NCBI GenBank assembly: GCA_016839745.1
Contig: JAEOTS010000041.1
Coordinates: forward strand, 1 to 30,280
Length of the DNA stretch: 30,280 nt
Direction of reading: 5' to 3'
DNA from: Promethearchaeota archaeon
Lineage (GTDB): Archaea > Asgardarchaeota > Lokiarchaeia > Sigyniarchaeales > SOKP01
A program made the position numbers and the translations under genes. Of the stretch, positions 1-30,280 are shown piece by piece. The number at the start of each line of letters is the position of its first letter. Position 1 is the first letter of the stretch. Under the pieces are notes generated by a model that worked only from the letters and a program-made list of their open reading frames with translations, made no database searches and was not told the origin of the DNA.

Positions 1-294
1 ATCCATTGCATTCGGGCTCACTCATTTTCTAATGACATGGAACCTAAAACTCTCGAAGCTAAAATATTGTCCGACGCAGATAAATTGGATGCGATTGGGG
101 CGATCGGCTTATATAGAACTATAGGATTTACGATAAAAAATTACGGGGGAATCGAACAAGTTATTCATCATTTAGAAAATAAAATTTTGTGTTTAAATGA
201 CAGATTATACTTAGATGAATCAAAAAAAATAGCTGAACAAAGACAAAAGATTATTGTAGACTTCTATACTAAAATCAAAAATCAGATTAATTAA
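1..294 (+). CDS. HD-domain phosphohydrolase, 5'-truncated by the window edge
   Basis: Frame 1 is open from base 1: IHCIRAHSFS...EAKILSDADKLDAIGAIG, the typical C-terminal half of HD-domain proteins. Confidence 0.85.
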   Translation: MHCIRAHSFSNDMEPKTLEAKILSDADKLDAIGAIGLYRTIGFTIKNYGGIEQVIHHLENKILCLNDRLYLDESKKIAEQRQKIIVDFYTKIKNQIN

Positions 295-301
295 TGGAAT
301 T

Positions 302-1183
302 TCAGACTAAATGATGAAAACCTTCTAAATGAACTATTGTGTCATATAGAAATTGAAAATTTTCCGGATTTCCAAATAACAAAAATATTTTATTCTGGAT
401 AGGAAGAACAACTTCTTTACCAACTAACCACTGTTTCTTCTTATATTTCACCTTAACAAATACATCTAATCCCGGATAATCATGAAACCTTGTATCTTTA
501 AGATTAACATCCTCAAATCCGGGGATTTTATCGTTGCGTATTTCATATTCTGTTTTAGATTTAAATACTCTAATTGCTTCATTTATTAAATTTTCATCAT
601 TTTCAATATTCCGGTTGAAATTAAAGATAATTAGACCACAATCTTTTGGAAATCCTTTATGGCCTTTTAATTCGTAATCAAGTGTTAATCTCCCAGCGGA
701 ATCTGAATATTCTATTACTTCAGATTTTATTTTCCAACCTTTTTCCACTAATGGTTTTAAATATTTTATTGCTCCGGGATGGATTGTATCAATTGTGAGC
801 TTTTTTGCTCCTTGGTACACTTGTTCAAGGTTATCTCCTATATAGAGGCTACATTCTTCTAATGATTTTAGTTCCTTTTCCTTTTCCTCAATCTTTTCAT
901 TAAATACTGAATAAGGTGATTTTGCAATATATTTAATCCTTTTAGGATTTTCAGAGATATCTTCAGCAATTACCCATCCTTTTGTGGATAACCTCTCCAT
1001 TATTGCATAAATTGTAGTCCTACCAAGCTCTAATTCGTTTTTAATGCGTCCTACAACCTCTCCTCTTGAACCTCGTTTTAATAGTGATAAATATACAATC
1101 GCTTCATCTTCTAATAATCCAAAAGCAAGAATATCGTCTTTGTATTTTTCAGCAATTTCTGATTTTATATTGTGTTCTTCCAT
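302..1183 (-). CDS. TrmB-family winged-HTH regulator with an uncharacterised C-terminal domain
   Basis: The N-terminal FGLLEDEAIVYLSLL...ELELGRTTIYAIMERLSTKGWV...YIAKSP matches the TrmB HTH pattern. The C-terminal domain is paralogous to that of 2019-3260. Confidence 0.8.
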   Translation of the reverse strand: MEEHNIKSEIAEKYKDDILAFGLLEDEAIVYLSLLKRGSRGEVVGRIKNELELGRTTIYAIMERLSTKGWVIAEDISENPKRIKYIAKSPYSVFNEKIEEKEKELKSLEECSLYIGDNLEQVYQGAKKLTIDTIHPGAIKYLKPLVEKGWKIKSEVIEYSDSAGRLTLDYELKGHKGFPKDCGLIIFNFNRNIENDENLINEAIRVFKSKTEYEIRNDKIPGFEDVNLKDTRFHDYPGLDVFVKVKYKKKQWLVGKEVVLPIQNKIFLLFGNPENFQFLYDTIVHLEGFHHLV

Positions 1184-1228
1184 AGCTATATAATTGAATC
1201 ACTCGGGTTGTATTAAAATTTAATCTAG

Positions 1229-1248
1229 TTGTCAATGCTGCTTGACAA
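1229..1248. promoter_or_regulatory. Perfect inverted repeat TTGTCAA-N6-TTGACAA, candidate operator
   Basis: Read directly in the 118-bp divergent intergenic region between the TrmB-like gene and the methyltransferase. Confidence 0.65.
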
Positions 1249-1301
1249 TAAACTGAGCTTTAAATATGAATCAGATTTTATTAGTACTATAACAAAAAAA
1301 A

Positions 1302-2015
1302 GTGATAAGAAAATTGAGTAAATCAAAAAGTAAAAAGATTCCTCCAAGAGTTCCTGAAGGAGAAGCAATTACAGATATGCCTGAGCTCAATATGGAAGAA
1401 TTAAATAAAGAATTTAAAAAAAGAATGCGAGAATATCGCAATTTTGTGAAATTTATCCTCTATGAATTGAATGTAAAGGACAATTCTAAAGTTCTTGAAA
1501 TTGGTCCTGGGCCGGGGTGGATAACTGTTGTCATGGCTCAGGAAAACCCTACGTTAAAAATAACAGGAATGGAGATATCGGAAGATATGATTAGGGTAGC
1601 AAGTAAAAACATAGAGGATGAAGGTGTTAAAGATCGAATAGAGTTTTTGCACGGAGATGCTGCTGATATGTTTCAATTAAAAGATAATTCTTTTGATGTT
1701 ATCATAACTCATGATAGCTTACACCACTGGGATAATCCAATACGTGTTTTCAACGAAATTGCTCGAGTGGTTAAACCAAATGGAATATTTTGCATTGGAG
1801 ACGGCCGAAGAGATATTGGATTAGGTGCTAAAGTAATATTTAATGTTGCAAAATTAATGATATCTAAAGAGATAAGTTATTATTGGAAAACATCGATAAT
1901 GGCAGGATATACCCCAGAGGAAATACGAGATATTTTGGATGAAACTGATTTAAAAAGCAAGTATGAAATTAAAATGGATTTGTTCGATTTACTAATTATT
2001 AATAAATCAAAATAA
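1302..2015 (+). CDS. Class I SAM-dependent methyltransferase (UbiE/Methyltransf_11-like)
   Basis: Motif I VLEIGPGPG, plus GMEISEDMI, GDAADM, SFDVII and LHHW...EIARVVKPNG. GTG start; exact start uncertain. Confidence 0.9.
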   Translation: MIRKLSKSKSKKIPPRVPEGEAITDMPELNMEELNKEFKKRMREYRNFVKFILYELNVKDNSKVLEIGPGPGWITVVMAQENPTLKITGMEISEDMIRVASKNIEDEGVKDRIEFLHGDAADMFQLKDNSFDVIITHDSLHHWDNPIRVFNEIARVVKPNGIFCIGDGRRDIGLGAKVIFNVAKLMISKEISYYWKTSIMAGYTPEEIRDILDETDLKSKYEIKMDLFDLLIINKSK

Positions 2016-2018
2016 TTT

Positions 2019-3260
2019 TCATTTTAAGTTCTTAATAATATTCATTAAATATGGGAATTTCTGTTCAGAACCCCATATTACATAAATTCTATTATCTATT
2101 GGAATCGCTACTAATTTCGCTACATTAACCCAATTGTTACTTAAATTTTTTGCTGTAATACTATTTTCTATAAATTTTATTTGAACTTCTGCAGCTAAAT
2201 AATCATCAATTTTTGATTCAACAATCTTAATATTTTCCAAATCCATTATGTTATGTTCTAATATTTGGTGTTTAATTTTCTCAGAGTAAAGGCGTAGTTT
2301 AACTCTATCCAGATTTTCCTCATCCTTAATCAACCTATCATATTCAAATACAACTATTCCACAATCCTTTTCGAATCCTATAATCTCTTGGATTTCAATG
2401 TCAAATGGTTCTTTTAAATCTCTAGTGTCTGAAGTGTCTATTTTCCACCCATTTTGAATATTTTCTCCTAAGACCAATTTGAAACCTTTTAAAATCTTTA
2501 TTTCTTCCTTTTTTTCCTTAATTAATCCTTCAATTAAGTCAAGAATGGGTTTAGCTACAAAAATTTTTGCAGCTTTAGGAAAAATTGCGATTTTTTCAAC
2601 CCAATCTCTCTCTACAAGGCGATCGATTATCCTATATATATGCGTTCTTTTTAAATCAAGTTCTTTATCTAAATTACCTATTTTTTCCCCATTCTCACCT
2701 TTTCTTAGTAGAGATAAATAAACCTTCGCCTCATCTTCACTGATACCCATTCTATTGATTCCTAATTTTTCAAAAACTCGAGATGTATCAGAAAGAATTT
2801 TAGGTGTTAAATCAAATTCTTTAACTTCTCCAAAAGATTTTTCTGGTTTAATATATGGATCATTCGAGCTCAGTTCTCTTAAGATATTAGCAGTTTTCGG
2901 GACTGCAAATAATAAAGACTGCCCTCCCGGGTTCTGGGGGATTTTACATAACACCGTCCTTTCACTATCTTTAAATCCAACAATACTCTCTTGACTTATA
3001 ACCTTTTTTTTAGTTTTATTAATGGAAACGGCAATGAGTCTCTCTAAAGTGTTCTGTAATATTGTGTATTTATTCCCTGTTAGATATAGGTATCTCTCTT
3101 CTTTTTTACCCCAAATAGAATTAATATGCTCAATATCTTCACTAATGTTCCAATTATCTGTTGAATAAATTACAATGTTTTTTCCATCAATAATTGCAGC
3201 CGCTATAATTTCAGGATCTTTTTGTATATCATAATCAATTTTAGCTAATATCTCTTCCAT
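2019..3260 (-). CDS. Fusion of Asgard profilin-like domain (aa ~1-135), TrmB wHTH (aa ~165-240) and an uncharacterised C-terminal domain
   Basis: The N-terminus DPEIIAAAIIDG..IYSTDNWNISEDI...W...LTGNKYTILQNTLERLIAVS...IVGFKD resembles Lokiarchaeal profilins (TxNWxISxD and GxKYxIxxxTxER motifs, from recall). The middle GISEDEAKVYLSLL...KRTHIYRIIDRLVERDWV is a TrmB HTH. A GAGGT SD-like element lies upstream. Confidence 0.75.
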   Translation of the reverse strand: MEEILAKIDYDIQKDPEIIAAAIIDGKNIVIYSTDNWNISEDIEHINSIWGKKEERYLYLTGNKYTILQNTLERLIAVSINKTKKKVISQESIVGFKDSERTVLCKIPQNPGGQSLLFAVPKTANILRELSSNDPYIKPEKSFGEVKEFDLTPKILSDTSRVFEKLGINRMGISEDEAKVYLSLLRKGENGEKIGNLDKELDLKRTHIYRIIDRLVERDWVEKIAIFPKAAKIFVAKPILDLIEGLIKEKKEEIKILKGFKLVLGENIQNGWKIDTSDTRDLKEPFDIEIQEIIGFEKDCGIVVFEYDRLIKDEENLDRVKLRLYSEKIKHQILEHNIMDLENIKIVESKIDDYLAAEVQIKFIENSITAKNLSNNWVNVAKLVAIPIDNRIYVIWGSEQKFPYLMNIIKNLK

Positions 3261-3286
3261 AGTTTTCTACCTCATACCTTATTATT

Positions 3287-3296
3287 AAAAAAAAAA
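3287..3296 (-). terminator. T10 tract downstream of actin, possible leaky archaeal terminator
   Basis: A10 on the + strand, 13 bp past the actin stop codon. Oligo-T tracts terminate archaeal transcription. Confidence 0.45.
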
Positions 3297-3309
3297 TATT
3301 GAAATTAAT

Positions 3310-4455
3310 TTAAAAACATCGATGTATTACTTCGGGACCCATTTCCTTATATTCTCTTCTCGTTATCCACATTCTCCTGAATGTTTTCAAAGAGCTTAAG
3401 ATTGAACCCCCAATCCAAACCGAATACATTCTCTCTGGGGGAGCTATTATCTTAACATCGATTGACTCTGGAATTAACTCTTTTATCTCTTTTGTTAATC
3501 GCTCTTTAACTCCCGGAAACATTGTTGAACCCCCTGAAAGAACTATATTGTTGTAAAGATCTCTCCGGAGGTCTACATCACAATCAGATACGGCTTCTAC
3601 GATTAAATCATCTAAAGGATTCAATTCTTTACCAATTACAGATGTATTAAAGAAGCATTCTGGAGCTAAAAATCTCTCTAAACCTATATTGATAACTTCA
3701 CCGTCAGGCATCATGTAATTTTTCTCCATTCCAGACACTCTCTTCGAAAGTATTACTTCCTTTTCAGGATCCATAGAAATATAACACAGTTTTTCCTTGA
3801 TATCTCTTACAATCTCCTTTTCTGCTGAAGTTGTGAAATTGTAACCTCTTTGCCTTAATAACCTTTGCAGGTAGGTTGTAATATCTCTACCTGCAAGGTC
3901 AACTCTTTGAATTGCATGACTGAGGGCGAATCCCTCGAAAATCGGTACTATATGCGAGACTCCATCTCCAATATCAATAACACATCCAGTTGTTCTACCA
4001 GAAGCATAAAGTGACAATACTGCCTGTGTAGCAATATAAAGAGCGGGTACATTAAATGTTTCAAACATTATCTCTGCTATTTTTTCTCTATTTAACCGAG
4101 GATTTAAGGGGGCTTCAGTTAAGAGAATTGGATGTTCTGACGGATCAATCCTAAGATCTGTAAAAAAAGTATAATGCCAAATCCGTTCCATTGAAGGCCA
4201 ATCGTCTACTACTCCGTGTTCAATTGGAAAATGAAGGTTCATAAGACCTTTAAGTTCTACGGCTTCCTCTCCAACATACCATTCCCGTGAATATTCTTTC
4301 ACATCAGGCATTATGTTTCCATATTTTGGCTTACCTACTACGGTTGGAAACACAGAACGAGGTTGATCTTCACCTGCATAACCATTCTTAGATATTCCAG
4401 TCCCATTATCTAATACTAACGGTCTTCCACCTATAAAATCACCATTGACTGACAT
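3310..4455 (-). CDS. Actin homolog (Lokiactin-type Asgard actin)
   Basis: Co-linear with eukaryotic actin: LVLDNGTG, FPIEHG, HPILLTEAPLNP, FETFNVPA, QAVLSLYASGRTTG, DIGDGVSH, DLAGRD, AEKEIVRDIKEKLCY, IVLSGGSTMFPG, IIAPPERxYSVWIGGSILSSL and C-terminal HRCF. No introns; prokaryotic neighbours. Confidence 0.97.
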   Translation of the reverse strand: MSVNGDFIGGRPLVLDNGTGISKNGYAGEDQPRSVFPTVVGKPKYGNIMPDVKEYSREWYVGEEAVELKGLMNLHFPIEHGVVDDWPSMERIWHYTFFTDLRIDPSEHPILLTEAPLNPRLNREKIAEIMFETFNVPALYIATQAVLSLYASGRTTGCVIDIGDGVSHIVPIFEGFALSHAIQRVDLAGRDITTYLQRLLRQRGYNFTTSAEKEIVRDIKEKLCYISMDPEKEVILSKRVSGMEKNYMMPDGEVINIGLERFLAPECFFNTSVIGKELNPLDDLIVEAVSDCDVDLRRDLYNNIVLSGGSTMFPGVKERLTKEIKELIPESIDVKIIAPPERMYSVWIGGSILSSLKTFRRMWITRREYKEMGPEVIHRCF

Positions 4456-4523
4456 ACAAAACCCCTTTTGTTGTTTTTATTTAATGTTTCTATTTTATTT
4501 CTAACTAGAAAATAAATTCAATA

Positions 4524-4549
4524 TTTTCTACTTAGTAGTAAATAGAAAA
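4524..4549. promoter_or_regulatory. Imperfect palindrome upstream of actin
   Basis: TTTTCTACTTAGT|AGTAAATAGAAAA, with 11 of 13 positions complementary. AT-rich, so weak evidence. Confidence 0.3.
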
Positions 4550-4564
4550 ACGAATATTTAAATG

Positions 4565-4590
4565 TTGTCACGATCTTGTCACGATCTTGT
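4565..4590. repeat. 11-bp tandem repeat (TTGTCACGATC)x2 + TTGT in the actin / surface-protein divergent region
   Basis: Read directly: ttgtcacgatc ttgtcacgatc ttgt(gtcac). Confidence 0.85.
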
Positions 4591-4766
4591 GTCACTATTT
4601 TAATCATTAATTAATTTTTTTTTCTGAAAATTTTCCATCCTGTACAATCTGCTCTAAAAGTTTCGTTAGTTTAATTGTACTATAAAAAGATAAGCCAATA
4701 GTTATTTCATATTTTTTCCAAATATTTTTGATAACCTTTAAATAAACACCTAACAAATTATTATTT

Positions 4767-6776
4767 ATGGCAAAATCTAAATTAATAATAGGAATAATTT
4801 TACTCGTTGTTGGTGGTGGTTTAATACCAACAGGATTTGTTTTAAACCAAACTTTCGTCAACCAAATTGCTGAAGGAGTTCCTGATGCACTTTTAGCTAT
4901 TGAAGAGGAAGCCCTTCCATCTTTAGAAGAACAGTTACCCCCTTTAGGTACACCGGATGTTCTTTTGGGTATTGAAGCAGAAGCACTTATTACCTTAGAA
5001 ACACAACTACCCGTTCTCACAACACCTGCGGTCTTAGACGGTCTTAAGGATGAGGCAGTAGCAGCATTACCTGCGATAATCAACGGTTCAGGAGCCGTCC
5101 AAGCTATTAATAATAGCATATTTGCTGTATATGCATTAATCTTCTCTTTACCTGGTGCTTATGAACAGTGGTTCAACAATGCAAGCTTCAGTGGTTGGTA
5201 TCCTCCAACTGTACTACCTCAAGGACCTTCAGAATATACTGGTATGGGCAATCTTACTTTTACACCCATTGCCCAAGATAGAATATTAAATGGATATTCT
5301 ACTGCTCCGGGATTATTAGAAGATGAATTAGGTATTGGTTTATTAGGTTGGATGGAATTCTGGTCCTGGGCATTTGCTGATATAGGCGCTAATAGATCTA
5401 CAATGGAATTTATTTACAATGCTACTTGGGCTACGCAACTGGCTCCTCTAGGAGGTTATATAGTAAATTATCTATGGGATGTTGTGGTTAAATCAACATA
5501 TTCACCACCATATACCATAGAACAGTATGCTGAATTAGTATTTTACTCTCAATGGGCTAATGGCACGATTGTTGATGATGGAATTGATTTAAGTCTCTTC
5601 AAGGATACGCTACCAGCAGATACTAAAGGTCTTGAAGCAGGCGTTCCAAATCCCACTAACATTACAGTACCCACATGCATGGATCTCTGGGATGATTCAA
5701 ATTCAGACTCATTTGTAAACGATAGTGGGATTTTAGTATGGGTTGGTGCGATGCAAGGAAATGGAACCCTCCAAGGTTATTTAATCGGAGCATTTAGTCT
5801 GAATGGAGATCAATTAATCATACTACTAGGTTGGCTAGGGAATTTTATGACTAATCTCGTCCCACTTTTGCTTTTGGACGAAACCGGGTATACTATACCA
5901 GAACTAGCACAACTCGCATTCTATGAACAATGGGCTAATGGGACAATACAGGGGGCAGCAGTTTTACCTGGTGGATTTTTAAGTGAACTTAGTGCTTTAT
6001 TTGCGGGGGCACCATATTTCGAAGTTGGATTGCCAAGTCCTAGTGGACTTTCACTTATTGAAACTATGAATTTATGGGACGAAGCGAATGCTTACACTTT
6101 TGTTAATATGGATGGTATCTTAGTCTGGCTTGGAGCAATTACAAACGCAACTCTTCAAAGTGCATTAATATCAACATTCGGTATATCGGCAGGTGAATTA
6201 ACAGCGCTTCTAGCCTGGTTGGGTGGTTTTCTCACAGTACGAGTTCCACAACTTATTGAGTATGAAACAGGATTTACTATACCACAACTTGCTCAACTTT
6301 CATTTTATGAACAATGGGCTAACGGTACTATTCAGGGTCTAAGTATTTTACCTGACGGATTTTTAAGTGAACTTGATCCACCTATACTAGGACCTCCCTA
6401 CTTCGAAGTGGGCTTAACAGAAGGTTCAACAGGCTTAACAGTTTTTCAATGTGATGCACTCTGGGATGAGACAAGCGAATATTCACTCGTAAGTGCAAGT
6501 GGAATAAATAAGTGGTATAATGCAATTTTATCCAGTACTACATATGAAGATTTAAGAACTAATAATAGTGGTCTTTCTACTGCACAAATGACCCAAATTC
6601 TTGATTGGCTACTACAATTTAGGGATGAAATCGTAAATGCGTTAGCAAAGGAGCAATTGGGTTTACCAATGGAGCCATATGCTCTTGGAAATACGCTCCT
6701 TATTGGTCTAGCTGCGGGAGGAGGAGCATTAGCTGTTTTAGGCGTAGTACTATTAGCATTATCTAAGAGAATATAA
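4767..6776 (+). CDS. Membrane-anchored, internally repeated, acidic putative surface glycoprotein
   Basis: Hydrophobic N-terminal (LIIGIILLVVGGGLI) and C-terminal (LLIGLAAGGGALAVLGVVLLAL-SKRI) segments. Three ~127-aa repeats (FYxQWANGTI...EVG...LWD...G...W), 24-aa N-terminal repeats and many N-x-S/T sequons. Confidence 0.8.
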   Translation: MAKSKLIIGIILLVVGGGLIPTGFVLNQTFVNQIAEGVPDALLAIEEEALPSLEEQLPPLGTPDVLLGIEAEALITLETQLPVLTTPAVLDGLKDEAVAALPAIINGSGAVQAINNSIFAVYALIFSLPGAYEQWFNNASFSGWYPPTVLPQGPSEYTGMGNLTFTPIAQDRILNGYSTAPGLLEDELGIGLLGWMEFWSWAFADIGANRSTMEFIYNATWATQLAPLGGYIVNYLWDVVVKSTYSPPYTIEQYAELVFYSQWANGTIVDDGIDLSLFKDTLPADTKGLEAGVPNPTNITVPTCMDLWDDSNSDSFVNDSGILVWVGAMQGNGTLQGYLIGAFSLNGDQLIILLGWLGNFMTNLVPLLLLDETGYTIPELAQLAFYEQWANGTIQGAAVLPGGFLSELSALFAGAPYFEVGLPSPSGLSLIETMNLWDEANAYTFVNMDGILVWLGAITNATLQSALISTFGISAGELTALLAWLGGFLTVRVPQLIEYETGFTIPQLAQLSFYEQWANGTIQGLSILPDGFLSELDPPILGPPYFEVGLTEGSTGLTVFQCDALWDETSEYSLVSASGINKWYNAILSSTTYEDLRTNNSGLSTAQMTQILDWLLQFRDEIVNALAKEQLGLPMEPYALGNTLLIGLAAGGGALAVLGVVLLALSKRI

Positions 6777-6794
6777 TACTTCCAAATCTAATTC

Positions 6795-6813
6795 TTTTTT
6801 TTTTGTTTTTTTT
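6795..6813 (+). terminator. Oligo-T terminator
   Basis: T10-G-T8 just after the stop codon of 4767-6776. Confidence 0.65.
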
Positions 6814-6868
6814 GTAATATATAAGTATTCTAGAAGTTTAGCTAAAACATCGTAATAGATCTGAGAAA

Positions 6869-7903
6869 TCAAAACCTTCTTATTTTCTCAAAATATGCTT
6901 TAAAGGGAGTTTTAGGTTCAAAACTTATCCAATCTTTATTTACCTCTATTTTTGAAAGTGAGCGTAATAAATCAAATGTTAACCAACGAGTAACTTGAGG
7001 ATACCTAAGATTTTCCCATAATCCATATTTTCCTTGTTCCATCTTTACAAATTCGATTAAATCTGAAACTCTATCATCATCTTGAGTTGCACCTACTCTC
7101 CGACAAAGATCTAGAATATGAGAAATATCAAATTTGGCCATATATGTTATTACTCCAATTGATTTTTCTAACCCTATAATACGAGCGATCATAAAACCCA
7201 GATTTGTTCTTAATTTTGAGTCTGTTCCAAGCACTAAATCTAAAGCACGCTTAGCTTCTTCACTTTTTCTAAGCTTAGGGTGATAAGCAAGACAACTTAG
7301 TACTGCTGTTGTATTGGATCTACACCCCCATCTTGAATGTGCAAGTCGACGATACCCAGCTATCCCTCCATAATTACCTGCAGATAAACCAACTGGCCAT
7401 GCACCATCTTTTAAGCGTTGTTGCATTATCCATTCAAATGCTTTCTCGCTCCTTTTGTCGTTTGCATATTCACACATAACTAATCCTAAAAGTGGAATTG
7501 CGGTCTGAACAGGCATCATTTGATATCCATATTCTTCATCTGTAAGTTCTTTTTTACCTGGTATTGGCCAAGAACCATCCTCCTGCTGTTTTGAAAACAG
7601 ATATTCTGCTCCTCTCTGCACTACTGGACAAGAAGAATCAAATCCAAAATAGCCTAGTCTTTGTAATGCCATTGAAGTTAGTTGAAGATTAGCACTAGAA
7701 GTCACCCGAGACAAATCAAACGAATCCCAAGATCCATTAGGTTTTTGAAGTTTGAATAAGTTTGCAACAAGTGGATCTAATTCTCTCATTTCTGATAGCT
7801 CTTGAACTTCTTCTTCTTCCTCGGAATAATCCAACAATTCCGTTAAAACTAAATATCTTAAGCAAGGTGATGGATCAGTCAATAAAAGTGGAACCCAGGT
7901 CAC
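6869..7903 (-). CDS. Prenyltransferase / squalene-cyclase-repeat (alpha/alpha barrel) protein
   Basis: Repeated QW-type motifs: QKPNGSW, QQEDGSW, RLKDGAW and QGKYGLW. The start overlaps the upstream UvrA stop (GTGA). Confidence 0.75.
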   Translation of the reverse strand: MTWVPLLLTDPSPCLRYLVLTELLDYSEEEEEVQELSEMRELDPLVANLFKLQKPNGSWDSFDLSRVTSSANLQLTSMALQRLGYFGFDSSCPVVQRGAEYLFSKQQEDGSWPIPGKKELTDEEYGYQMMPVQTAIPLLGLVMCEYANDKRSEKAFEWIMQQRLKDGAWPVGLSAGNYGGIAGYRRLAHSRWGCRSNTTAVLSCLAYHPKLRKSEEAKRALDLVLGTDSKLRTNLGFMIARIIGLEKSIGVITYMAKFDISHILDLCRRVGATQDDDRVSDLIEFVKMEQGKYGLWENLRYPQVTRWLTFDLLRSLSKIEVNKDWISFEPKTPFKAYFEKIRRF

Positions 7904-10900
7904 AATCCTCCCTCCATTATTTTTCTTAAATATGGTGCGGTTGGTGTATTCAATTTTGCTACTTCTTCAGGGGGACCTTTAGCTATTACCCTACCTCCTT
8001 CTGGACCGGCTCCGGGTCCTAGTTCTATGATCCAATCACAAGATGCTAACAAATGGGGATGATGTTCAATAACGACCACAGTATTGCCCTTATCAACTAA
8101 TAGGTGTAAAGTATCGATTAAATTAGAAACATCTTCCAAATGTTGTCCAATAGTAGGTTCGTCTAAAATATAAAGAGTTTTCTTATTTGATTTTTTGGAT
8201 AATTCCTTCACAATTTTAAGTCTTTGAGCTTCTCCTCCAGATAATGTGCGGGCTGGTTGAGATAATTGTAAATAACCAAGCCCCACTTGTATTGCAAAGT
8301 TTAGCTTTGTAGCAATCGTTTGAAAGTCTTTAAACAATTCATATGCTTCTTCAACCGTTAAATTATTTACTTCAGGTAACGAAATTCCTTCAAAATATAC
8401 CTGCCATGCTTCAGCTTGATAACCCGATCCATTGCAGGTTTCACAATTTTCGACAACATCTGGTAAAAATTTCATGTCTATTTTGATATAACCACGTCCA
8501 TTACAAACAGAACATCTTGTTTTTAATTTATTATCATTTAATCCTAAAATCTTTGCATCTTCTGTTTCAGCAAATATTTTGATTATAGAGGGCTCCAGCC
8601 CTAAAAATTTAAGAGGACTTCCAATTTTTGCTCTAGATTGGTCTACTAGTATTGTTTGTGATAAATTACCCTCAATCTTCTCATATTTCCCTGGATCAAT
8701 AGGCTCTCGAGATACTGAGGTTGTGTGTTTAATAGGTACTAAAGCTCTTCCTAATGTGTCAATTAATAACGTACTTTTTCCTGAACCTGAAATTCCACAT
8801 AAACCTACAATGAGTCCATGAGGGATCTCAACCACATCACCTTTTAAGTTATTTTCTCTTGCTCCATAAAGCTTTAACCAGTTCTCAGGTGTTCGAATTT
8901 TCCTTGATGCTTTGAATTTCTTTTTTCCGCTTAACCATTCCCCTGTAATAGTTTGAGCTTTTATAATATCTCCTGATGTTCCTCTAGCTACTATCTCACC
9001 CCCATTAATTCCAGCTCCAGGCCCCATATCAATAATATGATCAGCGATGTCCATGAATAACGGATCGTGTTCTATAGTTATAATTGTATTACCTTTATCG
9101 CGTAAATCCATTAGTACTTCTAGTAATGTTTGTATCTCGGAAGGATGTAAACCCCTCGATGGTTCATCTAGTAAAACTATTAACGATGATAAATCACTAC
9201 CTAATAATCCAGCTATTCGTATTCTTTGTGCTTCTCCAGCAGAGAGAGTCTCAGCCACGCGATTTAGTTTAATATAACCTAATCCTGTTTTGATTAGAAA
9301 TTCCAAACGAGTTAAAATTACTTTAAAACTATTTATCACAAAACTTGGGACATTATTCTCTATTTTCGCTTTTGTTAGTATTTTATAAAGTTTATCTAAC
9401 GGAATATCACATAATTCAGGTATATTATACCCATTAAGAGTTACAGCAAGATATTGAGGACGCAATTTCAATCCATTACATTCATCACATAATGCCTTAT
9501 CTGTATAAGTACCTCCTACATCCCAATCTCTTAACCATTGTTCATAAAAACCTTGAAAAACAAATTCTCTACTATACACTTCTCCTTTTTTATTTTCATA
9601 TTCTACATTTAAAGGTTTTCCATCTCCAAATAAGAATGAATTTTTTGCTTCTTCAGATATTTTATTCCAAGGTGTTAAAAATGGATCAAAACCATAACGA
9701 GTTGCGAGAGCTTGAACAACATAATAACCGCCGTTATAAGGTTTACATAAATAGCCTTTAGGAAAAAATCCTGGCGAATACATAGCTCCCTTACATAAAG
9801 GTTTTTCAGGGTGAGTTATTAATTTATTTGGATTAGGGACTTGAAACGAACCTACTCCATGGCATTTAAGGCAGGCTGCAGAGTAGTTTGTACTAATAAA
9901 ATGTCTTGGTTTAGGAAATTGAATTGAGATATCACATTCATTACAATACCATTTTTCCTCTCTTTTCATCCATTGATTACAGTTAGGACAAGTTTTTTTT
10001 CCCATATAAGAGAAAATATTTGCTAAATAGAGGATAATATCGGTAACTTTTCCTATAGTATTTCGAAGATTAAGGTACCAGCCTTGTATGATTTTTTCAG
10101 GAATTATTAATGCTGTAATTCCCAAACCTTGAATATTTTCTACTAGAGCTTCACTGCTTTCTTTAGTGCTTTGTCTTTCATACATTGAAAGCGTTTCTAA
10201 ATATCTACGTCTTGCTTCTCTCTCAAGGGTATCAATTATTAAACTAGACTTGCCAGACCCAGAAACTCCCGTGACCACAGTAAATTTCCTTTTTGGTATT
10301 GAAACACTTACATTTTTTAGGTTATGAAGATGTGCGTTTTGGATAATAATATTTTCTGAACTTTCTCTTTCTTTTTTATCTTTTTGAGTTAAAGGTAAGA
10401 TACTACTTTCTGCACTTAATGCTTGTGCTGTAAGAGAATTTTTGATGCCCATAAATTCCTTTAACCCCCCTTGATATATGATAGTTCCTCCATTAGGCCC
10501 CGAACCTGGCCCAAGGTCTATAATCCAGTCAGCAGCTCTTATTATGTCAATATTATGTTCAACAATAACAATAGTTGCCTCATTTTGAATTAACCTATCT
10601 AAAATTGTTAATAATCCTGCTAGATCTTGCGGATGTAATCCTGTTGAAGGCTCATCGAGAATTATTAAGGTATCTTTTAAAGTCTTCTTTCCAAGGTATT
10701 TTGACAATTTAATTCGCTGAGCTTCACCTCCAGATAAAGTTGGAGAGGGTTGACCTAGAGAAAGATATCCTAAACCGATATCGTTAAGGGCTTTTAGCAT
10801 TTGCTTAATGGAATTAAGAAATTCTGTAGATAATCTTTTTTCTTGATCAAAAATCCTTGTAACCTCTGAAATTGGAAGTTCACAAAACTCTGCGATAGAA

Positions 10901-12771
10901 TATTCGCTTCCTTCAAATTTTACCTTTTTAGCAAGAATATCTTCAGAAAATCTTTGACCATTACATTCTGGACAAGTGAGCCAATTAGAGGGTAAATATC
11001 TCATCTTAATTTCGAGGGCACCCATCCCTTTACATGTTGGACATTGACCTTCTGGAGTATTGAAGGAAAAATAAGTAGCTTTGAGTCTAGTAGCTTTAGC
11101 AAAAAGCTTTCTAATAATATCAGCTATCTTCGTATAGGTAGCAGGATTTGATCTAGGATTTTTCCCAATTGGAGCTTGATCTACCATGATAGATTTGACT
11201 TTTGGACCTTTAATACCGTCACAACCTATAGGTTCTTTTCCCTTTAATGTAGCAAATAAAACTTCTTCCACAAGAGTGCTCTTTCCTGAACCAGACACTC
11301 CTGTAACAACCGTTAGACGATTTAGGGGAATATTAACATCAATTTTTTTCAGATTATTCTTATAGGCTTTTTCTATTGTTATAAAATTCTGAGGTTTGGG
11401 TCTATGTTTGGGAATGATTACCCTTTCTTTTAAACTAAAGTATTTACCTGTGGGAGTATCGGCTTTCCATAATTCCGCGGGAGTCCCTGTAAATATAATT
11501 TCCCCCCCTTCTCTTCCTGCATCAGGACCAATATCAATCACATTATCTGCAAATACTGTAGCTAACCGGTCATGTTCAATAAAAATTACCGGACCTGCAA
11601 GATTCTGAATCACAGGTAATAGTCGTGCAATATCTGCTGGATGCTGACCAATTGTTGGTTCATCAAGTAAATGAGTAATATCTTCTAATTCGCTCAATAA
11701 TGCTATAGCTAATCTAACTCTTTGAGATTCCCCTCTAGATAAGGTTGGCGAAATTCGGTCTAAAGTCAAATAATTTAAGCCTACAGAATTTAATGCGTAT
11801 AGCCGTTTCTTTATTTCTTGGAATAATCTTATAGAAATAGGTATATCTTCTTTAGAAAAAAAAGTGCTTAATTCTTTTACTGATTTTTTTAATACCTCGG
11901 GAAACAAAAAACCCTCCCAAGTAATATTTGATGCGAAAGGGTGATATCCCGTATCATTACATCTCTTGCAGCCTTCTCCCTTACAATGGGGACAAGCTTT
12001 CGAAAAATGTGTAGGTTCTAGGTCCCTGAACCAAGTTCCACATTCTGAACATGAAGGAACTCGGGAAATAAGAGAGGTTCCTGATTTACCCTCAACAATT
12101 AACGAACTTGCACCTAATGAGGATACAGTTTGGATAATACCTCGTATTGTATTAAGATTGGTGTATCTTGATACTTGGCCAATTTGAATTTGAATTTCAT
12201 GGGGTTCTTTTGGATTTAGTTTTTTTATCACTGGAGTTCCATCTATAATAACTGCTTCAGAACCAAATTCTTTCTTTAAAAGTTCGATTAAGGTTTGATG
12301 ACTCCCTTTTACTTTATTTACCAATTGAGCAGAAATCTTCAATGACTCCTTATTTTTTAACCTATCAATTTTTGTTACAATCTCATCTTCTCGTAAGACT
12401 GATATTTTATTACCACATACATGACACTTTCTCTCTCCAAATCTGGCGAACAAAATCTTTAATAGAGGAATTAGCCCTGTTGCAGACGCTAAACTGGAAT
12501 TGGGATTTCTATTAAGAATATTCTGACCCAGTGCTACCATAGGCCCTAGCCCATTAATAGATTTCACCTTAGCGGGGCTTAAATTCATCTCATCTTTGTT
12601 AACTGAAAATACCTCCAAAAATCTACGACGAGCTTCTTTGTACAAAGTATCAAAAATAAGTGAAGTCTTTCCCGATCCTGATACACCAGTTACCACAGTA
12701 AGTCCATCTTTGATATCTACATCAATATCCTTTAAGTTATGCTCTTGTGCCCCTCGAATTTTGATTTCCAT
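7900..12771 (-). CDS. uvrA: Double-length UvrA-like ABC ATPase (two fused UvrA units, four NBDs)
   Basis: Four GAxxxNLK-like/Walker A sets (GVSGSGKT, GVSGSGKS x2, GISGSGKS), four signatures (LSRGE, LSGGE, LSAGE, LSGGE), four LDEP Walker B motifs and CxxC zinc modules. Confidence 0.92.
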   Translation of the reverse strand: MEIKIRGAQEHNLKDIDVDIKDGLTVVTGVSGSGKTSLIFDTLYKEARRRFLEVFSVNKDEMNLSPAKVKSINGLGPMVALGQNILNRNPNSSLASATGLIPLLKILFARFGERKCHVCGNKISVLREDEIVTKIDRLKNKESLKISAQLVNKVKGSHQTLIELLKKEFGSEAVIIDGTPVIKKLNPKEPHEIQIQIGQVSRYTNLNTIRGIIQTVSSLGASSLIVEGKSGTSLISRVPSCSECGTWFRDLEPTHFSKACPHCKGEGCKRCNDTGYHPFASNITWEGFLFPEVLKKSVKELSTFFSKEDIPISIRLFQEIKKRLYALNSVGLNYLTLDRISPTLSRGESQRVRLAIALLSELEDITHLLDEPTIGQHPADIARLLPVIQNLAGPVIFIEHDRLATVFADNVIDIGPDAGREGGEIIFTGTPAELWKADTPTGKYFSLKERVIIPKHRPKPQNFITIEKAYKNNLKKIDVNIPLNRLTVVTGVSGSGKSTLVEEVLFATLKGKEPIGCDGIKGPKVKSIMVDQAPIGKNPRSNPATYTKIADIIRKLFAKATRLKATYFSFNTPEGQCPTCKGMGALEIKMRYLPSNWLTCPECNGQRFSEDILAKKVKFEGSEYSIAEFCELPISEVTRIFDQEKRLSTEFLNSIKQMLKALNDIGLGYLSLGQPSPTLSGGEAQRIKLSKYLGKKTLKDTLIILDEPSTGLHPQDLAGLLTILDRLIQNEATIVIVEHNIDIIRAADWIIDLGPGSGPNGGTIIYQGGLKEFMGIKNSLTAQALSAESSILPLTQKDKKERESSENIIIQNAHLHNLKNVSVSIPKRKFTVVTGVSGSGKSSLIIDTLEREARRRYLETLSMYERQSTKESSEALVENIQGLGITALIIPEKIIQGWYLNLRNTIGKVTDIILYLANIFSYMGKKTCPNCNQWMKREEKWYCNECDISIQFPKPRHFISTNYSAACLKCHGVGSFQVPNPNKLITHPEKPLCKGAMYSPGFFPKGYLCKPYNGGYYVVQALATRYGFDPFLTPWNKISEEAKNSFLFGDGKPLNVEYENKKGEVYSREFVFQGFYEQWLRDWDVGGTYTDKALCDECNGLKLRPQYLAVTLNGYNIPELCDIPLDKLYKILTKAKIENNVPSFVINSFKVILTRLEFLIKTGLGYIKLNRVAETLSAGEAQRIRIAGLLGSDLSSLIVLLDEPSRGLHPSEIQTLLEVLMDLRDKGNTIITIEHDPLFMDIADHIIDMGPGAGINGGEIVARGTSGDIIKAQTITGEWLSGKKKFKASRKIRTPENWLKLYGARENNLKGDVVEIPHGLIVGLCGISGSGKSTLLIDTLGRALVPIKHTTSVSREPIDPGKYEKIEGNLSQTILVDQSRAKIGSPLKFLGLEPSIIKIFAETEDAKILGLNDNKLKTRCSVCNGRGYIKIDMKFLPDVVENCETCNGSGYQAEAWQVYFEGISLPEVNNLTVEEAYELFKDFQTIATKLNFAIQVGLGYLQLSQPARTLSGGEAQRLKIVKELSKKSNKKTLYILDEPTIGQHLEDVSNLIDTLHLLVDKGNTVVVIEHHPHLLASCDWIIELGPGAGPEGGRVIAKGPPEEVAKLNTPTAPYLRKIMEGGL

Positions 12772-12789
12772 AATACTTTTAACATCTAA

Positions 12790-15279
12790 TTAATTTAAAT
12801 AAGAACCCGTTTTTGAGTTGATATTCTCTTTAATCTTGTCTTTGGGACCTTCTGCTATTATTTCTCCTCCCTTCGGGCCTCCTTCTGGACCTAATTCTAT
12901 AAGATAATCACAATATGATAAGATTTCAGGATCATGTTCTATAACTAAAACGCTATTTCCTTCTCGTACTAATTGATCTAAAAGTTCCATTAATTTTACT
13001 ACATCATAAAAGGATAATCCAACTGTAGGTTCGTCTAAAATGTATAGAGATTTCGTTTTTCTGGCTCTTCCAAGTTCCTTCGCAAGTTTTACACGTTGAG
13101 CTTCTCCACCACTTAATGTTGGAGCTGGTTGTCCTAAGGTTATATATCCCATTCCAATATCTTCAAGGATCTGAAGGACATTAGATATGTTTGCATCTGA
13201 TTTAAACAATTGTAAAGCTTCTGAAACTGTCCTATTTAATACATCTGCAATGGAATTATTTTTATATTTCACATCCAAGATTTCTGGTTTATATCTGAGC
13301 CCATGGCATTCTTTACAAATGATATTAAAGCTGCTTAAAAACGATATTTTTAAGTCTTGTTCACCTGTACCTCTACATGAAGGGCATCGTCCCTTATCAG
13401 AATTATAGGAGAAATGACCCGCACTGTATTTACGCTTTTTTGATTCTGCTAGTTTTGAGAAGTTATTTCTAATTTTATCCCAAATTCCTATATATGACGC
13501 AGGAGTAGATGTTTTAACTCTTGATATTGGTTTTTGATTAACAACTATAACTTCATCTAAATTTTCCCATCCGCTAACCATTCCAGAGTACTCTGAAAAC
13601 TCCTCACTATTTTCTTCCTCCCCATTTTCATTATTTTTATTTTTATCTACGCCGCGCTTGAAAAATGGTTGTAATAATGGAACTAAGGTATCCAAGATTA
13701 AAGAACTTTTTCCGGAGCCAGACACTCCTGCTATACCTACCATCATGCCTAAAGGGATTTTAACTTTAATATTCTTTAAATTATTGGTTTTAGCATTTTT
13801 AATTGTAAGATATTCTGTTGAATTGCTTATTACCTTTTTTGATTCATCTGATTTTTGAGGTAATGATATTTTACCTGTAAGAAATTGTCCTGTATAGGAA
13901 TTACTAGTATTTTTCAATCCTTCTAGTGAACCTTGGAAAACTAATTCTCCCCCATTTATTCCTGCCCCTGGACCAATGTCAATAATCTCGTCAGCGATCT
14001 CAATAAATCGTTTGTCGTGTTCAACAATTATAATAGTATTTCCTAAATCTTTTAATTTCTTCAAGAATTCGATGAGTGAATCCTTTTCTCGTTCATGTAA
14101 ACTCATACTTGGCTCGTCTAAAATATATATAAGAGAATCAATACCTGCATCTAAATGAGTCATTAATGATAGTCTCTGGAGTTCTCCACCACTTAAAGTG
14201 GGTAATGCTCGATTCAAGTGAATATACGATAATCCTACATCCTTCATACTATTAAGTGCTTTGATTACAATCTCGCATATATTCTTTCCCTGAACAGTTG
14301 AAAGATAATTTCTTGTCAATTCTTCTAAAAATGAGATTAATTGATCAATTGGCATCACTGCTATCTCACCGAGATGTTTATCTCCAATTTTTACGCTTCT
14401 GGCTTGCTCGTTTATTCTATATCCCTCACAATCTTCACATTTTTTTAATGACATGAAATTTTTATGGATCTTATCTCGTCGATACGCACTCTTTGATTCT
14501 GTTAGAGCACGTTCTATATGAGGGATAATCCCTTCGAATACTCTTTCTAAGGTTCCCGTAAATGTCTTCGAATCCCACTCAAAGGAAAGTTTTTTACCGC
14601 TCCCATACAAGAAGATTTGTTTAACTTCTTCTGGTAAATCTTTATATGGAGTATTTATATCAAAATCATAAAATTTTGGCAGTTGTTCAACAAATCTAAT
14701 TTGATCAGCAAATACAGCAGAACCAGCTTTAGTAATTTGTATGAGGTTTTTGTTATAATCTTGTACAATTAATTCTTCAGTAAGGTGCATTTGATATCCT
14801 CGCCCTTTACAAGCTAAACACATCCCACTTGGTTCGTTGAAGCTAAAATGTTTAATTTCCAAACGATCTACGCCCATTCCACAGATATCACATTCAAGGT
14901 TTTCATTCACAGGCTCCTTACATATAGGGCAAATTAGTCTACCCTCTGTTGCATACAACATTCTGAGAAGGTTATATAACCTTGTTTTAGTTCCTACCGT
15001 AGAACGAGGATTGAATACGCGAGTTGTCCGCTGCTCCACTGCTACAGTAGGACTCAATCCCTCAAGTAAATCGAAAGGTTTCTCGTCTTCAAATTTTGGA
15101 GGAAATCCAATAGATTGCAAATAACGATTCATTCCTTCATCAAATATAATATCAAATGCTAAACTTGACTTACCTGAACCTGACACACCGGTTATAACAA
15201 CCATTTTTTTTTTAGGGATTTCTACATTTAAATTCTTTAAGTTATGGAGTCTTGCCCCCACTACTTTAATCTTATCCAT
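12790..15279 (-). CDS. uvrA: Class II UvrA-like protein (UvrA2/DrrC type, UvrB-binding domain absent)
   Basis: MDKIKVVGARLHNLKN start, two NBDs and LSGGE x2. Only 9 aa separate CPIC and CDIC, where class I UvrA carries the UvrB-binding domain. Start moved to ATG 15279, which overlaps the upstream stop. Confidence 0.9.
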   Translation of the reverse strand: MDKIKVVGARLHNLKNLNVEIPKKKMVVITGVSGSGKSSLAFDIIFDEGMNRYLQSIGFPPKFEDEKPFDLLEGLSPTVAVEQRTTRVFNPRSTVGTKTRLYNLLRMLYATEGRLICPICKEPVNENLECDICGMGVDRLEIKHFSFNEPSGMCLACKGRGYQMHLTEELIVQDYNKNLIQITKAGSAVFADQIRFVEQLPKFYDFDINTPYKDLPEEVKQIFLYGSGKKLSFEWDSKTFTGTLERVFEGIIPHIERALTESKSAYRRDKIHKNFMSLKKCEDCEGYRINEQARSVKIGDKHLGEIAVMPIDQLISFLEELTRNYLSTVQGKNICEIVIKALNSMKDVGLSYIHLNRALPTLSGGELQRLSLMTHLDAGIDSLIYILDEPSMSLHEREKDSLIEFLKKLKDLGNTIIIVEHDKRFIEIADEIIDIGPGAGINGGELVFQGSLEGLKNTSNSYTGQFLTGKISLPQKSDESKKVISNSTEYLTIKNAKTNNLKNIKVKIPLGMMVGIAGVSGSGKSSLILDTLVPLLQPFFKRGVDKNKNNENGEEENSEEFSEYSGMVSGWENLDEVIVVNQKPISRVKTSTPASYIGIWDKIRNNFSKLAESKKRKYSAGHFSYNSDKGRCPSCRGTGEQDLKISFLSSFNIICKECHGLRYKPEILDVKYKNNSIADVLNRTVSEALQLFKSDANISNVLQILEDIGMGYITLGQPAPTLSGGEAQRVKLAKELGRARKTKSLYILDEPTVGLSFYDVVKLMELLDQLVREGNSVLVIEHDPEILSYCDYLIELGPEGGPKGGEIIAEGPKDKIKENINSKTGSYLN

Positions 15280-15952
15280 GATGGTAACCTTCTCCTTTCT
15301 TTTGTAATATATAATAAGCACAATCGCTTTCATTGGGATTGGCTTTTACCCAGCTAATTTCTGATTCAATAGCCTTAATATTTTCAAATAGATGAGCATC
15401 TTCTTTTCCCTCGCGGATATCCTTAATTTTTCTTTCTAATGGTTCGTAATAATCTGTCCACCAACAACCCTTAGGCCAGTTTAATTGTTTGATAAGTTCG
15501 AAACCACTCTTAGATAACAAATCAATATTTTTATCAATTGTATTAATAGCTTGTCCAAGTACTAAATAACCCCCATCCTTTAGAATGCGATGACACGCAT
15601 TGAAACTTTCCTTAAAACCAATGATCTGCACTACACCCGCCTCCCAGATTAGATCAAAATATTTATCTGGAAATTCATTCTTTAAAAAATCCATTCTTTT
15701 TGTCGTTATTCTATTTTTTAAGTTTCTTATCTTTATTTTTTCATTTAGTTTATCCAAGAGCGCTTGGTCAATATCTATCGCTATGATATCCCCACTAGTC
15801 AAGTTAGCTAGCTCGATAGTAGGTTGACCAGACCCACAGCCTAAATCAAGTATTCTCGGTTTTTCCATCTTTGGAAGCAATTGAAAAGCCTCCCTCATAT
15901 ATTTAAGAAAATTTCCCCTTAATTCTTCCATATACGATTCTTTATATGACAT
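15272..15952 (-). CDS. Class I SAM-dependent methyltransferase
   Basis: ILDLGCGSG, IAIDID, FDLIW and RILKDGG motifs. Confidence 0.9.
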   Translation of the reverse strand: MSYKESYMEELRGNFLKYMREAFQLLPKMEKPRILDLGCGSGQPTIELANLTSGDIIAIDIDQALLDKLNEKIKIRNLKNRITTKRMDFLKNEFPDKYFDLIWEAGVVQIIGFKESFNACHRILKDGGYLVLGQAINTIDKNIDLLSKSGFELIKQLNWPKGCWWTDYYEPLERKIKDIREGKEDAHLFENIKAIESEISWVKANPNESDCAYYILQKKGEGYHHG

Positions 15953-15961
15953 TTTTACCCC

Positions 15962-16393
15962 TTAATTTTTTATATTTGGATTGATTTTATTGCCACAATC
16001 AAAACATTCAGCATCATGAACGCAAATCTCTCCACCGCAATCCGGACATTGATATAACTTTTCTTTTTCCTGTATCCATTGTTCAAATCCAACCTCTTGA
16101 AGTCTCTTTAAATTCTTAACGGGGCTCACACCATATCTTTCTGAATATCTCTCATCAATCCTTTTCAAGTTTGAGCATGGAAAAGTGTCGCATTCGTAAC
16201 AGAACTCAATTTCGTTTTTTCTTATTAACGCACAATCTCTTTTTATAAACGAACAATTTTTATTTCTAATCCGACAGCCTTTACAACCACTTTTATACCC
16301 CTTTTCTTCTAAGAGATCTTTTTTCAATAACAAATATGATCTGCACGCTCCACAATAAATTCCACATGGGGAAACTAAATTTTTTTCATTCAT
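15962..16393 (-). CDS. DUF3795-family Cys-rich protein
   Basis: SPCGIYCGAC, CKGCR, FCYECDTFPC and a C-terminal CPDCG...CFDCG. Confidence 0.8.
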   Translation of the reverse strand: MNEKNLVSPCGIYCGACRSYLLLKKDLLEEKGYKSGCKGCRIRNKNCSFIKRDCALIRKNEIEFCYECDTFPCSNLKRIDERYSERYGVSPVKNLKRLQEVGFEQWIQEKEKLYQCPDCGGEICVHDAECFDCGNKINPNIKN

Positions 16394-16406
16394 GATTTAT
16401 ACTCTT

Positions 16407-17546
16407 TTACACTTTTAATTTTAATAAATTAGTAAACAACATTTCTTCTTTATTTAGAATTTGGAGTGCAAGTTCCTGCAACTTACTTAAATCTATGTTT
16501 TCCAAACAATCATTTTTATGCACATCAGCCGCTTCTTTTAAAGTATCAGCTATTAATGTCCAATACTTAGCAGATTCGTTAATAATCGGTAGACTGTTTT
16601 CTATGATCTTAAAATCTTCGGTAGTCCATGCTTTAGGTCCTTCTCTAACTTCAGGATGACTTAGTAATTCTTCTAAAAATTGGGAATAGAGATTGCGAAA
16701 ACTCGCTCCACCAGTACCCCAAGTTTCAATATACCCATATAATAATTCAAACATTAGTCTGGCGCGTGAGATGGATTTTCCCTGGGGATCTTTTGCTTCC
16801 CCCAGTAATTTCTCTTTCCATAAAGGAATTGAAGTAACGAATTGTTTCAATCCCTGAATACCGTTAGTATTTACTGATGATCGCAACATATTATTAACTA
16901 CTTTTTGAATCGCGACTTTTACTCCTGCTGCTAAGGGTGGATGTTTTCCATCAAGTCTTCTTATCATAGAAAATTGAGCATTACTAGGGTGCATGAATTT
17001 TGGGCCATATTCAGAACTCCTCGCTTCCTTTAATTTTTCAATAGAAATTTCCTGAAATCCTTCGTGGTCTGTATCACCTATATAAGCAATTCCCGTTTCC
17101 TCATCGTAACCCGCTAAAGTAATTGCATGTCCCCCGAAATGAATATCTCCCTCCTCTTCAAAATAGGGTAAATAACCCAAATCAACCTTGAGGATTAGAG
17201 GTTGATTTTGGATTAACATCCTTTTAGACTCTTCCCATGCCTTATCCGCACTAGTAAACGATTGCTTTCTTAGTGTGATCCCTAATAAGCGGCAAGCCAA
17301 AGAGTTTGGTTCGATAGTTCCCTGCTTACCTCCAAGGAAAAAGGGGATTTCTGATTCCGGTATAAATGAAACACTATTGGTGGTATCGAAAAATCCAAAA
17401 CCAATCGTAGCGTCTAAACCAAATGCCATTGGTTCAGACATTGGAAAACCATGGAATTCAAAAAGATCTCTCATCGAAGATGATTCGCAATGATGACCAA
17501 CTCTGTGAATAAAATCATTTACTAGATATTTTTTTGCCAAATTCAT
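16407..17546 (-). CDS. BtrH N-terminal / DUF4872 papain-like (C39-related) protein
   Basis: HCESSSMRDL (putative catalytic Cys), SEPMAFGL, LGYLPYF, HFGGHAITLAGYD (His/Asp) and GTGGASFRNLY. Confidence 0.8.
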   Translation of the reverse strand: MNLAKKYLVNDFIHRVGHHCESSSMRDLFEFHGFPMSEPMAFGLDATIGFGFFDTTNSVSFIPESEIPFFLGGKQGTIEPNSLACRLLGITLRKQSFTSADKAWEESKRMLIQNQPLILKVDLGYLPYFEEEGDIHFGGHAITLAGYDEETGIAYIGDTDHEGFQEISIEKLKEARSSEYGPKFMHPSNAQFSMIRRLDGKHPPLAAGVKVAIQKVVNNMLRSSVNTNGIQGLKQFVTSIPLWKEKLLGEAKDPQGKSISRARLMFELLYGYIETWGTGGASFRNLYSQFLEELLSHPEVREGPKAWTTEDFKIIENSLPIINESAKYWTLIADTLKEAADVHKNDCLENIDLSKLQELALQILNKEEMLFTNLLKLKV

Positions 17547-18078
17547 CTCCCTCTTTGATTTTTTCTATAACCCATTCCATAAACAAAATATCTGTTTCAA
17601 GGATTTTTATAGGATGAATAAATAATCCTGAAACATTGATCGGAAAATTAGGATTCACGCTGAGCATATTTTCCAGTTCAACCTTATGTTTTTTCATTGT
17701 CCCTATTGAATAAGAAAAAGCTTTAATTAGTTGATCCGTGTTCAAGAGTGGAAGCATAGAAAAGGCGACGTAAAAATCCTCATCATTTTTACCAATAAAT
17801 CCCTTAATTACATTATAAACCTTTTCCTTTAGTATTTTTGCACCATAATCTGTAATCGTATATACCTTTCGCTTTCGATGGTCCACTTCTTCTTCATAAT
17901 ACTCAACTAATTTTGTGTTTTCTAATTCAATCATTATCCGATATATCGACGACTTGCCTATTGCTGTCCAATCTCTCATTCCTCTCTCTTCTATCCTTTG
18001 ATTAATATTATAGGCATGACTAGGTGTTTCTGCTATTAATCCTAGCACAACAAACTGTTTATGACTTAAAACTTCCAT
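17515..18078 (-). CDS. PadR-family transcriptional regulator
   Basis: VVLGLIAETPSHAYNI...KSSIY...L...RKVYTITDYG. Confidence 0.88.
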   Translation of the reverse strand: MEVLSHKQFVVLGLIAETPSHAYNINQRIEERGMRDWTAIGKSSIYRIMIELENTKLVEYYEEEVDHRKRKVYTITDYGAKILKEKVYNVIKGFIGKNDEDFYVAFSMLPLLNTDQLIKAFSYSIGTMKKHKVELENMLSVNPNFPINVSGLFIHPIKILETDILFMEWVIEKIKEGDEFGKKISSK

Positions 18079-18093
18079 TTTTCATCCTCAAAC

Positions 18094-18126
18094 AATATTC
18101 TCAAACGGGAATATTCTCATATGAGA
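18094..18126. promoter_or_regulatory. Tandem palindromic operator candidates upstream of padR
   Basis: AATATTCTCA is repeated at 18094 and 18110. TCTCAAACGGGA (18099-18110) and the perfect palindrome TCTCATATGAGA (18115-18126) are 16 bp apart. Confidence 0.6.
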
Positions 18127-18193
18127 CTATAAGTTCTTTTCATATTTAAATATTTCCACTAATTTTTAATTTTAAAAATTATTAAATAAAACT

Positions 18194-18931
18194 ATGACAA
18201 ATGAAACAGAACAAAACAAAATTGACAAGTCTGATAAGCCACTTCCTCTATGGGGAATAGCTCTCATCCCAGTATACATTTCGGCTGTATTTATAATCAT
18301 ATTGTTCCCTCTCGCTCAAGATTGGGGATGGTTTGAGGGTTGGTTATTCATCATATCATTTGTAGTAAACTTCACTATCAGTTACTATCTCATAAATAAA
18401 AAGAATCCACGTGTCATTAGGAACCGGATGAAAGTGAAAAAGGTTGGTGTAACAGAAAAAACAAAAAGTTCCGCAAGATCTGATTGGTTCATAATGCCAC
18501 TTATGAGCATAGGATTTATTGGTGCGATAGTATTGCCTCCATTCGATTATCGCTATGGGTGGTCTCCAATTCCTTTCATAGTAGAAATTGTGGGGCTTGC
18601 AATCATGAATTTTGGTCTTATTATCATGGTTATTGCAATGGTTCAAAATGCTTACGCTTCAAAGTTACTCGATATAAATAAAGGCCAAAAACTCATTGAT
18701 ACCGGCTTATATAGTCATGTTCGTCATCCCCTCTACACAGGAGCGATTATAATGATAGTTGGATTACCGATTGCTTTAGGCTCATGGATATCCTTAATTC
18801 CAGCAATTATTGGAGCACTTGCAATAATAATCCGAATAAAATTCGAGGAGAATATGCTCATTGAGGGAATGGATGGATATGAGGAATATCGAACTCGGGT
18901 GAAATACAAACTTATACCAAAAATCTACTGA
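18194..18931 (+). CDS. Isoprenylcysteine carboxyl methyltransferase / PEMT-family membrane methyltransferase
   Basis: Multiple TM segments, LIDTGLYSHVRHPLYTG and EENML...GYEEYR..V.YKLIP. Confidence 0.85.
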   Translation: MTNETEQNKIDKSDKPLPLWGIALIPVYISAVFIIILFPLAQDWGWFEGWLFIISFVVNFTISYYLINKKNPRVIRNRMKVKKVGVTEKTKSSARSDWFIMPLMSIGFIGAIVLPPFDYRYGWSPIPFIVEIVGLAIMNFGLIIMVIAMVQNAYASKLLDINKGQKLIDTGLYSHVRHPLYTGAIIMIVGLPIALGSWISLIPAIIGALAIIIRIKFEENMLIEGMDGYEEYRTRVKYKLIPKIY

Positions 18932-18981
18932 TTTAATGCTAATGACAGAAATAGAAATAAAAAAAGAATTAAAAGCTAAAT

Positions 18982-19788
18982 TTAATCCCGAAATCTTTTT
19001 TCTAATGTTTTCGCATGTAATATAAACGCTAAAAGTAGAAATCCTAATCCAAATCCTACTAGAACTCCAATATCCAGAAGTAAACCAAGTGATCCAAAAA
19101 CACTAATATCGCCAAGACCTACGTTAACAATATCAACGAAATAAGTCATTGGAGAGATATATGAAATTGGAGATAATGTTATTGGCATGAATAGGGGGCT
19201 TATGAATATCAACGGAAATTTAATTAGAATAGTAAAAACCATAGTATTTCCTGGAGTATCGGTAGAAGGCACGGATAAAATAAGGCTAAAACATGCAAAT
19301 GCTAATCCGGCTACAACCATTCCAACAATAACAATAATTAAATTAATTGAGAGCTCTGTTGATAAGAAAATCATTCCAAATATTAGGGGTAGTGAAGAAA
19401 AAATAATCCCATAAATAAATGTGCTCCAAACGCTCCCTAAAAGAATAGTTTTTATCGATATTGGGCAAGTTATTAATCTTTCAAATGTCCTCCTCATTGT
19501 TTCCCAAGGGAATACAATTGGTCCAATTGAAGTTGAAGTTAAAAACGTGATCATCGCCATTAATCCAGAAATCACATAAATTGGAACCACATTCCTGCCT
19601 ATAGTTAAAGCTATAAACAGAATTATTGGAAAGAGTATTCCTTGAATTATAACGGGTGGTTTATTGTAATAAATTTTTAAATCTTTTTTAGCAATTACAA
19701 AGGATCTTTTTAATTGTATTATTAAAGTCCTTATTTTAGAATCCTCTAATTCCAAACTATCATCAATCAGTTTTCCCACCTTTTTCAA
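18982..19788 (-). CDS. ABC-2 type exporter permease
   Basis: About six TM segments, IAKKDL, FERLITCPIS, FISPLFMP and SPMTYFVD. Coupled to the ATPase gene; start uncertain. Confidence 0.85.
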   Translation of the reverse strand: MKKVGKLIDDSLELEDSKIRTLIIQLKRSFVIAKKDLKIYYNKPPVIIQGILFPIILFIALTIGRNVVPIYVISGLMAMITFLTSTSIGPIVFPWETMRRTFERLITCPISIKTILLGSVWSTFIYGIIFSSLPLIFGMIFLSTELSINLIIVIVGMVVAGLAFACFSLILSVPSTDTPGNTMVFTILIKFPLIFISPLFMPITLSPISYISPMTYFVDIVNVGLGDISVFGSLGLLLDIGVLVGFGLGFLLLAFILHAKTLEKRFRD

Positions 19789-20755
19789 TTATTTTTAGAA
19801 ATGCTTCCTCTAATTTTGGTTGATGGGTACTAAGCTGCTTTATTTTAACATTTTGAGTTTTAATGTAATCAACTAGTTCACAAATAGATTCATGAATATC
19901 TTCAACAATAACATGGACTCCGTCTTGAGTTTCTTGAACCTCTCTGATGTTTCGAAGATTTTTGATTTCTTGTTTATTCATTCCGTCAACAAATTGGAGA
20001 TCAATCGCTTGATAATCTTGTGTTAACTTTTTAAGATTCTCAGGTGTATCTAAGCTAATAATCTTCCCGTGATTGATAATTGCGATTCTATCACATAATT
20101 CATTAGCAACATCCATATCATGAGTCGTCAAAAATACAGTTACTCCACGCTCGTTGTATTCTCTTATTAAATCCTTTATAATTTTAGATGATTGAACGTC
20201 AAGACCAGCAGTAGGTTCGTCAAGAAAGAGTATTTGTGGATTAGTCATTAAAGCCATACATAACAATAATCGTTGCTTCATTCCTTTAGAATATTTTTTG
20301 GTTTTAAGAGTTCGTTTTTCATACAAATCAAATTTTTTCAAAAGACTCTCTGCCTTGATGACTCGTTCCTTTTTAGAAATTCCATAGATTTCTCCTATAA
20401 ACATTAGATTTTCCCATCCTGAAAATGAAAAATAGACGTTAGCCATTTCAGGTACATTTCCAGTTACTTGTTTAACAACGATCTGGTTTTTCCAAGCGTC
20501 TAAACCGAGTATTTTTATTTTGCCTTTCGTTGGTCTCAATACCCCCGTCATCATCCGAATTGTCGTTGTTTTTCCTGCTCCATTCGGTCCTAAAAATCCA
20601 AAAATTTCTCCCTTTCTTACCTCAAAACTAATATCATCTACTGCTCGAATAATATTCATTGTTTTATGTGGTTCATTTGGACTCATTTTTCCTCTTTTTC
20701 TTCCTTTAGAGAGTTCAAAGGTTTTAACTAAATTATTTACTATAATAGCGCTCAT
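19763..20755 (-). CDS. ABC-2 exporter ATP-binding subunit (DrrA/CcmA-like)
   Basis: GFLGPNGAGKTT, YSKGMKQR, LFLDEPTAGLD, TTHDM and a C-terminal PKLEEAFL. Confidence 0.93.
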   Translation of the reverse strand: MSAIIVNNLVKTFELSKGRKRGKMSPNEPHKTMNIIRAVDDISFEVRKGEIFGFLGPNGAGKTTTIRMMTGVLRPTKGKIKILGLDAWKNQIVVKQVTGNVPEMANVYFSFSGWENLMFIGEIYGISKKERVIKAESLLKKFDLYEKRTLKTKKYSKGMKQRLLLCMALMTNPQILFLDEPTAGLDVQSSKIIKDLIREYNERGVTVFLTTHDMDVANELCDRIAIINHGKIISLDTPENLKKLTQDYQAIDLQFVDGMNKQEIKNLRNIREVQETQDGVHVIVEDIHESICELVDYIKTQNVKIKQLSTHQPKLEEAFLKIIEKGGKTD

Positions 20756-20782
20756 TATAATTCCCCAATTCTAATAGTAATC

Positions 20783-20938
20783 TTATTTTTGTTCGTCTAA
20801 TTGAATGTGTTTAAATAGCTCGTTAATAGGTTGGTCTCCATGGCACTTAATAATTTGATTCAACGTGCACCCTTCAGGATGTTCTTCTTTTATTTCGGGT
20901 TTACTACACGTACATTCTTCTGTTTCTTTTCTTTTCAT
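20783..20938 (-). CDS. Small Cys/His-rich protein (51 aa), not in the ORF track
   Basis: Translates as MKRKETEECTCSKPEIKEEHPEGCTLNQIIKCHGDQPINELFKHIQLDEQK. AAGGT lies upstream, and the stop is 27 bp before the ABC ATPase start. Confidence 0.7.
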   Translation of the reverse strand: MKRKETEECTCSKPEIKEEHPEGCTLNQIIKCHGDQPINELFKHIQLDEQK

Positions 20939-21127
20939 CTATTATTTACCTTCTTTTGCTTTTTTCAATTATTTTAATACTATTAAAAACTTAAATTGCC
21001 CCAGCAATTTTGAGTTTTCAACTGTATTTTTTTTATTTAAATGACTGATTTAATTAAATGATAGATTTAAATAATATTTAAATATTTCTAAAATCTTTAT
21101 ACTATAGGATTTTATTGGTTTTAGAGC

Positions 21128-21475
21128 ATGACAAAAGAAATAGATCTTGAAAATATAGGTACTTACATAAAAGCGTTGCATTGCCAAATTCGATGGGTTT
21201 TGATAGATATTTTACGAGACGGTCCAAAATCTTCTGATGAAATTTATAATCATCTCAAAAGTGTAAGCGAAAATATAGATAATAATAATCAATGTCATGG
21301 AATGTGTGGTAAAGGAGATTTTAAGAATTTACAGAAACCAACATTGTATTACCATCTACGGGAATTGGAAAGTGTAGGTATAATTAAATCGGATAATAAA
21401 CCTAGCGGGGGAATTGGAGCTCCTGAGAAAGTATGGAAATTAAATATGGAAAAATTGACAATAAATTTGAAATAA
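21128..21475 (+). CDS. ArsR/SmtB-family wHTH regulator with a Cys-containing insert
   Basis: KALHCQIRWVLIDILRDGPKSSDEI...KPTLYYHLRELESVGII, with the insert CHGMC. Confidence 0.8.
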   Translation: MTKEIDLENIGTYIKALHCQIRWVLIDILRDGPKSSDEIYNHLKSVSENIDNNNQCHGMCGKGDFKNLQKPTLYYHLRELESVGIIKSDNKPSGGIGAPEKVWKLNMEKLTINLK

Positions 21476-21607
21476 ACAATCTATTGAATCAATATATGAT
21501 TCATATTAGAAAAAAAAAATATTGAATTAAACTATAAAAAGGATGAGGAACCAGATATTTTTAAGAACAATTTTTATTTTTAATTAAACAATATTTTTGA
21601 TAAAAAA

Positions 21608-23659
21608 ATGCCGAAACACCAAAACATAAGTTCAATTTTCCTTGTTGGAATTATATTCTACCTTTTTATAGAATCTTTTTATAACCTGATAGTAGATATA
21701 AATGCGTATATTTTTATGAATTTTTCAGAGATTCTTACTATAATGCCTACTTTGATAATAGCTGTGGCTATATTAATCGTTGAGTTCTTCTTATTCATAT
21801 TAAAAAAGATAAAAAAAAGTTACAAACCATTTATCCTACTCTATCTTATTTGCGGATTGCGAATAAGTTCCCAGTTTATTATCTTCCCAAGTGCTATATT
21901 TGTTGTCAATTTTTTGATGATTTTTACAATTCTGCTTTTTTTCATGGTATTTTTCAATTTAATCGAAACATATGAAGTATACATGTCCTTTTCGCAATTT
22001 CTAGAAGGCGTGATAATTGGTTTAGGTATTTACTTTGCTTTTTTAATTGTCAATATTTCGTCAAATCTTACATCAGACCTTATCAAAATTATTCCGACTT
22101 TTATTTTTGTTGGAATAATAATCTTCGTTAATCACAGTCTTTTTAATCCTAAAAGTATTGAAAAGTTTCTTTCTGATAAAGGTAGCAAAAGTGGACGTGA
22201 TCCTAATAAAAAAAGCGTATCATTTCTCCATTTTATCATCTTAGGGGTTCTTTTTATTTTTTCAACGATGTGGATTTTTAATCCTATGGCCCTTTCTGCG
22301 TATGATATAATCAATCTAAGTATTAATGGGTTAATTTCAAACTCAATGAATATCTGGCCCGCTTATGGATTTACTTATTATATCTTGGTGATATTTATTA
22401 CTGCCGTATTGAGTTATGTCTTAATTGTTAAATATTTATTTTCTTTAAATCAAAAATTACTAAGGATTATTAGTTTTGCTTCCATCGGAATTACCTGTCT
22501 CTTAACGATATTCGCGATTTTCGTAATTCAATACGATCTTACCGTTATATCTTCAATATATATATCAATAATGACGATTGTTGGAGTATTTTCTATTATC
22601 CTCTACCTATTATATTTATTCAATTTCTATACTTTTGATTCTTCGAAAAAATTGTTTGTGGGAATTCTATTATTCTTTCTCTCTGCTCTTGTCTTTCTCG
22701 TTCTTCATACAACTATCATGTGGTACGAATATATGTCATTATTGAATCATCTTATTATTCAAATAATCATGGGCATTGTTTTAATATTAATAAGTGAAGT
22801 AAAAAATTTGAAATATTCATTTAAGATGAAAGAAAGACCCGTTGGCTTGAATAGAACAATAGCTATAACACTCATCTCAATTCTGATAGTAAATATAATT
22901 TCGATAGGAGTTGTGGTTCAGAATAGCAAAGTTGAATCAACACAAAATCCTGAAGCTACATTAATGACATGGAACATTCATAATGCAATTGGAGATGATG
23001 ACATATTAAGCTTAGATCGAATTGTGCAAGACATAAAGATATATTCACCAGAAATAGTGGGATTAAATGAAGTGGATTTAGGAGCTCTAAAAACCTCTTC
23101 AATAGATTTACCTTCTTACTTTGCCCATCATCTAAATATGTATTACTTTTATGGCTATACATTCTATAAACATTATGGAAATGCTATTTTGAGTAAATAT
23201 CCCATATTAGAGGCCAATATTATCCCATTACCGCTTGCCATTCCGTCTGCCGAACCTAGATCTTTAATAAGAGCGAGACTCCAAGTAAATGTATCAATTT
23301 GGACCGTTTTTATTACCCATTTATCAACTGAAGAGGACGATCGATTAATTCAAGTTCCTTTCATAGTTTCTGAGATTGATAAAGAACCATCTTTTGAGAG
23401 GATTGTTTGGATGGGTGATTTCAATTTTGAACCATCCTCTACTGAATACTCTTTAATTAATAGTACTTCAATTCTGAATTTTACTGATACTTATAGATTC
23501 CTAAATTCTGATCTTGGATATACCGGTCATTTTGATGAAGATCATATTCCACATAAAAGAATTGACTACATTATGTGTTCTCCAGATCTATTACCAAACT
23601 CTAGTGAAGTATTCTGCTCGCTTAGTTCTGACCATTGTTCTGTGATAACACATTTTTAA
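21608..23659 (+). CDS. Polytopic membrane protein with a C-terminal endonuclease/exonuclease/phosphatase (EEP) domain
   Basis: About 430 aa of TM helices, then LMTWNIH, VGLNEVD, YGNAILSKYPI, THLS, MGDFN, RIDYI and SDH. Confidence 0.88.
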   Translation: MPKHQNISSIFLVGIIFYLFIESFYNLIVDINAYIFMNFSEILTIMPTLIIAVAILIVEFFLFILKKIKKSYKPFILLYLICGLRISSQFIIFPSAIFVVNFLMIFTILLFFMVFFNLIETYEVYMSFSQFLEGVIIGLGIYFAFLIVNISSNLTSDLIKIIPTFIFVGIIIFVNHSLFNPKSIEKFLSDKGSKSGRDPNKKSVSFLHFIILGVLFIFSTMWIFNPMALSAYDIINLSINGLISNSMNIWPAYGFTYYILVIFITAVLSYVLIVKYLFSLNQKLLRIISFASIGITCLLTIFAIFVIQYDLTVISSIYISIMTIVGVFSIILYLLYLFNFYTFDSSKKLFVGILLFFLSALVFLVLHTTIMWYEYMSLLNHLIIQIIMGIVLILISEVKNLKYSFKMKERPVGLNRTIAITLISILIVNIISIGVVVQNSKVESTQNPEATLMTWNIHNAIGDDDILSLDRIVQDIKIYSPEIVGLNEVDLGALKTSSIDLPSYFAHHLNMYYFYGYTFYKHYGNAILSKYPILEANIIPLPLAIPSAEPRSLIRARLQVNVSIWTVFITHLSTEEDDRLIQVPFIVSEIDKEPSFERIVWMGDFNFEPSSTEYSLINSTSILNFTDTYRFLNSDLGYTGHFDEDHIPHKRIDYIMCSPDLLPNSSEVFCSLSSDHCSVITHF

Positions 23660-23770
23660 ATTCAATTTTCATTTTTTTTAATCTATAGACGCCAATCCCG
23701 TTCTTTAGATCTAAAAAACTTTAAGCAATCCTTACTATTAAAATATTAATAGCTGAAGGCAATCATAATA

Positions 23771-25210
23771 ATGCATATCGAAACTGAAAAAATTCTCACT
23801 TTAATTGCAGAAAAGGCTCAATTGTCGGAAGGTATTGAGGGTGTTAGATCAATACTCCTTACGATGTTTCGTTTTCCTTCATTAAAAAATAAAAAAGTTT
23901 CACAGAAGACTGGAATCGCAATCCCAGCGCTTGCAGCAGTTAGAGGGGAATTGGTGAAAGCGAGGATTATAGAGAAGAAGAATTTTCTTGGTGAAACAGG
24001 AAGAAACTGGATTCGAGCCCATTTAAACCTAACATATGAACGAGATCCTCTTCCAAATAATTTTTACTCACTTTTAACTGAAATTCCGGAAGAATTTGCT
24101 TCTGTTAATAAAATGGAAGAAATTTTATTTAATCGTCCTGAACCCGATTTTGCTTTAGACCAATCACACGCCATTTTTTCTACAGTAGTAAATCGCGCTC
24201 TTTACCTCTTAAAAAAAGGAGATATTGAGGGAAGGAAAATAGTATTTCTTGGGGATGATGACGCTACTTCTTTAGCTGTTGGCTTATTGAACTTAGCAGA
24301 AGAAATAATGGTCATAGATATCGATCCTAACATTATAAAATTTCTTTCTGAGAGTGCAAACAATCTTTCTTTAAAAAATTATGATGTATTAACACACGAT
24401 CTTAGAGAGTCTTCTCCTATAACCGTCGTAAACAATTATGATGTTGTCGTAATGGATCCTCCTTACACTAATGAGGGTTTGCGTTTATTTCTAAAAAGAG
24501 CAAAACAAGTTTTAAAAACTAATATAAATATCGAAGGAAAAGAGCACAAAGTTATAGGTAAAAAATGTCTTCTGTGCTTTGGAAATAAGCCTCCTAAAGA
24601 AATGCAACAAATACAGTTATCTATTTTAGATCATGGTTTTATAATAAAAGAAATGATCCCCTATTTCAATCTTTATAAAGGAGCAAGTATATTAGGTCAG
24701 TTTAGTCATCTCTATTATTTACAATTGGCTGAAATTCAAAACATGGAGGATAAATTAAGCTTAAATACGCTCCCAATTTACACTGCTGAACTAAAAAGAA
24801 GAAAAGCGATTCCCTACCGTCCTATTGGTTATCATTTTGTAGGAGAAATGCGTTTTTCAGACCAAAATCTTCTATTAGAAAATGATAAAATTCAAAAAAT
24901 CTTTCTTGACGCCCTAACTAATGCAAATTTAATAACTTACGACGTATTTCATCATAATTATCAGCCATATGGATATAGTGCTGTTGCTATTCTTAAGACA
25001 AGTCATGCAGCAATTCATACGTGGCCAGAACATGGATATATTAGCGTTGATATATTTATTTGCGACGAGTTCTCTAAAGGATTAGAAGTTGTAAGATTCT
25101 TAAGAAATCAATTTAAACCCGAAACATATGAATTTCTTTATATGGAGCGTGGGAAAGATTCAACGATTAAATTTGAACCACTTGATTTAGGAAACAAAAA
25201 AAGAAGTTAA
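23771..25210 (+). CDS. bpsA-speD: Fusion of branched-chain polyamine synthase (BpsA/DUF43-like) and S-adenosylmethionine decarboxylase (SpeD-like)
   Basis: BpsA motifs: RPEP...DQ, FLGDDDATS, DIDPNI, HDLR and DPPYT. SpeD motifs at the C-terminus: GYHF, HNYQPYGYS, LKTSHAAIHTWPEHGYISVDIFIC and ERG. Confidence 0.85.
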   Translation: MHIETEKILTLIAEKAQLSEGIEGVRSILLTMFRFPSLKNKKVSQKTGIAIPALAAVRGELVKARIIEKKNFLGETGRNWIRAHLNLTYERDPLPNNFYSLLTEIPEEFASVNKMEEILFNRPEPDFALDQSHAIFSTVVNRALYLLKKGDIEGRKIVFLGDDDATSLAVGLLNLAEEIMVIDIDPNIIKFLSESANNLSLKNYDVLTHDLRESSPITVVNNYDVVVMDPPYTNEGLRLFLKRAKQVLKTNINIEGKEHKVIGKKCLLCFGNKPPKEMQQIQLSILDHGFIIKEMIPYFNLYKGASILGQFSHLYYLQLAEIQNMEDKLSLNTLPIYTAELKRRKAIPYRPIGYHFVGEMRFSDQNLLLENDKIQKIFLDALTNANLITYDVFHHNYQPYGYSAVAILKTSHAAIHTWPEHGYISVDIFICDEFSKGLEVVRFLRNQFKPETYEFLYMERGKDSTIKFEPLDLGNKKRS

Positions 25211-25341
25211 TAAAATAAAAAGATTCCACAATAATTATCTAGGCATTACATCAGAATGTTGAAAGTATGTTATAAATAATTATATAAATATTTTTTAGTA
25301 GAGATTATTATATTCTACAAGAGTTATGCGAGGTAACAATC

Positions 25342-25986
25342 ATGGGAGAAGATAAACTCACAGAATTAAGTGATCTTAAAGAAATAGCAATAGGGAAGAT
25401 AAAAGCTGCATATAATCGCTCAGTTGATGCTGAAGCAACACATTCAGTTCTCTGGGATATCACTGAAAAAAAAAGAAATACTTTACTTAAATTCGGTCTA
25501 ATAATTAGCGTTTTTATCATAATTTTTGCTTATTTACCTTTCCTTTTTGGTGATGTTGTATTAATTTGGGTTTTTAGTCTGATTGCAGAAATTTTAGCTT
25601 TTGTTATAGCTGGTTTAACAATTTATGGCATTTTTCTTTCTAATTTTTCGAAAGTCCATAAACAGCTTATAAACGCCGCAATTCTTTTACGAAGGCAGAG
25701 TTTGGATTTCCTACAATACAAACTAGAGAATTTGGATAAAAAGGGATATATTGATGAATTGAAGTCTTTAGAAGTGAATGATAAGAACCTTAAGGATAAA
25801 ACTCTAATTTATACTGAAAAAATTTCGACTCAATTAATAACGAGTATTACGTATAATATAGAAGAACTTGAAAAAGCGGGATTTAAAAAACATGCTATTA
25901 CTCAACAAGCAATAGATTCTGCTAATGAAAAACTGCAGAAATTTAATGCATTAAGAACTTGTGAAGCTTGGCTTAAATTTGATTAA
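25342..25986 (+). CDS. Two-TM membrane protein, possibly SLATT-like
   Basis: Helix containing H, two hydrophobic segments, then a helical H...AA..LR tail. Confidence 0.5.
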   Translation: MGEDKLTELSDLKEIAIGKIKAAYNRSVDAEATHSVLWDITEKKRNTLLKFGLIISVFIIIFAYLPFLFGDVVLIWVFSLIAEILAFVIAGLTIYGIFLSNFSKVHKQLINAAILLRRQSLDFLQYKLENLDKKGYIDELKSLEVNDKNLKDKTLIYTEKISTQLITSITYNIEELEKAGFKKHAITQQAIDSANEKLQKFNALRTCEAWLKFD

Positions 25987-26121
25987 TATCCTTTTTTGCG
26001 TTTATGTGACACTATAGGTTAACAAAATTGTCGAAAACCTTCATTTTTATATGTTCTATTGATACAGATTAAAATTTGTATCACTCCCTTTTATATAATT
26101 AGAAAATAAATAGTTTATTGA

Positions 26122-26328
26122 AGGTTAATTCAACTCGAGCTAACATTGGATTTCGCCCTCTATTAAACTCAAGCATGAGTTTAATTCTCTCTTAACCTAA
26201 AATACTTCGGCTCGAACTGGAGTTCCTTTATCTTTTTTTTTAATTTTGATGTGACACCTAGATAAAATCTGTTTTTAGAGTGTAAACATTCCCTCAAATT
26301 TAAGGAGGGGTTAAATTATTTACACTCT
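26122..26328. other. Cluster of inverted repeats / potential RNA structure in a ~500-bp intergenic region
   Basis: 10-bp perfect stem 26162-26171/26176-26185. Pairings 26122-26128/26192-26198 and 26135-26140/26210-26215. A second hairpin 26277-26286/26319-26328 with inner CCCTC/GAGGG. Confidence 0.45.
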
Positions 26329-26482
26329 TACTGTGAAATCTTTTATTTTTTGTTAGAACTCTACGAAAGAATTTATTTAGTTAGAACTAAAATTTTAAAG
26401 AAATTATATGGTAATTATATGGTTTGATTTCTACATTAAAGTAGATAATGATGAAAAATAAAACTGAATCCGGAAAGACAAA

Positions 26483-27910
26483 ATGAAAACCTCAGATGTG
26501 AGACTTACATTTTTAGGGGGCGTGAATGAAGTAGGAGGAAATAAAATCCTATTAGAAGATTTCAATTACAATGTAAAAATTTTTTTAGATTTTGGAATTA
26601 ATATAAAGAATTTCAATGATAACTTTGAAAAATACGAGGAACCAACTTCAGTAAAGGATTTAATAAAACTAGGATTGTTACCTCGAACAGAACACCTTTC
26701 AATTGAAAACTTATATACTAATTACGAAGCTAGTAAGAGCCAGGAATACAATGATTTGGAAACAAATGTAGATGGGATTCTTATCACACACCCACATAAA
26801 GACCATTTTTATGGTCTATCATTTATTAACAGAAATATTCCCATTTATACAGGTGTTTTTACAAAAAAAATTATTTCTGCTTATTATAAATGTTCAAAGC
26901 CCTCGATCAGCAATAATTACGGTGGATTAGAATGGAATCTCTTTCGTACTGGAGATGTCCTCAATATCAAAGGATTAAAAATAATTCCCGTGCATGTAGA
27001 TCATTCGATTCCAGCAGCTTATGGATTTATAATTAAAATGTCTAAATGTAATATCGTTTATACGGGAGATTTTCGTATGCATGGACCCTTATCTACTATG
27101 ACTCAAGATTTTTTACATGAAATAACAAATAAAGACCTTAATAAAATTGATATCTTAATCTGTGAAGGGACACATATTCATAGGGGTGCAATTGAGTCCG
27201 AAAATAATGTAGAGAAAAATATAGAACAACTCTTCCTTGAAAATCCTTTTGATTTTTTTTTAGTAAAGTATGATCGTTTAGATTGGGATCGTTTCCGGAC
27301 TTTTTCTTTAATTGCTAAGAAGTATGGTTGGAAATTTGTCATTACCGAAAAAGACGCTTACTTCTATTATCTTATGAATAAAGATGAAATCTACGAAAGT
27401 ATGAAAAATCCAAACATAATCGCTGATGATCACATTTTAATCCTCTCTCGCGGTAATGCAAGATATCGATGGCAAGAAAAGATAAGACAAGCACTACATA
27501 AGGAAAAGAAAGGTTCCCGGTTTATAAAATACAATGAAATTAAAGAGTTAAAAAGTCAATTTTTCTTTTATATTACTTCTCTACAAAAAAATATTATCGA
27601 AAAGATTAATCCAAATCTTAAGGGCGCGTTTATATCATCTAGTATAGATCCTTATACAGAAGAATATATTGATAATAATAGAACACTAACCTATTATTTC
27701 CGTAGACATGGCATTCCTTCTTACAGAGTACATGCATCTGGACACGCGATGCCACATCATTTAATCAATTTTATTAATTCAGTTAATCCTAAATTTTTAA
27801 TCCCTGTTCACACCGAACATCCTCATTTTTTTAAAACCTTTTTCAAAAATTCTGAAATAGATGTGATAGTTCTTAATAAAAACGATAAATTCGATTTAAT
27901 CCGAAATTAG
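26483..27910 (+). CDS. MBL-fold beta-CASP ribonuclease (RNase J-like)
   Basis: GGVNEVGGN, LDFG, ITHPHKDH, VDHSIP, YTGDFR, CEGT, HASGHA and PVHTEH. Confidence 0.9.
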   Translation: MKTSDVRLTFLGGVNEVGGNKILLEDFNYNVKIFLDFGINIKNFNDNFEKYEEPTSVKDLIKLGLLPRTEHLSIENLYTNYEASKSQEYNDLETNVDGILITHPHKDHFYGLSFINRNIPIYTGVFTKKIISAYYKCSKPSISNNYGGLEWNLFRTGDVLNIKGLKIIPVHVDHSIPAAYGFIIKMSKCNIVYTGDFRMHGPLSTMTQDFLHEITNKDLNKIDILICEGTHIHRGAIESENNVEKNIEQLFLENPFDFFLVKYDRLDWDRFRTFSLIAKKYGWKFVITEKDAYFYYLMNKDEIYESMKNPNIIADDHILILSRGNARYRWQEKIRQALHKEKKGSRFIKYNEIKELKSQFFFYITSLQKNIIEKINPNLKGAFISSSIDPYTEEYIDNNRTLTYYFRRHGIPSYRVHASGHAMPHHLINFINSVNPKFLIPVHTEHPHFFKTFFKNSEIDVIVLNKNDKFDLIRN

Positions 27911-27940
27911 AAATATTAAATGGTACTGTTGATAATTAAA

Positions 27941-28078
27941 ATGAAAAAAAAATGCGTGAAATGCGGAATGATACGTTCGAATAAAGATATCGTAAATTTA
28001 GAAAGTCGAGGTTACATCTGCTTCTCTTGTTGGAATAAACAGTTAAAAAGAACAACAATTCAAGATAAAACTCGTTAG
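27941..28078 (+). CDS. Small zinc-finger protein (45 aa), not in the ORF track
   Basis: Translates as MKKKCVKCGMIRSNKDIVNLESRGYICFSCWNKQLKRTTIQDKTR, a CxxC-x18-CxxC pattern. An alternative in-frame ATG lies at 27920. Confidence 0.6.
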   Translation: MKKKCVKCGMIRSNKDIVNLESRGYICFSCWNKQLKRTTIQDKTR

Positions 28079-28110
28079 CTTAATAAAAAGAAATTAATAA
28101 CACTAAAGTG

Positions 28111-28338
28111 TTAATAAGAGAGTAAATATGTATATTTAGTAAGGTCAAATTTTTTGAGTTTAATATCATCCTGAGTTTCTGACCCTTGAGGTATTAGTGG
28201 CATTTTAATTACCCAGTCGTAATCTTCTAAATATATATTATTATAAAAGACATTCTTGTACTTACACCAATCTAAAAACATACTTAATGATATACTCTCA
28301 CTTTTAAGAGATGGGACAACCGACATTAAAAACCTCAT
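28111..28338 (-). CDS. Small hypothetical protein
   Basis: 75-aa ORF filling an otherwise empty gap. No recognisable motif; may start at ATG 28326. Confidence 0.4.
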   Translation of the reverse strand: MRFLMSVVPSLKSESISLSMFLDWCKYKNVFYNNIYLEDYDWVIKMPLIPQGSETQDDIKLKKFDLTKYTYLLSY

Positions 28339-28604
28339 TATTTTTATGATTAATTGAATAACCCTACACAGTGGAACTTGTTTCGCCTAATTTGTATAAG
28401 ATAGACCTTAATCAGCTTTACTTGTTAAAGGGAATAGCGTAATTGGAAATACTTGATATTTACAGCAACCATTATAATATTAAAAATTGACATATTTATA
28501 TGTTTCGAAGTTTTGTTCAAAATAATAATTAATCAAAATATTAATATGACTTTCCATCTATTTATTAAAACAAACATTCGTTAAACGAGAATCTGATGTA
28601 ATAT

Positions 28605-30280
28605 ATGTGTTATGGATTTTTTGGAAAAGTATTATGGGTTGACTTAACAAACGATAGCTTTAGGGAGGAGGAAGTACCTGAAGAGATCTATAGTCAATTC
28701 ATGGGTGGATACGGTTTAGGGTGTAGATTAATATACGAAAGAATGTCCCCACACTTAAATCCCTTTAGTCCCGATTCAATAATTGGTTTTTTTCCCGGTT
28801 TACTAACGAGCACCGTAGCTCCTTATTCAGGCAGATATATGGTTGTAGGAAAGTCCCCACTTACAGGAACTTGGGGTGACGCCAATAGTGGTGGAATATT
28901 TGGACCTGCGATTAAAGCTTGTGGTTACGATGGAATTATGGTTGTAGGGAAATCTAAGAAACCAATGTATCTCTCTATTACTGAGGATACAATTAAAATT
29001 TTAGACGCTTCAGATATTTGGGGAAAAGATGTTATAGAAACCGAGAAAATTCTTAAAAAACGGCATGGTAACTCAATCAAAACCGCTGGAATTGGACAAG
29101 CTGGAGAAAAGTTATCAAAAATATCTGGAATCGTAAACGACAGGGGAAGAATTGCTGCTCGTTCCGGGTTAGGAGCGATTATGGGTTCAAAAAATTTCAA
29201 AACGGTAGTTCTTAATGGTAATATGAACGTTGAGATCTTTAATCGCGAAAAATTTTATGATTTGATAAAAGAGTATAATAAAGCAGCCAAGATTAAACCT
29301 TTAAAGTCGATGAAAAAGTCGTTTTTAAGTGAAATGTTTGGAATGGTAAAATCTATGCGTAGACTTAAGATTGGAATGATTGATGCGCCAAATCTTATGC
29401 GAACAATATATCGCAATTTTGGAACTAGTATTGGAAATACAATTAGTGCGGAGACTGGGGACTCTCCCATTAAAAATTGGTCTGGAATAGGTATGTACGA
29501 TTTCCCTTACAAAAAGTCAACCAATTTATCATCAATTAATATTACAGAGTATAAAGTAAAAGAATATGGGTGTTTTAGTTGTCCTGTTCAATGTGGAGCA
29601 CTACTAAATATTCCTGAATTAAATATTGAAGAAATGCATATTCCTGAATACGAAACTTGTTGTGCATTCGGTTCTCTTTTACTTAATAATGATTTACATT
29701 CAATTTTTCAGATCAACAACATGTGTAATCGTGCTGCGATTGATACAATATCTACTGGAGCTACCGTTGCTTATGCAATTGAGTGTTTTGAAAAAGGTAT
29801 TATAGGTATAGATGATACAAGTGGCTTAGAACTAACATGGGGTAATCCTAAGGCTATTTTGGCTTTAGTTAATAAAATAATACAAAGGGATGGTATTGGT
29901 GATTTGTTAGCTGACGGGGTAAAAATAGCAGCTGATAAAATTGGAAAAAAGAGCGATCAATACGCTATTCATTCATTAGGATCAGAAATTCCTATGCACG
30001 ATCCACGATACTTTAACTCTTCAGCTTTTTCTTATGCTTTTGATCCGACGCCAGGAAGGCATACTACGGCTAGTATCGATTATGCTGAAATTGGACCGTA
30101 CGATAAATTCGAAAAGAAGCTAAATCTCCCAAAAAAGCGAAAACAAAACGAAAACAATAAGGTTGAAGCGCAAGTTATTACTACAGGATTTCATCAAATA
30201 CTAAACTGTGCAGGGATGTGCATGTTCTCAACTTCTTTTGGGTCTTATCCTTTTATAGATCTTTTAAACTCTTTAACAGG
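28605..30280 (+). CDS. aor: Aldehyde:ferredoxin oxidoreductase (tungsten AOR family), 3'-truncated
   Basis: MCYGFFGKVLWVDLT...MGGYGLG...KSPLTGTWGDANSGG...GYDG...IGQAGE...AARSGLGAIMGSKN...CFSCPVQCG...PEYET...IDTISTG. Open to the window end. Confidence 0.93.
   Translation, partial: MCYGFFGKVLWVDLTNDSFREEEVPEEIYSQFMGGYGLGCRLIYERMSPHLNPFSPDSIIGFFPGLLTSTVAPYSGRYMVVGKSPLTGTWGDANSGGIFGPAIKACGYDGIMVVGKSKKPMYLSITEDTIKILDASDIWGKDVIETEKILKKRHGNSIKTAGIGQAGEKLSKISGIVNDRGRIAARSGLGAIMGSKNFKTVVLNGNMNVEIFNREKFYDLIKEYNKAAKIKPLKSMKKSFLSEMFGMVKSMRRLKIGMIDAPNLMRTIYRNFGTSIGNTISAETGDSPIKNWSGIGMYDFPYKKSTNLSSINITEYKVKEYGCFSCPVQCGALLNIPELNIEEMHIPEYETCCAFGSLLLNNDLHSIFQINNMCNRAAIDTISTGATVAYAIECFEKGIIGIDDTSGLELTWGNPKAILALVNKIIQRDGIGDLLADGVKIAADKIGKKSDQYAIHSLGSEIPMHDPRYFNSSAFSYAFDPTPGRHTTASIDYAEIGPYDKFEKKLNLPKKRKQNENNKVEAQVITTGFHQILNCAGMCMFSTSFGSYPFIDLLNSLT

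Follow-up and report, generated by a model that had tools for sequence, protein, structure and literature searches.

The window analysed here, the whole 30,280-nt stretch of contig JAEOTS010000041.1 from a Promethearchaeota archaeon, holds a gene for an actin, which we call actin-2, followed by a gene for a protein in which a profilin domain precedes a TrmB-type winged helix (Table 1). The two genes have different reading frames, and their coordinates agree with the earlier note on this DNA, which had placed a 413-aa ORF 49 bp downstream of an actin gene on the same strand. A putative operator lies upstream of actin-2, and a paralog of the fusion, here called TrmB2, is encoded nearby.

Table 1. 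Features of the actin-2/fusion locus and of the neighbouring paralog, with positions in the window
Feature	Position	Strand	Remarks
TrmB2, 293 aa	302..1183	(-)	Winged helix, helix and C-terminal domain like those of the fusion; no profilin
Palindrome TTGTCAA-N6-TTGACAA	1229..1248	(+)	Between TrmB2 and methyltransferase gene, beside TTTAAATA box
Fusion ORF, 413 aa	2019-3260	(-)	Same strand as actin-2
Conserved C-terminal alpha/beta domain, aa 289-413 (125 aa)	2022..2396	(-)	Common to the paralog at 302-1183
Long amphipathic helix, aa 239-264	2469..2546	(-)	Where TrmB has its coiled-coil dimerisation helix; AlphaFold2 models; TrmB architecture, PMC4158304
TrmB-type winged helix-turn-helix, aa 165-238	2547..2768	(-)	PF01978 at aa 170-228, 39 bits vs cut-off 25.6
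Linker, aa 135-164	2769..2858	(-)	Predicted disordered (pLDDT <50); starts with conserved K-x-P-Y
Profilin domain, aa 1-134	2859..3260	(-)	Z 17.6 to LokiProfilin1; phmmer; AlphaFold2 model
Actin-2-to-fusion spacer, 49 nt	3261..3309	(-)	T10 run, then Shine-Dalgarno-like GAGGT 9 nt before ATG
Spare actin (actin-2), 381 aa, intact	3310..4455	(-)	Pfam Actin, E 5e-130
Second small palindrome CTACTAAGTAG	4528..4538	(-)	Just downstream of TATA box, near expected transcription start
Putative operator and TATA box	4555..4595	(-)	Direct GTGACA half-sites 4590-4595, 4577-4582, 4566-4571; TTTAAATA at 4555-4562

In a phmmer search against PDB sequences, aa 1-140 of the fusion protein matched LokiProfilin2 (5zzb, E 1e-6), LokiProfilin1 (5yed, 2e-6) and Odin profilin (5zza, 6e-3), and the identity of the profilin domain to solved Asgard profilins was 24-27%. 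An AlphaFold2 model from a 41-sequence alignment had the profilin topology H-E-E-H-E-E-E-E-E-H, with pLDDT 80-90 over aa 20-110. With this model Foldseek gave Asgard profilins as the best matches and eukaryotic profilins as the next (TM 0.70-0.74, target-normalised), and VIA placed LokiProfilin1 (Z 17.6, rmsd 2.2 A, 123 aa), Odin profilin (16.5) and yeast profilin (15.2) above Roadblock/MglB (about 10). The earlier note had read the N-terminal ~135 aa as a profilin from motifs, all of which we found in the N-terminus, and the fold comparisons bear this out; judged by sequence and predicted structure, aa 1-134 is a true profilin fold. The Pfam Profilin model (PF00235), however, gave no match to aa 1-140 even at E 10, and the domain is therefore assigned to a divergent subfamily, marked by a G-[FA]-K-D-x-E-R hairpin and the K-x-P-Y linker, related members of which reach PF00235 only at E 2.5e-4 to 8.5e-3, below the cut-off. 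W37, Y65 and G95 are invariant across the profilin domains of the fusion family, and of all segments it is the beta4-beta5 hairpin (G-x-K-Y-x-I-x-x-N-T-x-E-R) that LokiProfilin1/2 and the domain have best preserved; in profilin-actin structures, it forms the core of the actin-binding face. Members of the same subfamily are also fused to LCM methyltransferase, SIR2, Ras-like GTPase and LRR domains, a variety of effectors that suits a portable binding module. With this hairpin and the strict linkage to an actin gene as indirect evidence, the domain is a probable actin-binding input.

In the linker, K133, P135 and Y136 are nearly invariant, and the motif recurs in profilin-LCM fusions and in long stand-alone profilins. 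The TrmB winged helix that the earlier note had recognised behind the profilin was confirmed by PF01978 (Table 1) and by structural matches with Z up to 10-12. Its recognition helix, KRTHIYRII, contains Y209, invariant in 41 sequences and equivalent to the DNA-contact Tyr of TrmB, Y50 (Y50/D51 in PMC4158304). The coiled-coil helix and the C-terminal domain that follow were absent from that note's description. By its position, the helix may serve for dimerisation. For the C-terminal domain, a second AlphaFold2 model (aa 172-413) gave pLDDT 80-90, and Foldseek returned weak DcrB/PsbP/Mog1-like matches (DcrB/PsbP, E about 1e-3); no match was found in Pfam, among PDB sequences and profiles or in the ESM Atlas. 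Nor did Pfam, PDB profile search, Foldseek or VIA, whose lists were filled by the winged helix, find the TrmB EBD (PF11495) in this domain. The fusion family comprises 66 clusters, all full-length at about 410-430 aa, and the portion made up of winged helix, helix and C-terminal domain is conserved as well as the profilin portion.

TrmB2 shares 30% identity with the fusion over the winged helix and C-terminal domain. Its recognition helix reads GRTTIYAIM, and the residue after the DNA-contact Tyr is A or G in TrmB2 and R in the fusions, a change that goes together with the variant palindrome. The palindrome next to TrmB2 is one of three TTGTC-N10-GACAA sites in this genome, and related palindromes occur in the same intergenic region of four other loci (L004, L021, L023 and L030). 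Since the coiled coil and C-terminal domain are common to this profilin-less protein, the profilin would have been added as an input and need not be the sensor. The earlier note had made profilin the sensor itself; its presence stands, but its role as the sensor does not necessarily follow.

We found that actin-2 is 82% identical to the primary Lokiactin of the same genome, encoded on another contig (G000:C80:8980-10110). The primary Lokiactin is near-invariant, whereas actin-2 belongs to a fast-evolving group seen only with the fusion; genomes bearing the fusion have two close actins and those free of it have one. The diagnostic differences between the two actins lie at aa 39-87, and sequence comparison gave the same residues in both at the barbed-end regions that contact profilin. 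The actin tree was left unrooted, the distant actin paralogs of this genome being unusable as outgroups with branches of 7-10 substitutions per site, and within the limits of that unrooted primary/spare split actin-2 is, by its sequence, a spare paralog and not the main cytoskeletal actin. The neighbour described earlier as Lokiactin-type is thus an actin but not the main Lokiactin. Three stand-alone profilin-like genes are also present in this genome. Each of the 21 short spacers (36-92 nt) of related loci has about 5-13 T in a row and then a purine-rich stretch, usually of the GAGGTG/GGAGGT type. This layout of oligo-T and Shine-Dalgarno-like sequence points to co-transcription of actin-2 and the fusion, with some transcripts ending at the oligo-T. 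A conserved ORF of 60-77 aa lies between the two genes in about 15-18 of 43 loci.

The putative operator of this genome consists of three direct GTGACA repeats about one helical turn apart, not of a palindrome, and its last half-site is 3 nt from TTTAAATA. Each of the patterns GTGACA-N4-8-GTGACA and GTGACA-N1-5-TTTAWATA occurs in the 3.5-Mb genome only at the actin-2 promoter; a global regulon in this genome was accordingly rejected. A looser pattern of half-site plus TATA occurs at a background rate of about 0.5 per genome, the same as in the reversed control. Among 40 related actin-2 loci, 35 have a half-site abutting the TATA box and 28 the full palindrome GTCAC-N6-9-GTGAC, as against 0 of 24 primary-actin loci with half-site or palindrome, and in five other fusion-bearing genomes the motif occurs essentially once per genome, again at the actin-2 promoter. 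Across loci the half-sites keep their sequence over spacers that vary, and the site precedes the TATA box; on these grounds, an RNA hairpin or terminator was rejected. TrmBL1 has the site TATCAC-N5-GTGATA, and members of the TrmB family bind at BRE/TATA or at the transcription start (PMC4158304). The GTCAC-N6-GTGAC of actin-2 promoters resembles this TGM-type site, and a conserved TrmB-type palindrome at this position fits the fusion as a regulator of actin-2. From linkage, we infer that the fusion protein may be the binder of the candidate operator. The three direct repeats of this genome make the fit to a symmetric dimer less simple. Overlap of the operator with the BRE favours repression, yet TrmBL1 activates from sites upstream of BRE/TATA.

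Of the 135 species genomes of one GTDB family, 45 have the cassette of actin-2, fusion and operator; elsewhere in the 400 Asgard genomes sampled it was not found, and five congeneric genomes that are 100% complete lack it. With two thirds of the family, complete genomes included, lacking it, the cassette is dispensable. In 42 of 43 loci, the gene directly upstream of the fusion is an actin gene on the same strand. The adjacency to actin that the earlier note had put at stake is thus kept in relatives, whereas across Asgard genomes the arrangement is patchy and restricted to the one family. An HD-domain gene, UvrA-like genes and orf344 recur as flanks across loci. The cassette-free relative G236 has a perfect TTGTCAC-N6-GTGACAA at the expected cassette position beside the HD gene, with no TATA box, which looks like a relic of cassette loss. 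With recurrent flanks and the palindrome at the same place in a cassette-free relative, a mobile element found no support.

We consider that the data may be best explained by a TrmB-family one-component regulator to which a profilin has been added. It would be dedicated to autoregulation of the spare-actin operon and would probably take an input from actin binding, a reading to which we give a probability of about 50%. The fusion, strictly linked to actin-2, would form with it and the dedicated operator a self-contained cassette. The fusion protein would dimerise via the helix after its winged helix, bind the GTCAC/GTGAC half-sites at the actin-2 core promoter and control actin-2 and, through oligo-T read-through, its own synthesis. 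Its profilin domain would bind monomeric actin at the barbed-end face, be it actin-2, the primary Lokiactin or both, and occupancy by actin would alter DNA binding, so that the output of actin-2 would track the state of the actin pool. Such a system may represent a predicted actin feedback on an actin gene in a prokaryote. Against this reading speak the missing match to Pfam Profilin, the nearness of the profilin fold to Roadblock/longin-type folds, whose partners differ, the retained C-terminal domain, which could be the real sensor, the direct repeats in place of a palindrome in this genome and the dispensability of the cassette. A broader version, in which monomeric actin on the profilin of the DNA-bound regulator would switch transcription of the spare-actin operon and the same module on GTPase, deacetylase, methyltransferase and LRR proteins would belong to a wider actin-linked signalling network, is doubtful.

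Several other explanations may be weighed against the autoregulator. The fusion might be a local regulator of the actin-2 operon whose profilin-like domain has lost actin binding and serves as an oligomerisation surface or for another ligand or partner (lipid, polyproline peptide or the product of the small ORF that about 15-18 of 43 loci have between both genes), with actin as a target only. The missing Pfam Profilin match, the 24-27% identity to solved Asgard profilins, the Z of about 10 for Roadblock-type folds and the joining of the domain to many unrelated effectors are consistent with this. We nevertheless hold it to be unlikely, as profilins score far above Roadblock, the actin-facing hairpin is the segment best conserved in comparison with actin-binding Loki profilins, and the absolute linkage to actin is hard to explain with actin as a mere target, since TrmB2 would regulate the methyltransferase gene without a profilin domain. 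Alternatively, the protein may be mainly a dedicated profilin that sequesters or delivers actin-2 monomers or promotes their nucleotide exchange, with the winged helix providing simple autoregulation, much as in the bifunctional enzyme-repressors BirA and PutA, or tethering the profilin-actin complex to the nucleoid. A genuine profilin fold and a cassette linked to its own actin agree with this, as do the three stand-alone profilin-like genes that already serve the primary actin. However, a product of oligo-T read-through is probably far scarcer than actin, and such scarcity is easier to reconcile with a sensor than with stoichiometric sequestration; moreover, the DNA-binding and C-terminal portion is as well conserved as the profilin, leaving such a role quite improbable.

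By analogy with type II partition loci, in which the gene order is site, actin and DNA-binding adaptor (parC-parM-parR), the fusion could be a ParR-like adaptor that binds a centromere-like upstream site and couples DNA through its profilin to growing actin-2 filaments for positioning or segregation, repression of the operon being a side effect. The cassette has that gene order, it is accessory and fast-evolving, its site in this genome consists of three direct repeats, a short array with a spacing of roughly one helical turn, and ParR peptides on ParM occupy the same barbed-end cleft that profilin binds. Yet most loci have a single palindrome and no iteron array, overlap of the site with the core promoter is typical of TrmB operators, the chromosomal context (HD-domain and UvrA-like genes) is conserved with no recognisable plasmid or mobile element, and a segregation role would not be expected to vanish in two thirds of close relatives, so that an adaptor of this kind appears very unlikely. 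Least probable in our judgement is that another factor binds the palindrome and that the fusion regulates unrelated genes or none, its position after actin-2 reflecting co-expression only. The pairing of factor and site does come from linkage, and cassette-free G236 keeps a perfect palindrome, but that site is at the exact position of the cassette, lacks a TATA box and is relic-like; moreover, the motif is of TrmB type (PMC4158304), stands once in a genome and accompanies the fusion, and TrmB2 shows the same logic of a regulator beside a palindrome.

Several known systems come close to the proposed autoregulator. Its profilin domain has the same fold as the stand-alone Asgard profilins (Loki profilin-1, 5YED/5YEE; Loki profilin-2, 5ZZB; Odin, 5ZZA; Thor, 7PBH; Heimdall, 6YRR), with W-N/D and G-x-K-Y-x-I-x-x-N-T-x-E-R motifs in common. 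Those are single-domain proteins of 119-148 aa that bind actin and inhibit polymerisation (PMC8410842), whereas the divergent-subfamily domain of the fusion heads a 413-aa predicted DNA-binding protein. Like members of the TrmB family (P. furiosus TrmB, TrmBL1/Tgr and TrmBL2), in which autoregulation is known (PMC4158304), the fusion combines a winged helix, whose recognition helix carries the conserved Tyr, with a long helix and an effector-type domain, and the TGM site TATCAC-N5-GTGATA and the fusion-linked GTCAC-N6-GTGAC are both at BRE/TATA. It differs in that no sugar-binding EBD was detected and a profilin stands ahead of the DNA-binding domain, and its candidate target is a cytoskeletal gene rather than sugar metabolism. 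If our interpretation holds, MRTF-A/SRF of animals offers a functional analogy, with an actin-monomer module on a regulator and the G-actin pool setting cytoskeletal genes; the fusion, however, would use profilin instead of RPEL as actin binder, would bind DNA directly and would act without a nucleus. The two are not homologous, as the earlier note had also argued, and no RPEL family was among the Pfam matches of the fusion at E up to 1. With ParM/ParR/parC the cassette shares a cis site, an actin-family gene and a DNA-binding protein, and would share barbed-end contact and operon autoregulation, but it has a winged helix instead of a ribbon-helix-helix, usually one palindrome, a chromosomal location and a eukaryote-like actin.

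To our knowledge, Asgard profilins have been known only as small stand-alone actin regulators, and we know of no feedback from cytoskeleton to transcription other than animal MRTF-SRF; small molecules are the known signals of archaeal one-component regulators. If the proposed regulation is true, it would be the first prokaryotic cytoskeleton feedback on transcription, with a monomer-binding domain as the input of a regulator, and in the archaea most closely related to eukaryotes transcription would respond directly to the state of the cytoskeleton. Some Lokiarchaeia carry two Lokiactin-type isoforms, predicted to be under different control, and profilin occurs there as a modular domain. The importance is limited by the accessory nature of the cassette and by its restriction to one family with no apparent cultured member. 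Full-text literature searches turned up neither the fusion nor a second Lokiactin, in keeping with the earlier impression that the architecture had gone undescribed; in the paper on L. ossiferum, a single Lokiactin is reported alongside three ARP-like genes and three profilin-like proteins.

Two smaller sequence elements were also observed. The palindrome CTACTAAGTAG near the expected transcription start of actin-2 recurs in L001 and L006, the loci closest to this one, but is not conserved family-wide. The sequence GTGACAAGATTTAAATA, with 29 copies in G274, is an unrelated multicopy repeat at contig ends.

The N-terminal domain of the fusion, the 413-aa profilin-TrmB protein, can be taken as a profilin on the evidence of sequence and modelled structure. 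Residues 1-140 matched LokiProfilin2 (5zzb, E 1e-6), LokiProfilin1 (5yed, E 2e-6) and Odin profilin (5zza, E 6e-3), and an AlphaFold2 model built with 41 homologues showed profilin topology at residues 1-130. Asgard profilins, the comparison suggested in the earlier note, ranked first in Foldseek, followed by eukaryotic profilins, and an exhaustive structural comparison gave high scores to LokiProfilin1 (Z 17.6, rmsd 2.2 Å over 123 aa), Odin profilin (Z 16.5) and yeast profilin (Z 15.2), but only Z ~10 to the Roadblock and MglB folds. Because these four lines of evidence agree, the profilin motifs noticed earlier were correctly recognised. The ORF coordinates likewise bear out a 413-aa frame 49 nt behind actin on the same strand, and the TrmB winged helix was confirmed as the sole Pfam match of the fusion (aa 170-228; 39 bits versus a cut-off of 25.6). 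The earlier note was silent on the linker, the long helix and the C-terminal domain, to the last of which no known fold could be assigned by structure and sequence searches.

Locations of the features discussed (unprefixed, window; aa, fusion residues; G, genomes, G000 being the window's own; L, compared loci; P, proteins)
Feature	Location	Strand	Details
Spare actin (actin-2)	3310-4455	minus	381 aa; Pfam Actin E 5e-130
Fusion ORF	2019-3260	minus	413 aa; 49-nt spacer after actin
Linker	aa 135-164		disordered, conserved K-x-P-Y motif at its start; AlphaFold2 models
Long helix	aa 239-264		where TrmB has a coiled coil; AlphaFold2 models
Alpha/beta domain	aa 289-413		125 aa, well modelled; AlphaFold2 models
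Putative operator	4566-4595		three direct GTGACA repeats at 13- and 11-bp spacings; gap of 3 nt to TTTAAATA
TrmB2, profilin-less paralog	302-1183	minus	836 bp downstream of fusion stop codon
TTGTCAA-N6-TTGACAA palindrome (7-6-7)	1229-1248		beside TATA box, between paralog and divergent class I SAM methyltransferase gene
669-aa repeat protein	4767-6776		divergent from actin-2 promoter region
Primary actin	G000:C80:8980-10110		Lokiactin
Primary actin with 324-aa gene	G000:C80:8980-11288; L045-L049
Further profilin-like genes	G000:C94:20920-21537 (= L051:1456-2073), G000:C83:11064-11285, G000:C58:27201-27578
Profilin + LCM methyltransferase	L079:553-1860, L080:647-1912	minus	PF04072, E 2e-33
Varied profilin architectures	P0089, P0090, P0091, P0101, P0137, P0157, P0177, P0172, P0196		same profilin subfamily
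TATA box of actin-2	L011, L016-L018, L020-L022, L025, L028, L029, L034, L036, L037, L042		~190-220 nt before start codon
Palindrome TTGTCAC-N6-GTGACAA	G236:C4:5624-5641 (L059:2026-2042)		perfect; no TATA box
Small spacer ORF	L023:5738-5941; spacers of L004, L015, L019, L025-L027, L031, L032, L036, L038-L040, L043

Relatives of the fusion numbered 66 at the 90% cluster level, all full-length (about 410-430 aa) and annotated as helix-turn-helix proteins at most. The adjacency to actin holds among them: 44 loci were taken from one representative genome per species, 43 with the whole fusion gene. Of these 43, 42 had actin as the next gene upstream in the same orientation; the sequence of the remaining locus stops 762 bp upstream of the fusion gene. 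Among 400 Asgard genomes, full-length fusions were confined to one GTDB family, where 45 of the 135 species genomes, from 4 of the 13 genera, carried them. Five genomes from the same genus, each 100% complete, lacked the cassette of spare actin and fusion and carry the primary actin only. One of these, G236, retains a perfect palindrome right after the stop codon of an HD-domain gene, which flanks the cassette in other genomes, with UvrA-like genes further on; this is probably what a deletion of the cassette left behind. The cassette is thus accessory and repeatedly lost, and no sign of mobility was found. The 669-aa repeat protein, which has hydrophobic helices at its termini, recurs beside the cassette only in L011 and L014.

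The second actin of the genome, on another contig, is 82% identical to the window actin. This primary actin, present in 116 of the 135 species genomes, has a mean pairwise identity of 98.6% across the family, a near-invariance in keeping with the published account that counts Lokiactin among the most conserved proteins of Asgard archaea (PMC9834061). Window-type actins varied far more (mean identity 82.6%, minimum 68%) and were restricted to genomes also carrying the fusion, and in an unrooted tree, for which no root placement was obtained, the primary actins formed one tight group (support 99) apart from all spare actins. The window actin is a spare paralog. The positions distinguishing the groups concentrate in the D-loop and subdomain 2 (aa 39-87). 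Spare and primary actins were identical in the stretches through which, in profilin-actin structures, eukaryotic actin contacts profilin. Actin binding by the profilin domain of the fusion is a reasonable expectation. After the primary actin, the window's own genome and most others of the family encode an unrelated, conserved 324-aa protein without a Pfam match, found in 104 of 135 genomes; it is a second conserved actin-linked gene.

The sequence GTCAC-N6-9-GTGAC was present upstream of the spare actin in 28 of 40 loci, and in 35 of 40 the right half-site lay 1-5 nt from a TTTAWATA box, over the BRE position; neither palindrome nor TATA-adjoining half-site was found in 24 primary-actin loci. 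Five further genomes with the fusion each carry the palindrome essentially once, at the spare-actin promoter. The window promoter differs from its relatives in having direct repeats in place of the palindrome, and the GTGACA repeat pair and the half-site-plus-TATA pattern were each found only there in the 3.5-Mb genome. The motif is similar to that of TrmBL1/Tgr (TATCAC-N5-GTGATA), and TrmB-family sites lie at the BRE/TATA or the transcription start, upstream sites activating and downstream sites repressing (PMC4158304). In many loci the actin-2 leader is long and has blocks that are conserved even in distant loci; it may act as a regulatory 5' UTR. Genome G274 carries a multicopy repeat at many of its contig ends (about 29 matches; for example L082-L084), in which GTGACAAGATTTAAATA lies beside a GC-rich hairpin; it was rejected as a relative of the actin-2 promoter, being an unrelated element, probably an insertion-element end.

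The profilin-less paralog is 30% identical to the fusion over winged helix, helix and C-terminal domain, and palindromes of the form TTGTC-N10-GACAA occur at the equivalent place in L004, L021, L023 and L030, the same loci in which the paralog and methyltransferase pair (window 302-2015) recurs beside the cassette. The recognition helix reads KRT[HT]IYRI in all fusions versus [GA]RTT[IL]Y[AG]I in paralogs, so that the residue following the DNA-contact Tyr differs between the two. The spare-actin motif might be bound by a different factor; the same regulator/palindrome logic at the paralog and the differing recognition helices support the assignment that each palindrome would belong to its neighbouring regulator, and we strongly infer that the fusion binds DNA.

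Given the observed fold, actin linkage and operator motif, the best-supported reading is that the fusion is a dedicated TrmB-type autoregulator of the spare-actin operon, the added profilin domain probably serving as the actin-monomer input; that actin switches the regulator is speculation. Alternatively, the profilin-like domain might have been repurposed for a different partner, the protein might be a dedicated profilin that merely autoregulates, or it might, by analogy with ParR, act as an adaptor between DNA and actin. No description of a profilin-TrmB fusion was found in the literature searched.

A profile of this profilin subfamily, run against 1.84 billion representatives, retrieved only 156 proteins. 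Besides the TrmB fusions there were stand-alone forms of 115-260 aa and combinations with an LCM methyltransferase, SIR2 or LRR, as well as profilins following a Ras-like GTPase, a long coiled coil or multiple winged helices. In Lokiarchaeia, profilin seems to serve as a modular domain. Of the three further profilin-like genes in the window's own genome, the closest, a 205-aa form with a helical tail, is 40% identical to the domain of the fusion and shares its K-x-x-Y linker motif.

The spacer between actin and fusion was 36-92 nt in 21 loci, with a run of ~5-13 T followed by a purine-rich stretch, usually of GAGGTG/GGAGGT type, before the start codon, a layout that points to co-transcription as a leadered message, with partial termination. 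It was 225-602 nt in the other 22 loci, of which about 15-18 (among the 43) contain a conserved small ORF. Its 60-77-aa product, with an N-terminal I-D-G-I-P-C-I and an amphipathic C-terminal V-L-D-E-I-K-K-K-F, has no Pfam match and no copy in the window or its own genome, and is a possible third component of the cassette.
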